From an uncultured virus (IMG/VR IMGVR_UViG_3300009183_000053) (lineage: Duplodnaviria > Heunggongvirae > Uroviricota > Caudoviricetes): 64,000 nucleotides of DNA. The stretch is taken from IMG/VR virus record IMGVR_UViG_3300009183_000053. One strand, written 5' to 3'. The notes below the pieces were generated by a model that was not told where the DNA came from, did not search any database, and was given only the letters and a program-made list of their open reading frames with translations. Below are positions 1 through 64,000 of this stretch, piece by piece. The stretch's first letter is position 1. Each line of letters begins with the position of its first letter. The translations under genes and the position numbers were made by a program.

Positions 1-762
1 AAGTCCGAGTTGGTGGTCTGGAATCTTATGTAGTTCAAATAATTCCGGATATTTGATTGATGACATTAACATAAGTGTTTGGTCATCATCAATCAAACCA
101 TTCGTACCCAATTCAATCAAACACTCTTTCATTGCAGATTCAAACTTAGGCCATGCTGTTACACCACCAACAATCTTTGCACCAAGAATGTAAACATCGT
201 TTGTTGCAATGATTTCATGTATAGGTTTATCATCATATTCTTTATAATTGAAAAGATGCATCTTATTAACATCAAAATTATAAGACCATTTCTTGCTTGT
301 AGGTACTTTCTCTGCCGTGCGGCAATAACCAAAATCCAACCAAGAAACTAATTCATTACTAATCATGTTGTGTTTGATTGCTAGATTGACAAACACCGAC
401 TTGAGAAAGTTAACAACCACATAATGTGCATTCCAATATTCCGGATTTGCTCGCTGTTCTGGAATAATTAAATTTTGAAATGCATCAGTTTTCTGGATGT
501 TGTTAACATCTCTAATCAAATCTGCATACTTACTAAAAATATCAAACGAAACAAATTTTGTTGGTCTGTCTCCACGCAAAGGTTTCAGTTTCTCAATAAT
601 ATCTGGCGTAGAGAATACGACCATCTCATTTTCCATTTGAGCCATGTGTGAAAAACGTTCAATGTATGTATCAGTAGTTCTTTGTAGATAATGTGGCAGG
701 CCTTTGTCTGGTGTCCATTCTCCACGACCAATGTCATAAAAAGCAGTAACAATAGTAATCAT
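1..762 (-). CDS. HtrL/YibB (WlaTC)-like glycosyltransferase, 3'-truncated by the window edge
   Basis: Not in the ORF track. Read by hand from ATG at 762: MITIVTAFYDIGRGEW...YLQRTTDTYIERF, which resembles the HtrL/YibB N-terminus. TAATG overlap with the upstream gene. Confidence 0.7.
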   Translation of the reverse strand, partial: MITIVTAFYDIGRGEWTPDKGLPHYLQRTTDTYIERFSHMAQMENEMVVFSTPDIIEKLKPLRGDRPTKFVSFDIFSKYADLIRDVNNIQKTDAFQNLIIPEQRANPEYWNAHYVVVNFLKSVFVNLAIKHNMISNELVSWLDFGYCRTAEKVPTSKKWSYNFDVNKMHLFNYKEYDDKPIHEIIATNDVYILGAKIVGGVTAWPKFESAMKECLIELGTNGLIDDDQTLMLMSSIKYPELFELHKIPDHQLGL

Positions 763-1622
763 TATGTTGTCCTAAAAGTAATTAATTCTTCAACCTTATA
801 CTTATCATGATAAAATTTCTTCAATTCTGGATCTCGGTCATATTGGTGTACAATGTAGTATGGTTGACCATCACCAGTTTTCATTACACCATCTTCAAAG
901 ATTGGATGTTTTTCTGTAATGAATGGTGCAAATTGGTCTTTCTCAATTGGTTTATTTGTTACATGTAAGTTACAACAGAATCCATCATTTAAACCACTGA
1001 TGTATGTTATATCAACATATGGATACCAACCCATTAAAACATTATATGCAGCTTGGTCGGCAACCCAATCGGCTCTATTCAAAGATAGTTGGTATAACAT
1101 ACCACACAAATCAGAAATAACATGTGCCTTGCCAGCTAACGTACCAACATTTAAAACCTCATAGTCTTTAACTTCTTCATAGAAATATGTACCAAAACAT
1201 TTTAAAATGTTGTCACGATTCCAGTGTTCATTTTTAACTAGTATACATTCAGACACACCAATCAAATCATAACCAGAATTTGCTGTCAGTATATGAGACA
1301 AATATTCCATTGGATCGTTTTGAAAGATTACATCACGTACATCTGTACTTACAACATAACGATATTGACCACTATGTTTTTTCAGATAATCATAGATATG
1401 AATAAATCGTTCCATGTGAAACATTGCGCCTGACATGGATTTTGCAGATATTGCAGTGAATCCGGCTTGTCTAATCTTGTTGATTGTTTCCTCTGACGCA
1501 TCAATTGCAATTAGAACTTTGTCGCCGGTAAAACCACATTCGTTAATTGATTCGATCCAAGGTTTGACTTGTTCGTAGTTATAGTTTTTAAATGCACCTA
1601 TAATCAGGTCTTTTTTGTCCAT
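762..1622 (-). CDS. Putative glycosyltransferase-like protein
   Basis: 286 aa with TDVRDVIFQ (DxD-like) and DQAAYN motifs, inside a glycosyltransferase cluster. Confidence 0.55.
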   Translation of the reverse strand: MDKKDLIIGAFKNYNYEQVKPWIESINECGFTGDKVLIAIDASEETINKIRQAGFTAISAKSMSGAMFHMERFIHIYDYLKKHSGQYRYVVSTDVRDVIFQNDPMEYLSHILTANSGYDLIGVSECILVKNEHWNRDNILKCFGTYFYEEVKDYEVLNVGTLAGKAHVISDLCGMLYQLSLNRADWVADQAAYNVLMGWYPYVDITYISGLNDGFCCNLHVTNKPIEKDQFAPFITEKHPIFEDGVMKTGDGQPYYIVHQYDRDPELKKFYHDKYKVEELITFRTT

Positions 1623-2326
1623 GGTAAATCTCCATTATATTGTTTACTCATCATCTCATTTCCTTTCAAAAAGAATTCCGCCTGAACAGAATCTCCTCTG
1701 CTTGCAACTCTATAGTTTATTGTATATTGGCCATTCGTGTCAAATTCTGGTAAATTTTGCATCATAAACGGTGACAATATTCTATCAACTTCCGGCTGTT
1801 CTTGTGGATGTCTTGCTCTGCGGTACCAGTAAGGTGAAAAACCTAATGCTGCGGCCTTAGGTATCATAAAACAATTTACATCAATGAATTTATCATTAAT
1901 CACGGAGGTCCATTTACCTAGTGATTCACAATCATCGTTACATATATATTCGCCTTCTTGGCTGACGATTTTACGTAGTGAGTATGCCCATTTGTTTCCC
2001 TTTGATATAACATCAACCAAGGTTTCAATATGATTTGGTTCGTACCAATTATCTTCATCTAAGAAACATAGGAACTCACCGTTTGCAATATAGGTCATTG
2101 CACCATATATTCTATGTCCGTTGTATTGGTCTTTTCCTGTTGGGTATGGGAGGTCGATTAGGTCAATATGTGGATACTCTTTGGCTATCACACGACCTTT
2201 TGGTTGGCCATCAACAACAACTAAGTGTTGTATGTTATCATAGGTTTGGTTTTTAACCGAGTCTAACGCTTGACGTACACACGGTGCACCTGTGGTAGGC
2301 GTAATCACAGTCACTAACGGTTTCAT
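1604..2326 (-). CDS. GT2-family glycosyltransferase
   Basis: LVTVITPT, ALDSVKNQTY, LVVVDG and FLDEDN motifs. Confidence 0.85.
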   Translation of the reverse strand: MKPLVTVITPTTGAPCVRQALDSVKNQTYDNIQHLVVVDGQPKGRVIAKEYPHIDLIDLPYPTGKDQYNGHRIYGAMTYIANGEFLCFLDEDNWYEPNHIETLVDVISKGNKWAYSLRKIVSQEGEYICNDDCESLGKWTSVINDKFIDVNCFMIPKAAALGFSPYWYRRARHPQEQPEVDRILSPFMMQNLPEFDTNGQYTINYRVASRGDSVQAEFFLKGNEMMSKQYNGDLPWTKKT

Positions 2327-2332
2327 AATTTA

Positions 2333-2635
2333 TCATCCTCTAGTTAATTTTAAAATTGCCTCAATTTGTTTTTCAATTGCTGGTTTACGATTAGGCCAGT
2401 AGATATATTCTTTATCTCCTGTACTATGTAGTTTCTTTAGGAAAGGGATAATCATCTTCTCAAGTTCAGCCAAGCGTCTTTCCGTTTCTGTCAAATTAAC
2501 TTTGTAATTCTCAACGGTCTGTACACTCTCTTTAATTGTGGAATTATATTCCTGTTCTGAAATAGCAGAGAACCCGAAATCATTTTCGGTGTCCTCATAC
2601 TGTTTTAGTATTTTATCAAAATCTGTTAGTGCCAT
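2333..2635 (-). CDS. Hypothetical phage protein
   Basis: 100-aa ORF coupled to the upstream gene. Confidence 0.7.
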   Translation of the reverse strand: MALTDFDKILKQYEDTENDFGFSAISEQEYNSTIKESVQTVENYKVNLTETERRLAELEKMIIPFLKKLHSTGDKEYIYWPNRKPAIEKQIEAILKLTRG

Positions 2636-3711
2636 TATTTGTAAGAGTAGTCACACATCATACGGGTAGGATAACCATCACCACCTTGTGTATCACGTAT
2701 GTTTAGTTTAAGAATGTAATGACCCGTTTCTATTTCCATGTCAATACGCTTACCTGTACCAGATTTACCACCATAGTATACATTACATGAGTTTGGTGTA
2801 GCGGCTGAAGTCATATAATCTTTATCAATTTCATACACTTCGGTTTTACCCGTCAGTTTATGTACGATAGTATAACCATGGCCAACACCAGAAATCAAAA
2901 AGTTTTTCAATTCATTCTTCTGTTTTGATGACATTGTTTTCCAAACATCTTCAACATAACCTTTTTTTAATTTACCATTGTAGATATCACAAAACAATGC
3001 ATCGTTGATATTAAACATATTAAGAATTTTTAAACCATCTTTATTTGTAATTTTACCAGATTTGATTTCTGCTGGTGAAAGAACTGTACGGATGCCTGAG
3101 TTGAAAAAGGTAACAGTGCCGCCAGTTTTCAAACTTAGGAAGATTTCTTTCTTATCACAAATTAATGTAATGTCGGTAACAACGGGCCCCAGATTGTTAT
3201 CACGTACAGGAATTTTAGATGAAATTAAAACTTGTGGTGAGAATATAAAAGGTCTTTTGTTGTTTAATTCACCAACCTCTTTAACTTCTACACTTTTACA
3301 TTTATTCAGTTTATGAAGCTTAACTATATCGTCAACTGCTTGAAGTAATTTTGTGTCGGTTATCTTTTCACCTTTCCACCATTGTCTCAATGCATCAGCA
3401 AGTTCTCCCTCATATGCATTACCTTTATTCTGTACACCTCGGCCGCCAGATGATCCAGAACCAAATTTCATGGTAATTTTAGTTACCTTTGCTTCTCTTT
3501 TTATTTTAGCAAGGTCAATATCCGTTTGTAAATCTCTTGTAACATTAATCTTAGCAATTGATGCAGGATCAACATTGATTGGAGTTTCAACTTTTGGAAA
3601 TTTTGATTTTAGATAAGCAAAGATATTGATTATATCTTCTATCTTTGCTTTATCACCCTTTAGAGTTTGCTTGATTTCCGTTGCAGTCTTTGGGAAAAAA
3701 GTATAAGCCAT
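2635..3711 (-). CDS. Hypothetical protein, possible PD-(D/E)XK nuclease fold
   Basis: 358 aa with GNAYE...TDITL...FLSLK pattern. TAAATA late-type promoter about 20 nt upstream. Confidence 0.55.
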   Translation of the reverse strand: MAYTFFPKTATEIKQTLKGDKAKIEDIINIFAYLKSKFPKVETPINVDPASIAKINVTRDLQTDIDLAKIKREAKVTKITMKFGSGSSGGRGVQNKGNAYEGELADALRQWWKGEKITDTKLLQAVDDIVKLHKLNKCKSVEVKEVGELNNKRPFIFSPQVLISSKIPVRDNNLGPVVTDITLICDKKEIFLSLKTGGTVTFFNSGIRTVLSPAEIKSGKITNKDGLKILNMFNINDALFCDIYNGKLKKGYVEDVWKTMSSKQKNELKNFLISGVGHGYTIVHKLTGKTEVYEIDKDYMTSAATPNSCNVYYGGKSGTGKRIDMEIETGHYILKLNIRDTQGGDGYPTRMMCDYSYK

Positions 3712-3733
3712 TTAACACCTTCAAAAAAAGTAT

Positions 3734-4840
3734 TTATCTTATAATTTGGATCTCCTTTCCAGAAGTCCAAATTTCTAGTTCGGTTTTTAACCGTTTCTCA
3801 TTGTACAGAGTTTCATACCGATTACAAGCCTTATTTCGCCACCATTCAATCAAGTTTACCAGATTGTGTTTTTCATAGTTTTCACCAGGAATAAGCACGT
3901 CCGTCTTACAGTTTACATAGTCAACCATGTTTTTAAAGCCATAGTCACTGGTGTAATATCTTTTTTGCTCTGTCAACCCTTTTGCTTTCCCAATCGTTGC
4001 TATGAATGTATCCCCTTCAGGTGTACCTTTAAGTGCAGCTTTAGTGAGGGAAATAATCTTCATAGAGATTTTCAGTTTCTTACTAGAAGCAACATCTTCA
4101 ACCAAAGGTCCGACTTTATCTTGTACGAAATCACGTAGGTCAGAATAAGGTTTGCCGTGCATCATAGGAAGAAAATCAGAATCTGTCAGGCCTTTATATC
4201 TGATATATGGTTTCATACCATCATATTGCGATACAGTCTTTGAACTACCATACAAAGAAGTTGTTTCAAAGAGACACAGGTTCATTCCATACTTTACATT
4301 TACAATCTCACGTACTTCATGTGAAGTGCAGATTGCAGCCAACAGTTTACCACCAAGGTAATTATAACCAAATGGTTGTGCAGGTACAATAACAAAACCC
4401 ATCATTGCAGAATTATTGAATCGTTTACCCCACTCAGGTTTTTGTGTAAACACTTGACCAAGCATATCATTACGTGGCTTACAGTTGATTACAGGTGAAC
4501 CAAGACGGATGAATCCTACGTACTTTCCTGTATTGGTTTCACGCACTGCCAGTTTAACATTGCGGCCAACTGGCGGAATGTTTACATGAGATGAAGTGAT
4601 GTTCAATAGATTGGTCCAAGTTTCATTATCAATCTCGACAACCTCAAAATTCATATTTTTTGGATTCATTGTGAAGTCTTGAAACAACTCATCTTCAATC
4701 GGAAACAAAGGATTGGATGGCAATTCGGCCAAAGAATTCAACTTTTGGTCACGCATATACTCATCAATACGGTCAAAACTACCAAAGTAATCTTCAAATA
4801 CTTTGGCGCAATGAACTGCATCATTAAATTCTAATTTCAT
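3734..4840 (-). CDS. DUF4338/DruA-like protein (paralog 1)
   Basis: VPAQPFGYNYLGGKLLA and TTSLYG...SQYDG motifs shared with 26398..27663. Confidence 0.65.
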   Translation of the reverse strand: MKLEFNDAVHCAKVFEDYFGSFDRIDEYMRDQKLNSLAELPSNPLFPIEDELFQDFTMNPKNMNFEVVEIDNETWTNLLNITSSHVNIPPVGRNVKLAVRETNTGKYVGFIRLGSPVINCKPRNDMLGQVFTQKPEWGKRFNNSAMMGFVIVPAQPFGYNYLGGKLLAAICTSHEVREIVNVKYGMNLCLFETTSLYGSSKTVSQYDGMKPYIRYKGLTDSDFLPMMHGKPYSDLRDFVQDKVGPLVEDVASSKKLKISMKIISLTKAALKGTPEGDTFIATIGKAKGLTEQKRYYTSDYGFKNMVDYVNCKTDVLIPGENYEKHNLVNLIEWWRNKACNRYETLYNEKRLKTELEIWTSGKEIQIIR

Positions 4841-6231
4841 ACTTTAAATCCATCGAATGATTTCTTCTGTGTTTTCTCTCTGTTACCAAATGTGTTGAGT
4901 GGTTTATCTTGACCAGAATCTGTGATGCCATCTTGGCTAGACTGTTCAATATCATATAATCTCATTTTCGACCTATCAATACCTAGAGTGAATCGTTTGA
5001 AATGCGTTGGATCATTATAACGATTCTTCAATTGTTTTACCATAATCTGTCCCATTTCTTCTAGTTCTTCGGAAGAAATCAATGCAAACATCAAGTCTGC
5101 GGTTGCCGGCAAACCAAAAGACTCACTTGTGTCCTCAAGTCCGGGATCGGAAGAAGTAAATCCACTTCTAGTTGTTTGTGTCGCAGAAACAATAGGTACT
5201 CCGAACTCAACGGCAAGACCTCGCAACTCCTCGGCGATGGATTTAACGTAGGAATATGAGTTGACATTTGCTCCTGCTTTGATGCGAGAAGAACAACAAA
5301 TATTGAGGTAGTCAATGAAAATAATATCAGGAACAAAAGACTTTTTAAGATTAAGCTCGTTGAGTAAGGTACGAAAATGTATGCTGCTTGCAGACGCTGT
5401 TGGATACTCTTTAATGATAAGTTTACCCACAGTCTTTTCACGGAGTTTATTAATCTTTTTATCATACAAATCTTTTGGTAAACTTACAAGGTCATCAATC
5501 GTGACATTCAATAAGTTGGCATCAATACGTTCTGCAATCTTTTCTTCACTCATTTCCATTGTGATGTAAAGAACATTCTTGCCTTGTACCATACAGCCTG
5601 CAGCCACATGACACATGAACAAACTTTTTCCAACACCAGTTCCGGCAAGAGCTATATTAAGCGTCTTATTAGGCAAGCCACCTTTTGTGATTTTGTTAAA
5701 GAACTCTAAGTCAAAAGGGATTCGTTCTTCTTTACGATGGTAGAAATCATATCGTTCATCCGAGTTTTCAAGATAATCGTGGCCAACAGAATTGTCAAAA
5801 CTTATCGCTAAGGCATCTGATAGTATTTTGGGAATCGAACCTTTGTCATTGGTTTTGTCCTTGCCATCGAGGATTGAAATAGACCCCAATACAGCGTTAT
5901 AAATGGCCTTCTCTTGGCAAAACTGTTCGGTCTTGTCAACAAGCCATTGAACCTTGGATTCTTCACCTTTAGTTTTCTCAATCTCTTTTAGATAAGATTC
6001 ACACTTCTCCACTTCCTCATCTGAGAGATTTCGCCTTTCTTTGACGGCCAGTACAAGTGCTTCAACCGTTGGTGTAGAATTGTAAGTTTCTGTGAATGAT
6101 GCAATCTCATCATATAATGTTTTGTCGCTTCTGTCTGTAAAATATTCTGATTTTAGAAATGGTAAAACCTTGCGTAAATATTCTTCATTATAAATTAGAT
6201 TTTTTAGAATCGTCTGTTCCAGTTTCATCAA
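4837..6231 (-). CDS. gp41: Replicative DNA helicase (T4 gp41-like)
   Basis: Walker A AGTGVGKS, IFIDYLNIC, SATQTTR and ESFGLPATAD. Confidence 0.96.
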   Translation of the reverse strand: MMKLEQTILKNLIYNEEYLRKVLPFLKSEYFTDRSDKTLYDEIASFTETYNSTPTVEALVLAVKERRNLSDEEVEKCESYLKEIEKTKGEESKVQWLVDKTEQFCQEKAIYNAVLGSISILDGKDKTNDKGSIPKILSDALAISFDNSVGHDYLENSDERYDFYHRKEERIPFDLEFFNKITKGGLPNKTLNIALAGTGVGKSLFMCHVAAGCMVQGKNVLYITMEMSEEKIAERIDANLLNVTIDDLVSLPKDLYDKKINKLREKTVGKLIIKEYPTASASSIHFRTLLNELNLKKSFVPDIIFIDYLNICCSSRIKAGANVNSYSYVKSIAEELRGLAVEFGVPIVSATQTTRSGFTSSDPGLEDTSESFGLPATADLMFALISSEELEEMGQIMVKQLKNRYNDPTHFKRFTLGIDRSKMRLYDIEQSSQDGITDSGQDKPLNTFGNREKTQKKSFDGFKV

Positions 6232-6508
6232 TTACTTCCTGTTCCATGTTAGATGACATTATTTCCACCAATAAGTCACCAATGTAGTTTTTAAAGTCAT
6301 CATCTTTTTCCAGTTTGGCTGGCTTCTTTACAGGTGATTCTAACACATCGTAAGCAAAAAGTAAATAGGCCTGTTCGTTTTCTTCCTTAAACTTTACCTT
6401 ACCATATTTGAATATGGTATCTTTATAAGGACCTTCCAAAAATTTAATGTTGACTGCTGTTTTGTCATCCTTTGGATAGATGTAGCAGTAATCTATTCCC
6501 TCAATCAT
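6188..6508 (-). CDS. Hypothetical protein at the gp40 position
   Basis: 106 aa between uvsX and gp41. Confidence 0.65.
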   Translation of the reverse strand: MIEGIDYCYIYPKDDKTAVNIKFLEGPYKDTIFKYGKVKFKEENEQAYLLFAYDVLESPVKKPAKLEKDDDFKNYIGDLLVEIMSSNMEQEVIDETGTDDSKKSNL

Positions 6509-7575
6509 TATACACCATTCATGGTTGCAACATCAAATGTTTCATCAATATTGCTTGTCATAATTTCTCCGGATGCCACACGGTATTTGTTCTCAATGAA
6601 ATCACGGAAAGATTTCTGTTTCAGAATAGGCATCCAAAAGTCTTTGGTGTCGGTGTCCTTCTCACGGTAATTCTTTTCTTCAATCACACCATCTGTGTCA
6701 ACACGTTGATACCAACCATTCTTTGGTTTAACCACATGTTTGGACTCAATAGCAAGGTCAAGTAAACCAGACCAAGTGCTAATACCACCATCAAAAGATA
6801 CACTGACAGGTATTTTAGATTTTTCTTTGACATATCTAGATTTTTCCACGTTAATAATAAAATTGTAACCGGTAACTTCTGTACCATCTTTTTCTTGTTG
6901 ACGGCCGATAATAAAAATATTGTCAGCTGAATAATATGAACCTGTACCACCACCGACAATAGCTTTAGGGAACATACCAATTTCCATGTATGTGTGATTT
7001 ACAACAACCATTGGAATGTCTTTCAATGATAAGTGAGGTGTCACCATACGGAACAAACTCTTAACTTGTTTGGCTCGGGACATATCAGCAACTGATTTCT
7101 CCGCTAAGGCATCTTCAACCTCTTTCTTAGATGCTAAGTTACCAATTGAATCAATGACAATAATCAACTTATCACCACGTTCCAATTGTGTCAACTGTGC
7201 CATTATGTCGAATTTGAGTTGTTCAATATCTGTAAGAGGAGTATGGAGCACCCGCTCTGTGTCAATACCAAAGCTGTCAAAATAAGACTGCGGAGTACCA
7301 AACTCTGAATCATAGAATAGTAGTGCTGCATCGGGATATTTGTCCAAGTAAGATTTGGCCATCAACAAACTAAATGCAGTCTTAAAGTGTTTGGACGGAC
7401 CTGCCCACATTGTAAGACCTGGTGTCAGACCACCATCTAACTTACCAGAAAGTGCCACGTTAATAATTGGCACCGCTGTTGGAATCATATCCTTCGCATT
7501 GAAGAATTTTGATTTAGCTAAGATAGCAGAATCTTTAATACTACTATTTTTTTTAATTTTGTCTAATATACTCAT
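6508..7575 (-). CDS. uvsX: RecA-like recombinase UvsX
   Basis: WAGPSKHFKT, FYDSEFG and DSIGNLASKKE. Confidence 0.96.
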   Translation of the reverse strand: MSILDKIKKNSSIKDSAILAKSKFFNAKDMIPTAVPIINVALSGKLDGGLTPGLTMWAGPSKHFKTAFSLLMAKSYLDKYPDAALLFYDSEFGTPQSYFDSFGIDTERVLHTPLTDIEQLKFDIMAQLTQLERGDKLIIVIDSIGNLASKKEVEDALAEKSVADMSRAKQVKSLFRMVTPHLSLKDIPMVVVNHTYMEIGMFPKAIVGGGTGSYYSADNIFIIGRQQEKDGTEVTGYNFIINVEKSRYVKEKSKIPVSVSFDGGISTWSGLLDLAIESKHVVKPKNGWYQRVDTDGVIEEKNYREKDTDTKDFWMPILKQKSFRDFIENKYRVASGEIMTSNIDETFDVATMNGV

Positions 7576-7586
7576 TGTTTCATCCT

Positions 7587-8765
7587 TTAAAATTTACCAG
7601 CATCACGAATTTCTTTCTCTTTAAAAGAATACGGTTCATCATAATCATACTTAGGTTCCAATTTTTTCACAGGTTCTTCTATTGGTACATGATGTTCTTC
7701 ATACATAACAGAATTTCGTGCATTGTGGGTTTCAATTGTTACCTTTTCATGTGTGATTGGCGGTATGGTTTCACCAGTTATATCATCAATCACAATCATA
7801 TTATCTTTTTTAATTTGCAAAGTATCTTCTTTTGGTGCAACCATTGGTTTCAAATTCTCAAAGTGTTTGAATGGCTGTTTCAGGTATGCATAAGGATCAA
7901 CTGGTTCTTCAACATGTACAGTTTCAGGTACTACATTAACAACCTCTTGCTCAGCATGCTTGGCATCTTCATCCAATTTTCTTGCATTTACTTTAACTCG
8001 TTCGAAGAAGTCTTCAACATCTTCTTTTTGTTTGATTGACATGTTATATGCGATTAACAATAGAATTGCTAATGGATCAAATACAACAATAATCAATAGA
8101 ATAACAAGGCGTACTGCTTTGTCCATAATGTCAGTTGTTGCTTCACCATATGCCAGTGCAGCAATGTATTTGATTGGTCCTACATCCGCTTCAACCTTAC
8201 GGAGTTCCGTTGATATCGGTGCTCTTTCTTCATTGAGGGTTGCAATAGTTTTCTGTTCGGTCGAAATCTCAGATTGAAGGCGGATGCGTTCTTTCTGCTG
8301 TGTTTTTCGGACTGCAACAGCTTTATCCGCACCTTTTTCATCAGTACTGCGGCCCATAACTTGGTCCACAGCCTCATCCATTTGTCTAAGCGCCTTCCGG
8401 TTCGCATCAATATTTTCTTTTGATGTTCTGATTTTTTCGTCAATGATAGAAATCTTATCAACATACGGACCACTATCTGCTGAATGTTCTAAGTGTGCCT
8501 TTGATAAGAAACCAAATATACCCATTGAAGTAATCAACATTAAAATGATAACTGCTATCGACAAATATGATTTAATAAGAAAAGGACATTGTTTCCAATT
8601 ATTATACAACCACGATACTGTTACTAGTTTCGAAGCTTCAAGAACCGAACCCATAAAAATAATTGGCCAAAATGAACCAGGAAAAATTTGTGCTAAACCA
8701 ATAACTGAATAGTAGGCAGAAACACCAGATAAACCTAGTGCTGTAAGTAACGTTAAAAATATCAT
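7587..8765 (-). CDS. Membrane protein with coiled coil
   Basis: N-terminal hydrophobic helices, a coiled coil and an IIVVFDPLA transmembrane segment. Confidence 0.75.
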   Translation of the reverse strand: MIFLTLLTALGLSGVSAYYSVIGLAQIFPGSFWPIIFMGSVLEASKLVTVSWLYNNWKQCPFLIKSYLSIAVIILMLITSMGIFGFLSKAHLEHSADSGPYVDKISIIDEKIRTSKENIDANRKALRQMDEAVDQVMGRSTDEKGADKAVAVRKTQQKERIRLQSEISTEQKTIATLNEERAPISTELRKVEADVGPIKYIAALAYGEATTDIMDKAVRLVILLIIVVFDPLAILLLIAYNMSIKQKEDVEDFFERVKVNARKLDEDAKHAEQEVVNVVPETVHVEEPVDPYAYLKQPFKHFENLKPMVAPKEDTLQIKKDNMIVIDDITGETIPPITHEKVTIETHNARNSVMYEEHHVPIEEPVKKLEPKYDYDEPYSFKEKEIRDAGKF

Positions 8766-11317
8766 CCGAAAAAGTCCTCTAAAGAGTTAGTTTTTTCCGC
8801 AGACCACTTCATGCATTTTAAAATGACACTGATTGGTTCCAGAAATGCTTTGTCGAATTGTACATCATAATCAATGTAGTTGTCAAGCTCAAACTCTTTA
8901 GGTATTCTACCTGGAAAAGAAATCACATCATTCTTAAAATGATTTGGCATTCTCAAATAGGTAAATTTGAGTTTTTCACCTTCTTGTATGAGTGGGTACT
9001 TCTTAGTCAATCCCAATTGTTTTAGATGGTGGTTATATACGATTGCACCACGAACATGAATGGGTGTGCCTTTTTTGAACAACATTACTGGATCGGAATA
9101 AGTATTTAGCCCATTCAAACCCCGAGGAAAAGATATTTCTTCCGCTGGTAATGTTTTAAACTCTTTCTTAAACTCGGCAATAAAGTCTTGTACTTGTTGT
9201 TCAGTGCCAGTCATCATCAACTTAATGGCAGCCTTCATCTTCTCACGAATAGCAGATGGTGTGGATGATTTAATCATTTCCAAACCCATCACTTTCATGT
9301 GTGGTTCAGCATACTGTACACCTTCATTGTTATATACATTTAGAATATAACGTTTCTTGGCAGTCCATACACCTTTGTCACAAAGACCCTCACGCTTCAT
9401 CTGCATCTTTTGTGCATATGCATGAACATAATCAGCCAACTCTTGGTAAGATTTATCAATATGTGGTTGTAGTTTATCTTCACAAACACGATCCATAAAT
9501 TCAATAATCTTTTGTGCAGGCATTTTAACCACACCATCAACACCATAAACTTTATTTACCAAATCACCGAGGCGCAGGTAAATAGAATCAGTATCAGAAG
9601 CGATTACATAATCGTTATCTGTACCAAGAAGTTTATTCATGTATTGGTTTATTTTCGCTTCAATCCATTTGATGGAAAGCTGGCCTGCCGTAGTGACTCC
9701 CAAAGCCATGCGTAGGTCATAAAACCTAAAATACTGACTTCCCAAAGCACCGTAGGCAGAGTTAAGGGATACTTTCTTTGCGAGCTGGAGGTTGTTGTAT
9801 CTGGCAACTCGTTTGTCGATTTCATATTTTTTTCGTTCATCTTTTTCATTCTCATACTCCTGTTGCGCTTGCAACATCATCTTTTTAAATTTCTTGCGGT
9901 CATCATACATTTCGACCATCATCTTAGGTAAGAAACCTTGAATGTCGGTACGGAAGAATTGACCGTTTGGCGTGATTGTAACATCAACCAGTTCCGAAGT
10001 GTCAATTTGTTTCATTAACATTTTATCAACAGTAACACCTTGTGAAAGAACACCACGCATTTCATCAGTATAGTTTTCTGGTTCAATTAACGTTTCAGGT
10101 GAAATGTTGTACTGCATCATCAAGTGTGGATACAAACTGTTCAAGTCAAACGATGCAACCCAATTGTGTAATCCAATTTGTGGTTCTTTAACATATGCAC
10201 CTTCAAACGCAGAATCTTTCTCTTGTGTTTCTTTTGGTGGAACAATGATGCCTTTGCCTAACAAATATGAATACGTCAGTGAATCCCACATACGTGTCTG
10301 TGCAAATACATCTTCATAGTTACACTTGGTATCATACGCAAGAGTTAAGGCCAACTCAATCAACTTCAACTTGTCTTCTAGTTTAATAATCAATGCAACG
10401 TCTTTAATGTTGTATTCGATAAACTTTTGATAGTTCAGTCTATACAGTTGGTGTAAGTTCTCATATTCATCATATGAAATCTTGCCTTCACCAAGTTCCA
10501 CTTGTGCGATATTATCTAGTCGATAGGATTCTTGTGACTTACCACCTGGCGCATACCATTTGTATAACTCAATATAATCAAGTGATTCGATACCAACAAA
10601 ACTGTATGCTATCAACAAACGACCATTGATATTTGTTTTACGTTCACTGATATAATTCCATGGAGATAACATCTTAGCTTTATCTTCACCAAGAATCTTA
10701 CGAAAACGATTGACAAGATATGGTATATCAAAGAACTTGGTGTTCCAGCCAGTGATAACATCTGGATACATTCTGGACCAAAACTCAATGAATTTACTGC
10801 AAAGAGTGTATTCATCTTTACACTTCAGATAGGTTATATTGTCGGGATCATCATTACGAAAATCACCACAACCAAACACATAAGTGTGACCATTCAGAAA
10901 GGTCGTTGCAATTGCGGTGATAGGTTCGTTTGCAAGGTATGGATCAGGAAAACCATTTTCCGAACCGACCTCAATGTCGATAATTGCAACACTTACTTTA
11001 TCTTGTTCCCAATCAACCATTTCAGAATGTTGTTCTGCAATGAAAGCGTATTGATATCCTGTGTTACCATAGATTTTTGGAGCACCTGGAAGACCATCAT
11101 ATTGTTTCACATATTCTCTGGCTTCACGAATGCCATCAAATCGTTTTGGCACAAGGTCTAGGCCATCAAGTGATTTATGGGTACCTTTACCGTTACGGGC
11201 TGGAAGATACAATTGTGGTTCATAATCAATCTTCAGTTTGATTCTTTTACCATCTTTGACGCCACGATAAAGAATCTGGCCGCCAAGTGCCTGTACGTTT
11301 GTATAAAAAGTTGTCAT
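8762..11317 (-). CDS. gp43: Family B DNA polymerase
   Basis: DIEV exonuclease motif, SFDLNSLYPH, KVSLNSAYG, ASDTDS and KKRY. Uninterrupted. Confidence 0.98.
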   Translation of the reverse strand: MTTFYTNVQALGGQILYRGVKDGKRIKLKIDYEPQLYLPARNGKGTHKSLDGLDLVPKRFDGIREAREYVKQYDGLPGAPKIYGNTGYQYAFIAEQHSEMVDWEQDKVSVAIIDIEVGSENGFPDPYLANEPITAIATTFLNGHTYVFGCGDFRNDDPDNITYLKCKDEYTLCSKFIEFWSRMYPDVITGWNTKFFDIPYLVNRFRKILGEDKAKMLSPWNYISERKTNINGRLLIAYSFVGIESLDYIELYKWYAPGGKSQESYRLDNIAQVELGEGKISYDEYENLHQLYRLNYQKFIEYNIKDVALIIKLEDKLKLIELALTLAYDTKCNYEDVFAQTRMWDSLTYSYLLGKGIIVPPKETQEKDSAFEGAYVKEPQIGLHNWVASFDLNSLYPHLMMQYNISPETLIEPENYTDEMRGVLSQGVTVDKMLMKQIDTSELVDVTITPNGQFFRTDIQGFLPKMMVEMYDDRKKFKKMMLQAQQEYENEKDERKKYEIDKRVARYNNLQLAKKVSLNSAYGALGSQYFRFYDLRMALGVTTAGQLSIKWIEAKINQYMNKLLGTDNDYVIASDTDSIYLRLGDLVNKVYGVDGVVKMPAQKIIEFMDRVCEDKLQPHIDKSYQELADYVHAYAQKMQMKREGLCDKGVWTAKKRYILNVYNNEGVQYAEPHMKVMGLEMIKSSTPSAIREKMKAAIKLMMTGTEQQVQDFIAEFKKEFKTLPAEEISFPRGLNGLNTYSDPVMLFKKGTPIHVRGAIVYNHHLKQLGLTKKYPLIQEGEKLKFTYLRMPNHFKNDVISFPGRIPKEFELDNYIDYDVQFDKAFLEPISVILKCMKWSAEKTNSLEDFFG

Positions 11318-11646
11318 TAACCTGTAATGATTTGTTGTTGACCTGGAAGAATAATGCCTGTGCCGAAAATTTGGTCATAGTTTTTGACAAAATCTTCTGC
11401 TGGAACGTAGTAGTATACAATATGTTCACGTTTTAAGGCAATAGTAGAGTCTGATTTTTGTTCTGCATGGATTGGAAATGGCGCAAAACCTACGTTAGGT
11501 TGACCATCTTTACCACGTACAATGGCAATTCCTAATGGATTCTTAATCACCATTTCATTTTCATTAATGAAAATATTTTCATTCTCCGTTTCAACTTCAC
11601 CAATAAGTTCTTCACCAGTTACTAATTTCATTGCATATATTTTCAT
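11317..11646 (-). CDS. Small hypothetical protein (possible Sm-like fold)
   Basis: KLVTGEELIG start, typical of small phage proteins near gp43. Confidence 0.7.
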   Translation of the reverse strand: MKIYAMKLVTGEELIGEVETENENIFINENEMVIKNPLGIAIVRGKDGQPNVGFAPFPIHAEQKSDSTIALKREHIVYYYVPAEDFVKNYDQIFGTGIILPGQQQIITG

Positions 11647-11690
11647 GTTAATCCTATCCTAAATAATTATATAGTGTGACCTGAACGTAG

Positions 11691-11719
11691 ATTATATCAT
11701 TTTTTTGTTATAATGTCAA
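11691..11719 (-). promoter_or_regulatory. Sigma70-type promoter for the gp43-uvsX-gp41 run
   Basis: TTGACA-N17-TATAAT. Confidence 0.8.
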
Positions 11720-11743
11720 GTAAAAAAAATGGTATAAAAAGAA

Positions 11744-12520
11744 ATGGATCCATTCACACTCTTTGCCCTCGCAAATGGTGCGGTTTCGGCAGTCAAAGCC
11801 GGATGTAAACTATACAAAGATATTAAAGGTGCAGCTGGGGAAGTCAAGGACGTCCTCAAGGATCTTGACGACCAGTTCAAAAAGCTCCATCCACCAGAAA
11901 AACCTGCAAGTGTAGCACAAAGAAATGCCTTCATTACGGAAAAAAATCGTGTAATTGAACTAAACAAAAAGGGTGGAGAAACTACCAACATCTACCAAGA
12001 GATTGGTGAACACCTAGGCACATACTATGATAACTTTTATAAATGTATGGCTGTTTTTGAAGAAGAAGAAAAAATTGCTAAGACACAAGTTTATACCGGA
12101 GATGCATCATTAGGTAAACGTGCCTTACAACGTGTACTCATGCGTAAACAACTTGAACAAATGTCAGTTGATTTACGTGAGTTGATGATTTATCAAAGTC
12201 CTCCAGAGCTCGGTGCTTTATATACCGAAGTCGAAGAAATGATGAAAGAGATGGGTAAAGAACAAAAGGTTCTTCTTATCAAACAAATGCAACAACAAGC
12301 GATATTAGATAAACGCCGTTTAGCACGAATGAGAAAACTCAGAGATGAATTTGCTACAGGCGTTGCTATTGTGATTATAATTTTTGTTATGGCTGGTGTG
12401 TTTATGTGGGTAGCATATGATAGACAACAGAAATATCCACAATATGGTGATGGGTTATTTCCTAAATCAGAAGAAAAAAGAAGGGAAGAATCAATGCCTA
12501 AAGTTTACGTAGGAAGATGA
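11744..12520 (+). CDS. Hypothetical protein with C-terminal transmembrane helix
   Basis: 258 aa. CTAAATA late-type promoter at about 11659. Confidence 0.75.
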   Translation: MDPFTLFALANGAVSAVKAGCKLYKDIKGAAGEVKDVLKDLDDQFKKLHPPEKPASVAQRNAFITEKNRVIELNKKGGETTNIYQEIGEHLGTYYDNFYKCMAVFEEEEKIAKTQVYTGDASLGKRALQRVLMRKQLEQMSVDLRELMIYQSPPELGALYTEVEEMMKEMGKEQKVLLIKQMQQQAILDKRRLARMRKLRDEFATGVAIVIIIFVMAGVFMWVAYDRQQKYPQYGDGLFPKSEEKRREESMPKVYVGR

Positions 12521-12804
12521 ATAAAAAACTCTTATTTACGTTGTTGACCACAAGTGTAACACTGATGGTCACTCATCCAACCATCAATATAAACTTGATG
12601 CCGGATGCTGTCATATACACCAAAGCGACTAACAATAATGATTATTGTAAATTGACAAGAAGTTTTACTGAAAAAAGTGGACCGAAAGATTTACAAGTCT
12701 GTGAATATAAATGTTCAAATGTAAAACGAAATGGTTCTACATTGATACATACAACTTCAGTAAACAATTCACGTTCTTGCAAAGATAAAATTGAATCGCC
12801 GTGA
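12517..12804 (+). CDS. Small exported Cys-containing protein
   Basis: ATGA overlap with the previous gene, signal-peptide-like N-terminus and 4 Cys. Confidence 0.65.
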   Translation: MNKKLLFTLLTTSVTLMVTHPTININLMPDAVIYTKATNNNDYCKLTRSFTEKSGPKDLQVCEYKCSNVKRNGSTLIHTTSVNNSRSCKDKIESP

Positions 12805-12818
12805 TGTATAAAGATTAA

Positions 12819-12891
12819 TGGTTGCGGGTCACGGAGTCGAACCGGAACTGAGGATTATGAGCCCACTGTGATACCATTTCACCAACCCGCT
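12819..12891 (-). tRNA. tRNA-Met(CAT), probably initiator
   Basis: Unpaired position 1/72, CTCATAA loop, GTTCGA and CCA end. Confidence 0.85.
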
Positions 12892-12894
12892 ATA

Positions 12895-13122
12895 TTAGTT
12901 GTCGTATAAACCTAATCTTTGATTTTCTGCCACCATGGCATCTAAAGCCTTTTGGCGCATACGATTTTCTTCTAAAATTCTATCAAATTCTTCTTGTTCG
13001 TATTTGTCTTCTTGTATTTCTTTTGGTGATTTTTTTCTAAAAATATTGTCGTAGTTATTACCAAATGTTTTCTGTGAAACACTAAACGGCCTTGGACTAG
13101 AACCTTTACCACCATCAGACAT
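12895..13122 (-). CDS. Hypothetical protein
   Basis: 75-aa ORF directly after GroES. Confidence 0.65.
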   Translation of the reverse strand: MSDGGKGSSPRPFSVSQKTFGNNYDNIFRKKSPKEIQEDKYEQEEFDRILEENRMRQKALDAMVAENQRLGLYDN

Positions 13123-13124
13123 GT

Positions 13125-13370
13125 TTACTCTCCGTAGATGTAAGCTATGTCTTCAATCTTCACCACGAAATAATCTTGCACTGCTGCGGCCTTACCCCAG
13201 TCTGGTTGAACCACATCACCGACCTGGACTTCTGTAACATCCGGACCAACTGCAAGTACTCTTGCTTTATCTGGATCTTCGGAATGTTTTAGGATGATGC
13301 CTGAAGCGGTCTCTTTGACATTCTCAATACGTTCAATCAATACTTTATCATGCAAGGGTTTAATATTCAT
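13125..13370 (-). CDS. groES: GroES-like co-chaperonin
   Basis: MNIKPLHDKVLI...TASGIIL...LAVGP. Start moved to ATG 13370, which follows a GAGGA RBS. Confidence 0.9.
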   Translation of the reverse strand: MNIKPLHDKVLIERIENVKETASGIILKHSEDPDKARVLAVGPDVTEVQVGDVVQPDWGKAAAVQDYFVVKIEDIAYIYGE

Positions 13371-13383
13371 AGTGTCCTCAAAA

Positions 13384-13450
13384 TGGAGCGGTCTACTGCT
13401 TTGCTCAGTTAACACAAGGGGGTACCTTGTATCGTACTATTACAAACCGC
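13384..13450 (-). ncRNA. Atypical 67-nt tRNA-Gly-like RNA lacking a D-stem
   Basis: 7-bp acceptor GCGGTTT/AGACCGC, U73-CCA end and anticodon-like hairpin ACAAG-GTACCCC-CTTGT. Confidence 0.7.
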
Positions 13451-13456
13451 ATTAAA

Positions 13457-13530
13457 TGGAGCGGGATGAGAGAATCGAACTCTCAACCGGAGATTGGAAA
13501 TCTACTGTTTTACCACTAAACTAATCCCGC
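13457..13530 (-). tRNA. tRNA-Gly(TCC)
   Basis: Cloverleaf with TTTCCAA loop and TCCA end. Confidence 0.92.
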
Positions 13531-13552
13531 ATAAAATCTGTTGTAGTTAACT

Positions 13553-13627
13553 TGGAGCGGGTAGTGAGAATCGAACTCACAACTAAACCTTGGCAAGGTC
13601 TTGTGTTACCACTAGCACCATACCCGC
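13553..13627 (-). tRNA. tRNA-Gly(GCC)
   Basis: Cloverleaf with TTGCCAA loop and TCCA end. Confidence 0.92.
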
Positions 13628-13638
13628 ATCATGTGTGT

Positions 13639-13667
13639 ATTATATAGGCTTCTTATTAAGAAGTCAA
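13639..13667 (-). promoter_or_regulatory. Internal sigma70 promoter for the Gly tRNAs and groES
   Basis: TTGACT-N17-TATAAT. Confidence 0.75.
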
Positions 13668-13677
13668 GCATTATTTT

Positions 13678-13760
13678 TGGTACGAGTAACCGGAGTCGAA
13701 CCGGTACGCCGAGGCGGCAGATTTTAAGTCTGATGGGTCTACCAATTCCCCCATACTCGC
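13678..13760 (-). tRNA. tRNA-Leu(TAA)
   Basis: CTTAAAA loop, variable arm and ACCA end. Confidence 0.92.
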
Positions 13761-13761
13761 A

Positions 13762-14340
13762 TCACATAGCACGGTCGTTTCCACTTTTGAAACCGACCTC
13801 ACCACCTTCTTCTTTAATTCGTTTGATAACATCTTCAAAAAGAATCGGTCTAAAATCTGTTTGTTCAACACAAACACAATGGTATCTGTTATCAATACCC
13901 ATTGGTTTACCATTGAACCCACGAATCTGAACACGATTGGAATGTAAATGGCCATGGATGTTTACACCGAAACGACCAAGACTTTCCGTATGAATTGGAA
14001 TATGTGACAGGATCATTCCATTCATTACATGATAAGCACGTAGTTCACGAAAGTGTTGTCTGTATTCCTCATCACGGAAGATATCATGGTTACCACGAAT
14101 AAGAACCTTATCACCGTTAAGTCTATATAGAGTATTCATTGCTTTACGATTAATAACAACATCACCAAGATGGTAAACTTTATCGTTTGGTCTGACTGTT
14201 TCGTTCCAACGCTTAATCATTTCTTCATCCATTTCATCGGGATTATCCCATGGCCGAAGTTTTGTTCCGTCATCACGAAGAAATCTACACACACCAGCGT
14301 GACCAAAGTGTGTGTCACTTACTAAAAATACTGCTGGCAT
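13762..14340 (-). CDS. Calcineurin-like metallophosphoesterase
   Basis: SDTHFGH, HLGD, GNHD and HGHLH. Confidence 0.9.
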   Translation of the reverse strand: MPAVFLVSDTHFGHAGVCRFLRDDGTKLRPWDNPDEMDEEMIKRWNETVRPNDKVYHLGDVVINRKAMNTLYRLNGDKVLIRGNHDIFRDEEYRQHFRELRAYHVMNGMILSHIPIHTESLGRFGVNIHGHLHSNRVQIRGFNGKPMGIDNRYHCVCVEQTDFRPILFEDVIKRIKEEGGEVGFKSGNDRAM

Positions 14341-14357
14341 AATAAACTCCTAAAAAA

Positions 14358-14432
14358 TGGTCCGGCGTGAGAGAATCGAACTCCCATTAGAAGGGTAGAA
14401 GCCTACTGTATTATCCATTATACTAACGCCAG
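14358..14432 (-). tRNA. tRNA-Arg(TCT)
   Basis: Cloverleaf with TCT anticodon and CCA end. Confidence 0.88.
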
Positions 14433-14437
14433 AAATT

Positions 14438-14514
14438 TGGTGCCCCAGGAGAGACTCGAACTCTCAAAATTTGGCTTCTAAGACCAACACGTATACCAAT
14501 TCCGTCACCGGGGC
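14438..14514 (-). tRNA. tRNA-Leu(TAG), short variable loop
   Basis: Leu-type D arm, CTTAGAA loop and A73. Confidence 0.88.
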
Positions 14515-14527
14515 AATAAATACTCAT

Positions 14528-14752
14528 ATGATACCAACTTCAAAAAGACCTACAGTAGAAATGTTTTACGGATTGTATGCACAACAAACATATGAACCTA
14601 ATGGTTACTACTGTGTTGATTCTGAATTTGTTCCATCATATGATACTAAGATAAAAACTTTTGAAGATGATGAATTATATATCACACAAGAAAAAGAATT
14701 TATCTTAACAACATTAAAACAAGTTGGTGCTCCTACTAAGAATCGAACTTAG
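14528..14752 (+). CDS. Possible small antisense ORF within the tRNA array
   Basis: 74 codons filling a 210-nt gap, with AATAAATA ending 5 nt before the ATG. Confidence 0.45.
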   Translation: MIPTSKRPTVEMFYGLYAQQTYEPNGYYCVDSEFVPSYDTKIKTFEDDELYITQEKEFILTTLKQVGAPTKNRT

Positions 14753-14798
14753 GATACATCCTTACCATGGATGTGGTATGCCATTTACCTATAAGAGC
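14725..14798 (-). tRNA. tRNA-Thr(GGT)
   Basis: CATCC-ATGGTAA-GGATG anticodon arm. Confidence 0.9.
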
Positions 14799-14799
14799 A

Positions 14800-14876
14800 T
14801 GGTACCCAAGGTGGGATTCGAGCCCACATAACCTTGATTTTGAATCAAGTACGTATACCTATTCCGTCACTTGGGC
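14800..14876 (-). tRNA. tRNA-Leu(CAA), short variable loop
   Basis: CTTGA-TTCAAAA-TCAAG arm and T-loop CTCGAAT. Confidence 0.86.
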
Positions 14877-14881
14877 ATATT

Positions 14882-14957
14882 TGGTGCTGCCTAGAGGAAT
14901 CGAACCTCTTTCAATGGTTCTTCAGACCACCGCTATGACCACATCAGCTAAAGCAGC
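14882..14957 (-). tRNA. tRNA-Phe(GAA)
   Basis: CTGAAGA loop and ACCA end. Confidence 0.9.
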
Positions 14958-14961
14958 ATGT

Positions 14962-15036
14962 TGGTACCCCGTGACAGTTTCGAACTGCCGACCTTCGCCG
15001 TGTAAAAGCACTGCTCTACCACTGAGCTAACGGGGC
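14962..15036 (-). tRNA. tRNA-Val(TAC)
   Basis: TTTACAC loop and canonical D/T arms. Confidence 0.9.
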
Positions 15037-15041
15037 ATATT

Positions 15042-15116
15042 TGGGGAGAAATACCAGGATCGAACTGGTGATAACGGAATCACAACCCGTGGTTTTACCA
15101 CTAAACTAATTTCTCC
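15042..15116 (-). tRNA. tRNA-His(GTG)
   Basis: Encoded G-1:C73 pair and TTGTGAT loop. Confidence 0.9.
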
Positions 15117-15119
15117 ATA

Positions 15120-15605
15120 TTATTGAAGTGCTTCTTGGTCTGCCAAGATTCTTTTCAATCTATCAGCACAAAAACTTGCAGCAGGTGCATCTGGTTTAAC
15201 CATTGGTGTCATATTACATGTACCTTTGATATAACCAATCGCTTGCTGAACAACACATGAACTACCATGAATATCATCTTTATTTAAATCAAGATGAACT
15301 TCAACATGATAATCTTCCAACACTTCTGCTAATGATTGGAACAATTCTGAAACTTTATAAACTTCAGTCATCAACCTCATAGCAGGTTTACTTTTCTTAT
15401 GGTCGTAATCCAATTCACGGTGAACATATCCGAAAATCTTACAACCATGTCGGCCATCAATATGAACTACAACTGCTAGAGCATAGTCAGCATACCAAAC
15501 ACCATTTACCCTGATTCTTTCAGAGTCGGCACCAAGATAAACCTTGGTATCAGGACCTTGATTTGCAAGGTATTGTCTGACTTCTTCTATATTGAAATTT
15601 TTCAT
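15120..15605 (-). CDS. RNase H-like YkuK (DUF458) family protein
   Basis: VYLGADS, RLMTEV, EVHLDLN, KPDAPAAS and AD motifs. Start moved to 15605. Confidence 0.8.
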   Translation of the reverse strand: MKNFNIEEVRQYLANQGPDTKVYLGADSERIRVNGVWYADYALAVVVHIDGRHGCKIFGYVHRELDYDHKKSKPAMRLMTEVYKVSELFQSLAEVLEDYHVEVHLDLNKDDIHGSSCVVQQAIGYIKGTCNMTPMVKPDAPAASFCADRLKRILADQEALQ

Positions 15606-15626
15606 ATTAATCACCTTTTTTAAAAT

Positions 15627-15700
15627 TGGCATCCCGCTAGGGACTCGAACCCCAACCAACGGTTTTGGAGACCGCTATGCTGCCATTACACCAGCGAGAA
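15627..15700 (-). tRNA. tRNA-Trp(CCA)
   Basis: CTCCAAA loop and G73. Confidence 0.88.
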
Positions 15701-15703
15701 ATT

Positions 15704-15778
15704 TGGTACCGAGAAAGAGAATTGAACTCTTGGCCAACGCCTTATCAAGACGCTGCTCTACCACTGAGCTACCTCGGC
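15704..15778 (-). tRNA. tRNA-Ile(GAT)
   Basis: TTGATAA loop and A73. Confidence 0.85.
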
Positions 15779-15782
15779 ATTT

Positions 15783-15857
15783 TGGAGGGCGATGAGAGAA
15801 TCAAACTCCCACTTCAAGGTTCGTAGCCTTGTGTAATATTCATTTTACTAATCGCCC
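15783..15857 (-). tRNA. tRNA-Arg(ACG)
   Basis: CAAGG-CTACGAA-CCTTG arm. Confidence 0.87.
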
Positions 15858-15863
15858 ATAATT

Positions 15864-15938
15864 TGGTGGTTCAGGTGAGAATCGAACTCACACAACGCAC
15901 CGTATGAAGATGCTGCACTGCCACTATGCTACTGAACC
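15864..15938 (-). tRNA. tRNA(CAT), probably elongator Met
   Basis: GCATC-TTCATAC-GGTGC arm. Confidence 0.8.
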
Positions 15939-15942
15939 TAAT

Positions 15943-16017
15943 TGGTGGAGGCCGAGGAAATCGAATCCTTCTAGTCACGATCCTTGCAAGGGAACGCCGC
16001 AGCCCACTGCTGCCCCC
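15943..16017 (-). tRNA. Atypical tRNA-Ala(TGC)
   Basis: G3:U70 pair, A73, CTTGCAA loop and a 4-nt D-loop. Confidence 0.8.
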
Positions 16018-16025
16018 AAAAAAAC

Positions 16026-16101
16026 TGGTCTCCCTGCAAGGATTCGAACCTTGACCACACGGCCCCAAACCGTGTACGCAACCTGATAACGCTTCAGAGA
16101 G
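16026..16101 (-). tRNA. tRNA-Pro(TGG)
   Basis: C1:G72 pair and CACGG-TTTGGGG-CCGTG arm. Confidence 0.88.
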
Positions 16102-16107
16102 AAAAAC

Positions 16108-16181
16108 TGGTGCCCCATGACAGAATCGAACTGCCGTAACCTGATTACAAAACAGGTGTAATGCCATTATACTAATAGGGC
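16108..16181 (-). tRNA. tRNA-Thr(TGT)
   Basis: TTTGTAA loop. Confidence 0.9.
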
Positions 16182-16186
16182 GAAAT

Positions 16187-16395
16187 TAAGTGCTCTGCAT
16201 CCTGCGGCGGTAATTATATCATAGTTGTAAACATGTCCTTTTTCAAGGGGAATACACCCATAACCTCCACCCGCTTCCCGACCAGGATCGTTAACGCATT
16301 GCCAGCGGCCTTTCGGTAAAAAGACTACCACCCTTGAGAGTCACCTCACTTCTTATCCTGCGGGTCACAGTATCCGCTAACCAAGCGGAACGTAT
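16187..16395 (-). ncRNA. Candidate structured ncRNA 1 in the tRNA array
   Basis: GC-rich spacer with several helices and no ORF in the track. Confidence 0.6.
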
Positions 16396-16470
16396 TGGCT
16401 CCAGAGGCAGGGATCGAACCTACGACCAATTGATTAACAGTCAACTGCACTACCGCTGTGCTACTCTGGA
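16396..16470 (-). tRNA. tRNA-Asn(GTT)
   Basis: CTGTTAA loop and G73. Confidence 0.92.
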
Positions 16471-16477
16471 ATATTCT

Positions 16478-16834
16478 TTATACTAACTCGTATTCTAAAT
16501 CTACTGATTCGGAATAGTAACCGTTTGATTCTCCCAACCAACGAACATCAACATAACCTTTGCGTGTAGCAAATTTGTAAAATGTCCATGAGCGAGATTC
16601 AATGTATTCATCTTCTTTAGGTTCTGGTATTTCACCTGATACTTCTTCAGCAATCAAAAGTGTTTCGCCTTCTAAATCCGATAACTCACCTACAATGCTT
16701 TCAATGTAAACTGTTTCGCAACAATCTTGATAATGGAAGAATCTGAATTTTTCAGTTTCATTCGCAAATACCATCTCATAACCATCTTGTGTTACCGATG
16801 TGAATACTTTTCCAACCATATCGTTTATATTCAT
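16478..16834 (-). CDS. Hypothetical phage protein
   Basis: HYQDCCE and WLGESNGYYS motifs. Start at ATG 16834. Confidence 0.75.
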   Translation of the reverse strand: MNINDMVGKVFTSVTQDGYEMVFANETEKFRFFHYQDCCETVYIESIVGELSDLEGETLLIAEEVSGEIPEPKEDEYIESRSWTFYKFATRKGYVDVRWLGESNGYYSESVDLEYELV

Positions 16835-16859
16835 TTTCTTTTCCTTCACAACAATTATT

Positions 16860-16934
16860 TGGCGGTCTTAAGGGGTAACGATCCCCTTCTTTCAGCGTGA
16901 CAGGCTGATGTGCGTCCATGAACACTTTAAGACC
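16860..16934 (-). tRNA. tRNA-Asp(GTC)
   Basis: CTGTCAC loop and atypical T-loop ATCGTTA. Confidence 0.85.
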
Positions 16935-16937
16935 AAA

Positions 16938-17126
16938 TTAGGATAAGCTACTTGTTTCCACACAAGCCCTTAATTGAGAAGTTACTCTGTCCATCCCTTT
17001 TATTCTAATGTCTGTGTGCAGAGGGAACTGCCTATCAGAGCCTGAGATTTCTCTCGCTAACGGTTTTCTGCCACCGGATCTCTATCGCTAATCAAACGCT
17101 ACTTTAACGGAAGTAGTAACGGGATT
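16938..17126 (-). ncRNA. Candidate structured ncRNA 2 in the tRNA array
   Basis: Several hairpins including a GAAA tetraloop. Confidence 0.55.
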
Positions 17127-17219
17127 TGGTGGAGGCAGTTGGAGTCGAACCAACATTGTTTACCACGGGGGAACGGATTTACAGTCCGCTGCAGAACACG
17201 CCATATCTACAATGCCTCC
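17127..17219 (-). tRNA. tRNA-Tyr(GTA)
   Basis: CTGTAAA loop and long variable arm. Confidence 0.88.
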
Positions 17220-17291
17220 ATATAGAAACACACTCACCCGAATGGACTTATCCTGAGTTCCGCCTGCTGTCGGAAGTGTGTTTTTATATGG
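17218..17291 (-). repeat. Spacer stem-loop element, copy A
   Basis: CCATATAAAAACACACT-N40-AGTGTGTTTCTATATGG. Confidence 0.85.
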
Positions 17292-17363
17292 TAGGGGTAC
17301 AGAGAATCGAACTCTGATTAATAGGTTAAAAGCCTACTACTTTAGCCGTTAAGTTATACCCCC
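17289..17363 (-). tRNA. tRNA-Lys(TTT)
   Basis: CTTTTAA loop. Confidence 0.9.
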
Positions 17364-17368
17364 ATAAC

Positions 17369-17495
17369 TACCATTTGTTTTGCTGACGCACTATTTGCTA
17401 TGCTCAACGGATTTAGCTGCAGCATTACCGTTTATACACATAGTTAGTTAGAGTTGACGTTTACTCAAGCGCTTACGTCAGCAAAACAAATGGTA
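17369..17495. repeat. Perfect 20-bp inverted repeat enclosing 87 nt
   Basis: TACCATTTGTTTTGCTGACG (17369-17388) and CGTCAGCAAAACAAATGGTA (17476-17495). Confidence 0.9.
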
Positions 17496-17565
17496 CTCCG
17501 TACCAGAATCGAACTGGTCTTTCCGCCTTGAAAGGGCAGCGTCCTAACCGATAGACGAACGGAGC
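17491..17565 (-). tRNA. tRNA-Glu(TTC)
   Basis: TTTCAA-containing anticodon loop and CCA end. Confidence 0.9.
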
Positions 17566-17580
17566 ATTAACTACAACAAA

Positions 17581-17674
17581 TTTTTAAAGAACGTTTGATT
17601 GATTTCTCAATTCATAGATGAAGTATAACACAACCATGAATCATTGTCAACCAGACTGTTGTATTCCTACAACA
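17581..17674 (-). promoter_or_regulatory. Sigma70 promoter with upstream palindrome, boxB-like hairpin and boxA
   Basis: TTGACA(17645-50)-N17-TATACT, TTGA-GAAA-TCAA and GTTCTTTAAAAA(17581-92). Confidence 0.8.
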
Positions 17675-17678
17675 TGTT

Positions 17679-17754
17679 TGGAGTAGGTGACAGGAATCGA
17701 ACCTGCATGTAACAGATTTGCAATCTGCTCCCTAGCCTTTCGGGTCACACCTAC
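17679..17754 (-). tRNA. tRNA-Cys(GCA)
   Basis: TTGCAAA loop and U73. Confidence 0.9.
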
Positions 17755-17760
17755 ATGTTT

Positions 17761-17848
17761 TGGCAGAAGGTATCGGATTCGAACCGATGCGCCGCTTTCG
17801 CAACGACAGTTTAGCAAACTGCTCCCTTAACCGCTCGGGCAACCTTCT
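17761..17848 (-). tRNA. tRNA-Ser(GCT)
   Basis: TTGCTAA loop, long variable arm and G73. Confidence 0.9.
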
Positions 17849-17853
17849 ATGTT

Positions 17854-17945
17854 TGGCGGAAGACGGAGGAGTCGAACCCCATCCCATTTCTGAGAACCTG
17901 GTTTTCAAGGCCAGTCGCAGGACCAACCCCGCTGCATCATCTTCC
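17854..17945 (-). tRNA. tRNA-Ser(TGA)
   Basis: CTTGAAA loop, long variable arm and G73. Confidence 0.9.
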
Positions 17946-18018
17946 ATATAGAAACACACTAAACGAGGCGACCCGTTTCGAACCAGTTCCTGCTTATCTC
18001 TAATGTGTTTTTATATGG
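17944..18018 (-). repeat. Spacer stem-loop element, copy B
   Basis: CCATATAAAAACACATTA-N39-TAGTGTGTTTCTATATGG. Confidence 0.85.
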
Positions 18019-18089
18019 CTGGGGTACCTTGAATCGAACAAGGACCTACGGATTCAAAGTCCGCAGCACTACCACTATGCTATACCCCA
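18016..18089 (-). tRNA. tRNA-Gln(TTG)
   Basis: U1:A72 pair and CTTTGAA loop. Confidence 0.9.
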
Positions 18090-18104
18090 ATAAACTACGA
18101 CAAA

Positions 18105-18176
18105 TTTTTAAAGAACAGTGTGTATTGTATACCAGATTCGATGACCTGGCAACCACTGTGTTGTATTGAAACAACA
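18105..18176 (-). promoter_or_regulatory. Sigma70 promoter with upstream palindrome and boxA
   Basis: TTGCCA(18147-52)-N17-TACAAT and GTTCTTTAAAAA(18105-16). Confidence 0.75.
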
Positions 18177-18177
18177 A

Positions 18178-18212
18178 ACAAAAAACCCTAGATTTTTTAG
18201 GTCTAGGGTCTT
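18178..18212 (-). terminator. Intrinsic terminator (putative attenuator)
   Basis: ACCCTAGA-loop-TCTAGGGT followed by TTTTTGTTTG. Confidence 0.85.
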
Positions 18213-18242
18213 GTGTTTGAAGTCTTTTTTAGAACTTATGTA

Positions 18243-18353
18243 TTAGTTCTCTCTCTTTACACAAAACCCAGTCGGCGCCCATGAGCTATCACCACAATTA
18301 ATTGTGCGATACTCGGACTGTAACGTAAAGGGTTTATGTTTAAAATTTTTCAT
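18243..18353 (-). CDS. Putative leader peptide containing all 20 amino acids (36 aa)
   Basis: MKNFKHKPFTLQSEYRTINCGDSSWAPTGFCVKREN*. ATG begins 7 nt after TATAAT and the 3' end overlaps the antiterminator strand. Confidence 0.75.
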   Translation of the reverse strand: MKNFKHKPFTLQSEYRTINCGDSSWAPTGFCVKREN

Positions 18354-18359
18354 AGTGTT

Positions 18360-18388
18360 ATTATATAGGAACTTTTATGTCTTGGCAA
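18360..18388 (-). promoter_or_regulatory. Sigma70 promoter of the leader peptide and tRNA array
   Basis: TTGCCA-N17-TATAAT. Confidence 0.8.
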
Positions 18389-18401
18389 GCGGTTTTTAAA
18401 A

Positions 18402-18935
18402 TTATTTTTTAAATCCGTAAAAAAATAATTCGGGAGTATTATTTGTTTCAAACTTGTAAGTATGAAACATACTATCCATATCAAAGTTTTTACAAAAATC
18501 TTCTTCTGTAAGATTACTGTAATATTCCCAACCTTTTGCAATGGTTAAAGGACTATCATTTGGTGCTTTATTAGATGTACCATGTTCAGGATAACCTGTT
18601 GTTGGTACTACGATAAAAACTAATCCATCTTTTTTGGTCATACGATACATGTTTTGAAATGTTTCTATCCAATGTGGATTGTGTTCGAAACAATTACAAG
18701 AACCTGTGGTGTCGTATGTGCCATCTGCATGGTCGACAAGCTGGCCTTCACAAACCAAGTCAACATCTTTTCCTGCATCAACGTCAACACCAACATACTC
18801 ACATTCATTAAAATGTATCTTCATGGTACCGTTGATATTTAAACTACCAACTTCCAACATCTTTATGTTATTGAAGTTTTGTGGAAAATCCGATGATAAC
18901 TTTTTTACAAACTCTTGTTGAGTTGGATGTGACAT
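18402..18935 (-). CDS. Class I SAM-dependent methyltransferase
   Basis: MLEVGS, YVGVD and FEH...KKDGLVFI. Confidence 0.85.
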   Translation of the reverse strand: MSHPTQQEFVKKLSSDFPQNFNNIKMLEVGSLNINGTMKIHFNECEYVGVDVDAGKDVDLVCEGQLVDHADGTYDTTGSCNCFEHNPHWIETFQNMYRMTKKDGLVFIVVPTTGYPEHGTSNKAPNDSPLTIAKGWEYYSNLTEEDFCKNFDMDSMFHTYKFETNNTPELFFYGFKK

Positions 18936-18938
18936 ATT

Positions 18939-19445
18939 TTATTTTTTCCAGGCAATCGGGTTATAATTTATTGGACCAGATGGATCAACAAAATCATCAA
19001 GTATTTCCCATAGATTTTCTGATACAGCAAACTTTGTAATAAGTCCAGGTTCACGGCCGTAAGCATCTATCTCCCATGGCTGAATCCAATAATCAATCTT
19101 ATCTGGATCAACCTTCTTACCTCGCCATCTGGTCAACTCATCATTCGTTTCACCATCAATATATTGTTTCACATGAACCATTTCATGCGCCAAGGTTTCC
19201 AGTATTCTTCTGGATCCGATATTTGGATTTATTTCTATTAGGAATTCTCTAGGTAGTTTTCTTGTATTATAATCTTCAATACTAGCAAAACCATATTCAG
19301 TTATTTTGGTACAAAATTTAATTTCTGTTATACAATTATTTCTTATTCGTGTATTAGGTATTAATTCTTTAGCGAAGAATTGGGCAGCTCTTTCAACAAA
19401 GGGCTTAAAATCTTTGTCTGGACAGTTAACCACACGAATAATCAT
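18939..19445 (-). CDS. Zinc metallopeptidase-like protein (HExxH)
   Basis: LAHEMVHVKQ and PWEIDAY. Confidence 0.8.
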   Translation of the reverse strand: MIIRVVNCPDKDFKPFVERAAQFFAKELIPNTRIRNNCITEIKFCTKITEYGFASIEDYNTRKLPREFLIEINPNIGSRRILETLAHEMVHVKQYIDGETNDELTRWRGKKVDPDKIDYWIQPWEIDAYGREPGLITKFAVSENLWEILDDFVDPSGPINYNPIAWKK

Positions 19446-19489
19446 CCTGGTCTCCTAAGGGCACAATTACCCCAAGTTATTTAGGAGAA

Positions 19490-20005
19490 TTAGATTTTTT
19501 CTACCCAGACTGATGCTTTTTGTAGGAATTCGATACCATCATCACTCCGATAAGAGTTCCGATATAGAACACTGCTAATACCACTTTGGTAGATAAGTTT
19601 GGCACAGTCCAAACATGGAGCGTGGGTAACAAACATAGTAGCACCCATACCAGATTCGGTAGACTTAGCAAGTTTTGCAATCGCATTAGTTTCAGCATGT
19701 AAAACCTCTGGTTTAGTTTTGAGTGCATATCTTCTCCAACGATTGTCTTCCTTTGGAAGCATCTGTTCTTTGTTTGGCCAGCGTTCTTCAATCTCATTCA
19801 AATCCAACCAACCGCCAGCATCAACACTCATGTATTCTTTATCTTCACAATCATTATCCCAACCTGAAGGCATACCATTGTAACCAATTGAAATGATTCT
19901 ATCATCTTTGACTACAATAGCACCAACATGAAGTCTGCGAGCCGAGGACAATTGTGCAAATGTCTCGGCCACTTTCATATATGCATTACGAAATTTTGTT
20001 TTCAT
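19490..20005 (-). CDS. cd: dCMP deaminase
   Basis: GYNG, HAETNAI and PCLDC. Confidence 0.93.
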   Translation of the reverse strand: MKTKFRNAYMKVAETFAQLSSARRLHVGAIVVKDDRIISIGYNGMPSGWDNDCEDKEYMSVDAGGWLDLNEIEERWPNKEQMLPKEDNRWRRYALKTKPEVLHAETNAIAKLAKSTESGMGATMFVTHAPCLDCAKLIYQSGISSVLYRNSYRSDDGIEFLQKASVWVEKI

Positions 20006-20018
20006 ATTTTTTTAAAAT

Positions 20019-20093
20019 TGGTGGGCTGACTAGGAATTGAACCTAGACTCAATGAATTATGAGTTCACTGCTTTACCATTAAGCTATCAGCCC
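20019..20093 (-). tRNA. tRNA(CAT), probably Ile2 (lysidine)
   Basis: GGGC acceptor start, CTCATAA loop and A73. Confidence 0.85.
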
Positions 20094-20276
20094 TTATCTG
20101 ATATATTCTAATGATTCTTTTCGCATTAATTTAGGTGTTTCCCTAATACCAATGTTCTTAATTACATAAACAAATTGAACACCATCAATCTCTTTAGTCT
20201 CTGGTGAACAAACGTAGTAATTCTCCAACGTGGTTTTAACACGAACTTTTTTGATGTATTGTTTTTCAGTTTTCAT
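20094..20276 (-). CDS. Hypothetical protein
   Basis: 60-aa ORF just after a promoter. Confidence 0.55.
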   Translation of the reverse strand: MKTEKQYIKKVRVKTTLENYYVCSPETKEIDGVQFVYVIKNIGIRETPKLMRKESLEYIR

Positions 20277-20285
20277 AATGTCTAT

Positions 20286-20322
20286 ATTATAACACAAAAA
20301 AAAGGGTCTGTCAAGACCCTTT
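20286..20322 (-). terminator. Terminator overlapping a sigma70 promoter
   Basis: AAAGGGTC-TTGACA-GACCCTTTTTTTT, followed by TATAAT 17 nt after TTGACA. Confidence 0.8.
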
Positions 20323-20406
20323 ATGATTATCTACCTTTTAAGGTATGGTCTGACCTGTGTTCTTTGATGGCCTGTATGGCTTCAAGTATACTTTGTAGAA
20401 ATTTTT

Positions 20407-20850
20407 TCATTCTTTGGCCTTGATTGAAATTTTCTTAATAGCATCTTGTGCTTTGACCATGTTTTCTAGCCAAATCTTCAACATACCATTCATCAACTCT
20501 GCATCTTTGATTTCAACTTTGTCTGCGAGAGTGAAGGTACGTTCAAATGCACGGTTGGCAATGCCTTTGTACAAATATTCTTCTTCCTCTGCGTCTTTAG
20601 ATGCAGCTTTAATTACAAGTTTGTTTCCTTCCAAAGTCATCTCAATATCAGACTTTGCGAAACCAGCAACAGCCATTTCAATGACGTACTTGTTTGCAGT
20701 TACCTGTTTGATGTTGTATGGAGGATAAGATACGGCTTTAGATGCAGCCGCTGCAGCTTCACGCATGATTGACATTGTGTCATCAAATCCCACGGTGAAT
20801 GGTTGAATTTTGCCGAAATCGACACCGAAATAATCTTTAAGATTAGTCAT
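20407..20850 (-). CDS. Small heat-shock protein (Hsp20/IbpA-like)
   Basis: SYPPYNI, IEMAVAGF, YLYKGIANRAFERTF and NGML. Confidence 0.95.
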   Translation of the reverse strand: MTNLKDYFGVDFGKIQPFTVGFDDTMSIMREAAAAASKAVSYPPYNIKQVTANKYVIEMAVAGFAKSDIEMTLEGNKLVIKAASKDAEEEEYLYKGIANRAFERTFTLADKVEIKDAELMNGMLKIWLENMVKAQDAIKKISIKAKE

Positions 20851-21076
20851 AAGTTTCTCCTGAAAGCGAGATTAAAAATTGATACCCCGAAGGCGTATCG
20901 CTTAAGGTACTGGTTACGTTATCCAGCGGCAATTACGTCTGCCCGTTTTACTAACGCTCCTAAGGTAGGTGGAGCACCTTTTTCCTGGAGTATTAAGTCT
21001 CGGTAGGACCAGGTTCCACCTTTGACTTTTCCCATCCCGATGGGACTATTATAACAATATTTATATCAGTTGTCAA
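20851..21076 (-). promoter_or_regulatory. Hsp20 promoter(s) and structured 5' leader with ROSE-like hairpin
   Basis: TTGACA-N17-TATAAT with TATAAATA inside the spacer, and TCTCGCT...AGGAGA over the RBS. Confidence 0.65.
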
Positions 21077-21480
21077 CCACTATTTGGTTTCTTACCAATA
21101 TTATATTTTGGTGTAAGTTGCCAGTCGCTCTTTTCCTTGTGTGACAATATTTTAATCTGTGACAAGAAAATAGGTGGTGGCACCTCGGTTTGTTTTTTAT
21201 TGACTAACTTTACCAAGCCCCAATCTTCCAATAGGTTTGCAATGGCATTCCTACGAGATAGGTCGTTTTCGGTAATGTCTGTTGTTTTGCCATCTAAGGC
21301 AAATAGTTCTTTGAAATGTACCACGTAGTATTGACCACGTTTGTGGAGTATGTGGCAAGATTGGTATAATGTTTGGTCTTTCTTGGAGGCGACACCAATA
21401 CGGGTCAGTGTCTCACGTACCTTTAAAAAATCATCTTTGTCATCCAATGTCACTTCAACTAGGTCTTTAATGTCTATCAT
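21073..21480 (-). CDS. regA: Translational repressor RegA
   Basis: DFLKVRETLTRIGVAS...LYQSCHILHKRGQYYVVHFKE. Confidence 0.96.
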   Translation of the reverse strand: MIDIKDLVEVTLDDKDDFLKVRETLTRIGVASKKDQTLYQSCHILHKRGQYYVVHFKELFALDGKTTDITENDLSRRNAIANLLEDWGLVKLVNKKQTEVPPPIFLSQIKILSHKEKSDWQLTPKYNIGKKPNSG

Positions 21481-21856
21481 TATTCTTCACTCCGCCTGTA
21501 TCTATTTTTGTTTTTATATCAGCGATTTGTTCATCAGTAAGAATACGTAGGGCCTCTTTGGCCTTGGCATTAGAGTAACCAAAATAGGTCTTCACACACT
21601 CAATATCCTTATCAGAATCGGCCTTCTGCCACGGAACGAATTTACGTTTCATAGGCCTGATACTATTTAGAAGATACTGGTATTGCATGTCTTTATCAAT
21701 ACCTGGCCACAAGTTCATGTCATTGACATACAAGACACAATCTAAGTGGTTGGAGAGAGACCTATTGATTAGGAAAGGTGCATAATCTTTGTAGTCCAAT
21801 TCACCATCCGGCACCTTCTTTCTCAGGATGTAATCGGCATAGTCGAACGGACTCAT
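21467..21856 (-). CDS. gp62: Clamp loader small subunit
   Basis: PFLINRSLS and YFGYS...AKEAL, plus synteny. Confidence 0.92.
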   Translation of the reverse strand: MSPFDYADYILRKKVPDGELDYKDYAPFLINRSLSNHLDCVLYVNDMNLWPGIDKDMQYQYLLNSIRPMKRKFVPWQKADSDKDIECVKTYFGYSNAKAKEALRILTDEQIADIKTKIDTGGVKNNDRH

Positions 21857-22785
21857 TTGAATTCACATTCAACCATCAGTTCTGTAAGGCAAGCAATCAA
21901 ATTGATTTCGTGGTCTGCAACAAAGGCTGACTGATATTGATACTTAGCCAAAATTAGTACCATTTGTGGTACAGAGTTGGGTTTCAACTTCTCATACAAT
22001 GAATCATAGATGTTTCTAAAGATTCTGGTGATATCGTTGTCGAGGTTGTTTGTAGTCCATTTTCGACAAGAAGCGAAGTCCTTGTTCATAATAGAAGACA
22101 CCAGTTCACTCATCTGTACATCAGAAACCGAGGCCAAGATGCCTTTGTCGATTGTACCACTAACACTATAACGTTGTAGTTCGTTCAAAACACGGCGGTT
22201 ATCAGGGAAATGTTTGGTGATAACGGCAGCGACCACTTGCTTATCGTATGTAACACCTTCTTGTTCTAAAATCCATTCAACACGTTTAAAGAATCCTGCA
22301 GCCATCTTCTGTTTACTGCCATTGATTTTAAAGTCAATAACGGTACAACGTGAATGAATCGGGTCAATGATTCTGTTCTTAAAGTTACATGTGAAGATGA
22401 ATGAACAGTTGGATGAGAACTCCTCGATAGCACCACGCAGCGCAGGTTGAGTTGAATTTGGATTTAGATAGTCTGCTTCGTCAATAATAACAACCTTGCG
22501 GCCGCCTGACAAGGACATAGATGATGCATAGTTCTTGATTTTGTTCCGTAGAACATCAATACCTGATTCATCTGAACCGTTAATCATAATGTAATCACAA
22601 CCGACTTCTTCACAGAGAGCCTTTGCAATTGTGGTTTTACCAACACCAGCAGAACCAGCCAACAAGAGATTGGGAATCTCTTTGCGGTTCACATACTCCT
22701 GAAATGTGGCCTTGATGCCATCAGGAAGAATACATTCTTCAATGGTCTTAGGACGATATTTCTCGACCCATAAAATGTGTGACAT
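21853..22785 (-). CDS. gp44: Clamp loader large subunit
   Basis: WVEKYRP, GVGKTT, IIDEAD and SRC. Confidence 0.96.
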   Translation of the reverse strand: MSHILWVEKYRPKTIEECILPDGIKATFQEYVNRKEIPNLLLAGSAGVGKTTIAKALCEEVGCDYIMINGSDESGIDVLRNKIKNYASSMSLSGGRKVVIIDEADYLNPNSTQPALRGAIEEFSSNCSFIFTCNFKNRIIDPIHSRCTVIDFKINGSKQKMAAGFFKRVEWILEQEGVTYDKQVVAAVITKHFPDNRRVLNELQRYSVSGTIDKGILASVSDVQMSELVSSIMNKDFASCRKWTTNNLDNDITRIFRNIYDSLYEKLKPNSVPQMVLILAKYQYQSAFVADHEINLIACLTELMVECEFK

Positions 22786-22805
22786 TCAAATACTCCATAA
22801 TATAA

Positions 22806-23159
22806 TTAAATTTCATCGTGCCATTTAAAGCCAAGAAGATACTTGGCCATAAATCTGATGACGGCATTTGGTTTAGTGGGTCTATAAACAAACATAGAGT
22901 CTGTGATTTCCCATTTACCAACATTTTTCACAGAAGGTTTTATAACAAAGGAACTCATTACTGGTGATGATGTGATTGAACAACCATTACCACCACTAGA
23001 AATAAGAAGTGGAGAAAAATATTGGCCGTTAGTAACAATACTATTGGCCAATTGTTTGTTTCGCCATTCTGCAATCCATTGTTCACATGGAGTAAAATCC
23101 AAATCTAGTTTGGTTTGCTCCATCAACGGAAAGAAAAATTGAATTTCAGTCTGTTGCAT
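22806..23159 (-). CDS. Hypothetical protein
   Basis: 117-aa ORF within the operon. Confidence 0.6.
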   Translation of the reverse strand: MQQTEIQFFFPLMEQTKLDLDFTPCEQWIAEWRNKQLANSIVTNGQYFSPLLISSGGNGCSITSSPVMSSFVIKPSVKNVGKWEITDSMFVYRPTKPNAVIRFMAKYLLGFKWHDEI

Positions 23160-23346
23160 GTGGGAAAGGCCAACTTAAATCTTTTTTAAGTTCTTCAACA
23201 CGACTTTGTAAAACATTTATTGCTGTATTGTAATGACCAGTGCCTTCTTGGTTTGGATCGAATCTGGATTTCAATACACTAATTTCTTTATTCAATACAG
23301 CAATGTATTCAGTCTTATCAGTCCATGTTTTAATTTCACCCATCAT
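23146..23346 (-). CDS. Hypothetical protein
   Basis: 66-aa coupled ORF. Confidence 0.6.
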   Translation of the reverse strand: MMGEIKTWTDKTEYIAVLNKEISVLKSRFDPNQEGTGHYNTAINVLQSRVEELKKDLSWPFPHATD

Positions 23347-23618
23347 TTCACCTCATTCATGCTTTCAAATAGAGCTTCAAACTCTTTTGATTCTGCCACT
23401 TCAGTTTGAAATGAATTTTTGAATTGTGTTTTTGCCATACGTTTGACAATCTTCTTAGGGATTTTCAATTCATCATTGGTAATATCCACAATGTCTTTAA
23501 TTGCCTCATTATTGGATTGATTTCTCTGCATATGCAGTACCACTTCATCAATATAACCTTTGAGTTTTTTAAGTTGGTCTTCGTCAAAAGAACCAAACAA
23601 TGTATTTACTTTAGTCAT
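23343..23618 (-). CDS. T4 DsbA-like dsDNA-binding protein
   Basis: Size and NEAIKDI...DELKI...E.EALFE pattern resemble T4 DsbA. Confidence 0.65.
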   Translation of the reverse strand: MTKVNTLFGSFDEDQLKKLKGYIDEVVLHMQRNQSNNEAIKDIVDITNDELKIPKKIVKRMAKTQFKNSFQTEVAESKEFEALFESMNEVK

Positions 23619-23800
23619 TAATTGGATCCAATCAGTGCAATAACATCGTAATCACTTTCTTCAACAATAATATCACTGTTTGTGAGTTTGATTCCTGTTT
23701 TACCTTTTAGTTCACCGTCATTCATAGTATATACCGCTACGATATAATTTTCATTAATTGAAACTTTGTTGCCGTTGGCTGCGTCTGTAACCCAAATCAT
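23618..23800 (-). CDS. Small hypothetical protein
   Basis: Start at ATG 23800 (MIWVTD...) after a GGAG RBS. Confidence 0.6.
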   Translation of the reverse strand: MIWVTDAANGNKVSINENYIVAVYTMNDGELKGKTGIKLTNSDIIVEESDYDVIALIGSN

Positions 23801-23801
23801 A

Positions 23802-24479
23802 TTATTCTCCAAACGATAGGTCAGACTCTTTTGCTTCAATAGCAATCCAGTATTCCATATCTTCTTTAGTATTTTTAAAGTATGACAAACCTTTAGATGA
23901 GATTTGTACCTCATAAGAACCAGAAATCATTTTAAAGTTCTCTGTCAAAAACAAAGCCTTAAACTTCTTACCATTACCATCAGCAATTTCTGTTGAGTCG
24001 GTATGTGCAGAATTATCTTTTGCATCACAGGTTGTGATAGAAATCTTTTCACCATCAGACATGATAGCAATGTTAGGTGATTGTAGGATGCTTGCGGTCT
24101 TTAGAATAGAAGCAAGTTCTTCTTCTTTCAATGTAAAAGACACATCAATAGAAGGCAACGTCAATTCTTTATCTGGCGGAGTTACAATCATACTCTTTGC
24201 AGTTTTGCGGTAATTTAGTTTCTTACGACCAACTTTGAAGATAACATGTTTGTCATCAAAATCAATCTCGCCGTCTTTGTACAATGATTGTACAGATAGG
24301 AACTGGTTCAAATCATAGATACAGAAGTCCTGTGGGAACTCATCTTTAACTCCGGCCTTGGCCAGTACAGTCTTTGTTGCGGAAATGGTTGTCAATTTCT
24401 TACCTGTCTTAAACTCAATGCCAGGATTAATGTTGGCAAAGTTTTTAAGAACCGTTAAGGTCTCATTAGATAATTTCAT
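23802..24479 (-). CDS. gp45: Sliding clamp
   Basis: MKLSNETLTVLKNFANIN and IYDLNQFL. Confidence 0.95.
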   Translation of the reverse strand: MKLSNETLTVLKNFANINPGIEFKTGKKLTTISATKTVLAKAGVKDEFPQDFCIYDLNQFLSVQSLYKDGEIDFDDKHVIFKVGRKKLNYRKTAKSMIVTPPDKELTLPSIDVSFTLKEEELASILKTASILQSPNIAIMSDGEKISITTCDAKDNSAHTDSTEIADGNGKKFKALFLTENFKMISGSYEVQISSKGLSYFKNTKEDMEYWIAIEAKESDLSFGE

Positions 24480-25141
24480 TACGATACTCCTTGTTTCAAT
24501 TCACTCATTATACTTGGTCCGTAAGAGGTTGTCAAGCATTTAATCATATTAACTTTCAAATCTTCTAAGGATTTGGTATTGTCAATTTGATGGTCGATGT
24601 AACCACCAATCCAACGCCACTCAGATTCATGTACACCAGATTGTTTCAACATAAAGTCTTCCGCTTTCCAGTCACCACGATTTGCTTTGGAAGCAATTTC
24701 ATACCAATGTGGTGTAACACCACGTTGTATCTCAATTAAGATACCATTTTGTTTATGTACGAAATCAATTTCATTTTGAAAACGTACATCAGTTATTACA
24801 TAGTTTTGGTCTGGATTTTTCTGCATATAGTTTTTGAGTTTAATTACCCAAAAGTCTTGGTGAAATACATCACGACCAACTTCTGTACCCATTAACTGTA
24901 ATGCAAGTCTTGGTGTAAATTCACGGCCAAATTCGGTTGTCCAAAATTTATCCGGTTGTTCACGCCATTGTCTAGACTGTTCGGTATCACCCTCTAACAA
25001 ATGCCGAGGCCAACCAAACATTTCTGCGGCAACATCTTTAACACCTTTGGCAAAACTCACAGGAGTAAAACCAAGGTCTTTAAGTATGTCGCCAGCAGTA
25101 CCTTTACCTGAACCAATGAATCCAAGTAACCCAACAAGCAT
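24479..25141 (-). CDS. Deoxynucleoside monophosphate kinase
   Basis: GFIGSGKGT, PRLALQLMGTE, TDVRF and HESE. Confidence 0.9.
   Translation of the reverse strand: MLVGLLGFIGSGKGTAGDILKDLGFTPVSFAKGVKDVAAEMFGWPRHLLEGDTEQSRQWREQPDKFWTTEFGREFTPRLALQLMGTEVGRDVFHQDFWVIKLKNYMQKNPDQNYVITDVRFQNEIDFVHKQNGILIEIQRGVTPHWYEIASKANRGDWKAEDFMLKQSGVHESEWRWIGGYIDHQIDNTKSLEDLKVNMIKCLTTSYGPSIMSELKQGVS
24507..24535 (-). promoter_or_regulatory. Consensus sigma70 promoter inside the kinase 3' end, serving gp45
   Basis: TTGACA-N17-TATAAT. Confidence 0.75.
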
Positions 25142-25959
25142 TACATTTCTCCAACGTAATTCGCAACAGCTGGCATATCACCTTTAAAGTGGTACGTACC
25201 AATGTGGTCTGCTCGCATCCAAGGACACAACCAAATAGAACCACCAATTTTACGCCACAGTTGACAGAACATGTAGTCTTCTGACAAGTAACGGTCTGAA
25301 CCACCACCAGTTGGAGAATCTATAGTATCAATCAATGTATCAAAGTAAGCATGGATGTATCGTGAACCGTCAAAGTTGGCTTGGCCAACATGGTCTGGTT
25401 TATAACGCAAATGTGGAAATGCTTCTGCAAATTTAGGAAACACTTCACGTTTAACCATCATAAAACCGGTACCAATTTCCAAAACTTCTAATGGATCGGA
25501 AACACTAAATTTGTCTGTGCCTTTTACGGGATTAAAAACATAATCGCCAGTAACTTTTTCTAAGTCACTTGCTTCCATGGCTGGATTTTTAGTCAAAGCT
25601 TTCTTAACAGATGACCATTTGATGGCCTTCTTAGGATAAGGACCACCAATAACATCTTTATCTAGTGCCAATAAAGCAATAACATCTTGTGGATTAAAGT
25701 GTACGTCAGCATCAATAAACAACATGTGCGTACAATCAGAACGATGCAGGAATTCATCAACAAGATAATTTCTAGCACGGGTAATTAAAGACTCATTGAA
25801 AAGAAATGAAAATTTCACTTGCACACCATACTGCATACAGATGGCTTGTAAATCGAGACATGCTTTGGCATAGAGTCCATGATTCATTCCGCCGTACATT
25901 GGTGTCGCAACGAAAATACTTTTCTTTGCTAATTCTTCTTTTTTAATTGAAATTTCCAT
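25141..25959 (-). CDS. GT-A-fold glycosyltransferase-like protein
   Basis: ESLITRARN, FIDAD, GTGFM and SEDYMFC. Confidence 0.75.
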   Translation of the reverse strand: MEISIKKEELAKKSIFVATPMYGGMNHGLYAKACLDLQAICMQYGVQVKFSFLFNESLITRARNYLVDEFLHRSDCTHMLFIDADVHFNPQDVIALLALDKDVIGGPYPKKAIKWSSVKKALTKNPAMEASDLEKVTGDYVFNPVKGTDKFSVSDPLEVLEIGTGFMMVKREVFPKFAEAFPHLRYKPDHVGQANFDGSRYIHAYFDTLIDTIDSPTGGGSDRYLSEDYMFCQLWRKIGGSIWLCPWMRADHIGTYHFKGDMPAVANYVGEM

Positions 25960-25975
25960 TTACTCTCCAAAAATA

Positions 25976-26010
25976 AAAAAAAAGGGAGTACCACATCAAG
26001 TGGTCTCCCC
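25976..26010 (-). terminator. Intrinsic terminator
   Basis: GGGAGACCAC...GTGGTACTCCC followed by T8. Confidence 0.75.
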
Positions 26011-26022
26011 ATATTCACCTAA

Positions 26023-26292
26023 TTAGGCGTTGAAGCTGTAACCTGCATTGATAGCGGTACGAACCATAGACTTGGTTGGTTTGCCCATGCGGTAAACAGC
26101 AACCTTACTACCATCACCACGGGATTTGGTGTTAGTGTAGATGACATGGCCTTCTTGGCGCAATTCATCAATACGTGCGGAAACGTTTTGGATTCCGAAA
26201 CGAGCACGAGCCTGTGCTGTGGAGAGAGTGTTATAACCCTCAGTCTTGCTCAAAAAGTTGAGGATGCGGGTTTTTGCGGATAGTTTAGTCAA
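26023..26292 (-). CDS. Small winged-HTH protein
   Basis: ARFGIQNVSARIDELRQEGHVI. TTG start after AGGAGA, with its own promoter and terminator. Confidence 0.75.
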   Translation of the reverse strand: MTKLSAKTRILNFLSKTEGYNTLSTAQARARFGIQNVSARIDELRQEGHVIYTNTKSRGDGSKVAVYRMGKPTKSMVRTAINAGYSFNA

Positions 26293-26347
26293 GATAAATC
26301 TCCTAATGACAAAGTTAAACAAAGTACTTGCGTGTGCAAGAATTTAC

Positions 26348-26376
26348 ATTATACTACTACTTAGTGTGTGTGTCAA
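26348..26376 (-). promoter_or_regulatory. Sigma70 promoter
   Basis: TTGACA-N17-TATAAT. Confidence 0.8.
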
Positions 26377-26397
26377 GTATATTTGCGGTATACTTTT

Positions 26398-27663
26398 TTA
26401 TCTGCCAACTTGTGGCAAATATTTGGTCTTGGTTTCTTCCCAAGACAAGTATATCAAGTCATCATAGAACAATGATTCATAAGATACATTATTCTTTTTC
26501 TTCAACATTGATATACGACCTTTGGCATATTTGGTTTTCCAAATTTGCACCAAGGCTTCTTCACTGGTATCAAATGATTTGACCAGTTGTTCATCACCAA
26601 TTTCTTTCCTAAGATATTCATTGGTGTTGTTGTATAGAGGAGAGAAGTAAATTCCCCTCTGATGTTCGGTACGGATAAGTTCTTTTGGAATACCTAACTT
26701 ACCATACGCAAAATTTAGTGTACGATTTTTATGGTCACGTTTCAAAGGAAGACCTTTTAGATTCTTGGCTTCCCACCATTCAAAATATTTTCGTGTATAG
26801 TTTTCTTTTACCCAGTTATAAATCAACGCTCTAGTTTTTCTGGATGGTTCAAAGGCAACCGACCCACTGGAGAAACCCATTTTGTTCCAGTGATCCAGAC
26901 CATCGTACTGAGATAAACCACCAGACTTAGTATTGCCATAGAGAGAAGTAGTAGTGACGCCAACGAGAACATCATCATATTGTCTTTTCCAATCTTTTTG
27001 TACTGTATCAGCAAGACACAATAGTGCCAACAACTTACCACCCATGTAATTGAAACCAAGTGGTTGTAACGGAACAATTGTAGAACCAATGGCAGTGTGA
27101 TTAATCATACCTTGTTGAGTCTTAACATCTCTAGGCCAACCGATTGCGGTGTCTCTTGGAGTCAAGTCCAAGAAGTCGGATGATATACACATAACACCAA
27201 GATACTTATCGGTGTTTTCATCAACCACGGTGTAATAAAGATTACGACCAATGTTAGAGTTGTTCTTCATTGTAGAAGAAAATGTACGTACTGTATTCCA
27301 AGTTTCTGCCAAAGGTCCATTTGATAGTACTAGTCTTGGTTTTAATTTTTCATAATCATCTGGACCTTCTGGCATCCAAAAGTTTTTCTTAACCTTTTCA
27401 ACCAGTTTCTTTTGTGTAACATCTATCAATTGTATATCTTCACCAAACAAGGTGCCGATGTTTCTGGTAGGATACTTCTCATGTACTTCTAACCATTTTT
27501 GATATAAGGTATACTCACGTACATCCATCTGTGAGGCATACGTAAGGTCCTTAATCAATATTTCTTTCAGCTGCTCGGTATCAATGTGTTCAAAACGTTC
27601 AGGTTCATTTAGTACCTGCCATTTTTCCCACTGAGCATCAACATAATCTATAGGTGTGGCCAT
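26398..27663 (-). CDS. DUF4338/DruA-like protein (paralog 2)
   Basis: VPLQPLGFNYMGGKLLA and TTSLYG...SQYDG. Confidence 0.65.
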   Translation of the reverse strand: MATPIDYVDAQWEKWQVLNEPERFEHIDTEQLKEILIKDLTYASQMDVREYTLYQKWLEVHEKYPTRNIGTLFGEDIQLIDVTQKKLVEKVKKNFWMPEGPDDYEKLKPRLVLSNGPLAETWNTVRTFSSTMKNNSNIGRNLYYTVVDENTDKYLGVMCISSDFLDLTPRDTAIGWPRDVKTQQGMINHTAIGSTIVPLQPLGFNYMGGKLLALLCLADTVQKDWKRQYDDVLVGVTTTSLYGNTKSGGLSQYDGLDHWNKMGFSSGSVAFEPSRKTRALIYNWVKENYTRKYFEWWEAKNLKGLPLKRDHKNRTLNFAYGKLGIPKELIRTEHQRGIYFSPLYNNTNEYLRKEIGDEQLVKSFDTSEEALVQIWKTKYAKGRISMLKKKNNVSYESLFYDDLIYLSWEETKTKYLPQVGR

Positions 27664-28268
27664 TAAGTTCTTTGTGCGAGTTGATTCATTTTCTTAGGAT
27701 TAAAATACTTGCGTCTAATTTTTTCTAGTCTTTTTAAACCATACTGTAACGCAAGTGGTTTTACACGGCTAGTATACACTATTCCGTTCATGTGGTCAAG
27801 CTCATGGAGAAAACATCTTGCAGATATACCATTAAAAGTTTTGGTACGTTTTTCACCATTGTAATCCTGGTACTCCACTTCCACGGTTTCTGGTCTAGTG
27901 ATGTGTAAATTTAGGAAAGGGAATGAAAGGCATCCTTCTTCCATGTGTTTTTCTCCACTTGAGGAAAGTATTTTCGGATTAAAGTATGCCACATATTCTT
28001 CGCCGGCACCCATAACAAAAACACGGTATTCGAAACCACATTGGTTGGCAGATAAACCAATACCATTTTGTTTCTTGCAAGTTTCTACCAATGTTGATGC
28101 AAAACTATTTGCATTGATTGGTGCATTTTCAAAATCAAACTCTGGTAAAACTTTGTACAGAGCTGGATGGTCTGGTGGTACCAAATCAAATGTTTCAACT
28201 TGTGTTGCTGTTGGTTTAATCTTAACCGCTTCTACTGTGTCGTATAAGACAATATCTTCTGTACTCAT
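27663..28268 (-). CDS. def: Peptide deformylase
   Basis: GIGLSANQ, EGCLS and HELDH. Confidence 0.95.
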   Translation of the reverse strand: MSTEDIVLYDTVEAVKIKPTATQVETFDLVPPDHPALYKVLPEFDFENAPINANSFASTLVETCKKQNGIGLSANQCGFEYRVFVMGAGEEYVAYFNPKILSSSGEKHMEEGCLSFPFLNLHITRPETVEVEYQDYNGEKRTKTFNGISARCFLHELDHMNGIVYTSRVKPLALQYGLKRLEKIRRKYFNPKKMNQLAQRT

Positions 28269-29983
28269 TTTGCAATCCTTGAAAAATTATTTTTCTTTTC
28301 AAATTTAATGACCGAACGGAACTTATCGAACAGTTGGTCGCCTTTATGTGAGATAACAAATACGTTTGTATCTGCACCCATTTCATGTATCAACTTTAGA
28401 AATTCTTCAGTGCCTACGGTGTCGAGGCTGGAATCAAACACTTCATCAAGTATCAACAAATTTGTATTGGTACTATTCTTTAGTTTGGCAATTTGTCGCC
28501 AAGTAAATAATAATGCCAAATCAATACGCATCTTTTCACCTTCTGAAAAATTAGCATAAGAGAAATCATCACGGTGTCTACTCTTAATTGTTTCTTCAAA
28601 GTTTTCATTGATGTTAAAGTTAACAAAAAAGTCCATGGCTTTCAGGTACTTGTTAATTAACTTGTTCATAATTGGTAAGTATTGTTTGATGATCCGTGTC
28701 TTAATGCCACCATCTTTCAACAAAGTACCTGCAAATTCATGGTAATGTTTTTCTATCAAACAAGATTCATAACCTTTTTTATAATCATTTAATGCAACAT
28801 TTAATTCGATTAATTTTTGGTCACCACCCTCTGTACCAGTTTGTTTATTAGTCAACTCATCAATCTCATTATTCAACTTAGATATGTAATTGCTTATTGC
28901 CGATATAGTAGAAGTGTGTTTAATAATTTCACCACTATGTTCACTAATGTGTGTAATGATATCTGTAATAGATTTCATTTCAGTAGTTACCTTGTTTAAC
29001 TCCTGTTCAATCTCAAACAATCCAGTTTTTTGTGTAAGTATTTTCTCTGACTTTTCTTGTACTTGTGAATCTTTCCATTCGGGTGTGATGGATTGTTTAC
29101 AAGTCGGACAATCGTGGTTGTTTTCATAGAAGTCAATCTCCTTTTGATTTCGGCCAATATTAGTTTGTACTTTACCTTTGATTTGAAATAAACTTTTGGA
29201 TTTTTTATCCAATTTATCTTTCTTATCACCAACTTTATTTTGTAATACCGCAATGTGTTTGTTAATCAATACAACGTCATTCTGTAATGTACTCATTTGT
29301 ATTTTTGATTTTTCAATTTCTTCAATCTTGCGTTTGATATCCGCATCGTGGTTTTTTTTATGTTCCTCAATGTTTTGTTTCTGTAAGGTTATCTTTTCTT
29401 CCGTAAGAGAGATGGCATACTTTGATTTATTTAATTCTTCTTTGATGGCAGAATTCTTTTCTTTAATCACATTGTTCATTGAGGAAAAGATTTGAATGTC
29501 TAATAGGTCCTCAATGATTGCTCTGCGGTCTGATGCCGACAATTGCATGAACGGAACAAAGGATGCTGAACCAAGAATGACAACCTGCGTAAAAGACTTG
29601 TAATTTAATTTGAGAATATTATTCTCTAGTATCTCTTGATAGTCTTTTGCAGCTGCATCTTGGTTCAGCAATACATCGTTCAGGTATATCTCAAATACAT
29701 TCGGTTTAATACCACGAATAATCTTATATTTCTTTTGGCCAATATTGAAATGCACTTCAACAACAGCCTCTTTGCCGTTGACAGAATTTAGTAACTGTGG
29801 TTTATTAATTTTACGAAAAGGTTTACCAAATAAACCAAAACATAATGCATCAAGTATTGTGGATTTACCTGCACCATTGTGGCCAATAATTAATGTATTG
29901 TTAGACTTGGTAAAATCAATCTCAGTAAAATGGGCTCCAGTGGAAAGAAAATTCTTCCACTTAATTTTTTGAAATAAAATCAT
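28265..29983 (-). CDS. gp46: Recombination endonuclease ATPase subunit (SbcC-like)
   Basis: GHNGAGKS, CPTC hook, FSEGE and ILDEVFD. Confidence 0.96.
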   Translation of the reverse strand: MILFQKIKWKNFLSTGAHFTEIDFTKSNNTLIIGHNGAGKSTILDALCFGLFGKPFRKINKPQLLNSVNGKEAVVEVHFNIGQKKYKIIRGIKPNVFEIYLNDVLLNQDAAAKDYQEILENNILKLNYKSFTQVVILGSASFVPFMQLSASDRRAIIEDLLDIQIFSSMNNVIKEKNSAIKEELNKSKYAISLTEEKITLQKQNIEEHKKNHDADIKRKIEEIEKSKIQMSTLQNDVVLINKHIAVLQNKVGDKKDKLDKKSKSLFQIKGKVQTNIGRNQKEIDFYENNHDCPTCKQSITPEWKDSQVQEKSEKILTQKTGLFEIEQELNKVTTEMKSITDIITHISEHSGEIIKHTSTISAISNYISKLNNEIDELTNKQTGTEGGDQKLIELNVALNDYKKGYESCLIEKHYHEFAGTLLKDGGIKTRIIKQYLPIMNKLINKYLKAMDFFVNFNINENFEETIKSRHRDDFSYANFSEGEKMRIDLALLFTWRQIAKLKNSTNTNLLILDEVFDSSLDTVGTEEFLKLIHEMGADTNVFVISHKGDQLFDKFRSVIKFEKKNNFSRIAK

Positions 29984-31050
29984 GCTTGTTCAGTATTCAG
30001 TGCCTCTACGTAGAGTTCTTTCAATAATGTTTTTAACCTGTCGTTGTCAATACTTTCTTCCGTAATGCCATCAACATACTTGTTTAATATAGTGATTGTA
30101 TCTTCAGCTTCATCAATTACTTCATCACCATCTTCCAATTCTGTAATATCTTCAGCAATTGTAATGTCTGCTGGGTTTACATTATACAGGTTATTCATGA
30201 ATTTGTCAAACAAATATGGATTATTTTTATTGATTACAACCACTTTGACATAGGTATTCGTATATGGTTTTAAATCTTTGCCGTCAATTTCTTTGATTGA
30301 TTGTTCTTTATCATCATAAATGATGCGATGAAACATCTTGTTTGGATTTTCTATGAATTCAAGTTGGTGAGTATCCAAATCAAACAAGTGAAAACCCCGA
30401 CTGTCATTATAATCTTGCCAAGTAAGTTCGTACGGATTTCCCAAATAGTAGATATCATCACTAGAAGATTTGTGATGGTAATGACCACTAAAAGTGTAAT
30501 TAAACTTGCTAAAAACATTTCTGTCTAACCCTCCTTCAGATGGCATACCACGATACATGGCAAAACCAGCAATTTCAAAATGACCCATACAAAACTTTGC
30601 ATCGGTGTCTTTTAATGTCTTTAAAGAATCTTCATAATTCTCTGGACATATCCAAGGCATCATACAAATCTTATGTGGTCCAACATATATTTCGGTTGGA
30701 TGGTCAATAACATTTAAGGTGATACCATATTCACCTAACAATAAATCTGCTGAGTTAACATCGTTGGTGTTCTTAAAATAAGTATCATGATTACCAGCCA
30801 ACATGTGAACTTGAATACCCATTTCAAACAATGGGTCAAAGAACATTTGCTTTGCACGTTTCAGTGAAAAGAAATTGATATACTTTCTACGGTCAAATGT
30901 ATCGCCAAGAATAAGTACAGTATCAATCTTTTCTTTTATCAAGGTGGGAAAGAACGTGTCCTTATAAAACTTCTCATAGAAGTCTAAAAAAAGTGTTGAG
31001 TCATTTCTGGCACCAAAATGTTGGTCTGTAATTATTGCTACTTTTGACAT
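29980..31050 (-). CDS. gp47: Recombination endonuclease nuclease subunit (SbcD-like)
   Basis: TDQHFG, GDTFD, GNHD and SGHYH. Confidence 0.96.
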   Translation of the reverse strand: MSKVAIITDQHFGARNDSTLFLDFYEKFYKDTFFPTLIKEKIDTVLILGDTFDRRKYINFFSLKRAKQMFFDPLFEMGIQVHMLAGNHDTYFKNTNDVNSADLLLGEYGITLNVIDHPTEIYVGPHKICMMPWICPENYEDSLKTLKDTDAKFCMGHFEIAGFAMYRGMPSEGGLDRNVFSKFNYTFSGHYHHKSSSDDIYYLGNPYELTWQDYNDSRGFHLFDLDTHQLEFIENPNKMFHRIIYDDKEQSIKEIDGKDLKPYTNTYVKVVVINKNNPYLFDKFMNNLYNVNPADITIAEDITELEDGDEVIDEAEDTITILNKYVDGITEESIDNDRLKTLLKELYVEALNTEQA

Positions 31051-31499
31051 TCATCATATTCCACGTTTAATTTTTTCAATCTTTCAACCTCAGCATTATA
31101 TACTCTTTGTCTCAATTTAGAACTACTGTATGGATGTTGTCTATCATGGAAAAACAATTCTATACCGTTATCAAGACAATACTGTTTTGCGGTAAAAGGT
31201 TTTGATTTGTATTCATCACCTAAAAATCGTATATGAATAGTTTGTGTTTTGAAAATGTTTTCCAAATCTTCTTCCGTTTCATACACCAATACTTCATCAA
31301 CATATTTGCATCCAGACACTTGAACAAACCTTTCATACAAAGACTGTACTGGTTTGTTTTTACTATCTGGCCTATCAATAGTTGGATCGGATTGCACTGC
31401 AACAATCAAATGGTCACAATGTTGTTTTTCAATTTTTAACATTGTGACATGTCCCGCATGAAATAAATCCAACGTACTACAATTAAAACCAATCTTCAT
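31038..31499 (-). CDS. Cytidylyltransferase (TagD-like)
   Basis: DLFHAGH (HxGH) and YSSSKLR. Start moved to 31499. Confidence 0.88.
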   Translation of the reverse strand: MKIGFNCSTLDLFHAGHVTMLKIEKQHCDHLIVAVQSDPTIDRPDSKNKPVQSLYERFVQVSGCKYVDEVLVYETEEDLENIFKTQTIHIRFLGDEYKSKPFTAKQYCLDNGIELFFHDRQHPYSSSKLRQRVYNAEVERLKKLNVEYDECQK

Positions 31500-31503
31500 T
31501 ATA

Positions 31504-32049
31504 TCACTCCTCAATAAATTTTTCAAGCCCTTTTGGTTTCTTTGCCGCATCTTTTTCGGCTTTCTTTGCTTTTCTGGCATCCTCATATGTTCCGATAAAC
31601 TCGGCAATGTTGTCATATAGTTCAAATTGTTTGGTACTACCATCTTCACCTTCCAACATTTCAAACTCATCCAGAATACCATACATCTCTGTGGCTTTAT
31701 ACTTCACATACAACTGTTTCTTTTCTTTCTGTATGCGTCTTAGAAAGGCAAAGTAAATGATTTGAGTGAAGTATGCAAATGGATTGGAAGACTTTGTTGG
31801 ATCAAAGTTTGCAAAGTACATTAAACAATTCTCAATACCATCCGAAACCATTTCATCTCGGTACGTGTAGTTAATGAAGTTTGGTTTATGTGACAGACCT
31901 TCGGCAATTTTCATCCAGCATTCACCAATGTAATTTGGAATGTTTGGATTTGGTTTACCTGCGGCCTCGGCCTCTACGCATCTGGTCTTGTAATCGACAA
32001 GTGCCTTTAAGAAGTCTGCATTGTTTATATAATGTTTTTGTTTACTCAT
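31504..32049 (-). CDS. gp55: Late sigma factor
   Basis: HYINNADF, NFINYTYRDEM and NPFAYFTQI. Confidence 0.96.
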   Translation of the reverse strand: MSKQKHYINNADFLKALVDYKTRCVEAEAAGKPNPNIPNYIGECWMKIAEGLSHKPNFINYTYRDEMVSDGIENCLMYFANFDPTKSSNPFAYFTQIIYFAFLRRIQKEKKQLYVKYKATEMYGILDEFEMLEGEDGSTKQFELYDNIAEFIGTYEDARKAKKAEKDAAKKPKGLEKFIEE

Positions 32050-32810
32050 AATATATCACTTAGTTCCTTTAAATTGTTTATAAAAAATTGTTTGTCATTG
32101 AATTCAACCTTTAACTTGTCTGTATTCTTTTGTTTAAATTTGTTCCAATCATTTTCCCATACCTTTACGATATGATAACCATTTTCTTGTATGCATTTTA
32201 AACGTGCAGCATCCTTTTGCCATTTAGATTCGGCTGTTCCGCCAAGTAATTTTTGGTCACTAACATAAAACTCAGGATTGGCATGAAAGTAATCTCCAAA
32301 AAATTCTACCACAAAGTTGTCTTTCAAACCGTCAACAAAATATTTACCTATTTTGACTTCACGATGATTTCTATCATTTGGTATATCTAAGTAATCTAAA
32401 CAAGCATCTGAATTGTTACTCTTTCTATTGCCTTTGAGATTGAGATTACCTAAATTAGGCATTTGAATGTTCAATGCTTCATATGTTCTAATGTAGGCTT
32501 GTTTCGACAAATCAACTCGTAACCAAGTTCCCTTGTAATTGTTTTCTTGCCTAACATCATTAACAATTTGTTTGTATACCAGATGGTTTGGATGATTAGG
32601 GTGTGAAATGCCTGTCAGTTTACCATTAACTGAAAGTCTCAATCCATTTACCAAAGATTGGTTGATTGTTTTACCAGACCTTGAGATTGGATGTCTTTTG
32701 GTACCATCTACAGCCAACCAACCTGAACCAGCAAGAACGAATTCTGTGTAGTGCAAGGTCTGGCCAGTATAATGGCAGGTATAATATTCTCTGGGAAGTT
32801 GTTTACTCAT
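32046..32810 (-). CDS. Free-standing Vsr/Hef-like endonuclease
   Basis: YFVDG...VVEFFGDYFHANP...KD...VWENDW. Confidence 0.7.
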   Translation of the reverse strand: MSKQLPREYYTCHYTGQTLHYTEFVLAGSGWLAVDGTKRHPISRSGKTINQSLVNGLRLSVNGKLTGISHPNHPNHLVYKQIVNDVRQENNYKGTWLRVDLSKQAYIRTYEALNIQMPNLGNLNLKGNRKSNNSDACLDYLDIPNDRNHREVKIGKYFVDGLKDNFVVEFFGDYFHANPEFYVSDQKLLGGTAESKWQKDAARLKCIQENGYHIVKVWENDWNKFKQKNTDKLKVEFNDKQFFINNLKELSDIL

Positions 32811-32832
32811 TCAAATGTACCATAAAAAGTTG

Positions 32833-32861
32833 TTGACAAGGGGCTTGACATGTGATATAGT
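32833..32861 (+). promoter_or_regulatory. Antisense-oriented sigma70 promoter
   Basis: TTGACA-N17-TATAGT with TG extended -10. Confidence 0.6.
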
Positions 32862-32882
32862 CCTCGGTGTTCCCCTATGATG

Positions 32883-33233
32883 TTAATGTATTAAGGATTT
32901 ACCAATTTCCTTTTCTTCGAAAGCAGCTAGTACCTCATCGTTGAGTTCCACTTCTCTTTCTTTCCTCTCAGAGTCTTTCAACTTGGTGATAGCTGATGAA
33001 TAATATTCTTCAAAATCATCGGTTGGATCCATTGTGCATAGTATGTTATCTATGCCAACCTCAACAGACTCACCTTTCATTACGAACACCGGTAACCAGT
33101 GTTGTAACATAAGGTTTGTTCCTCTGAGTTCAAACAACATGGGATTGTCAATCACCAATTTGTTATTTTTCTCAAAAATGCAGTCACAGATTACATCTAG
33201 ACCGTCTTTAAATCGTAAAATTTTAACTGCCAT
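32883..33233 (-). CDS. Hypothetical protein downstream of uvsW
   Basis: 116 aa, overlapping the end of uvsW. Confidence 0.7.
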   Translation of the reverse strand: MAVKILRFKDGLDVICDCIFEKNNKLVIDNPMLFELRGTNLMLQHWLPVFVMKGESVEVGIDNILCTMDPTDDFEEYYSSAITKLKDSERKEREVELNDEVLAAFEEKEIGKSLIH

Positions 33234-34716
33234 TTTTTAGTCCTATATTGTAAATTTTAAAAGAGAACTGTTCTTCATTATATATCTTCACTCTTTCTAC
33301 GAAGTGTTGCAGAGTAAAGTTTGTATGTTTTTTGATTCTAAGGTCGTCTGCAATATCATAAAGAGTTGCAATCTCTTTGCCATCAGACTGTCTTAAACCA
33401 CGGCCAATAGACTGTAGATTCCTAACCCTAGACTTAGATGGTGATGTGAATATAATGTTGTGCAGATTTCTAATGTTTGTACCAGTACTTGTTGTACCAA
33501 ATGATGCCACAAAAATTGCATCATTTTCTAATTCCATAATTCTACGTATTTCTTCTCTGACTTCTGTTTCAACGTCACCATCAACAAAGAATACCTTACG
33601 ACCAACGGCCTTTTCTTTAATCATTTCGTACAGTATTTTACCGTGTTTCTTCATTTGAAACAATACCAATGTATTTTTGGTTAAACTTACTGCCAAATTA
33701 CGGATGAAACGATTGCGGTTTTCAGATTCTATTAAGTACTTCAGTTCATCTGGATAAGACTTGTCTTTCATTTGTTGACAAATCTCCTCAGAGTGTTTTA
33801 GTACCAAACACTTGATGTTGAAAAATGACAGTTGTTTCTTGTCAATCAACTCTTTGGTTGTTACAACTTTTTTAGTTGGTCCAAACAAACCTTCTAGTAC
33901 CAACTTATGTGTCTTTGTTCCATCCAAAGTTCCAGTAAGACCAATACGGTACTTGGCATTGACACATGATGTTAATATGGAAGTCAAAGACTGTGCTTTG
34001 AATAGATGGGCTTCGTCACCAATGACGTAATCAAATTGATGAAAGTATTCTGGCGGCATCTTGTAAAGTGATTGCCATGTGGAGATTGTTATTGCTTTGT
34101 CTGTTGTTTTTTCTTTACCTTGGTAGATTCTGTGTACGTGCATGTAGTTTTTAAAACCAGATTCACTTGCATAATCTCCAAAATCTCCATACAACTGTTC
34201 AACCAATGAGGTGGTTGGCACAATAATAAGACCTTTTAGATTTTGATAATCTAACAACTGGCGACAAATCAAATAGATGATTAGTGACTTGCCTGATGCG
34301 GTTGGTGACAACAACAAGGTTCTACGTTTTTGTATTGCTTCAATGAACGCATGTTCTTGGTGTTCTCTGACACCAATTGGTTTGCCTTGTGAATGTAGAT
34401 TCAAAGTATCAAAGAATTTATGTGCATGATACACAGAATATTCATCTTCAATTAGGTCATGTGAGTAGGCATATTCACGTTCATCACAAAATTCTGTAAG
34501 ATATGTAACTAGTCCAAGATATAATTGACTGGTCTGTAGATTGAATAGACGAATCTTACCATCCCAAATGCGATTCCGATAGGCTGGAACGAACTGATAA
34601 CCGGGTACAAAGAATGTGAAGTACTCTGATAGTTCCCGTGCAACGTGGCGTTCGCATTCCACTTTGCCGTAAACTTCGTTTACTTTGGTTATTGTGATGT
34701 GTTCATTGACCGCCAA
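33223..34716 (-). CDS. uvsW: SF2 helicase UvsW
   Basis: PTASGKS, DEAH and LQSIGRGLR. Confidence 0.95.
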   Translation of the reverse strand: MAVNEHITITKVNEVYGKVECERHVARELSEYFTFFVPGYQFVPAYRNRIWDGKIRLFNLQTSQLYLGLVTYLTEFCDEREYAYSHDLIEDEYSVYHAHKFFDTLNLHSQGKPIGVREHQEHAFIEAIQKRRTLLLSPTASGKSLIIYLICRQLLDYQNLKGLIIVPTTSLVEQLYGDFGDYASESGFKNYMHVHRIYQGKEKTTDKAITISTWQSLYKMPPEYFHQFDYVIGDEAHLFKAQSLTSILTSCVNAKYRIGLTGTLDGTKTHKLVLEGLFGPTKKVVTTKELIDKKQLSFFNIKCLVLKHSEEICQQMKDKSYPDELKYLIESENRNRFIRNLAVSLTKNTLVLFQMKKHGKILYEMIKEKAVGRKVFFVDGDVETEVREEIRRIMELENDAIFVASFGTTSTGTNIRNLHNIIFTSPSKSRVRNLQSIGRGLRQSDGKEIATLYDIADDLRIKKHTNFTLQHFVERVKIYNEEQFSFKIYNIGLKNGS

Positions 34717-35137
34717 TGAATTTCTCCCAAGATATAAAATCTCTTAACTGCCATGTTCTTTGTTTAAGTTCGGCCATAATTGATTCAACCACGGATGTGA
34801 CTTCTTCATGGTATACTTTCTTTTCAAGTAACTTGATGAGGTCTTTATCTGCTTCTAGGTAGGTGTTGATATCCGATTTGAGTGCAAATTGAAATGGATC
34901 CCAACCATATTGTTCCAATTCTTCTTCGGACATTTTGCCAGTAAAGTATTCCCATTTGACCTTACGCATACGTAGATAATCAAAGTGGGCTTTTTTGGAC
35001 GCAATCTTATGCTTGGTTAAAATACCAAGATACTTGCTGTGATATTTGGGAATGTTTAATAATTCTTTAGACGGCTCGGTTTGGTCTATAACCGCATCGC
35101 TTTCCCACATTTTTAATATTTGTTCAAGTGTTTCCAT
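34703..35137 (-). CDS. uvsY: Recombination mediator UvsY
   Basis: IPKYHSKY and W.KFIGG, plus synteny. Confidence 0.9.
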   Translation of the reverse strand: METLEQILKMWESDAVIDQTEPSKELLNIPKYHSKYLGILTKHKIASKKAHFDYLRMRKVKWEYFTGKMSEEELEQYGWDPFQFALKSDINTYLEADKDLIKLLEKKVYHEEVTSVVESIMAELKQRTWQLRDFISWEKFIGGQ

Positions 35138-35155
35138 AATATCTCAACTTATAAA

Positions 35156-35653
35156 TTAATTAAAATTTTCACATTCTATTATAATATTTTTTATATCTTC
35201 TTGGTTTATATTAAACCATTCACCTTTTACTTTTTTATCGGCATATTTTTTGTGTAAATGTTTTTCAACTTTATTTACATCTTTCAACAATGGTGATTTA
35301 TAATAAACTTCAATTTCCATCCAATGTGATGTTTGCATTGCTCTTAATCTATTGGAAACATCTTTACCAACTGTAATACCAATTTTATATGGAAGGTTTG
35401 TGTTATTTTTTGGCCCCATAACATATAAAGTTCCTGTATTTTTTATATCAATTGATTTTCTACTTCTAATAGATAATCTTTTTTCTTTTAATTGTTTGGT
35501 GTAATTTAATTGATATGTTTTGGCACAAGAAATACATTTACCTATTGAAGTTATTTCTTTATTTTTAATTGTCTTTTTAATTTGATTATCATAAAAGTTT
35601 TCGGTTGTAGCCAATTTTGGTATTTTACAATCGGTACAAGTATATAATTTCAT
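35156..35653 (-). CDS. GIY-YIG/T5orf172-family endonuclease-like protein
   Basis: LYVM...YKIGIT...RL..MQT...EKHLH...GEWF, with N-terminal CxxC pairs. Very AT-rich. Confidence 0.8.
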   Translation of the reverse strand: MKLYTCTDCKIPKLATTENFYDNQIKKTIKNKEITSIGKCISCAKTYQLNYTKQLKEKRLSIRSRKSIDIKNTGTLYVMGPKNNTNLPYKIGITVGKDVSNRLRAMQTSHWMEIEVYYKSPLLKDVNKVEKHLHKKYADKKVKGEWFNINQEDIKNIIIECENFN

Positions 35654-35693
35654 ATGACTTTATTTAAAGAATATATTAAAATGCAATAAAAAC

Positions 35694-35722
35694 ATTATAA
35701 CACAAAATGATTACACTGTCAA
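35694..35722 (-). promoter_or_regulatory. Sigma70 promoter for uvsY-uvsW
   Basis: TTGACA-N17-TATAAT. Confidence 0.8.
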
Positions 35723-36223
35723 GTAGGTATACGATTGATATCTAAATGTTGCCGTTGCGGTCAATATTGTATCCGCAGATTGTGTGGTGTCAAATCTAAT
35801 ATCACTAATACTCAAAGGAAATAAGTTGGTGTAGTGTATTCTAACCAAAGGATTGTTTAGTCCACTTAGTATACTTAATGTGGCATCTGAGAAGTGTTTA
35901 TTGGTTTGTAGTTCTCTACTGCCATCACGTTTCTCAAATCCATCTGGATCAGCCATTGACAAAAACCAATCGTACATGTTTTTCCATCCTTGTAGTTCTT
36001 CATCTAATATGAATTCTACAACCAATGGATCATATGTTAACTTGGTACCAGGTGAATACATGTCCAAGAATGGTGTTGCTCGGCTTACTTCACCTAAAGT
36101 TACACCAGGAAGGTTAACAGTTTGACAGAAATATTGTGTGGTTCTAATTCTATCAAACGTTAATAAAAACTTCGTTGACTGTAATAGGTTTGTGTTCTCA
36201 GGACTTCTGTTTATTGCTGTCAT
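35711..36223 (-). CDS. gp3: Tail completion / tube terminator
   Basis: YFCQTVNLPG, YDPL...DE and SDATL. Confidence 0.88.
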   Translation of the reverse strand: MTAINRSPENTNLLQSTKFLLTFDRIRTTQYFCQTVNLPGVTLGEVSRATPFLDMYSPGTKLTYDPLVVEFILDEELQGWKNMYDWFLSMADPDGFEKRDGSRELQTNKHFSDATLSILSGLNNPLVRIHYTNLFPLSISDIRFDTTQSADTILTATATFRYQSYTYLTV

Positions 36224-36252
36224 TTTATCTCCTCTATCAGTATTTAGGAGCC

Positions 36253-36281
36253 AAAAAAAAGACCACCCGAAGGTGGTCTTT
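36253..36281 (-). terminator. Terminator after the major capsid gene
   Basis: GACCACC-TTCG-GGTGGTC followed by T8. Confidence 0.92.
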
Positions 36282-36309
36282 AAAGTGTCACTCTGCGGTG
36301 ACTCTGGTC

Positions 36310-37656
36310 TTACATCAAGTTTTTAACTTGGAAGATACGGTAGTAAACGTTTGAACGTGCGTTCAATGCGCCATTGCCACTTGTCAAACCAGTTGCGAAT
36401 GGGTTTGCAACCATGCCGTAACGTGTTTTGAAACCAATCTTTGGTTGGAATGTGTACTGGTCAATTGCACGAACCATTTGCAACGGTACGTATGGGCAAT
36501 AGAAGATACCAGCGTCATAAGGAGAAGTACCCTTATAACCGATTGTCACCAATTCTTGGTTAGATGTGTAACCACCGAAGTATGGGTCAATATAGACCTT
36601 GATACGACCGTGTAACATACCAGCAAATGTATTGCCTGTGTCATCAACTTGTAGGTCAGCGTTTAGGTTAGGTGTATATTGCAACACGCCAGCCATAGCC
36701 ATAGCAGAAGCAACATCAGATGATACAATCATCACGTTGCCTTTACCTCTACGAGTTTGTTTTGCAATAACGTTAGCATCACGTTCGATTTGGAAAATCA
36801 AACCTTTGAAACGTTCAACAGACCAACGACCGTTAGAGTCTGTGTCCAAGTCGAAAGAACCAGCAGTTGTAGTACCATACTGAGCGCCTGCAACAGCACA
36901 TGTGTAGATAGTACGGATAACTTCACGGTTGATTTCAGCAAGAATCTCAGTAGAAAGAATGTTGCTCAATTCTGTTTCAGCATCCAAACCATGGATTGCT
37001 TTCAAGTCTTGTGCAAGTTCTAGTGAGTATTCAGCTTTCAATGCACGGCTTTGTGCAGTAACAGTAACTTTCTCAATTGAGAATGCCATTTGTTTGAAAG
37101 GACTATCTGTGTCGGCACCTAGTGCTTCAGCAGTTGCTGTTGAAAATGCAATACCAGTTGTGTAGTGGTTAGCAGTCAAATCTGCAACAGGGTTTGTACG
37201 GATATCTGTTGCGTTGTTACCACGGAATCCGTATGGATTAGAAGTAGACAATGCACCAGAGAACTCTGTGTTTGCTTCGTTGAAGAACGCTTCGTTTGTG
37301 TTGCTTGGTGAACCAGATTGTGTGTCGTAACGAGCACGCATTGCAAAGATTAGACCAGTAGGTCCAGTCATTGGCTGAACGCCTGCAACATCATAAGCAA
37401 TCAAGTTAGGCAATGCACGGCGAACCAAACTGATTAAGATTGGGTCGTAGTTAGAAATGCCAGAACCTGTAACGTTTGTTGGTGCAGAAGACACAGCAGT
37501 TTCATTCAACTGTTGTGATGCTGTAGCCATTTCACGTTGTTGGTTTTCCAATACAAGTGCTGTAACAGCTTTTCTGTACGGATCTTTGATAGACTCTAGA
37601 CCTTCGTGTTCAAGGACTGGTGCCCATTTTTTTTGTAATTCTTCGGTTAGATACAT
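36310..37656 (-). CDS. gp23: Major capsid protein
   Basis: GVQPMTGPTGLIFAMR, ELAQDLKAIHGLDAE and FQPKIGFKTRYG. Confidence 0.98.
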   Translation of the reverse strand: MYLTEELQKKWAPVLEHEGLESIKDPYRKAVTALVLENQQREMATASQQLNETAVSSAPTNVTGSGISNYDPILISLVRRALPNLIAYDVAGVQPMTGPTGLIFAMRARYDTQSGSPSNTNEAFFNEANTEFSGALSTSNPYGFRGNNATDIRTNPVADLTANHYTTGIAFSTATAEALGADTDSPFKQMAFSIEKVTVTAQSRALKAEYSLELAQDLKAIHGLDAETELSNILSTEILAEINREVIRTIYTCAVAGAQYGTTTAGSFDLDTDSNGRWSVERFKGLIFQIERDANVIAKQTRRGKGNVMIVSSDVASAMAMAGVLQYTPNLNADLQVDDTGNTFAGMLHGRIKVYIDPYFGGYTSNQELVTIGYKGTSPYDAGIFYCPYVPLQMVRAIDQYTFQPKIGFKTRYGMVANPFATGLTSGNGALNARSNVYYRIFQVKNLM

Positions 37657-37697
37657 TAATGTTCTCCTTATTAGTATCTTTTATTGGTAAAGTTTAT

Positions 37698-38957
37698 TTA
37701 TTTAACCAATGATTTAGAGATTGTTTGTGCGTACTGAGCGATTGCAGGATCAGTAGATGCCATTGGCTTCTTCTCATCTTCAACTTCTACAGCTTCATGT
37801 AGAGCAGAACTAACTGGTGCTTTAACTGTTTGTTGGAAGTATGAATCTACCAATGTTTCTAGTTTGCGACCAAATTCTTCTTCAGTAGTAAACTCAACAC
37901 TCTCTGCGAGTGATTTTAGTTTCTCTACTTGTGTCTGCGTCAGGCCTTCACATACTGCATGTATAGCCTCTGTCTTTTTGTGTTCGTTAATTTGTTTCTT
38001 CATTTCAACGTTACGTGAAATTTCTTCGTTGACTGAAGTTTCTAATTCTTCAACCTTTGTGGTCAATTCTTCCACAACATCCACTTTTTCATCTGGAATG
38101 TCGATGTAATGTTCTTCGAATAGACCTTTTAGACCACGAATGAAATCTTCAACGATTTCAGAACGTAGACCTTTTTCGATTGCCAATTGGTTTTCTTTGA
38201 ACCATTCTTCGGCCATATAGTTGATGTAATCATCCAACTTTTTAGCCAAATCTTCTTTAACTGATTCAACAGCCACTTCGAATTCTTCGTACAATGCTTC
38301 TTCAACTTCTTCCATAATGGATTGTGAACGAGCAATAACGGCAGATTCAAAAATTGTGGTTGCTTTTGTTTTGAATTCTTCTGAAAGGTCTTCACCTGAA
38401 AGCAATGCACCTACGTCTTGGTCCATTTGTTCTTTCATTTTTTGTTTCTTCATCATAGACTTAATCATTTTTTTGTCTTCTGCTGCATCTTCATGACCTT
38501 CTTTTTCTTCTGCAACAACTTCTTCTGCTTCTACTTTTTCTTCAGCATAAGACTGGAATGTTGCACCTGGATTTGCTTGCATCATTTGTGGTGCAAGTTT
38601 AGCTTTGATACGGTCACGGATTGCGTTGTAATCGGTTGCTGCAGCTTGAACAGCTTTGTGTTCAGAACCTTGTGAGTCAGCAGGACCAGTCAACTTCTGT
38701 GCAGGCATTGAACCAACTGGTGGTGTTGCGCCTGGTGGTGTTGCTGTTGGTGTACCTTTTGTGTAGTCACCAGTTTCATCATCTTGTTTTTTGATTTCAC
38801 CAGCAACTTCACCAACATCTTTTGTGCCATAAGCAACAGACGTAGGTAGTTTAGATGAACCTTCTTTGTGGCCACGAGCTACAGAAGCTTCAAAGTTTTC
38901 TTTTGCGCCTTCTGTAAGAATTGATTTAGCGGCGTCTGTCAGATTAAATTTTCCCAT
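37698..38957 (-). CDS. gp22: Prohead core scaffold protein
   Basis: Acidic coiled coil, LSEEFKTKATTIFE and synteny. Confidence 0.92.
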   Translation of the reverse strand: MGKFNLTDAAKSILTEGAKENFEASVARGHKEGSSKLPTSVAYGTKDVGEVAGEIKKQDDETGDYTKGTPTATPPGATPPVGSMPAQKLTGPADSQGSEHKAVQAAATDYNAIRDRIKAKLAPQMMQANPGATFQSYAEEKVEAEEVVAEEKEGHEDAAEDKKMIKSMMKKQKMKEQMDQDVGALLSGEDLSEEFKTKATTIFESAVIARSQSIMEEVEEALYEEFEVAVESVKEDLAKKLDDYINYMAEEWFKENQLAIEKGLRSEIVEDFIRGLKGLFEEHYIDIPDEKVDVVEELTTKVEELETSVNEEISRNVEMKKQINEHKKTEAIHAVCEGLTQTQVEKLKSLAESVEFTTEEEFGRKLETLVDSYFQQTVKAPVSSALHEAVEVEDEKKPMASTDPAIAQYAQTISKSLVK

Positions 38958-38985
38958 TTTGAGAATCTCCTTGATTTATATTGGA

Positions 38986-38993
38986 TATTTATA
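38986..38993 (-). promoter_or_regulatory. T4-type late promoter
   Basis: TATAAATA upstream of gp22, with another copy at 40196-40203. Confidence 0.8.
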
Positions 38994-38994
38994 T

Positions 38995-39639
38995 TTAAAG
39001 TTTTTTAAGGAAGTTTTCAAAGATTTTTAAGCTTACGGCTTCAATCTCTTTGCTAGATGCTTGCTTAATTTCTTGCTTTGCAACTTCGTGTTGTTCTTCG
39101 GTCCATATACCGTTAACCAACATCCATTCCTTACCTTCCATAATTCCCTGTACAAAAGCACCAGGTGCAGAAGGATCTGCTACAATATCTGCCGCTGTGG
39201 CCAGATGAAAGTCTCCTTGAACGACATTGATGCCGTTTTCCATTTTAAGAGAACCCATACCTCTAGATGACACACCAAGTTGTGCGCCGCCTTCAATAAG
39301 GTTTCTTGCAATGTTACCCATAGGGGTTTCAAGAATTTTTGCTTTGCCTATCCAAGCATTTCCCTCTTGACGTAGACCCACAATTAAGTGAGACACACGG
39401 TCAAGATTAATGGATGGGGTGTCTGGATGTCCCAGTTCACCAAAGGCACGATTTTTATTAATGTATTCTTCGCTGTAACGGTTAACTTCATTACGCATTG
39501 TTTCTTCTCTGTACATGCGTTTATTTTTGTTAACTGATTCTGCAACTAGAAACGGACCTTCAATGAAAAGAGTTTTCTTTCCATCTTTTTCTTCCGTTAA
39601 GTATTGTACCGATTCGGTAAGTTCTCTAATGAGTTTCAT
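38995..39639 (-). CDS. gp21: Prohead protease
   Basis: GELGHP, GVSSRGMGS and DIVADPSAP. Confidence 0.95.
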   Translation of the reverse strand: MKLIRELTESVQYLTEEKDGKKTLFIEGPFLVAESVNKNKRMYREETMRNEVNRYSEEYINKNRAFGELGHPDTPSINLDRVSHLIVGLRQEGNAWIGKAKILETPMGNIARNLIEGGAQLGVSSRGMGSLKMENGINVVQGDFHLATAADIVADPSAPGAFVQGIMEGKEWMLVNGIWTEEQHEVAKQEIKQASSKEIEAVSLKIFENFLKKL

Positions 39640-39647
39640 TTTAATCC

Positions 39648-40169
39648 TTAAGGTCTAAGTGAATAACCACCATAATTAAATGCGGCAGGATCACTTAATT
39701 GGCCACGTTGATAGTGTTCATTGTCTTTACGTAATTCTAAAATCATTGTGTAACTATCATTTGCTGCCATACCTCTGGTGGACACAGCAATATCACCTTT
39801 GCAACCTGAAGTTCCTTTTGCATTGTTTGGTATTGTTACCCAGTTACCGGCCGAATCATATTCTCCGTTACCGTTCATAACAAATATAGGCAAAGGCGTG
39901 GATGCATTCCAAGATAATGTTACATCACCGCCAGCAGCACAATCATACCACAAACGATATATAGACAAACCGTAGAAACCTAATGCGCCAGTATTAGCTG
40001 CACTTGAAAGTAAATTACCTTTGGAAGTGTCCATTGCACCATATAAAGTATTTGCTTGAATACGTATAGTGTTTGATTCTTGACCTGTACCATCAAAAGA
40101 AGCAGTTAGTTTAATAACTGCATGTTCTGTTGTGTCTTTAATGACTTGATATGAAAATGAATTTGCCAT
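39648..40169 (-). CDS. Hypothetical virion protein
   Basis: 173 aa in the head module, with a late promoter. Confidence 0.7.
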   Translation of the reverse strand: MANSFSYQVIKDTTEHAVIKLTASFDGTGQESNTIRIQANTLYGAMDTSKGNLLSSAANTGALGFYGLSIYRLWYDCAAGGDVTLSWNASTPLPIFVMNGNGEYDSAGNWVTIPNNAKGTSGCKGDIAVSTRGMAANDSYTMILELRKDNEHYQRGQLSDPAAFNYGGYSLRP

Positions 40170-40215
40170 TTATAATTCCTGTTATGTTTGAATAATATTT
40201 ATACCAGTGTCAAAA

Positions 40216-40428
40216 TTATTCAGTTTCAGTTGTAACAGGTTCACCTGTGTGTACAACTTCATCTTCGGTCGTTGCATCATCTGGATTCATTAACTGCTTT
40301 GCAACTTCTACCTTATGTGTTTCGATATGAGCTCTAACTCTATCGTGTAGTGCAGAATATAATGCATTACGCATTTCGATTGCGTTATCTGTTTCTGCGT
40401 AGTCTACTATTTCTCTTGCTTTATCCAT
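40216..40428 (-). CDS. Small prohead core protein (gp67 position)
   Basis: Acidic 70-aa ORF after the portal gene. Confidence 0.6.
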   Translation of the reverse strand: MDKAREIVDYAETDNAIEMRNALYSALHDRVRAHIETHKVEVAKQLMNPDDATTEDEVVHTGEPVTTETE

Positions 40429-40441
40429 TGTTATCTCCTAA

Positions 40442-42187
40442 TTATAAAATGCGTTTCAATCTGGTAAATGTTGTTTCAACTTCTTCTAAGCTGAGGTCAC
40501 CTTTAACTGATTTCGAACCACTGGAACTTTTTGATTTACTACTTGATGATGAACTACCACCACCAGAACTGGAACCACCAGCTGGTGCAGGATCAGGCAT
40601 CAATTGTGCCTGTTGTACCATTTGGTCGGTTTGAACTTGTCCTAACATCTGTTGTTGTGCAACATCATTTGTTACACCAACAGGCAATCCAAGACCCATT
40701 TCTTTTTCTGTTTCAATTTCTTTATCCATGTCTGCAATCTCATCATCTGTTAGACGCAACACATTTTGTTGAATCCATTTTTGTGAGAAATAACGACCAG
40801 TATATGGATCAACCGATTGTAACAACGTTAATCTTTGTGACATTAATTCCGCTTCTTTTAATTCGGAGAAATTATTATCTTTAATGAAGTCATAATGAAT
40901 ATCTTCTTTAAACAATTCCCATTCTTCATCTGTACAAATGCCTTTTAGTACACACTGTACACGTAAGGCTTGATTGAATACTTCGGAAAATTTACTTCTT
41001 AATCTATCCACAAATTTAGAGAATTTCAATTCATCTCTAGTAATCTCTGATGAACGACCAAGTGAGAATCCTTGGTTAGGTTCTAACCTGGAGATTGGAA
41101 CACACAAGGCACCATATAGTTTCTTCTGAAAGTATTTAACGTCTTCCAGCTCACCTAGGTTCTGTCCACCTGGTAGTGTGGTAATCTCTGTGCCTTTGCC
41201 GCCTTCTCTACGTGGTAACCAGAAGTCTTCCATCATGGACATAAACTTGCGGTCATCACGTACTTCACCTGTATTGGCATCATAGACAAGTTTATTTTTA
41301 TACTTGACCATAATATCACGCATGTATTGTTCGGCCTTTAATTTTGGTAAATTGCCAACGTCAATGTAAAAGATACGGCGTTCTGGAGCTCTCGAAATAC
41401 GGTAAATGACCGTTGCATCCTCTATCATACGTAATTGATTTAGAGGCTTAATTGCTTTATGTAGATAACTCAGAACAACCGCACGGCGGGAGTCCATAAG
41501 ACCCGATACCACCGAAATAATAGAGTCTGTTGTAATGCGAACACCAACAGGACCAAAATTGGATGCACTACCGCTAACAACCTTGTCGTTGTATATGTAG
41601 TATTCATTCACTGGTTGCATAACATCTGCACCAGTTCTTTCATCTTTTTGTTTTTTCATCTCACGAACCTTACGTAATCTACGTGGGTCGATGTAACGAA
41701 GTTCTTTAATACCTTCTTGTGGTTTCTCACGGTCAATAATGATGTGATAGTACATTCTACCATCAACATAGTAACGGCGGAAGATATCTTGTGCCATGTT
41801 CTGATAACTCAACATACGCAAAACGGTATTGAATTCTTCTTTAATGGCTTTTTTAATTTTGTCGGCAACTTTTAAATCATCTAAAATAATTTGTGTTATT
41901 TTACCATCATCATCTTGAACAATAGCCTCATTAACTATATCATCTATCGCAGATTCAATTTCAGGTTGCATAGCCATTTCACGGTAACGAGAGATTAGTT
42001 CTACCTCATTCTTTGCGGTACCGTCAAGGTCAACATAAGTGCCGTAGTAAGCGGCAGATGTAATAGTTAATGCTCCATCATCTTGCGTTGGTGGCGCAAA
42101 TGATTGTTGTGCAGTAGAATCTTCCTCATCCTTTTGGCGAGAAATTGTAAAACCGAACAGTGAGAATTTGTTTGTGTTGTTTGCCAT
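40442..42187 (-). CDS. gp20: Portal protein
   Basis: YRISRAPERRIFYIDVGNLP and EDFWLPRREGGKGTEI. Confidence 0.97.
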   Translation of the reverse strand: MANNTNKFSLFGFTISRQKDEEDSTAQQSFAPPTQDDGALTITSAAYYGTYVDLDGTAKNEVELISRYREMAMQPEIESAIDDIVNEAIVQDDDGKITQIILDDLKVADKIKKAIKEEFNTVLRMLSYQNMAQDIFRRYYVDGRMYYHIIIDREKPQEGIKELRYIDPRRLRKVREMKKQKDERTGADVMQPVNEYYIYNDKVVSGSASNFGPVGVRITTDSIISVVSGLMDSRRAVVLSYLHKAIKPLNQLRMIEDATVIYRISRAPERRIFYIDVGNLPKLKAEQYMRDIMVKYKNKLVYDANTGEVRDDRKFMSMMEDFWLPRREGGKGTEITTLPGGQNLGELEDVKYFQKKLYGALCVPISRLEPNQGFSLGRSSEITRDELKFSKFVDRLRSKFSEVFNQALRVQCVLKGICTDEEWELFKEDIHYDFIKDNNFSELKEAELMSQRLTLLQSVDPYTGRYFSQKWIQQNVLRLTDDEIADMDKEIETEKEMGLGLPVGVTNDVAQQQMLGQVQTDQMVQQAQLMPDPAPAGGSSSGGGSSSSSSKSKSSSGSKSVKGDLSLEEVETTFTRLKRIL

Positions 42188-42250
42188 AGTTTGTGTGTAA
42201 TTATAAAATCAAAAAATCATGGGAGACCCTATTGGGCCTCCCGCTATATA

Positions 42251-42793
42251 TCAAGATGTTGTGTCTGTTTCCCAGAATTGGTAAGCAAACGTACATGTAA
42301 ATTCTTCAATTGCGTCATTTGAACCCCAATCAAGGTCGATTGGTGCCAAATCTAATGGAAATAAACCAACGAAATTATATTTCTTTAATTCGTTGCCTGT
42401 TTTACCATATTGAATAACGTTTGCATCAACAGAATAACCATTAGAATTTCTTGCTGCACCGCTTCTTATGTTACCTGAGTGACTATTGATAGAGTTCATC
42501 CAGTTTTCTAAAGAATTTCTGATTGCAAAATCTTCATCGTTAATGATTGTCAATGTCCAGTCAGCAAAAGTTCTGTTACCTGGAAACTTCATCTCACGTC
42601 CAAAGTAAAATACTGGAACTGTACCGATTGAAGAACCTGGTAGTTGTGCTGTTTTGGCCATAAAGGTTAGTTTTTGGCCAGCAGATGTTGAGTTTGTTAC
42701 GTTTGATGGAAATATTAAAGAGACAGAGAATAAATTAGGACGTGCTCCGTCTCCAATCATATTAGCTCTGAATTCTGATACATTAAATGCCAT
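42251..42793 (-). CDS. gp19: Tail tube protein
   Basis: GARPNLF, RTFADWT and IEEF. Confidence 0.94.
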   Translation of the reverse strand: MAFNVSEFRANMIGDGARPNLFSVSLIFPSNVTNSTSAGQKLTFMAKTAQLPGSSIGTVPVFYFGREMKFPGNRTFADWTLTIINDEDFAIRNSLENWMNSINSHSGNIRSGAARNSNGYSVDANVIQYGKTGNELKKYNFVGLFPLDLAPIDLDWGSNDAIEEFTCTFAYQFWETDTTS

Positions 42794-42818
42794 TGTTTTC
42801 TCCTATATCGTTTATTTA

Positions 42819-44510
42819 TTAAGCTGCGCCAACGATTGTTACGAAGTCAACACCAGTACCAACAGCAATAAAGTTCAACTGAATGTAATTTACTGAACGT
42901 GCGGGTTTAAGGTAGATATCTCCAACGAATTGGTTGCTATCAATAACTTGTTGTGTGTTGTTTGTTGAATCACAAACAACTCTAAAGTCTGTCAAACCAC
43001 GGCGTCCTTGAATGTCACGTAAGAATGGTGATACTAAAGCAATAAATTGTGCTCTTGTAAATTCATCATTCAATTCAAACATTGAGAACTTGGCAGCTTG
43101 TGCAATTGCTTTTTCAAGTGTAATAAACAAACGGCGAACATTGATACGGTCGAATGCTGATGGTTTGTTTAACAATGTTTTGTCACCAAACAATACTGTG
43201 CCTTGACCTGGGAATGATACAACTGGATTAACACCCGCTGCATACAATGTATCACGGAATGACTTGTTTGGATTCCATGCCAATTTGATAGAGTTCTTAA
43301 TTGCACCACGGTTGAAACCAGCTGGTGAGAACCATGGGTCACGAATGTTATCTGTGTATACGCACAATCCAGCAATATCACCGTTTAATGGTATCCAACG
43401 ATATGTATTGTTGTATTTGTCGAATTGATATTTCCATCCAGAATCAGCAACAACATAAGAAGAACTTCTTGATAGTGTTGTTAACCAATCTTGTATATTA
43501 GTTGTTTCGTTGCCTGCTTTATTAACTACGTCTGCATATCTTGGAGATATAAAAGCCACACAGTCTGCACGACCAACAGCAATGTTATCAATAACATATT
43601 GTTGAACTGTAATTGAATGTCCGCCTGTTAGTACCAATGCAACGTCAATAGATTCTTTGTTAGCAAACAAATCGTAAGCTAGTTGTAAGTTTCCATCAGT
43701 AGGTGCAACAGAAGAACCCGTAGCTAAATTAATTACTTGGTTGGTTGCTGGATTTGCAAAAGTTCTACCTGCTGCACTTTGACCCCATGTAGCACTTGTT
43801 GTTGCATAATTAACAGGATCCATTGCATAAACATACTTTGAGTTATTAAAAATAACTTGTTTGTAGTAGTTTGTGACACCGTTGATAACCGCATCTGATG
43901 CGGCTGAAACGAAACCATATGTTTCTAAGATTGAACCGGCAGAACCTGTAAACAATCCGTCTTGGTCAATAACAACAATGTGCATTTCATCTTTTACACC
44001 ATTAACAGAATCAGCAAAATCTGATGTGCCTGGTGCAGATGTGAAATAATTTTTGTATGCCCATGTGCTATATGTTTGATTGTTTGCACAAACAGCAACA
44101 GTGATAGAGTTTCCTAAAACACCCGGATATCTGGCCGCAAATGGACCATAATTATTGCCGTTGTTGGTATTTAAATAAGTAGACTCGTAAACATCTTCGT
44201 TTTTAATTTGTACATTCAATGTACTACCATCGGTTGCATTGTTTGCTAATGCACCAACCGCACGTACAATACTTAAGTTATTACCATAAGACAGAAAGTT
44301 TGCAGCAGTAAAGAATGATACTGCTGAATCCGAATTAGGTTTACCATATGTGCTTACTAGTGTTATTTCACTATCTATCTGTTTTACCTTGTCTGCCGGA
44401 CCCCATTGAAATGTTCCAGCAAATGCACCAGCGGTCTGTTGAACTGCGGGTACAACTGTTGTTGCGTCCACCTCAGCTACATTTACGCCTGGAGAGATTT
44501 GAAATGCCAT
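42819..44510 (-). CDS. gp18: Tail sheath protein
   Basis: SPGV, PWFSPAGFNRG and FDRINVRRLF. Confidence 0.96.
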   Translation of the reverse strand: MAFQISPGVNVAEVDATTVVPAVQQTAGAFAGTFQWGPADKVKQIDSEITLVSTYGKPNSDSAVSFFTAANFLSYGNNLSIVRAVGALANNATDGSTLNVQIKNEDVYESTYLNTNNGNNYGPFAARYPGVLGNSITVAVCANNQTYSTWAYKNYFTSAPGTSDFADSVNGVKDEMHIVVIDQDGLFTGSAGSILETYGFVSAASDAVINGVTNYYKQVIFNNSKYVYAMDPVNYATTSATWGQSAAGRTFANPATNQVINLATGSSVAPTDGNLQLAYDLFANKESIDVALVLTGGHSITVQQYVIDNIAVGRADCVAFISPRYADVVNKAGNETTNIQDWLTTLSRSSSYVVADSGWKYQFDKYNNTYRWIPLNGDIAGLCVYTDNIRDPWFSPAGFNRGAIKNSIKLAWNPNKSFRDTLYAAGVNPVVSFPGQGTVLFGDKTLLNKPSAFDRINVRRLFITLEKAIAQAAKFSMFELNDEFTRAQFIALVSPFLRDIQGRRGLTDFRVVCDSTNNTQQVIDSNQFVGDIYLKPARSVNYIQLNFIAVGTGVDFVTIVGAA

Positions 44511-44577
44511 TTTATTCTCCTTGAATTATTATGTTCTTTTGGCAAAATACCATAAGAGTATTTATGAAAGGCTGGTT

Positions 44578-46275
44578 TTATAACCTTTCCAATCTGTTTC
44601 TCATAAACTTTGCATACGTTTCTCCACCGTCTGCAACTTCCCACATGTCACCACCCATAATCTCAAAATCATGTTCCAAACCATCTTCGATGATTGGAGC
44701 TGGCAAAACGTCATCATCCATTTGATTCATATTTTCCAACTGAATCTGTTTACGTATGTCGTGGTTAACAATCTCTTTAAAATATTGTTGGGTTGTTACC
44801 CAAGAAAACATGACCAGAGACATGACCATATCGTCATTTGCACCATCTTCTGCACTAAAGGAATTCTTTTGCTGAATAAAAGTGGTCAACTCGGAGTATG
44901 TATCAAAATCTTGAATCAACAATTTGTCACCTTCAATCAAAGTCTTAAGGTTTGAACAACCAATTGCCTTGACCTGAGGAGACATTTTTAATCCCATTTG
45001 AACACCACGGGCAAATCCAGCCGACAATTGTTGCGGTTTCTTATTGCCTGTAAATATCTTCCAAAGATTCTCATACTCAAAATCTGAATGTAATGAGTCT
45101 GCTACCTGAGGATTGTTATTAATTTCCACCAAAACATAAGCATCGTTATAATATCTCGCTGCATTATAGATGACTGTTGGAAATAATATAGGTGTAATTG
45201 ATGAACTCTTATAGGTTGCCACTTGTTTATATGGTGTCTGTGAGATATCAATTACAGAGAAGGCCGAACTATCAAGATTTCTACCTTCTGAAACATCAAC
45301 CGTGATTGCATATAGGTGGTCGGATTTAGATTCATTTACACCTTCTTTAACCGGATGTTCATATATTTTTAACAAGTCGTGATTCGCAATTGGGTCGGTA
45401 TATACCAACTGTTGCAGTTTGTAACCAGAAACCAAAGTGTTTGAGGAACCTAAAAACTCAGTCTCAAACTCTTGTGAGAATTGTCGTTGAGAAGTGTTGC
45501 GAATTGTTTCTTCTTTCCATTTTTCATCTCGACCAGGTACTTGTGACCAATGTATTTCAAAATTAATATAATTATTCTTCTTATTGATTGAGTCCATCCA
45601 TAACTTGTAAAATAGATTCATACCATTAGGTGTAGACACAATAATAATCTTTGTCTTTTTACCTGATGAAATTACAGGGTAAACAGAGTTGAAGAATTCT
45701 TCCGCAATATTGTTTGGTACGAAAGCAAATTCATCCAAGAATACAATGTTAAAAGAACCTCCACGAATTGCAGATGATGAAGTGGATGCAGCAACAATTT
45801 TGGAACCATTTTCAAGTTCTACGTTACCTTTGTTCCATGTAACGATACCTTGTTGTAACCACATTGGTAAATTTTCATATGCAAGTTGGTATTTGGACAA
45901 AATATCACGAGCCAAAGCACCCTTGTTTGCTAGAACTGCACAGTTTTGTTGGTCGGTAAATATGGTTGCCCATAACATATACGCTACCGTGGTTGTAGTT
46001 TTACCAACCTGTCGAGGACATTTAGTGATAACGAACCGGTTGTCTTTGAAAAGTTTTAACATCTTTTCTTGGAATGGCCACATCTTAAAGTTGATTAGAC
46101 CTTCATCAACGTTAACAATCTTGATATAATTTTTTGAAAAATAAACAGGGTCTTTAGCACATTTTATATATTCATCAACTTGTTCCTGTGTATACTCTAC
46201 CTTAACACCGGCCTTTTTAAGTAATGGATTATCTCGGTATGCTTCACCAAATTTTAAATCGACATTATCAATCAT
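44578..46275 (-). CDS. gp17: Terminase large subunit
   Basis: PRQVGKTT, FLDEFAF, STPNG and DDMVM. Confidence 0.96.
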   Translation of the reverse strand: MIDNVDLKFGEAYRDNPLLKKAGVKVEYTQEQVDEYIKCAKDPVYFSKNYIKIVNVDEGLINFKMWPFQEKMLKLFKDNRFVITKCPRQVGKTTTTVAYMLWATIFTDQQNCAVLANKGALARDILSKYQLAYENLPMWLQQGIVTWNKGNVELENGSKIVAASTSSSAIRGGSFNIVFLDEFAFVPNNIAEEFFNSVYPVISSGKKTKIIIVSTPNGMNLFYKLWMDSINKKNNYINFEIHWSQVPGRDEKWKEETIRNTSQRQFSQEFETEFLGSSNTLVSGYKLQQLVYTDPIANHDLLKIYEHPVKEGVNESKSDHLYAITVDVSEGRNLDSSAFSVIDISQTPYKQVATYKSSSITPILFPTVIYNAARYYNDAYVLVEINNNPQVADSLHSDFEYENLWKIFTGNKKPQQLSAGFARGVQMGLKMSPQVKAIGCSNLKTLIEGDKLLIQDFDTYSELTTFIQQKNSFSAEDGANDDMVMSLVMFSWVTTQQYFKEIVNHDIRKQIQLENMNQMDDDVLPAPIIEDGLEHDFEIMGGDMWEVADGGETYAKFMRNRLERL

Positions 46276-46685
46276 TCTTTACTTTTTAAAAGTTTATTTA
46301 ATTCAGCGGTTGAACCAACGAAAATGGCTTTATCAATTTTGGTATCACCTTCTTTTTGTTTACCATCCATTGTACGCATTTGTTTTTGTACCGCCAGAAG
46401 TTCTTTGTTCGCATCAACAACATTCTTTAGTAGTGTTGCATAGACCTCAAATGCCCGTGGATGTTGTCCCGCAGATGCAATGTTTCGTAGTTCTTCCATT
46501 GCATCTTTGCCATTATCAATCAACTCTTGTAGATTGTCCTTTGTTTGTTCATAGGCATCTTGTAAATCTGTTTTTAAATCTGGACCTTCTTCAGTCTTAG
46601 TAACTACCGGTAACAGAGGTTTTACTTCTTGTTCTACCGGTGTTACATCAAATAATTTTTCCATGTTTTTGTCAAATGTATTCAT
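46272..46685 (-). CDS. gp16: Terminase small subunit
   Basis: HPRAFEV and FVGSTAEL. Confidence 0.92.
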   Translation of the reverse strand: MNTFDKNMEKLFDVTPVEQEVKPLLPVVTKTEEGPDLKTDLQDAYEQTKDNLQELIDNGKDAMEELRNIASAGQHPRAFEVYATLLKNVVDANKELLAVQKQMRTMDGKQKEGDTKIDKAIFVGSTAELNKLLKSKE

Positions 46686-46699
46686 ATTTTTAACTTAGT

Positions 46700-48442
46700 T
46701 TATAATGCTGCGATTCTACTCTTAAAGTCATTGAAGTCGGATGATGCTGCAACCAGTACCTTTAGATTAGCCAAAGGTACAGAAGCACCAACTTGAATTG
46801 TATTGTTTGCGAATTGAATACTTGCAACATTCGCAAAAGATTTTCCACTTAGATCCAAAGCTACATTGCTTGAACCTGAAGAAGGTATAACAATTGTTCC
46901 GTTGCTTGTAAATTCCCATTGTTCATTAAAATAATCAACTGTTTGTTCATTTTCTGGACTAGGATTTTGATAAGTAACAGCATTCATTGTATATGAATAT
47001 GTTGTATTGATAGCAAGCGTTACTGTTGTGTTTCCACTACCAACTGTTGTACTTGTTGTGGTTGCTGCAGATGGTACTTTCACATATGTAAAGTCGCCCC
47101 ATTTGGTTGAACTTGAATATGCATACAGACCAGGTAAAGTTCCGTCTATTGGTAATTCATAGGTAATTGCAATTGCTTTTGTACTGCCATTTGGATACGC
47201 ATATCCAGTACCAACAAGAAAATCACCTTTCACATCCATCTGTCTATGACCAAGTCTAATACTTTGACCTGCACCTGGAACCTGAAGTGAATTTGCCCAA
47301 GCAAGATAACCATTAGATGCAAGCACCTTGTAATTAATGAATCCAGTTTTACTGTTAGGGTCTGTGGTTGTTCCGTTTACATATAGATAATTATTACTAT
47401 ACTTAATCCAATTAATTTTTGGTGATGTTACACCAGTTATTTCTTTTTCCCAAACCAATTGGTTGTTTGCTCTAAACATATAGATGTTTGTATTCGTTGC
47501 AGCATACCAATTGTTTGAAGAATCGTAACTTAGCCCAATGATTGTGTTTCCATATTTGTTAACATTACTTGTTCTAATGTAAACACCTTCTGTATCAAAC
47601 TTATGGACTTGGCCGTTTGCTGAGCCAACTAACAAACCACCACGATTAGGTAAAGCAATAATAACTGATGCGTTTGCCGCAGTGCCTGCATTGTAAAATG
47701 TAAAATACAATTCGCCTGTAATATCGAGGCCTGTAATTAAGTTGTGTTCACCAGTATAATAAGGAAAATCTTCATCATCAACACATATATCTTTAGAACC
47801 AATTGAATCCGTAACTAAAGTGTTCCAAACATTTTGTCCAAGATAATTGAATTTTGTAACACGGGTTGACCTGTCGGAAGGAATGTTTGTCAATAGGTAT
47901 ATGTTGTTATTTCCGTCAACTGTTACAGAGTCACCATAACTTGCTACTAGTGTTCCACTCACGTTGGCCGCAGGAACAGATTTTCTCCAATATATTGAAC
48001 CATATGGATCAAATTTAATAACTGTTGCCTGTGGTAAACCAGTAACTTCATTCTGTGTTGTCATTGATACTACAATATTATTTGCAGAATCAAATGCAAC
48101 ACTGTGGCCATATGCATTGTTGGCTTGTGTATCTATTTGGCCAAACAACATACCCCAAGCTCTACGTTCATTTGGGTCTGTAGCAATTTCAACCTTTGTA
48201 TTACTATACATTGTGGTTTTATCAAATAAAATATCACCCAACGAAGCAGTGTTTGCTTTGTTGAAAGCATTTTGTGCCAACTCTTGGTTGGTTTCATAAT
48301 ACGTATTTGATGTATTGGAACGCAAAGCAACTGTAGTATACAACTCAGTAAAGTTGTTATTTGTTTTAGTAAAAGCCGTTCTTAATGAATCGCCTTTGCC
48401 ATCATTTGCTCTAATACCAATATTGATAGTTTGTTTAGCCAT
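46700..48442 (-). CDS. Virion structural protein with beta-propeller-like region
   Basis: N-terminal INIG..ANDGKGDSLR..F.K.N.NF.ELY attachment motif and C-terminal DFKSRIAAL. Confidence 0.7.
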   Translation of the reverse strand: MAKQTINIGIRANDGKGDSLRTAFTKTNNNFTELYTTVALRSNTSNTYYETNQELAQNAFNKANTASLGDILFDKTTMYSNTKVEIATDPNERRAWGMLFGQIDTQANNAYGHSVAFDSANNIVVSMTTQNEVTGLPQATVIKFDPYGSIYWRKSVPAANVSGTLVASYGDSVTVDGNNNIYLLTNIPSDRSTRVTKFNYLGQNVWNTLVTDSIGSKDICVDDEDFPYYTGEHNLITGLDITGELYFTFYNAGTAANASVIIALPNRGGLLVGSANGQVHKFDTEGVYIRTSNVNKYGNTIIGLSYDSSNNWYAATNTNIYMFRANNQLVWEKEITGVTSPKINWIKYSNNYLYVNGTTTDPNSKTGFINYKVLASNGYLAWANSLQVPGAGQSIRLGHRQMDVKGDFLVGTGYAYPNGSTKAIAITYELPIDGTLPGLYAYSSSTKWGDFTYVKVPSAATTTSTTVGSGNTTVTLAINTTYSYTMNAVTYQNPSPENEQTVDYFNEQWEFTSNGTIVIPSSGSSNVALDLSGKSFANVASIQFANNTIQVGASVPLANLKVLVAASSDFNDFKSRIAAL

Positions 48443-48460
48443 TTATTTCTCTCGTTTTGT

Positions 48461-49477
48461 TTACTGATTTGCAGCTTTATTGATTGTAGTAACTTCAGCC
48501 AATGTGTTATCAGCCTTAGCGTCTTCTTTATCAACTGACATATAGTCAATATCTGTACTAACTCTACCAATCGAATCGACTTCAACGAATTTCAATGGGT
48601 TCAAGTTGTATGATGTAAAGTTATAATTTGCCAATGTGTTAATTCCGTATATAGGTTTGTCTGACACGAAGTTTCCTGTTAGTTCTTTTAGTCTCAATAC
48701 ATTATCTGTAAATTGAACAACCATGCCTGTTGCTGTTGCATCATCTGAGGTGTAACCTTGATATACTTTTTCACCCACTTTATATGTTCCGTAACCGGAA
48801 TCTAAGTTCATGTAAAATTCAATTACTTCTTCTTGTGACACTAGGTTGTATACAGAAACAAAGGCACGATTGATAACACTAGTCTCTGTAACCTTACCGA
48901 ATATAAAACCTTTGACTGTAAAGTTTAATGTCCAAACAATCATTCTAGTTTCATTATCTCTACCACCCTCATAAGTAATTTCATGTTGTGTGGAGTTTAA
49001 AATAACAGGAACTTCTTTGATAATTCCCATCTCAGGAATAAGGTTTAATTTAATCGTATAATCTGGTGTGAAGAATGGTAAAATGTGTTCAATGATTTGT
49101 GTACCATCTTCTATGTTACGTACATAGATGTAAAGATTAAAATCAAAATTGTATGGTACTGGATTGTATTGCGAAAGTATTCCTGTGGGTGGAGTTCCCG
49201 AAAAGTTTTTAATGTTTGTGTTTTGTTTTCTACTTGAATCGTATGATAATCCGGCCATCTCAAATGACATACGTGGTAAAGTCAATTGAACTTTTTTATC
49301 TAGGTTTAAATCTTCCTCAAGGCGCATGACATAACGTTCTTTACTTGCATACGCAATAGGAACAATAAATCTTTCTGATTCGGTATTGTCTGGTTTAAAT
49401 CTATACAAAGTAATGCTATCAAATAGATTACCAAATCCTACAACCAGTTTTCTTATGACACGATTATATGTTGACAT
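48461..49477 (-). CDS. gp15: Tail sheath stabiliser / terminator
   Basis: VPIAYA, LPRMSFE and QIIEHILPFF. Confidence 0.92.
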   Translation of the reverse strand: MSTYNRVIRKLVVGFGNLFDSITLYRFKPDNTESERFIVPIAYASKERYVMRLEEDLNLDKKVQLTLPRMSFEMAGLSYDSSRKQNTNIKNFSGTPPTGILSQYNPVPYNFDFNLYIYVRNIEDGTQIIEHILPFFTPDYTIKLNLIPEMGIIKEVPVILNSTQHEITYEGGRDNETRMIVWTLNFTVKGFIFGKVTETSVINRAFVSVYNLVSQEEVIEFYMNLDSGYGTYKVGEKVYQGYTSDDATATGMVVQFTDNVLRLKELTGNFVSDKPIYGINTLANYNFTSYNLNPLKFVEVDSIGRVSTDIDYMSVDKEDAKADNTLAEVTTINKAANQ

Positions 49478-50358
49478 TAAATTTTTCCAAACGGATTGGT
49501 TTCGGTGAAGTCAATAATATTATTGGCAGTATCAAAGAAGTAAGAATTGTCATAACTTTCATTTTTTGTACTATCTTTTAATGGATCATAAGATGCCAAA
49601 TAGTATCTTGCATTACTTGTTGCACCAATGATTGCAACGTTGTCACGGAATTCGCCTGCAATATTTGTGACCTTTAGTGAGTCATCTGGTTTGATCCATT
49701 CTTGTACTAAAGCCACAACCCATGCATTTGCTTGTGTATTATCTGTAGACTGAAATACAACTTCTCTAGCTTCATATGTTCCAGTACCAGTACCAGTAGT
49801 CAAGTCTAGTGTGTAACTTGATTGAATCATTACATCATCAATGTCTTCCACACCAGTGTCGATAACTTCTTGTGAGTACTTGAATTTCTCTAGTTCCAAT
49901 TCATAGAAGAATGGTATCTTACGTCCCAACATGAAGAAGTCTTTTGTTTGGTTTGTAAATTTAATTTCAAACAACTCACCAGTACCATTTAAGAACGGTA
50001 CATAAATCAAATCACCTTCTCTTGGTCTTGTGAATATATCTTGCGGTACACGTTGAGAGAAAGAACGTTTTGATAATATGATGTTGACAGTGTTCTTAAT
50101 TTCAAGGCCAAATTTAGAAAAGAATTCTTTTTCACCACCATATTCCATAGAACTTGACAGGTAGAATTCAATTGGAAAGGCCGCACTGAATCTTTTAATT
50201 GGATCTTCACCGTATAAAATGTCTCTATCGGTTTCATTTTCAATAGGTAAATAGTAGGCATCAAAACCCATAATCTTGATTGACTCAACAATCAAGTCTT
50301 CAACTACCCTTTGCTCAGCAAGAGAGTTATAGTTATTGAAATAAACCGAGGTTGCCAT
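49477..50358 (-). CDS. gp14: Neck protein
   Basis: LIVESIK, SKFGL, PREGDLIY and NPFG. Confidence 0.92.
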   Translation of the reverse strand: MATSVYFNNYNSLAEQRVVEDLIVESIKIMGFDAYYLPIENETDRDILYGEDPIKRFSAAFPIEFYLSSSMEYGGEKEFFSKFGLEIKNTVNIILSKRSFSQRVPQDIFTRPREGDLIYVPFLNGTGELFEIKFTNQTKDFFMLGRKIPFFYELELEKFKYSQEVIDTGVEDIDDVMIQSSYTLDLTTGTGTGTYEAREVVFQSTDNTQANAWVVALVQEWIKPDDSLKVTNIAGEFRDNVAIIGATSNARYYLASYDPLKDSTKNESYDNSYFFDTANNIIDFTETNPFGKI

Positions 50359-50359
50359 A

Positions 50360-51136
50360 TTAGTTCATGAACATTTCTAGTGGTGCACCGTACTTGTCGC
50401 CAATTTCTGCGTGTAGTGCATCAATTTCTTCTTTGGCTTCACTATAGATTTTGTCACCATTTAACTTGACGCCACCTGGCAATTGAATGCCTTCGAACTT
50501 TTTAAGGTTGTTACCCCAAGAACGTTTGATAAGTGCTGTTGCATATTCTTTTAACCAACGGTCATTCCATGCCTGTGTGTACACATCAGGATCAATCACT
50601 GCATAACATTCGGCAATAACAGTTGTACCAACTGGTGCTTCTCCGTGGCCCCAACCCCAGTCAATGTATAGTCTTTGCATGTGTCTTTGGAACCTAATAG
50701 GAACTTCACCAGAGAACAGTTGTTCCAACATACGCAGATGTTGTAGTGTCATGGTGTAGTTGATGTAGGATGCAGAGGTGAAGTCATACAACTCATTCAG
50801 ACGTAGTTGGTATCTCAAGTCAAACATATTGACCTGTGATTGTGAATCAGAAACGGGAAATATTCTGGTGATACCAGCAATTTGTAGTACGTTGTTTGAT
50901 GAATCTTTGGCCTGAGAAATGTTCAAGTATCTATTGTTGATATCTGTTTGGTCTATTTTTTTTATGTAATAGACTTTTTGCAGACCATCAAAATGATAGT
51001 CTTGCCAATATTGAAGTGCATCATCAATACGGTCTTCTACCTGGTCGTCATCAACGTTGATTTCGATTACTGGAAACCCTAGTCTACGCAGGCAATAATC
51101 TTTGAATGCCGTTCTTGTTGTGATAGTTTTTGCCAT
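50360..51136 (-). CDS. gp13: Neck protein
   Basis: YCLRRLGFPVIEINV and QLPGGV. Confidence 0.94.
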   Translation of the reverse strand: MAKTITTRTAFKDYCLRRLGFPVIEINVDDDQVEDRIDDALQYWQDYHFDGLQKVYYIKKIDQTDINNRYLNISQAKDSSNNVLQIAGITRIFPVSDSQSQVNMFDLRYQLRLNELYDFTSASYINYTMTLQHLRMLEQLFSGEVPIRFQRHMQRLYIDWGWGHGEAPVGTTVIAECYAVIDPDVYTQAWNDRWLKEYATALIKRSWGNNLKKFEGIQLPGGVKLNGDKIYSEAKEEIDALHAEIGDKYGAPLEMFMN

Positions 51137-51181
51137 TATATCCCCCTATAAGGATATTTATGCTTCAGGTTTCCACCCAAA

Positions 51182-53476
51182 TTACATCCAATATTCTCTT
51201 TGTGCGATTTCTCCGAAGACTTTGATAATATCAGAGTCTATTCTGCCATTAAAACTGTTTGTCATTGTCGTATATGATTTGCTTGCGGCGTTTTGCATAC
51301 CATTGGTAGCTACCAATAACAGATTTGCATCAGAAACTATATTTGAGGTGACTACACTTTGATTGATATTCATCTGGCCAGAAACTGTGTATATATTTGC
51401 ATCAGAAACTATGTTTGAAGTAACAAGACTTTGAATCACATTCATTTGTCCTGCAATTGGATTAGTATAGTTGGCCGTATTTGATGTAGTCCCAATCAAT
51501 ATAGTTTCTGTAATTATTGATACAGCGTATGATATTAAGGTATTTGTTGTATATCCATTTGCAGAAATAACCAAATTGGCCGAAACAATATTTGGATTGG
51601 TGTTTATTGTTAGTGTGCCGGTATTACTGGTTATTGTAAAATTACCAGTCAATGAACCACCATTAATTTGTGCAGACGTTACACCACTAATGGTGTAAGG
51701 AACTGTTACACTATTTGCAATACCGGATGTTCTTAGTGTAGCTGTTATTGAATTGCCTGAGTTGATACTACCAGATGAATCACTCAAATATAATCCGGGG
51801 TCTGTTGGTATACCAGTATAAACTTTAAGAATAACAATACCAGAACCACCATCACCACCCAAGTATGTGTTTGGTGAACCACCACCACCGCCACCTGTAT
51901 TAACAACACCTGCACCAGCGTTAGCGCCATTGTATCCACCTATACCACCGCCACCTAGGCCGCCAGCGCCACCAGTTCCACCATTAGCATATGAACCACC
52001 ACCGCCACCACCGCCAGCAATGTATCTTACTCCGCCTGATAATTCACCAGCACTTACTACCGCCAATAATGTTGAATTGTTACTTGCACCAACACCGCCA
52101 GCACTTCCTGATGTACCTGATGCCGCAATACCTGCGCCACCTGCACCGCCACCGCCACCAGAACCTGTACTGATGGTAGCACCTGTGCCACCAGCAGTTC
52201 CATAATATATACTGCCTGCTGGGTTTACACCGGAACTGGATTGATTAGTGCTACCACCAGCAGCACCATTGTAACCACCGCCACCGCCAGAACCACCCGT
52301 GCCACCTGTTGTGTACCAACCACCACCTCCGCCACCTTTTGCAATAATAGTATTAGCACCAAAGATAGAATCACTACCTGTTCCACCAGTTATTGCGGAA
52401 CCTGCTGTGGCCACTTTGGCACCACCTGCACCAACTGTAATTGCATATGTGGCCGCAGATATTGAAAATGACGGATGATAATTTACACCACCTGCACCTC
52501 CACCACCTGAAGGGACAGCATTACCGCCATAAGCACCAACACCACCACCGCCACCAGCAACTGTTAGAACCTCAATAGGTGCGCCAGAATTACCAAAAGT
52601 TATGCCACCTGAATTTGCGAATTTATAGTATGTGTATGATCCTGACCTTATTACAGTTGGTGAACCTGTTGTTCCGGTTACTATAACTGCGTCAAATGTT
52701 GTGGTTGCACTCCATGAATATGTACCGGAATATACACCAGCAGTAGATACACCTGTTGTTACATACGTAGTTGCATTAACTGTTTGTGATTTTAAAACGC
52801 TGGTTTCTGTCCCAACAGTCGCACATGTGGTATTAAAGACAGAATCAATTGTTAAAGCGCCGGTGCCACCGCTATAACTAGCTCCGGCTGCGGCGCCGTT
52901 ATAAAATGTACAGTTTCTTATTGCAAAGTTTGCCGCACCATAGTTGTCGTATTGGTAAGTCCAAGCATTATTTGCGTTTGTTTCTGAGAATACACAATTA
53001 TAGAAGTTACCTTTTAATGCACCATCATAACTTCTGAAATATGCTACTGTGTAACTTGTTGTTCTGCCGTTATTATTTCTTTTTAGAATGGCACCATAAA
53101 CCGCACTACCGGCATTAGTAAATTGTGCCATCGAGCAATCACGGTCAGCCGTACTGGCAGTCCATTGAATGATTGTTCTACCTGGACAACAAACAAAAAC
53201 TCTTTTATTTCCACCATCTCGTAATACACCTGAATTGCTACCTGATACAGATAAAGCCGTCATTGTATATGTGCCTTGCAGCACAACAAACATCACGTTT
53301 GCGGTAGCACTTGTCTGACTGTATGCATAATCAATAGTCAAATATGGAGTTGATACTGAACTTCCATCATTTGAATTACTTCCTGTGCTAGCAACATATT
53401 TTACCGTGCCAACGAAGTCGCTGACTAGGGTAGAATATGTGTCTGGAAAATTATATGAGGCTAATTGATTTGCCAT
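51182..53476 (-). CDS. Glycine-rich virion appendage/adhesin protein
   Basis: YVASTGSNSNDG...PYLTI motif and Gly-rich domain ending GGSGIVI. Confidence 0.75.
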   Translation of the reverse strand: MANQLASYNFPDTYSTLVSDFVGTVKYVASTGSNSNDGSSVSTPYLTIDYAYSQTSATANVMFVVLQGTYTMTALSVSGSNSGVLRDGGNKRVFVCCPGRTIIQWTASTADRDCSMAQFTNAGSAVYGAILKRNNNGRTTSYTVAYFRSYDGALKGNFYNCVFSETNANNAWTYQYDNYGAANFAIRNCTFYNGAAAGASYSGGTGALTIDSVFNTTCATVGTETSVLKSQTVNATTYVTTGVSTAGVYSGTYSWSATTTFDAVIVTGTTGSPTVIRSGSYTYYKFANSGGITFGNSGAPIEVLTVAGGGGGVGAYGGNAVPSGGGGAGGVNYHPSFSISAATYAITVGAGGAKVATAGSAITGGTGSDSIFGANTIIAKGGGGGGWYTTGGTGGSGGGGGYNGAAGGSTNQSSSGVNPAGSIYYGTAGGTGATISTGSGGGGGAGGAGIAASGTSGSAGGVGASNNSTLLAVVSAGELSGGVRYIAGGGGGGGSYANGGTGGAGGLGGGGIGGYNGANAGAGVVNTGGGGGGSPNTYLGGDGGSGIVILKVYTGIPTDPGLYLSDSSGSINSGNSITATLRTSGIANSVTVPYTISGVTSAQINGGSLTGNFTITSNTGTLTINTNPNIVSANLVISANGYTTNTLISYAVSIITETILIGTTSNTANYTNPIAGQMNVIQSLVTSNIVSDANIYTVSGQMNINQSVVTSNIVSDANLLLVATNGMQNAASKSYTTMTNSFNGRIDSDIIKVFGEIAQREYWM

Positions 53477-53478
53477 GA

Positions 53479-53847
53479 TTATCCCGTAACAACCAGTTTG
53501 GCAATATCAAAAATTTCTGGAACATTTATGCCTTTTGGAATCATATCTTCGTCAATGATATCATCCACACCATCACCGTTTCTTAGTGCGTGTATGCAAT
53601 AGGCCATGGTATTATCTTCTAACGCAGTTAATTCATGCATATAATCTTTATGAATAAAAATCATTTGTGGTGCAGTAAATTCGGATATACCAAGTTCAGT
53701 TTCTACTTTTAATTTACCTGAAGATAAAAATGTAATGTGATTGAAAGGATGTTTGTGACCCAATTCAGTGTCGCCTACCTTTTCAAATTTCATTTCTCTA
53801 GTATAGAGATTTGCAACACATGCAATTTTTATCTTGGGTTGTGCCAT
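53479..53847 (-). CDS. Cupin-fold protein
   Basis: HKHPFNH...HELTALED...CIH. Confidence 0.75.
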   Translation of the reverse strand: MAQPKIKIACVANLYTREMKFEKVGDTELGHKHPFNHITFLSSGKLKVETELGISEFTAPQMIFIHKDYMHELTALEDNTMAYCIHALRNGDGVDDIIDEDMIPKGINVPEIFDIAKLVVTG

Positions 53848-53849
53848 TG

Positions 53850-55070
53850 TTATTCCATTGGAACCGCAAAACCTACACGATTACTGTAACCACTATACAT
53901 AGGCCAAATCATATAAATTTTATTGTTATATGTGAATGTATCTCCAGGTGTATACTCACCATTGAAGATGTATACACCATTTTGGTCACTAGCATTACCG
54001 CCGTGATTGCCATAATAATTTGCTTCCCAACCAAATGGCATTAAACCAAAACCTGTTCCTCCCAAATTGGCACTTGGAAAACGATAACTTGCCGTGGTGT
54101 TGATGGCACCTGCGTATGTCGCTGCTGTAGCAGTAGTTACCGTTCCGAGAGTTTGGCCAGCATTCAAGGCATAATGACTTGAACTTCTACCTGCCATAGT
54201 CATATGAACCTGTTGATTATAAATTTTTGGCCATGATGTACCAACTTGTGGTAACGCTGACACCATACTGTGAGCTCGCAAAGGTGTCAAAATGCTCGTG
54301 GTGACATAATTTAAATTTTGAACAGTAGTTAAATCATTTGTTGTTCCATATCCAATACCTGTACCTCTTTGGTTTGTATATATTACTGGATAAATTCCGT
54401 TACTGTCAAGGTTGTGATAATCATAACGAGTGTATTGTGTTTGGAAAAACGGCCCGCCTTGAAGTGTTGAGTTTGAATATGTCGAACCCCAACCAGCATT
54501 ATAACTATTATTGTTAGTAACAGCCCAAAAGAAACATTTATCTGTTACATAAGCCCAAAATGTTCTAATGTTATCAAAACCATTGGATCCCGACAAACAA
54601 ACAGCGCTAGAACCATAATTGTTTCCACCTAATGTCAATGTTGTACCTGATGCGTTACCGTTGCCAGCTTCAGGAAATGTTACCGGCATTCCCGAAGCCG
54701 TTATAGTTCCACCTGAAATTGCAGTACCAATATCAAAATATGGGGTTGCTCCCGAAGTAGACCTAATTTGTGTATAAATTTTACTAGAAGATGCATCATA
54801 TACCGGTTGTTCTAATGTTAATGTTATGTAATTAGAACCCATTTCACCGGACATTATATGAGAAATTGTATTTGCTGGATTAACAGTTCTAATAATTGTG
54901 CTGTTTGTTGCATCAAAGTTTGCATATATTGGAGCCGAATAACTAGCAGAAGTAAATCTACTTTGTAATGTACTTACACTTGTAATAGAACTAGTATTAA
55001 TGATATCAGCTAACATCCTTAATGGAATTGTAACTCTAGTATTTGTTGTAAAACTTAATTTAATAAACAT
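53850..55070 (-). CDS. Putative virion protein (paralog of 55073..56323)
   Basis: Start MFIKLSF at 55070, with shared N- and C-terminal motifs. Confidence 0.7.
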   Translation of the reverse strand: MFIKLSFTTNTRVTIPLRMLADIINTSSITSVSTLQSRFTSASYSAPIYANFDATNSTIIRTVNPANTISHIMSGEMGSNYITLTLEQPVYDASSSKIYTQIRSTSGATPYFDIGTAISGGTITASGMPVTFPEAGNGNASGTTLTLGGNNYGSSAVCLSGSNGFDNIRTFWAYVTDKCFFWAVTNNNSYNAGWGSTYSNSTLQGGPFFQTQYTRYDYHNLDSNGIYPVIYTNQRGTGIGYGTTNDLTTVQNLNYVTTSILTPLRAHSMVSALPQVGTSWPKIYNQQVHMTMAGRSSSHYALNAGQTLGTVTTATAATYAGAINTTASYRFPSANLGGTGFGLMPFGWEANYYGNHGGNASDQNGVYIFNGEYTPGDTFTYNNKIYMIWPMYSGYSNRVGFAVPME

Positions 55071-55072
55071 GA

Positions 55073-56323
55073 TTATTCCTTTGGAATTGCTATACCAACA
55101 CGGTCTGTATATCCAGTCCAAGTCGGCAAAATTTTGTATGTTTTTCCACCATATGAAAATTCATCTCCTGGATAATAATCGCCATTAAATAAATACCAAC
55201 CACCTTGTGTTCCGGCATCACCACCAGCATTATAATAGTATGAATTTCTCCATGAAATTGGTAACATGCCATATGTTTGTGTTTTTAAATCTGCGCTAGG
55301 ATAACGTGTAGCTGTTGTTGTGAAAACAACTGCACCGTATGTTGGATTAGAAACGGTGCCACCACCGGTTGCTGCGGCTGTTAGAGCGGAATCTTGTGAG
55401 TATCTAGAACCTACGCCCCAGCTGACATACGGTTGCAACACCATTGGCCAACTAGGAGTTGTTGATGGATAAGCGTTATATAAGTTGAACACTCTAAATG
55501 CATGTGAATTACTGGTAGTATTATACTGAGTATTTTCTATTCTATTCCAATCAGCTACACCACCAAACCCAATACCTACACCTCTATTATAATTTGTAAA
55601 CATCAATGGAGTTATAAATGTTGCATTGGTATTTGTGTAATCAAATCTGTTGTATTGACTATAAATGAATGGACCAATATATGATGTACTGGCAGAATAA
55701 GTGTTTCCAAATCCAACGTTATATGTGTTGCCATTTGTGGCACACCAGACAAGAGCATTATCACTTAGATACATAGTGAAACATCTTACATTTAAAAAAC
55801 CACTAGTGCTACTACCAGCAGATCCTGATGATCCTGAATTTACTGAATTATTGAATGTGGGTGCTGTGCCTGGAGTGGTGTTTATGGTACCAGATTGTGA
55901 AATCGCTTGACTTGTTAAACTTGATAATGTTCCACTAGACAATCCATTGGCTGTCCTAACAGTTGATGTGTAACCACCTTCAGAAGCATTAACATGTTGA
56001 ATATAATATTTTTTAGTGTTATCATCATAATTGGAGAACTCAAGTGTCCATGCATGTTCGTCCGCATAACTTGTACCACCTCCATTTTTAGCATATCGTG
56101 AAACTGTGTTTGATGTTAGTCCTGTAGTACCAGTGCCTGTTCTAATAATTTCACTCGTATTTGCATCAAGACCAGTTAACAAAGTTGCCCACCAATTGCC
56201 CGATGTTGCAGTACTTTGTAAAGACGCAACGTTAGCAATTGCAGGTGTATTGATAACTTCGTTAACTATACGAAATATATGATTTAAATATTTGTCTGAG
56301 GTAAAGTTTAATTTAATATACAT
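55073..56323 (-). CDS. Putative virion protein
   Basis: S/T/G/N-rich, with C-terminal FNGDYYPGD. Confidence 0.7.
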   Translation of the reverse strand: MYIKLNFTSDKYLNHIFRIVNEVINTPAIANVASLQSTATSGNWWATLLTGLDANTSEIIRTGTGTTGLTSNTVSRYAKNGGGTSYADEHAWTLEFSNYDDNTKKYYIQHVNASEGGYTSTVRTANGLSSGTLSSLTSQAISQSGTINTTPGTAPTFNNSVNSGSSGSAGSSTSGFLNVRCFTMYLSDNALVWCATNGNTYNVGFGNTYSASTSYIGPFIYSQYNRFDYTNTNATFITPLMFTNYNRGVGIGFGGVADWNRIENTQYNTTSNSHAFRVFNLYNAYPSTTPSWPMVLQPYVSWGVGSRYSQDSALTAAATGGGTVSNPTYGAVVFTTTATRYPSADLKTQTYGMLPISWRNSYYYNAGGDAGTQGGWYLFNGDYYPGDEFSYGGKTYKILPTWTGYTDRVGIAIPKE

Positions 56324-56607
56324 TATTCTGTTCCTTCTTCCGGTGCAGGTTGTTCCGGCGCATCATCAACCTGCGCTAATGCATAAGCAAAATCTTCTGG
56401 TATTACAGTGCCTTTGACCACAACAAAATATGCCATTGGACCAGCCACTTCATACCAAATGCCTGAAAGATTTTCAATCTTACTATATGCATAGTCTAAG
56501 AATTCTTGGCCTGTTTTTGGTTCCAAAAATGTTGCTGCATAATAATCATGTTGCCACGGTGCCAACCATGGAGTTTGAAAGATGTTTTGTATTTCTTCGA
56601 ATCTCAT
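56323..56607 (-). CDS. Hypothetical protein
   Basis: 94-aa coupled ORF. Confidence 0.65.
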   Translation of the reverse strand: MRFEEIQNIFQTPWLAPWQHDYYAATFLEPKTGQEFLDYAYSKIENLSGIWYEVAGPMAYFVVVKGTVIPEDFAYALAQVDDAPEQPAPEEGTE

Positions 56608-56610
56608 AAC

Positions 56611-57255
56611 TTATCCTTGATATATGAAGTTAATGTATAAATCTGAACCACTGCTACTTTGTGTAATATCAACTGTTAAGTAGTCTGATGAAGTTACTGG
56701 AATTGATAAACCAGTTTGTGTGTTTGATGTTCCAGCAGCCGCAAATCTTATTGTGTTTATAACAGTACCGTTCTTTTTAACAACAACTGTACTTTGTGTT
56801 AAACCTGGAGAAGCCAAATAGGAAGTAATTGATGTTACGTTTGCTGTTACAAGAGGTATATAGTGTCTTAGTGTGCCAACGTTTTCCGTTAATGCACCTT
56901 TCCAATAATATGTTTTCACATAAGCTGCGGTAGTGCCACCACTACCACCAGTATTTGCTTGTGCATAGGCTGCGTTGGCCCTAGCAAAAGCCGCATTGGC
57001 AAAAGTTGCACCAGAATTTGCCGCAGAAAATGCATTATTAGCCTGACCTCTTACCCAAGTATCTGTTGCTGTGTTAGCTGCATTATAAGCCGCATTGGCA
57101 CGGTCAAAGGCTGCATTAGATGCAACTGTTCCTGAAAGAATTGTTTGGCCAATATTAACAGTATTGACTATCAAACTTCCAGTGACGTTGATATTCGCAA
57201 AAGAAAAATCTTTTGATATATCTAAACTGGTTGGATTAATTTTTTGTAATGGCAT
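56611..57255 (-). CDS. Fibre-like protein with AN-rich heptads
   Basis: AF.RANAA and DTWVRGQANNA repeats. Confidence 0.7.
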   Translation of the reverse strand: MPLQKINPTSLDISKDFSFANINVTGSLIVNTVNIGQTILSGTVASNAAFDRANAAYNAANTATDTWVRGQANNAFSAANSGATFANAAFARANAAYAQANTGGSGGTTAAYVKTYYWKGALTENVGTLRHYIPLVTANVTSITSYLASPGLTQSTVVVKKNGTVINTIRFAAAGTSNTQTGLSIPVTSSDYLTVDITQSSSGSDLYINFIYQG

Positions 57256-57273
57256 AATATTTATTTAGATGAG

Positions 57274-58230
57274 TTAAATGGCATACCTTATGACTACAAC
57301 ACCAGAACCACCAGAACCACCGCCAGGATATTGGTTACTATCAATTACCGTACCACCTGATCCACCCGATCCGGTATTATCGGCACCACTTTGTCCTGCT
57401 GTGGTTACTACATCAGTACCACCATAACCACCATATTTTGATCCACCACCCTTACCTAATCCACCCCATCCTATGTAACCTCTGTTAGTATTGTTGTTTC
57501 CTTGACTACAACCTCCTCCACCGCCTGCTCCAAAATATGTATTTGTTCCCAATCTTTCACCAACTGCGGGAAAATTTTGTGAGATGGAACTTAAAAAACC
57601 ATTGTCTGATGCACCATTTTGGCCTGTTGCACCACTTGATCCAGGTGAACTATAACCTGCTGATATACCATATGCAACATAAACGTTTGAAGATGGACCT
57701 ATTGGTGATGTGGTGCTTGCGCCTGCTCCGGATCCGGCCGGAAAACCATTACCAGCATAACTAGCGTTATCGCCGGATGCACCACCATTTGCAGTAGCAC
57801 CGGCAATACCTGTAACAGAAGAAGGTGTGCCTGCTGTTGGATTGGTACTACCATAACCACCATTACGACCAGCAACACCACCGGAACCAACTGTTACAGT
57901 ATAAGTTTGTGCTGTTACTGTAACACCAGTTAATATAATTACATTTGCTCCGCTACCGCCACCGCCTTGGCCACCGCCACCGCCACCACCTACTAGTAGT
58001 ATATCAACTGTGCCTGTTCCTGATGCGGTAAATGTTCCGTTTGATTTATATAAATGATATCTGTATCCGTTTTCAACGTATGTGTTTGATACTGGTACTA
58101 CTCTATTACCCAAATAGATTGTTCCACCAGTACTTGTTGCCAATGCTGCTGAAGTCGAACCACCACTGGTGGTTGATGAGAAGAATCTTCCCTTACTAAC
58201 AGACAGTTGACTGGCACTCTTAATACCCAT
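57274..58230 (-). CDS. Glycine-rich virion protein
   Basis: Start MGIKS at 58230 and end GGSGVVVIRY. Confidence 0.7.
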   Translation of the reverse strand: MGIKSASQLSVSKGRFFSSTTSGGSTSAALATSTGGTIYLGNRVVPVSNTYVENGYRYHLYKSNGTFTASGTGTVDILLVGGGGGGGQGGGGSGANVIILTGVTVTAQTYTVTVGSGGVAGRNGGYGSTNPTAGTPSSVTGIAGATANGGASGDNASYAGNGFPAGSGAGASTTSPIGPSSNVYVAYGISAGYSSPGSSGATGQNGASDNGFLSSISQNFPAVGERLGTNTYFGAGGGGGCSQGNNNTNRGYIGWGGLGKGGGSKYGGYGGTDVVTTAGQSGADNTGSGGSGGTVIDSNQYPGGGSGGSGVVVIRYAI

Positions 58231-58559
58231 TAAACAATCTCCGTACCAAACATAGAGAAACATAAATTGGCATTACTTGCATACACAGTAACAACATCGG
58301 TTGTTGCTAGAGTGACACCTAATGAAATGTACATTGAATCGTTGCCTGCCACAGTTGTATCATAATTGATATAATGTTTTAGTGCCAAAGATTCACCTGT
58401 TGGTCTAAAGGCAATTCTGAAAGTTGCGGATGTTGCACCAGTATTACAGACTGAGATTGTGGAACATACTGTATTTGTTAAAGCAGGCACAGTATATACA
58501 GTCGTTGCTGTTGTTGCTGCTGGATTTGCTTGACCTAAAATTTTATATAAAGCTGCCAT
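58230..58559 (-). CDS. Small virion protein
   Basis: YKILGQ..P...VYTVP...FGTEI. Confidence 0.7.
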   Translation of the reverse strand: MAALYKILGQANPAATTATTVYTVPALTNTVCSTISVCNTGATSATFRIAFRPTGESLALKHYINYDTTVAGNDSMYISLGVTLATTDVVTVYASNANLCFSMFGTEIV

Positions 58560-58568
58560 ATTTTTTCC

Positions 58569-59624
58569 TTATATCCCTAAAAATAAGAAGGGACTTAAAA
58601 TGTCAGGTAATGTTTGAGTTGGTGCGGATGCATTACCACCAAATGTTGTTATTTCTACAATGGCATTGTTAGGTGCCGCTGAAGATAATGCAAGTGTTGT
58701 ACCAGATATTGTGTAAGCACTCTTTGGTTGTGCAACACCATCAACAACTAACATGGTAAATTTCTTATCTGCTGGTGTTACAGTTAATAAGAATGTTGTG
58801 TTTGAACCATTACCGATAAATGAATCTACGTTTGCTGATAATTGTGATGAGTTTGCTTGAATGAGAGCCGCATTGGCCTGTGTGTACGCATTGTTAGCCT
58901 GAGTTCTAACCCATGTATCGGTAGAACCCGTATTGGCTTGAGCATAAGCCGCATTTGCACGAGCAAAGGCACTATTAGCAAAACTTGCGGCTGAGTTGGC
59001 TGTTGGCCAAACATACGTATTTGATTGGCTGAATACAGCATTAGCTTGTAGGAAAGCACCATTGGCAAAACTAGCTGATGTATTAGCAACACCAAATGCA
59101 CCGTTAGCAAATGATGCTGCTGAGTTTGCTTGTGTGAAAGCACCATTAGCAAAAGAGTTTGCTGTGCCAACCATGTTAGTAATCGTGGCACTAAAATTGG
59201 CATCATTACCTAATGCGGTTGCCAATTCATTTAATGTATCTAATGTGCTTGGTGCTGAATTTACTAGATTGGCAACAGCTGTACCAACATAAGTTGTTGT
59301 TGCATAACCAACTGTAGCGTGGTTGCCCCAAGCATATGCCGAGTTGGCAACCAAAAAGGATGCATTAGCAAACTCTGCGGCTGAGTTTGCTTTATTAAAA
59401 GAATTATTAGCTTGTGTTCTTACCCATGAATCGGTAGAATTGTTCGCTTGCAGAAATGCAGCATTAGCTGTATTGTATGCGTTATTAGCCTGACCTCTTA
59501 CCCAAGTGTCAGTAGAATTATTTGCTTGTGCGAACGCAGCATTAGCACGAGCGAACGCAGAAGGAACCAAAGATGAAAAGTCTTTGGTTGAATCTAATCT
59601 TGACGGTGGGACTTGAGTTGACAT
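58569..59624 (-). CDS. Tail-fibre-like coiled-coil protein
   Basis: APSTLDTLNELATALGNDANF motif and AN-rich repeats. Confidence 0.8.
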   Translation of the reverse strand: MSTQVPPSRLDSTKDFSSLVPSAFARANAAFAQANNSTDTWVRGQANNAYNTANAAFLQANNSTDSWVRTQANNSFNKANSAAEFANASFLVANSAYAWGNHATVGYATTTYVGTAVANLVNSAPSTLDTLNELATALGNDANFSATITNMVGTANSFANGAFTQANSAASFANGAFGVANTSASFANGAFLQANAVFSQSNTYVWPTANSAASFANSAFARANAAYAQANTGSTDTWVRTQANNAYTQANAALIQANSSQLSANVDSFIGNGSNTTFLLTVTPADKKFTMLVVDGVAQPKSAYTISGTTLALSSAAPNNAIVEITTFGGNASAPTQTLPDILSPFLFLGI

Positions 59625-59673
59625 TCTTTATAACCTTTTCATTCTATTTATTTCACTTTTTTTGTTGAAAATT

Positions 59674-62600
59674 TTAGATGTACCAGGTTTGAGTGACAGT
59701 AGGTGTTGCGGCTATTGCATTTCCGTTTGCTGATAGTTCCGTACCTGAACTGTATGCGTATGTTGGTAGAGGAACAATCGTTGATATTGATGGATCTATT
59801 GTGTTAGAAGTTACTACCGAATTAAATGAATTTGTGCTAACAGTTACAATACCTTCAACATTTTGTGAATGTATATCTGTTGTAATGGTATTAATAAACG
59901 TTAATGTATTTTGAGTAGTATTTCCATCCAACACTGTCAATGCCACTGATCCATTGGAACTTAATATTGCTTCAACATTCTGTGAATGTATATCTGTTGT
60001 GATGGTGTTAATTGGTGTAAAAGAATCTACTGTTGTTGAAAAACTATTCGTAACAACAGCAGTTGAAGTTCTAACTGTAATAGCTATTGTGTTTGCGCCA
60101 ACAGTAACAAATCCATTGGCTGAAGATAACAAAGGAGCCGAGGTGTTTGTGGTAATTATTAGTGTGCCTGTTCCTAAGTTTGTAGTTGGCCCAGCGGAAG
60201 TAAATGTTCCTGGATATTCTGTATTGGCCGCAACGTTTCCGTTACCTGTAACAACAAATGCATTTGTACTATAATCAGTAAGAGTAGTTTGACTCTTACA
60301 TGTTAATAAACTTGTTTGTGTACCTGTGATTGCAGCGATACCTGTTCCAGAACTTTGTGTTGCAAATAATGGTGTTACAGAAGGAGTAAAGTTTGATGTA
60401 TAAACTGCAAGACCTTTAACGACTCTTAAATTAGAAATGTTTCCTTGAAAATCAGCATATTGAGAACCACCTATTCTAACCAATGCAGCTGCACCAGCAT
60501 AATTAGTACTATCTGCAGCAGTTGTAGATTGACCTGTTCCATTAATCCAAAATTTCATTGTGCCAGATGTTCTAGTAACAGCAATATGTGTCCAAGAACC
60601 ATTAGTTGGATTTGAAGTCAAAGAACTGAGTGCAATAGAAAATAGATTAGCACCAGCATTTGAATATTGCCAATATATATTACCATTGATAATCAACCAA
60701 TTCCAATTAGTTCCACCTGATGCATGCTGACTAATAATATCAAATGCTTGGTCTGTAGTTTTAATCCAACATTCAATAGTAAAATCACCTGTGCCAAACT
60801 GAAAACCAGAACCGTTGGTAACACTTAGATAATCGGTAGTACCATCAAAATAATTACTACCCAATGGTAGTGCGGAAACAATATTCGTAATTGTTCCAGT
60901 CAAAGGCAAACTATTTAACTGTGAACTAGTAACATTACTACCTGTGATGGCATAAGGAATCAATGTGTTATTACTTAGACCTCTTGTCGCAGCTGTGTAT
61001 GTTAAATTTGCACCCCAGTATCCACCAATTGGTCCTGTAAAAGATATTAAAAATGTTATAGGTATGTTTAGTGTGTAAGAACCAACAGTAATAGTTAATG
61101 TGTTTGCTGTAGCAGTTGTTGGTGTCGTTTGTATAATTAATTGTGATGTACTGTTAGCAAAAGTAAAATTGCCAGTAAGTGATGCATTATTAATTTGTGA
61201 ACTACTTACTCCGGATATTGTGTATGCAGCATTACTTCCATCAGCTAAGTCATCAGAATATGTAAGTGTTAAACTATCACCCCAATATAAAGTGTTTGCG
61301 CTTGCTGATAAACCACCACCAAGAACTGTAAATGTTCCACTAGTAGTGAATGTATGAACTGTATTTGATCCAACTGTTGTGACAGTACCGCCTGTCGCTT
61401 TTTGACTTCCTGCATACTGTATAATTACTATACCAGAACCACCTGCTCCAGAACCAGTAGACCATCCGCCGTTAGATGCCCAATAAGATCCGCCGCCTCC
61501 GCCGCCACCTGTATTGACTACAGCAGTTGGTATTCCGCTACCTTTAGTAGTAGCATTTATTTCATTGGTATAGACATTATAACTGTAATATGTGGTTGTA
61601 CCAGAACCTCGGCCGCCACCATAAAATCCATCACCTGCTCGTTCACTACTGTTACCGCCACCGCCACCGCCGCCAGCCAGATAACGAGTGGTTCCTGTCC
61701 AATCATTAGTAATACCAATGCCGCCATTGCCACCAGGACTTGATCCTGTTCCGGCTTGACCGACTGCTCCAGCACCACCACCGCCTGCGCCAGTCCAAGT
61801 TGTTGATGTTGATCCGCCGTTATTACCTAGTACAGTTAATGTTCCTGCTGTAAGGTTATTGTTCGCTAGGCCGCCACCAGATTGATAGTAAGCATTACCG
61901 CCGCCTGAACCACCGTTCTGACTTGACGATGAAAAACCTACACCTGAACTACCACCACCGCCACCACCTTCTGCAACATAACTACCTAGACCAGAATCAG
62001 TACCTTTAACTCCATTGAGAGCAGTAGCATTAGCAATTGCTGCACCGCCTGCGCCAACAGCCACAGCAAAAACACCGCCGGCCGTTGAAATGGATCCTCT
62101 AAGAACACCACCAGCGCCGCCGCCGCCGTTCGCATTAGTAGTATTGTGGTTACCACCACTACCACCGCCAGCTACAATTAGTGCTTCAAAACTAAGTCCC
62201 GGAGTGATTACAACATTTGCTGAATATGTTCCTGTTGTGATTGATAGTGTTTTTGTTTCAGCAACTTTGACTTTTGTTGGTACACTAAGTGTGAAAGCAC
62301 CTGATGCTGAAGTAAAGTAACCTGTTAAAGAAGTGCCGTTTAAATCTGCTGTTGTTACGCCAGTTATTGTATAAGATACATTTGCTGAATTACTATCATA
62401 CAAAGTGAAATTGATAGTTGTTCCACTAAAAACTGTGTTTGCTGGATTTAAAAATCCATTGACCAATGGTGTGGTGGTACCATTCCATGCGTATGTACCA
62501 GAATAAACACCCTTAGTTGTTACGCCTGTTGTTACATAAGTTGTTGCATTAACTGTTTGGCTGGTCAAACAACCAGTAAATGTTGCAGAACTTGATGTTG

Positions 62601-63252
62601 TCGTATTGAATACTGTGTCGGTTATTACTAAACCTGCACCGCCAGAATAATCAGCAGCGGCATTTGCTCCATTATAGAACGTAGAGTTATATACTTTACC
62701 TGTTGGATTACCACCGTTATCATATTGTACTGACCAAGCATTGTTGGAATTTACTTCTTGGAATATTGTATTATATGCCGAACCTCTGAAGTTTACAGAC
62801 TCATCATTTAAAACTGATACTGTATAACTGGTTGTTCGTCCACTGTTGTTGCGCTTTAATATGGCGCCATAAATGGCCGAACTAGAATTTACAAAATTGA
62901 GTGGCGCAAAATCTCGTACTGCGGTTGCATCAGTACAGTTTATGATTACTTGACCGGCAGAACAAACAAATATTCTAGGATTCCCACCGTCACTTATACA
63001 TGCTGCGCCATAACCATTAGCTAATGCGGTTGCTGATATATTATATGTGCCAGCAAGAATGACAATGGTTACTGATGTTGCTGTACCGCTTGTTGCACTT
63101 AATGCCGCTGCAATGGTCAAGTACGGTGTGCTTACCGTATTGCCGTTATTACTGTCACTACCCGAAGCACTTACATATTTTACCGATGCTGAACCAGCTA
63201 CGATTAACTCGTAACTATCTGGAAATCCATAAGTCGCTAATACATTTGCCAT
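59674..63252 (-). CDS. Large Gly-rich adhesin with LamG/ConA-like domain
   Basis: Paralog of 51182..53476, with GDFTIECW...WTHIAVTR...ISNLRVVKG. Confidence 0.8.
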   Translation of the reverse strand: MANVLATYGFPDSYELIVAGSASVKYVSASGSDSNNGNTVSTPYLTIAAALSATSGTATSVTIVILAGTYNISATALANGYGAACISDGGNPRIFVCSAGQVIINCTDATAVRDFAPLNFVNSSSAIYGAILKRNNSGRTTSYTVSVLNDESVNFRGSAYNTIFQEVNSNNAWSVQYDNGGNPTGKVYNSTFYNGANAAADYSGGAGLVITDTVFNTTTSSSATFTGCLTSQTVNATTYVTTGVTTKGVYSGTYAWNGTTTPLVNGFLNPANTVFSGTTINFTLYDSNSANVSYTITGVTTADLNGTSLTGYFTSASGAFTLSVPTKVKVAETKTLSITTGTYSANVVITPGLSFEALIVAGGGSGGNHNTTNANGGGGAGGVLRGSISTAGGVFAVAVGAGGAAIANATALNGVKGTDSGLGSYVAEGGGGGGSSGVGFSSSSQNGGSGGGNAYYQSGGGLANNNLTAGTLTVLGNNGGSTSTTWTGAGGGGAGAVGQAGTGSSPGGNGGIGITNDWTGTTRYLAGGGGGGGNSSERAGDGFYGGGRGSGTTTYYSYNVYTNEINATTKGSGIPTAVVNTGGGGGGGSYWASNGGWSTGSGAGGSGIVIIQYAGSQKATGGTVTTVGSNTVHTFTTSGTFTVLGGGLSASANTLYWGDSLTLTYSDDLADGSNAAYTISGVSSSQINNASLTGNFTFANSTSQLIIQTTPTTATANTLTITVGSYTLNIPITFLISFTGPIGGYWGANLTYTAATRGLSNNTLIPYAITGSNVTSSQLNSLPLTGTITNIVSALPLGSNYFDGTTDYLSVTNGSGFQFGTGDFTIECWIKTTDQAFDIISQHASGGTNWNWLIINGNIYWQYSNAGANLFSIALSSLTSNPTNGSWTHIAVTRTSGTMKFWINGTGQSTTAADSTNYAGAAALVRIGGSQYADFQGNISNLRVVKGLAVYTSNFTPSVTPLFATQSSGTGIAAITGTQTSLLTCKSQTTLTDYSTNAFVVTGNGNVAANTEYPGTFTSAGPTTNLGTGTLIITTNTSAPLLSSANGFVTVGANTIAITVRTSTAVVTNSFSTTVDSFTPINTITTDIHSQNVEAILSSNGSVALTVLDGNTTQNTLTFINTITTDIHSQNVEGIVTVSTNSFNSVVTSNTIDPSISTIVPLPTYAYSSGTELSANGNAIAATPTVTQTWYI

Positions 63253-63294
63253 TTATTTTTTAATCAACCACATGAGTTTTCAAAAAAACTCCTG

Positions 63295-64000
63295 TTAAGC
63301 TTTTCTTACCAAGAACATGTCTCTATATAGACTGTCATTTCCTATTACGTATGCATAATATGCTTCATTATTAACCACGAATGTTTGACCTGGTGTGTAG
63401 TATTGTTGTAAGAAAGTATCTGATCCACTCATACTCTTATATAATCCTATTGCTGTACCGCCAGCAGTTGTTGCGCCTTGTGTGTTCTTTGCAAATACAA
63501 TTGGAAATGCAGGAGGAACAAAAGTGCCTGTCGATGGATCCATTGTTGGACCAGTTACTTGATAATTTCCTCTGATTTTTGATTTAAAATTGGAAAATCC
63601 TGATGAAGGACACATTGGTACTTGCATCTCATTTGCCCAATGGTATCTAGGATCTCTGATGTAAGTATTCCACTGTGATGTTGAATAGGAATAAGCTGAA
63701 AGTGGATCGATATAGTTGCCTGATAGGTCAAGCACAGCGGCAGATGTGGCGTTGTTGACTTGGTTGTTTATTCGATACCAAAATGGTGAATTGTTTACTG
63801 TGCCTGAACTTGAAAGAGTTCTTGTCCACATACTTGCATTTGATCCACAAGATTGGTCGTAATAGGCCGAGGCATCATAACAAACACTTGCTATCGGTGG
63901 ATTATCGTTATATGAATCTTCCCAAGCTTGAGTAGTTCTTAGTCCGACATACATCATACCACCAGGTCCATAACCTGCCGTTGATGATAGGCCGCCTGAC
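63295..64000 (-). CDS. Putative virion protein, 5'-truncated by the window edge
   Basis: Frame stays open to the window end, with C-terminal YTPGQTF resembling the 53850/55073 family. Confidence 0.65.
   Translation of the reverse strand, partial: SGGLSSTAGYGPGGMMYVGLRTTQAWEDSYNDNPPIASVCYDASAYYDQSCGSNASMWTRTLSSSGTVNNSPFWYRINNQVNNATSAAVLDLSGNYIDPLSAYSYSTSQWNTYIRDPRYHWANEMQVPMCPSSGFSNFKSKIRGNYQVTGPTMDPSTGTFVPPAFPIVFAKNTQGATTAGGTAIGLYKSMSGSDTFLQQYYTPGQTFVVNNEAYYAYVIGNDSLYRDMFLVRKA

Follow-up and report, generated by a model that had tools for sequence, protein, structure and literature searches.

Why should two spacers in the tRNA cluster of one phage carry the same stem around different loops? 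The initial annotation of this DNA, from an uncultured virus, saw in the Lys-Tyr and Gln-Ser spacers a conserved scaffold with a variable insert, read on the tRNA strand and released by processing as a small RNA. The scaffold stands and release is likely, but the loops do not vary freely: the insert is constrained, and either copy can be assigned to a conserved family of its own. We propose that each spacer would be an exchangeable RNA cassette, in which a fixed stem encloses a folded small RNA (the payload). Tentatively, and at a little short of an even chance, we take the payload to be a stable RNA that RNase III releases and that acts as a decoy for a host RNA-binding protein.

Genomic setting

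The window, i.e. the whole stretch of DNA analysed, is the first 64 kb of a contig of 119,431 bases that is 66% complete. The contig's genes for replication, portal, terminase, sheath and capsid mark the source as a T4-like phage. The closest cultured capsid is that of Methylophilales phage Melnitz (65%), and a complete record of 179,754 bases (G006) has an identical capsid and carries both cassettes. ARAGORN finds 26 tRNAs, every one on the minus strand. The cassettes belong to two units, Glu-Lys-A-Tyr and Gln-B-Ser, each with a sigma-70-like promoter and, after it, a motif that we take to be boxA-like (Table 1); the one in the Gln-B-Ser unit is similar to the rRNA leader motif in loci L349 and L535. 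The Ser-type tRNA that follows cassette B is matched weakly by the Rfam tRNA-Sec model (17858-17945) and is called Ser(tga) in relatives. The Glu-Lys spacer holds a sister hairpin, which has the anatomy of cassettes A and B and a different stem sequence; its membership in the family is uncertain.

Table 1. Features of the two cassettes and their surroundings (positions are those of the window)
Feature	Position	Strand	Remarks
tRNA-Tyr(GUA)	17127..17219	-	Downstream of cassette A
Cassette A	17218..17291	-	17-bp stem and 40-nt payload, between tRNA-Lys(UUU) and tRNA-Tyr
3' arm of A	17218..17234	-	Finishes in the first GG of tRNA-Tyr (start 17219)
Predicted RNase III cuts, A	17285/17284 and 17223/17222	-	By the consensus in the available text of PMC4357697
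Predicted released RNA A	17223..17284	-	62 nt, 2-nt 3' overhang
Payload A	17235..17274	-	40 nt
5' arm of A	17275..17291	-	Starts with the CCA of tRNA-Lys
tRNA-Lys(UUU)	17289..17363	-	ARAGORN; upstream of cassette A
Sister hairpin, Glu-Lys spacer	17369..17495	-	20-bp CCA-to-TGG stem, ~87 nt enclosed
Second boxA-like motif	17581..17592	-	After the promoter of the Glu-Lys-A-Tyr unit
Sigma-70-like promoter	17622..17650	-	11/12 match; ahead of the Glu-Lys-A-Tyr unit
Likely tRNA-Ser(UGA)	17854..17945	-	Downstream of cassette B; missed by default ARAGORN
Cassette B	17944..18018	-	17-bp stem and 41-nt payload, between tRNA-Gln(UUG) and the Ser-type tRNA
Predicted RNase III cuts, B	18012/18011 and 17949/17948	-	
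Predicted released RNA B	17949..18011	-	63 nt
Payload B	17961..18001	-	Two conserved blocks form a bulged helix; the cap is a covarying variable hairpin
tRNA-Gln(UUG)	18016..18089	-	Upstream of cassette B
boxA-like motif	18105..18116	-	After the promoter of the Gln-B-Ser unit
Sigma-70-like promoter	18124..18152	-	10/12 match; ahead of the Gln-B-Ser unit

The two cassettes

Both inverted repeats lie where they were first placed: the arms of copy A (17218-17234 and 17275-17291) are 17 nt long with 40 nt between them, and those of copy B (17944-17961 and 18001-18018) are 18 nt long with 39 nt between them. The stem of B extends to ~20 bp. Payload A has a near-invariant core, made of a 4-bp helix, a 5x3 internal loop and a second 4-bp helix, and a variable tip of 10-16 nt. 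Folding on the minus (tRNA) strand gives z values of -3.96 (A) and -4.11 (B), and 2 of 200 and 0 of 200 shuffles, respectively, fold as well as the real sequences. The plus strand also folds well (z -6.87 for A and -4.62 for B), and thus one genome cannot fix the strand of the RNA; the homologs fix it. The A-C mismatch common to both copies is found at stem pair 8, and the U-G wobbles of copy B, from which a minus-strand RNA had been proposed, are present. Homologs back this strand, as stem pair 16 is U-G on the tRNA strand in 209 of 330 unique elements, which were drawn from loci orientable by tRNAs (18 of 316 loci left out) with a stem finder that allowed G-U and disallowed A-C in the upper seven pairs. 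The generic stem finder returns these two elements only from the 119-kb contig, and 0, 3 and 0 matches from three shuffles of 971 kb of loci.

Does the stem always tie the CCA of one tRNA to the start of the next? The two copies do pair the CCA with the GG of the following tRNA, as was described at the outset, but such pairing is not a requirement: the cassette starts at a tRNA CCA in 184 of the 330 elements and ends in the next tRNA's GG in 78. The commonest upstream partner is tRNA-Lys(UUU) (113/184). The four short motifs first reported from the loops (AGCAGG, GGAACT, GATAAG and CGGGT) are all present in both copies, but only AGYAGG persists across both families, and that motif was fixed by the search patterns themselves. 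Of the 15 variants of A, one has GATAAG, and of the 11 of B, two have CGGGT. The two loops have eight five-mers in common, a level reached by 13 of 3081 family pairs. The possibility that A and B form one family was considered and rejected, the global alignment being unremarkable (583/3081).

Size and distribution of the family

The same stem is present in hundreds of viral contigs and encloses ~433 distinct payloads in ~213 sequence clusters, as counted by single-linkage BLAST, with which over-splitting is possible. Singletons make up 132 of the 213 clusters; by Chao1 the total would be roughly 460. With arms 40-60 nt apart, the exact stem was recovered at no fewer than 122 loci (at least 122 of an estimated 260 IMG/VR stretches), a relaxed stem with longer inserts at at least 121 loci of ~150, and a relaxed stem in metagenome contigs at at least 122 loci of ~710. 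Inserts are 29-123 nt long (median 51) with a GC content of 49%. Tandem cassettes are present in some loci, and one jumbo-phage cluster has about nine similar stems. Carriers include phages of 350-380 kb, whose capsid is 30-37% identical to that of the window phage. A loose match in the jumbo phage L351 was discarded, as it is inside a gene and has no long stem.

Among the matches listed from cultured phages (30 of 1353) there was no cassette; phage DLP6 gave no match, and Melnitz gave four that are AT-rich and chance-like. In GTDB, payload A had a single match, to a tRNA array of 1.5 kb in a Planktophila MAG; this contig is taken as a misbinned piece of phage DNA. The stem pattern was found in 0 of 100 other genomes of that MAG's phylum, the one phylum searched.

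Conservation and exchange of payloads

Scans with the payload core alone yielded 34 loci for A and 37 for B. All of these payloads sit in a long stem, the lower half of which varies with compensation. Payload A is found behind tRNA-Lys, -Gln or -Asn or no tRNA, and payload B behind Lys, Gln, Ala, Glu or Tyr or none. Covariation in family A exceeds that of 500 of 500 shuffles on four of five measures, and the two-sided changes are all in the outer stem; in family B it exceeds 500 of 500 shuffles on all five measures, and the tip hairpin covaries. When the A scan was relaxed to fix just the stem top and six payload letters, the whole core was kept in 22 of 24 loci, and both changes preserve pairing. 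A compensatory pair within the payload is seen in 15 of the 19 larger families, those with at least four members; invariant columns in these 19 make up 254 of 440 unpaired positions (58%) and 384 of 633 paired ones (61%). Single payloads fold barely better than shuffles (mean z -0.47, with 10 of 164 below -2).

The slots themselves are readily refilled. A near-identical relative of the window phage (L070) has cassette B, but its Lys-Tyr spacer is empty and 8 nt long; a Lys-Met slot holds 22 payload clusters; and contigs from lake RNA libraries have other payloads joined to these Lys and Tyr tRNAs. Payload A had no coverage in four of four lake RNA runs; as these were represented by assembled contigs only, this is silent on expression. 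Shared stems and tRNA ends would let payloads move by recombination. Comparison of sequences demonstrates the stem and its covariation, the half-site match described below, the conserved payload families and their exchange between slots and phages.

Could the payloads be near-neutral passengers, any insert being tolerated inside a removable stem and spread by recombination? Bacterial 23S rRNA has intervening sequences that RNase III excises. Very high diversity, with so many clusters being singletons, the presence or absence of a cassette between relatives and the weak folding of single sequences would all suit such a view. However, compensatory changes in stems and tips leave the cores untouched, phages distant from each other have payload A in their tRNA and tmRNA slots, and T-arms are enriched ~80-fold over mononucleotide shuffles. 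We consider passengers improbable. Or are the elements mobile at the DNA level, their inverted repeats read by a recombinase? MITE- and attC-type elements are models for this, and terminal inverted repeats, a variable interior and filled and empty sites are what one would look for. G-U wobbles on the tRNA strand, arms that change by compensation and a lower half of the repeat that is free to vary speak against this, and no integrase or transposase was found among ~101 proteins scanned of the contig, which is 66% complete. A DNA cassette is thus highly improbable.

The stem as a putative RNase III half-site

The stem was compared with the E. coli RNase III consensus site in the available text of PMC4357697. 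In both copies the 5' arm matches the right half of that consensus at 6 of 7 specified positions. Alone, this match is modest (permutation p 0.02-0.06). On the same score the E. coli 16S leader-trailer helix also reaches 6/7, and the E. coli 23S and both Paraburkholderia rRNA helices only 4/7; since three of four rRNA helices score 4/7, the half-site score is an insensitive test. In the same orientation, seven of the ten letters in the upper arm of copy A recur in the Paraburkholderia 23S helix.

More can be gained from the 41 unique payload-anchored stems, taken from 70 of 71 loci (one contig-edge locus was dropped); the counts include three stems that indels have put out of register. A-U stands at proximal-box 2 in 41/41 and at proximal-box 3 in 38/41. 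The first pair of the distal box is U-A in 39/41, and the next is C-G in 21, U-G in 15 and U-A in 5. In 23/41 the bases next to the predicted cut do not pair, and it is there that the window copies have their A-C mismatch. One preference of the consensus, G-C at proximal-box 1, is missing: the pair is A-U in 35, G-U in 3 and G-C in 1 of the 41, and A-U in both window copies. How do these pairs compare with what E. coli RNase III accepts? According to the available text of PMC1540722, UA/UG is the optimal distal box and one box set is sufficient, G-C at proximal-box 2 is inhibitory and blocks binding, a well-cut substrate has a U-C pair beside the cut, and the helix between distal box and cut must be at least 11 bp. 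The cassettes have 10 bp from the predicted cut to the distal box, plus further pairs above, so that the helix is long enough. In the same source, G-C beside the cut suppresses E. coli cleavage; 48 of the 330 elements have G-C there.

In its conserved portion the stem agrees with an RNase III half-site, from which exact ends can be predicted. We regard it as quite likely that RNase III releases the payload RNA. Neither the contig itself nor five carrier records have an RNase III gene, which implies the host enzyme. A phage-encoded processing enzyme was considered and set aside: the RNase H-like gene of the cluster is present in two of the five records (one of the four complete ones). Host RNase III would cut the payload from the tRNA precursor to give a likely stable RNA of 62-63 nt. 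A single staggered cut would leave the upstream tRNA a 4-nt trailer and the downstream tRNA a 3-nt leader for RNase P, and the released payload would be clamped by ~10 bp with a 2-nt overhang. Such a clamp and overhang should resist exonucleases.

Cassettes in tmRNA genes and outside tRNA clusters

The cassette is also found outside tRNA spacers. A jumbo phage has it in a permuted tmRNA gene, as the intervening segment, and payload A occupies that segment at eight loci. A targeted scan, with the acceptor end and part of the stem fixed, gave 56 loci, and in 54 of them the cassette lies between the acceptor CCA and the coding piece; as the scan selected for the cassette, this is no frequency among phage tmRNAs. 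These slots hold 32 distinct payloads in 25 clusters, 10 of which also occur in other slots. The Rfam permuted-tmRNA model matched 20 of 20 loci tested, and most match the betaproteobacterial model too, a hint at betaproteobacterial hosts. Only the upper 10 bp (stem pairs 8-17) are common to tRNA and tmRNA slots, and in the latter the predicted cut falls in the same register, 0-1 nt past the CCA. The available text of PMC11915505 has the intervening segment absent from the mature permuted tmRNA, and because of this the cassette must be cut out in tmRNA slots. The window copies lie between tRNAs, not between tmRNA acceptor and coding pieces. At five loci (L161), payload B has no tRNA in its vicinity and immediately precedes a protein gene.

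Is the cassette, then, a cis-acting processing switch, in which the RNase III stem orders or gates the maturation of the flanking tRNA, tmRNA or mRNA, the payload is a sensor that binds a ligand or protein and tunes the cut, and what is released is mere waste? In the 184 elements that start at a tRNA CCA, this CCA is hidden by the stem, and in 113 of them the tRNA is tRNA-Lys(UUU); a cassette fills the tmRNA segment that must be removed; and the B cassette of L161 has a protein gene just downstream. A sensor, however, should track its neighbour, and here the same payload stands behind different tRNAs and in tmRNA. One slot accepts 22 clusters, cassettes can be in tandem, and a near-identical relative does without the cassette in its slot. 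A switch in cis is therefore unlikely. The preferred reading, that of a released RNA acting in trans, is taken up again below.

Relation to described systems

What is new here? The upper 10 bp resemble known RNase III stems (the E. coli consensus, R1.1 and rRNA helices) in the 6/7 score, the UA/UG distal box and the mismatch beside the cut; they differ in A-U at proximal-box 1, and a reusable module for hundreds of unrelated inserts of 30-120 nt sets the cassettes apart. As in pre-rRNA, the enclosed RNA is looped out and boxA-like motifs precede both cassette units. Permuted two-piece tmRNA (RF04321, RF01850) holds the same cassette, payload A included, between a CCA end and a GG start, whereas the window copies are between ordinary tRNAs; neither a conserved stem nor an exchangeable RNA in the tmRNA segment is mentioned in the available portions of PMC11915505 and PMC9004378. 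No Rfam family was found for A, B or the stem among the matches listed in a scan of the window and ~60 loci. In the open literature no description of the cassette was found, as judged from titles and the starts of abstracts. Single payload families may be included in the csRNA catalogue PMC10690425. As a processing stem the element belongs to a familiar type; a library of exchangeable RNAs does not.

The tRNA clusters of phages T4 and T5 encode stable non-tRNA RNAs of unknown function. These too are co-transcribed with phage tRNAs, but each phage has one or two fixed RNAs and not an exchangeable library. The role of the non-tRNA RNAs in phage tRNA clusters now becomes testable. No described system was found in which one fixed processing stem serves hundreds of unrelated, individually conserved and swapped small RNAs. 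A still wider proposal is a plug-in library of natural RNA aptamers, several hundred in number, maintained by the T4-like and jumbo phages of lakes, with tRNA clusters and tmRNA genes as expression platforms and a standard RNase III clamp that releases and stabilizes each RNA; by swapping them, phages would neutralize the defence or translation-control proteins of the current host. This proposal is, in our estimate, somewhat doubtful. If true, it would be an RNA counterpart of the anti-defence protein repertoire, and the class of phage RNA decoys, of which few are known, would be enlarged many times over. As the predicted ends are exact and the RNAs 60-70 nt long, the whole library is open to synthesis and screening. 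Should the payloads be passive, there would still be a new processing module common to tRNA clusters and split tmRNA genes.

Possible targets and resemblances of the payloads

If the RNAs are released, what could they do? The initial annotation offered antisense, guide and decoy RNAs as options and suggested that GGA motifs could bind CsrA/RsmA. A CsrB/RsmY-type sponge has several conserved GGA motifs in hairpin loops. Copy A in the window does have GGA in its tip and B an invariant AGGA, which would be in keeping with CsrA/RsmA sponges. Yet 99 of 164 families have GGA where shuffles give 108, and the motif falls in 11 predicted hairpin loops where shuffles give 14-22; ANGGA/AGGA is kept in 7 of 15 A variants and absent from 8, and the GGA of B is predicted to be paired. 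Sponging of CsrA is thus the least probable of the functions considered.

Antisense or guide RNAs, whose conserved blocks would pair with host RNAs as split guides, have an architecture to recommend them: A and B each have two invariant blocks that flank a variable hairpin, as a split guide would. The two blocks, however, form pairs between themselves, which two rare A variants preserve. Elsewhere in the contig no match is longer than 12 nt (E 0.37), and the 164 families share no excess of 7-11-mers with E. coli rRNA, in sense or antisense, so the antisense option finds no support against the phage's own contig or E. coli rRNA. Some payloads, those with T-arms or YrlA-like structure, are structural mimics. 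Guides are rather improbable. Small ribozymes or small-molecule aptamers (signal sponges) are suggested by several pseudoknot or multi-way folds seen by eye; A and B are simple bulged hairpins, though, and no ribozyme or riboswitch model matched among the Rfam matches listed, which makes this reading very improbable.

For A and B, Rfam gave no family at E up to 5, apart from a generic miRNA hairpin (E 0.13), and for ~60 further loci no payload reached the gathering score among the matches listed. No CRISPR-repeat or type III antitoxin model was among the Rfam matches listed for the window and ~60 loci. Two candidates were dropped: a Dictyostelium class I RNA match (38.6 bits, L231) is in an AT-rich spacer and not in a cassette, and payload B as a mimic of the 23S peptidyl-transferase region has a two-block score of 13.5, within the null range of 12.5-14.5. 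Approximately 90% of families, A and B included, resemble nothing known.

Conserved unpaired bases, short folds, wide diversity and the fast turnover of slots suggest that decoys that bind proteins fit best. Given release, a decoy role for the payload in trans is rather probable. The wide and fast-changing repertoire would reflect selection to mimic many host RNA ligands, such as the ligands of tRNA-binding proteins or of nucleases that act in defence. The Racr anti-CRISPR RNAs and the pseudo-ToxI of phage PhiTE are comparable in their proposed mimicry of a host RNA ligand, as put forward in the available text of PMC13670838, but those RNAs copy a recognizable host repeat, whereas the cassettes share a processing stem and not a sequence.

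Are there payloads with a recognizable ligand shape? A closed T-arm is found in 17 of 202 families compared with 0.2 in mononucleotide shuffles, and a T-loop motif in 17 of 164 compared with 0.9 in dinucleotide shuffles. The L021 cassette, chosen by eye, aligns to the whole YrlA model with the T-arm before the D-arm; the score is 29.6 bits, where the cut-off is 69, with E 4.8e-5 for a search of 121 bases. In YrlA/Y RNAs (RF02553; available text of PMC4201824), which can be phage-borne, a stem likewise closes a tRNA-mimic domain with the T-arm before the D-arm. Cassettes A and B differ in having no tRNA-like domain. The same text places true YrlA beside a Ro60 gene, and none of five carrier records (four complete, one the twin of the window phage) has a Ro60 (TROVE) gene. 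Together, the T-arms and the YrlA-like L021 cassette suggest that part of the library mimics the tRNA elbow.

Probably transcribed and hairpin-bearing spacers between the tRNA genes

Two non-tRNA spacers of the tRNA cluster stand out in depth of coverage by the assembled contigs of the four lake RNA runs. The highest summed contig depth falls on the Tyr-Asp spacer (470 to 40,230 in bin 17056-17146); by comparison, summed depth in the tRNA bins is mostly below 250. The depth of a bin adds together every similar contig; it is a poor gauge. The Asn-Thr spacer is the second deeply covered one (summed depth 134 to 15,992 in bin 16237-16327). BLAST matches to the Tyr-Asp spacer are found in 41 stored loci, about 30 of them near full length at 77-100%, and to the Asn-Thr spacer in 23; neither spacer has a match in Rfam. 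The Tyr-Asp spacer is likely an abundant, undescribed non-coding RNA.

The Glu-Lys spacer carries a hairpin with a perfect 20-bp CCA-to-TGG stem that encloses 87 nt (folding z -7.3), and homologs are present in 20 stored loci. Other stems that come after tRNA-Glu enclose more than 200 nt.

Features of the window (positions, strand and basis)
Feature	Position	Strand	Basis or remark
DruA-like (Druantia) domain gene	3734-4840	minus	Pfam PF14236, E 2.7e-9
RNase H-like protein gene, within tRNA cluster	15120-15605	minus	Pfam PF04308
tRNA-Ala(UGC), unusual D-arm	15941-16017	minus	ARAGORN, relaxed threshold; missed by default
Promoter-like site, after Asn-Thr spacer	16246-16218	minus	promoter scan
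Asn-Thr non-tRNA spacer	16250-16395	minus	RNA-run depth, BLAST
Tyr-Asp non-tRNA spacer, 192 nt	16935-17126	minus	RNA-run depth, BLAST
Glu-Lys spacer hairpin	17369-17495	minus	inverted repeat, folding
boxA-like motif	17581-17592	minus	directly after sigma-70-like promoter
Likely tRNA-Ser(UGA)	17854-17945	minus	missed by default ARAGORN
boxA-like motif	18105-18116	minus	directly after sigma-70-like promoter
Long hairpin with a promoter on either side, upstream of Gln unit	18185-18219		inverted-repeat and promoter scans
DruA-like (Druantia) domain gene	26398-27663	minus	Pfam PF14236, E 3.2e-19

Cassettes in other loci

The cassettes, conserved stems around an exchangeable payload, also occur in other surroundings. 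In L127 and L152, loci of a phage tRNA cluster, a GOLLD RNA (197 bits) lies at 332-796, and the payload A cassette follows about 700 nt downstream. In L161 (5 loci), tRNA-free within 1.5 kb, the payload B cassette is immediately 5' of a protein gene; judged by eye, this gene is similar to T4 dsbA. A Planktophila MAG contains a densely packed tRNA array in which two cassettes occur (L315; G001 contig 58, 1478 bases); this array is probably a misbinned phage fragment.

Other features of the window

The order of promoter and then boxA at both boxA-like sites is that of rRNA operons. The RNase H-like gene is present in two of five cassette-carrying records. The phage bearing both DruA-like genes is of the lytic type.

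What the first reader, a model, noticed from the sequence alone, without database searches (positions are those of the whole stretch)
18178..18388. Candidate pan-amino-acid attenuator controlling a complete phage tRNA array
Seen (minus strand): (1) Promoter TTGCCA-N17-TATAAT (18388-18360), with an ATG starting 7 nt after the -10 box, so the mRNA is probably leaderless. (2) A 36-codon ORF, MKNFKHKPFTLQSEYRTINCGDSSWAPTGFCVKREN (18353-18243), containing all 20 amino acids and 29 different codons. Repeated residues use different synonymous codons (Thr ACG/ACA/ACT, Ser TCC/AGC/TCA, Pro CCC/CCG, Gly GGT/GGG, Arg CGC/AGA), many G/C-ending despite the AT-rich genome. (3) An intrinsic terminator (ACCCTAGA/TCTAGGGT + U-tract) directly before the tRNA array. 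(4) Codons 29-32 (GGGTTTTGTGT, 18269-18259) can form an 11-bp helix, with one G-U, with ACACAAGACCC (18216-18206), which overlaps the terminator's 5' arm, so the two helices are mutually exclusive. Known: trp/his-type attenuators have this layout but sense one or a few amino acids. Inference: full translation masks the antiterminator and terminates transcription. Stalling at almost any earlier codon (starvation, or tRNA cleavage by host anticodon nucleases such as PrrC, RloC or PARIS AriB) gives read-through into tRNAs for all 20 amino acids. I know of no description of this, but could not search.
Basis: partly seen in the sequence, partly recalled or inferred. Interest (0 to 1): 0.95.

Follow-up and report, generated by a model that had tools for sequence, protein, structure and literature searches.

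The report
Twenty-amino-acid leader switch before phage tRNAs
A short translated reading frame that spells out nearly every amino acid sits in a conserved RNA on/off switch just ahead of the tRNA genes of a group of freshwater T4-like phages, which suggests that the phage measures how well translation is running before it decides how many tRNAs to make.

Summary
One genome alone would not make the case: 2 of 781 mechanical ORFs of 30-45 codons in this phage hold all 20 amino acids. Relatives do make it. IMG/VR holds 114 distinct sequence contexts of the same module. All 114 are followed by a same-strand tRNA gene. 22 of them have no room for a second promoter. The terminator and the competing helix both change on both strands between subfamilies. 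That competing helix pairs the ORF's 3' end with the 5' half of the terminator. The ORF stays open with frame-keeping indels and two initiation modes, while its residues drift almost neutrally. Of 79 distinct leader peptides (30-45 aa), 51 hold all 20 amino acids and 16 hold 19. Three tree-keeping nulls give 20-27 complete, and the other frames give none.

I read it as a ribosome-dependent transcription attenuator that reports general charged-tRNA supply. Caveats are a second promoter in 89 of 90 long-spacer contexts, only 19 amino acids covered by the tRNA array, valine lying mostly inside the masked arm, and no expression data. Four literature searches found no description.

The parts
18383..18388 (-). 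P1 promoter, -35 hexamer TTGCCA
   Evidence: It is TTGCCA or TTGACA in the aligned relatives.
18360..18365 (-). P1 promoter, -10 hexamer TATAAT, 6 nt before the ATG
   Evidence: The -10 columns are invariant or nearly so in 51 aligned relatives. 42 of 91 distinct upstream+ORF sequences have a -10-like hexamer 5-8 nt before an ATG.
18243..18353 (-). Leader ORF of 36 codons plus TAA, holding all 20 amino acids
   Evidence: The ORF is conserved as an open frame in 84 distinct nucleotide versions, while the +1 and +2 frames carry a mean of 1.85 and 3.63 stops. 51 of 79 distinct peptides are complete.
18330..18339 (-). Region 1 (ACAUAAACCC, codons 5-8): candidate anti-antiterminator partner of region 2
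   Evidence: It is paired with region 2 in the MFE fold. In 65 of 84 leaders the best upstream partner of region 2 starts at codons 3-6, but the energy is not beyond shuffles (mean z -0.57). On A2 it is 73.8% paired against 28-51% when slid, with no covariation excess.
18277..18318 (-). Predicted central hairpin inside the ORF (core UAUCGC...GUGAUA, 18311-18287)
   Evidence: It appears in the MFE folds of representatives. It is not supported on the MAFFT alignment: 64.4% paired, and a slide of -3 gives 71.1%.
18259..18269 (-). Region 2 (GGGUUUUGUGU, codons 29-32): 5' arm of the antiterminator
   Evidence: In all 79 distinct leaders the best ORF partner of region 3 lies 3-11 codons before the stop, with dG from -9.6 to -22.3 kcal/mol.
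18231..18250 (-). Small predicted hairpin across the stop codon (GAGAAC...GUUCUA)
   Evidence: MFE folds only. Its role is unknown.
18206..18216 (-). Region 3 (ACACAAGACCC): 3' arm of the antiterminator, sharing ACCC with the terminator
   Evidence: The 2:3 helix on A2 is 83.0% paired against 36-69% when slid. 6 of 11 pairs change on both sides. 33 double-changed cells compare with 13.8 +/- 2.7 in shuffles (0 of 500).
18180..18209 (-). Intrinsic terminator: 8-bp stem (18209-18202 with 18192-18185), 9-nt loop, U-tract
   Evidence: It is 86.8% paired against 24-66% when slid. 6 of 8 pairs change on both sides. 89 double-changed cells compare with 29.6 +/- 3.9 (0 of 500). It is the only helix in the RNAalifold consensus.
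18160..18175 (-). Conserved small hairpin GUUGU-loop-ACAAC between the terminator and P2
   Evidence: Seen in the alignment of relatives, with variants such as GTGTTG...CAACAC. Not analysed further.
18124..18152 (-). P2 promoter TTGCCA-N17-TACAAT
   Evidence: 10 of 12. A like site lies between terminator and tRNA in 89 of 90 distinct contexts with a 31-150 nt spacer.
18016..18089 (-). tRNA-Gln(UUG), first gene of the array (25 ARAGORN tRNAs down to 12819)

Best explanation
This is a ribosome-dependent (leader-peptide) transcription attenuator at the head of the phage's tRNA gene array.

How I think it works:
- Promoter P1 starts an mRNA whose first codon is at or next to the 5' end.
- A ribosome translates the 36-codon leader while RNA polymerase moves on.
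- The last part of the ORF (region 2) has two possible partners. One is region 3, and that pairing destroys the terminator stem. The other is region 1, earlier in the ORF, and that pairing leaves the terminator free.
- If the ribosome runs quickly to region 2 and the stop codon, it masks region 2. The 3:4 terminator then forms and the transcript ends near 18180.
- If the ribosome is delayed anywhere before region 2, region 2 pairs with region 3. Polymerase then reads on into tRNA-Gln and the array, adding to transcription from P2.
- The leader holds almost every amino acid once or a few times and uses many rare codons. Its transit time therefore reports the general supply of charged tRNAs, or elongation speed, rather than one amino acid. 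The result would be a feedback: poor tRNA supply gives more phage tRNA transcription.

What is shown: the sequence elements, their conservation and covariation, their linkage to tRNA genes, and the frame-specific amino-acid completeness.

What is inferred: translation of the ORF, the direction of the switch, the signal, and any link to host tRNA-cleaving defences.
For: 1. Anatomy. All elements are present at the stated places.

2. Linkage to tRNA genes.
- Of 222 leader instances, 211 have at least 150 nt of downstream flank. 208 of those 211 have a same-strand tRNA downstream.
- After removing duplicates there are 114 distinct contexts, and all 114 are followed by a tRNA. In 22 the tRNA starts within 30 nt of the U-tract.
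- The first tRNA differs between contexts: Gln, Ser, Trp or Pro.

3. The switch.
- The terminator covaries.
- The 2:3 helix covaries. Explicit examples are GGGTCTTATGT/ACATAAGACCC, GGGGTTTTTGAA/TTCAAAAACCTC, GGGTTAGGTGA/TCACCAAACCC and AGAGGTTAGATGA/TCAAATAACCTCT.
- In all 79 distinct leaders the partner of region 3 lies 3-11 codons before the stop.
- In the window the two states are nearly iso-energetic: -47.1 kcal/mol for the MFE fold (terminator plus 1:2 pairing) against -46.1 with the 2:3 helix forced.

4. Translation.
- 84 distinct ORF versions all stay open, whereas the other two frames carry stops.
- Indels keep the frame.
- 42 leaderless starts are all ATG. All 35 GTG or TTG starts follow a roughly 30-nt leader with an SD-like motif.
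- Variable sites fall 81/86/112 at codon positions 1/2/3. 33 variable codons change only synonymously and 119 change the residue. The residues therefore drift while the frame is kept.

5. Completeness.
- 51 of 79 distinct peptides have 20 kinds, 16 have 19, 4 have 18, 7 have 17 and 1 has 16.
- The chance of 20 kinds in 36 residues is 1.3% with uniform frequencies, 0.10% with the phage's own composition and 0.026% in windows of its real proteins. For 31 residues it is 0.2% uniform and 0 of 43,771 windows.
- Nulls that keep the tree pattern give 20.3 +/- 5.0 complete (maximum 39 of 1500 runs), 20.7 +/- 5.0 (maximum 39 of 2000) and 27.1 +/- 5.1 (maximum 45 of 2000).
- Frames +1 and +2 of the same DNA give 0 of 84 complete, with a mean of 15.7-15.8 kinds against 19.36 in frame.

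6. Rare codons are enriched. A published model (PMC1183508, abstract) names rare regulatory codons as one source of attenuator sensitivity.

7. The short 30-aa leaders (16-18 kinds) head arrays covering only 10-14 amino acids. Leaders with 18-20 kinds head arrays covering 18-20 (32 distinct leader/array pairs with apparently complete arrays). This amounts to essentially two clades.
Against: - P2 follows the terminator in the window and in 89 of 90 long-spacer contexts. Further promoter-like sites lie inside the array at 17650, 16246, 15146 and 13667. The switch can therefore only add to tRNA transcription.
- The 1:2 helix is weak: mean z -0.57, and no covariation above shuffles.
- RNAalifold on the mixed alignment returns only the terminator.
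- The central hairpin is not supported on that alignment.
- In a trp-type geometry only codons before region 2 can cause read-through. That window holds a mean of 16.5 kinds. Internal Met is missing from it in 64 of 79 leaders, Val in 60, Trp in 37, Ala in 31, Gly in 27 and His in 21.
- The completeness signal depends on the residues after Trp complementing those before it: z = 4.6 for the whole ORF, 3.0 for the part up to Trp and -0.1 for the part after. The model does not explain this.
- Single codons per amino acid should give low sensitivity to mild starvation (inference from PMC1183508, abstract).
- 28 of 79 leaders are incomplete.
- Residues missing from a leader do not match tRNAs missing from its array, and the window's array lacks tRNA-Ala although the leader has Ala.
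- There is no usable expression evidence. Metatranscriptome contigs are fragmentary.
- The host is unknown.
Confidence: 0.55

Rival explanations
1. The attenuator is real, but the signal is not the supply of all charged tRNAs. Three alternatives fit. It could report whether ribosomes initiate at all (general translation capacity or ribosome availability early in infection). It could respond to one or a few limiting codons. Or a conserved nascent-peptide segment (EYRT...SW) could arrest the ribosome in response to some ligand. On any of these readings amino-acid completeness is secondary.
For: - The switch anatomy is as for the main reading.
- 2:3 (-9.6 to -22.3 kcal/mol) is at least as stable as 1:2 (-6.6 to -14.3) and as the terminator hairpin (-9.8 to -15.7). 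An untranslated leader might therefore read through.
- The motifs EYRT and SW are very conserved.
- Val and often Gly and Ala lie where a stall cannot cause read-through.
Against: - Completeness is specific to the frame and is kept beyond three tree-preserving nulls.
- The conserved motifs are conserved at synonymous sites too. GAGTATCGCACA and TCATGG are nearly invariant in the helix-anchored alignment. That points to an RNA or DNA constraint rather than a peptide one.
- The distance from Trp to the stop codon varies from 7 to 26 residues. This argues against a fixed arrest geometry.
- Elsewhere the residues drift almost neutrally.
Confidence: 0.22
2. The ORF is an ordinary small phage protein gene with its own promoter and terminator. 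It merely lies next to the tRNA array, which is transcribed from P2. The long-range helix would serve mRNA stability or have no function.
For: - P2 is present in 89 of 90 long-spacer contexts.
- The peptide has recognisable conserved motifs and often two Cys.
- Small phage genes with their own promoter and terminator are common (general knowledge).
Against: - 22 of 114 distinct contexts have the tRNA within 30 nt of the U-tract and no P2.
- The helix that covaries is mutually exclusive with the terminator.
- Substitutions are nearly neutral: 33 synonymous-only against 119 residue-changing variable codons, and variable sites fall 81/86/112 by codon position. This is unlike a folded protein.
- No Pfam family matches.
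- The module is never found away from tRNA genes in 114 contexts.
Confidence: 0.08
3. It is a purely RNA-based switch, for example one that binds a protein, a small molecule or a tRNA in the manner of a T-box, and the ORF is incidental.
For: - Two mutually exclusive helices with covariation are present.
- Sequence blocks are conserved at synonymous sites.
- The element is linked to tRNA biology.
Against: - No Rfam family (T-box, riboswitch or leader) matches in 12000-21000 at E <= 1.
- The frame is kept open in 84 versions while the other frames carry stops.
- An SD-like motif appears exactly where the start is not at the 5' end.
- Completeness is frame-specific.
Confidence: 0.07
4. It is a chance association of a promoter-like site, a short ORF and the terminator of the upstream gene.
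For: - In this genome alone 2 of 781 short ORFs hold 20 kinds.
- Promoter-like sites are barely more frequent than in shuffles: 34 against 25.6 +/- 6.6.
Against: Every comparative result listed above argues against it.
Confidence: 0.02

Closest known systems
Leader-peptide transcription attenuators of amino-acid biosynthetic operons (trp, his, leu, thr, ilv, phe of enterobacteria). Described in passages of PMC4007540 and the abstract and section 12 of PMC1183508; the rest is general knowledge.
   Same: - A short ORF lies right after the promoter.
- An intrinsic terminator precedes the regulated genes.
- An antiterminator overlaps the terminator's 5' arm, and its other strand lies where the ribosome sits.
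- An upstream segment may be able to sequester that strand.
- Rare codons are used.
   Different: - There is no run of codons for one amino acid. Instead nearly every amino acid appears once or a few times.
- The regulated genes are tRNAs, not enzymes.
- It is carried by a phage.
[quoted passage not shown]
- No Rfam leader family matches.
Ribosome-mediated attenuators that respond to general translation inhibition, for example the bmrCD leader of Bacillus subtilis (PMC4191407; only the search listing and the start of the abstract were seen).
   Same: The speed of translating an upstream ORF decides between terminator and read-through. The signal is a state of the translation machinery rather than one metabolite.
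   Different: Those control drug-efflux or resistance genes and respond to antibiotics. Here the output is tRNA genes, and the leader's composition looks tuned to all amino acids.
T-box riboswitches (general knowledge; not read here).
   Same: They couple tRNA charging to a terminator/antiterminator choice.
   Different: T-boxes bind one uncharged tRNA directly, have no ORF, and control aminoacyl-tRNA synthetase and related genes. No T-box match was found in the Rfam scan.
Leaderless leader peptides predicted in Deinococcus deserti (PMC4007540, passages read).
   Same: The leader peptide's start codon lies at the transcription start. The predicted role is attenuation of translation-related genes (tRNA synthetases).
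   Different: Those peptides are rich in one residue, for example two Cys in ten residues before cysS. They are bacterial, not viral, and do not precede tRNA genes.

Membership tests
Leader-peptide (ribosome-mediated) transcription attenuator | A short ORF directly downstream of a promoter that is translated | tested here: met
   The ORF starts 6 nt after the -10 box. The frame is open in 84 distinct versions while the other frames have stops. An SD-like motif precedes all 35 GTG/TTG starts, and all 42 leaderless starts are ATG. Translation itself is inferred, not observed.
Leader-peptide (ribosome-mediated) transcription attenuator | An intrinsic terminator between the leader ORF and the regulated genes | tested here: met
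   An 8-bp stem plus U-tract lies at 18209-18180. Covariation is seen at 6 of 8 pairs. tRNA genes lie downstream in 114 of 114 distinct contexts.
Leader-peptide (ribosome-mediated) transcription attenuator | An antiterminator helix mutually exclusive with the terminator, with one strand in the path of the ribosome | tested here: met
   The 2:3 helix shares ACCC with the terminator. It is 83.0% paired against 36-69% when slid, and 6 of 11 pairs change on both sides. Its 5' arm lies 3-11 codons before the stop in 79 of 79 leaders.
Leader-peptide (ribosome-mediated) transcription attenuator | An anti-antiterminator (1:2) that gives termination when the leader is not translated | tested here: inconclusive
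   It is present in MFE folds. Its position is consistent in 65 of 84 leaders. Its energy is not beyond shuffles, and there is no covariation excess.
Leader-peptide (ribosome-mediated) transcription attenuator | A cluster of regulatory codons for the amino acid that the operon supplies | tested here: not met
   There is no run of any codon. Instead 51 of 79 leaders hold all 20 amino acids. This is the respect in which it departs from the classical family.
Leader-peptide (ribosome-mediated) transcription attenuator | Read-through rises when the ribosome stalls in the leader | not testable with these tools
   This needs reporter or in vitro assays. The metatranscriptome contigs were uninformative.
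Rfam leader and riboswitch families (Trp, His, Leu, Thr leaders, T-box and others) | A match to the curated covariance model | tested here: not met
   cmscan of 12000-21000 at E <= 1 lists tRNAs and a few weak unrelated hits only, and nothing over 18178-18388.
Phage tRNA array covering all 20 amino acids | tRNA genes for every amino acid | tested here: not met
   The window genome has 26 ARAGORN tRNAs for 19 amino acids and no Ala. In relatives, 8 of 32 distinct leader/array pairs reach 20 kinds. ARAGORN can miss genes, so these are lower bounds.

The most novel reading that the evidence does not exclude
A phage-encoded homeostat. A single 'pangram' leader peptide, holding every amino acid and rich in rare codons, lets the ribosome test the whole pool of charged tRNAs in about two seconds. 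An RNA switch turns any shortfall into more transcription of the phage's own tRNA genes. The shortfall could come from starvation, from host shut-off, or from tRNA cleavage by host anticodon nucleases. This would be the first attenuator that senses global tRNA supply, the first known to control tRNA genes, and a regulated arm of phage counter-defence.
Probability: 0.4. Interest if true: 0.95.

Novelty: new variant of a known kind. Interest (0 to 1): 0.85.

Why it matters
Phage tRNA arrays are usually discussed as static gene sets that match codon usage or replace tRNAs destroyed by the host. A conserved switch in front of them would mean that their expression is regulated by the state of translation itself.

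The design differs from known leader peptides. Those signal one amino acid through a run of its codons. Here the selected property appears to be that all amino acids are present in 31-45 codons.

If the mechanism holds, three things follow:
- It gives a compact natural sensor of overall charged-tRNA supply, which could be used as a reporter.
- It gives a new way to find regulated tRNA operons: look for short ORFs with all 20 amino acids followed by a terminator.
- It gives a testable link between tRNA-targeting host defences and the phage response.

Tried and rejected
- Metatranscriptomes. 17 RNA rows hold parts of 17600-18900. Four runs were laid as contigs. The pieces are short, come partly from relatives, and cannot show transcript ends or exclude DNA. 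One contig (X4, record 30) covers 18180-18318 and then runs into 18 unlike letters. Another (X2, record 13) spans 18006-18200. I draw nothing from them.
I did not pad or retry it, so I cannot say whether gene callers have predicted this ORF.
- GenBank phages. blastn of 18000-18700 found only tRNA-like matches in 11 records and nothing over the leader.
- Bacterial and archaeal genomes. This does not show absence.
- RNAalifold on the 73-sequence MAFFT alignment gives only 5 terminator pairs. The alignment mixes subfamilies with shifted registers.
- The central hairpin is not supported on that alignment.
- A first structure string was unbalanced and was corrected.
- 'Different synonymous codons for repeated residues' is not beyond chance (P = 0.14).
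- One-to-one match between residues missing from a leader and tRNAs missing from its array: not found.
- A hairpin-dependent RNA polymerase pause at the conserved TCATGGGCG block was considered from a recalled consensus. The spacing does not hold in the PFIGSDNQ subfamily, so I dropped it.
- Literature. Four full-text searches found no leader peptide with all amino acids and no attenuator before phage tRNA genes. Subscription journals are not covered.
Full report
**Setting**

The window is the minus strand of a 179,754-bp virus record with direct terminal repeats. It is 37.3% G+C. Its DNA polymerase is about 50% identical to those of T4-like cyanomyoviruses.

The finding lies between a methyltransferase-like gene (18402-18935, Pfam Methyltransf_23) and a run of tRNA genes on the same strand. 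That run holds 25 ARAGORN calls from 18089 to 12819, with one more tRNA at 20093.

**Check of the observation**

- P1 is TTGCCA-N17-TATAAT at 18388-18360. It scores 11 of 12 in the scan.
- The ATG is at 18353, six bases after the -10 box.
- The ORF has 36 codons, 20 amino-acid kinds and 29 distinct codons.
- The terminator is an 8-bp stem with a 9-nt loop and a U-tract at 18209-18180.
- GGGTTTTGTGT (18269-18259) is complementary to ACACAAGACCC (18216-18206), which shares ACCC with the terminator's 5' arm.

Taken alone, the all-20 ORF is not remarkable. Two of 781 mechanical ORFs of 30-45 codons in this genome have 20 kinds.

Two side statements fail.
- The genome has tRNAs for 19 amino acids. 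There is no tRNA-Ala, and one extra sub-threshold tRNA-like hit lies at 17858-17945.
- The use of different synonymous codons is within chance (P = 0.14).

The excess of rare codons is real. The CAI-like value is 0.49, below all 132 long ORFs, and resampling gives P = 0.00015.

**Relatives**

I collected relatives from IMG/VR with four searches that used different anchors:
- the neighbouring methyltransferase (39 loci);
- the two helix arms (79 loci);
- the promoter plus leaderless ATG (59 loci, some unrelated).

This gave 222 leader instances and 114 distinct sequence contexts. The large contigs among them are about 157-177 kb, so they are the same kind of phage.

GenBank phages hold nothing similar over the leader. 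A capped scan of bacterial genomes found nothing like it: 0 of 120 listed loci.

**Always before tRNA genes**

- Of 211 instances with at least 150 nt of downstream flank, 208 have a same-strand tRNA. The other three have only 153-156 nt of flank.
- After removing duplicates, 114 of 114 contexts have a tRNA. It lies 31-150 nt from the U-tract in 90, within 30 nt in 22, and further away in 2.
- The first tRNA is Gln, Ser, Trp or Pro, so the module is not tied to one gene.
- In 89 of the 90 long-spacer contexts a second promoter-like site (P2) lies between terminator and tRNA, as at 18152-18124 in the window.
- The 22 short-spacer contexts have no room for one. There, transcription from upstream must pass the terminator to reach the tRNAs.

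**The RNA switch**

I aligned 73 distinct leaders with MAFFT (A2).

| Helix | Cells paired | Slid controls | Pairs changed on both sides | Double-changed cells vs shuffles |
|---|---|---|---|---|
| Terminator (3:4) | 86.8% | 24-66% | 6 of 8 | 89 vs 29.6 +/- 3.9 (0 of 500) |
| Antiterminator (2:3) | 83.0% | 36-69% | 6 of 11 | 33 vs 13.8 +/- 2.7 (0 of 500) |

The shuffle control does not correct for relatedness, so the slid controls and the explicit examples matter more. Subfamilies carry these arm pairs:
- GGGTCTTATGT / ACATAAGACCC. Relative to the window, a G-C pair is replaced by A-U and the G-U pair by G-C.
- GGGGTTTTTGAA / TTCAAAAACCTC.
- GGGTTAGGTGA / TCACCAAACCC.
- GGGGGTAGTGGAAC / GTTTCACAACCCTC.
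- AGAGGTTAGATGA / TCAAATAACCTCT.

In all 79 distinct leaders the best partner of region 3 within the ORF lies 3-11 codons before the stop, with energies from -9.6 to -22.3 kcal/mol. Terminator hairpins range from -9.8 to -15.7.

In the window the two states differ by 1 kcal/mol: -47.1 for the MFE fold, which has the terminator plus the 1:2 pairing, and -46.1 with the 2:3 helix forced.

MFE folds also pair region 2 with an upstream ORF segment, region 1 (ACAUAAACCC, codons 5-8). Within each subfamily region 1 resembles region 3. This would complete the classical 1:2 / 2:3 / 3:4 layout, but the support is weak:
- The position is consistent. The partner starts at codons 3-6 in 65 of 84 leaders.
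- The energies are not beyond shuffles. Mean z is -0.57, and 18 of 84 fall below -1.64.
- There is no covariation excess.

RNAalifold on A2 returns only the terminator. A predicted central hairpin is not supported on that alignment. No Rfam family matches.

**Is the ORF translated?**

- All 84 distinct nucleotide versions are open from start to stop. Frames +1 and +2 carry a mean of 1.85 and 3.63 stops. Six of 84 have no stop in frame +1 and none of 84 in frame +2.
- Length differences inside the ORF keep the frame.
- Two initiation modes alternate among close relatives. In 42 of 91 distinct upstream+ORF sequences an ATG sits 5-8 nt after a -10-like hexamer. In 41 a leader of about 30 nt with an SD-like motif precedes GTG (28), ATG (6) or TTG (7). 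Eight are unclear. An SD-like motif thus appears when, and only when, the start is not at the 5' end.
- The residues themselves drift. Variable sites fall 81/86/112 at codon positions 1/2/3. Among variable codons, 33 change only synonymously and 119 change the residue. That is not the pattern of a folded protein.
- The most conserved blocks (GAGTATCGCACA, TCATGG) are conserved at synonymous sites too. This points to an RNA or DNA constraint.

**Amino-acid completeness**

The 79 distinct peptides of 30-45 residues distribute as follows:

| Amino-acid kinds | Peptides |
|---|---|
| 20 | 51 |
| 19 | 16 |
| 18 | 4 |
| 17 | 7 |
| 16 | 1 |

Several reach 20 kinds in 31 residues, for example MNKLIHITKQCPEYRTFSDNGSWAPASEVCV.

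Expectation for 20 kinds:

| Length | Uniform frequencies | Phage composition | Windows of the phage's real proteins |
|---|---|---|---|
| 36 residues | 1.3% | 0.10% | 0.026% |
| 31 residues | 0.2% | 0.017% | 0 of 43,771 |

The peptides are related, so I used nulls that keep which sequences share which state in every alignment column and randomise only the identity of the non-majority residues.

| How derived residues were drawn | Complete of 79 | Maximum |
|---|---|---|
| From the pooled family composition | 20.3 +/- 5.0 | 39 in 1500 runs |
| From zone-specific composition | 20.7 +/- 5.0 | 39 in 2000 runs |
| Permuted among the residues seen in the same column | 27.1 +/- 5.1 | 45 in 2000 runs |
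| Observed | 51 | |

Concrete compensations are visible. One variant lost His at position 6, turned the Arg of EYRT into His and gained Arg after Trp (L049). Another moved Gln by one position (L078 against L051).

The property belongs to the reading frame. The same DNA read in frames +1 and +2 gives 15.7-15.8 kinds and 0 of 84 complete, against 19.36 kinds and 54 of 84 in frame.

**What this does not explain**

In a trp-type geometry only a ribosome delayed before region 2 frees that arm. Codons 2 to four before region 2 hold a mean of 16.5 kinds. Missing from that window are internal Met in 64 of 79 leaders, Val in 60, Trp in 37, Ala in 31, Gly in 27 and His in 21.

Diversity is raised in the part up to Trp (z = 3.0) but not in the part after it (z = -0.1). 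The whole ORF is raised more (z = 4.6). The tail therefore supplies what the head lacks. Val, Gly and Ala make up 0.9%, 2.6% and 2.4% of residues before Trp and 10.4%, 16.5% and 7.8% after it.

A stall on those late codons should favour termination, not read-through. Why completeness extends to them is unexplained.

**Leader and array compared**

Among 32 distinct leader/array pairs whose array looks complete (at least 1.5 kb beyond the last tRNA), two groups appear:
- Six 30-aa leaders with 16-18 kinds head arrays of 10-14 tRNAs covering 10-14 amino acids.
- Twenty-six leaders with 18-20 kinds head arrays of 21-31 tRNAs covering 18-20 amino acids.

This is suggestive, but it amounts to about two clades. 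At the level of single residues there is no match. Leaders lacking Gln, His, Ala or Val sit before arrays that have those tRNAs. The window's array lacks tRNA-Ala while its leader has Ala.

**Reading**

The best-supported account is a ribosome-dependent attenuator that adds P1-driven read-through to P2-driven transcription of the tRNA array. Its leader is built to be slow whenever charged tRNAs in general are scarce.

A published model describes attenuation as a race between transcribing the leader and translating its regulatory codons. It names rare codons and a high share of regulatory codons as sources of sensitivity (PMC1183508, abstract). [quoted passage not shown] Leaderless leader peptides have been predicted before tRNA synthetase genes in Deinococcus deserti (PMC4007540, passages).

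My confidence by layer:

| Claim | Confidence |
|---|---|
| The switch is real and tied to translation | about 0.8 |
| The signal is general tRNA supply | about 0.5 |
| All 20 amino acids are truly sensed | lower |

A link to host anticodon nucleases is only an idea. My knowledge of those systems is recalled and not from any call.

**Novelty**

Four full-text searches found no leader peptide defined by holding all amino acids and no attenuator before phage tRNA genes. The mechanism class is known. The input logic, the regulated genes and the carrier are new.

Noticed in passing
window 20094-20322 (-): A perfect promoter TTGACA-N17-TATAAT lies at 20314-20286, and its -35 hexamer sits in the loop of a terminator-like hairpin (20322-20301). 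It is followed after 9 nt by an ATG (20275) that opens a roughly 60-codon ORF. The TAA of that ORF directly abuts tRNA-Met (20093-20019). This is another promoter-proximal ORF running into a tRNA gene.
   Followed up: partly
window 17858-17945 (-): A tRNA-like sequence is missed by ARAGORN and found only as a sub-threshold Rfam tRNA-Sec hit (35.3 bits, gathering score 47). By my reading of its anticodon loop it looks like tRNA-Ser(UGA). Relatives have an ARAGORN-called tRNA-Ser(tga) right after the leader.
   Followed up: partly
whole record G000; window 12819-20093: No tRNA-Ala is detected in a phage that carries tRNAs for the other 19 amino acids. Three tRNAs have the CAT anticodon. Some relatives have arrays covering all 20 amino acids (8 of 32 distinct leader/array pairs).
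   Followed up: partly
window 18160-18175 (-): A small hairpin GTTGT-loop-ACAAC lies between the terminator and P2. It is conserved in relatives, with variants such as GTGTTG...CAACAC. Its function is unknown.
   Followed up: no
window 13765-14340, 15123-15659, 16481-16849 (-): Protein genes lie interspersed in the tRNA array: a metallophosphoesterase-like protein, an RNaseH-like protein and a DUF7448 protein. Promoter-like sites inside the array are at 17650-17622, 16246-16218, 15146-15119 and 13667-13639.
   Followed up: no
L007, L015, L018 versus L002-L006: In close relatives the neighbouring methyltransferase is 88-98% identical, yet the leader switches between a leaderless ATG start and a roughly 30-nt leader with an SD-like motif and a GTG start. 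The N-terminal residues are replaced at the same time.
   Followed up: partly
L126, L152, L174, L178, L181: In the 31-aa subfamily a strong TTGACA-N17-TATACT promoter lies about 90 nt upstream of the leader ATG. A second -10-like box lies just before the ATG. What the extra 5' region does is unknown.
   Followed up: no
L044, L052, L070, L083: Four loci carry the 30-aa leader directly after the stop codon of a protein gene, with no recognisable P1 -35/-10 pair. There the leader may be read from an upstream transcript.
   Followed up: no
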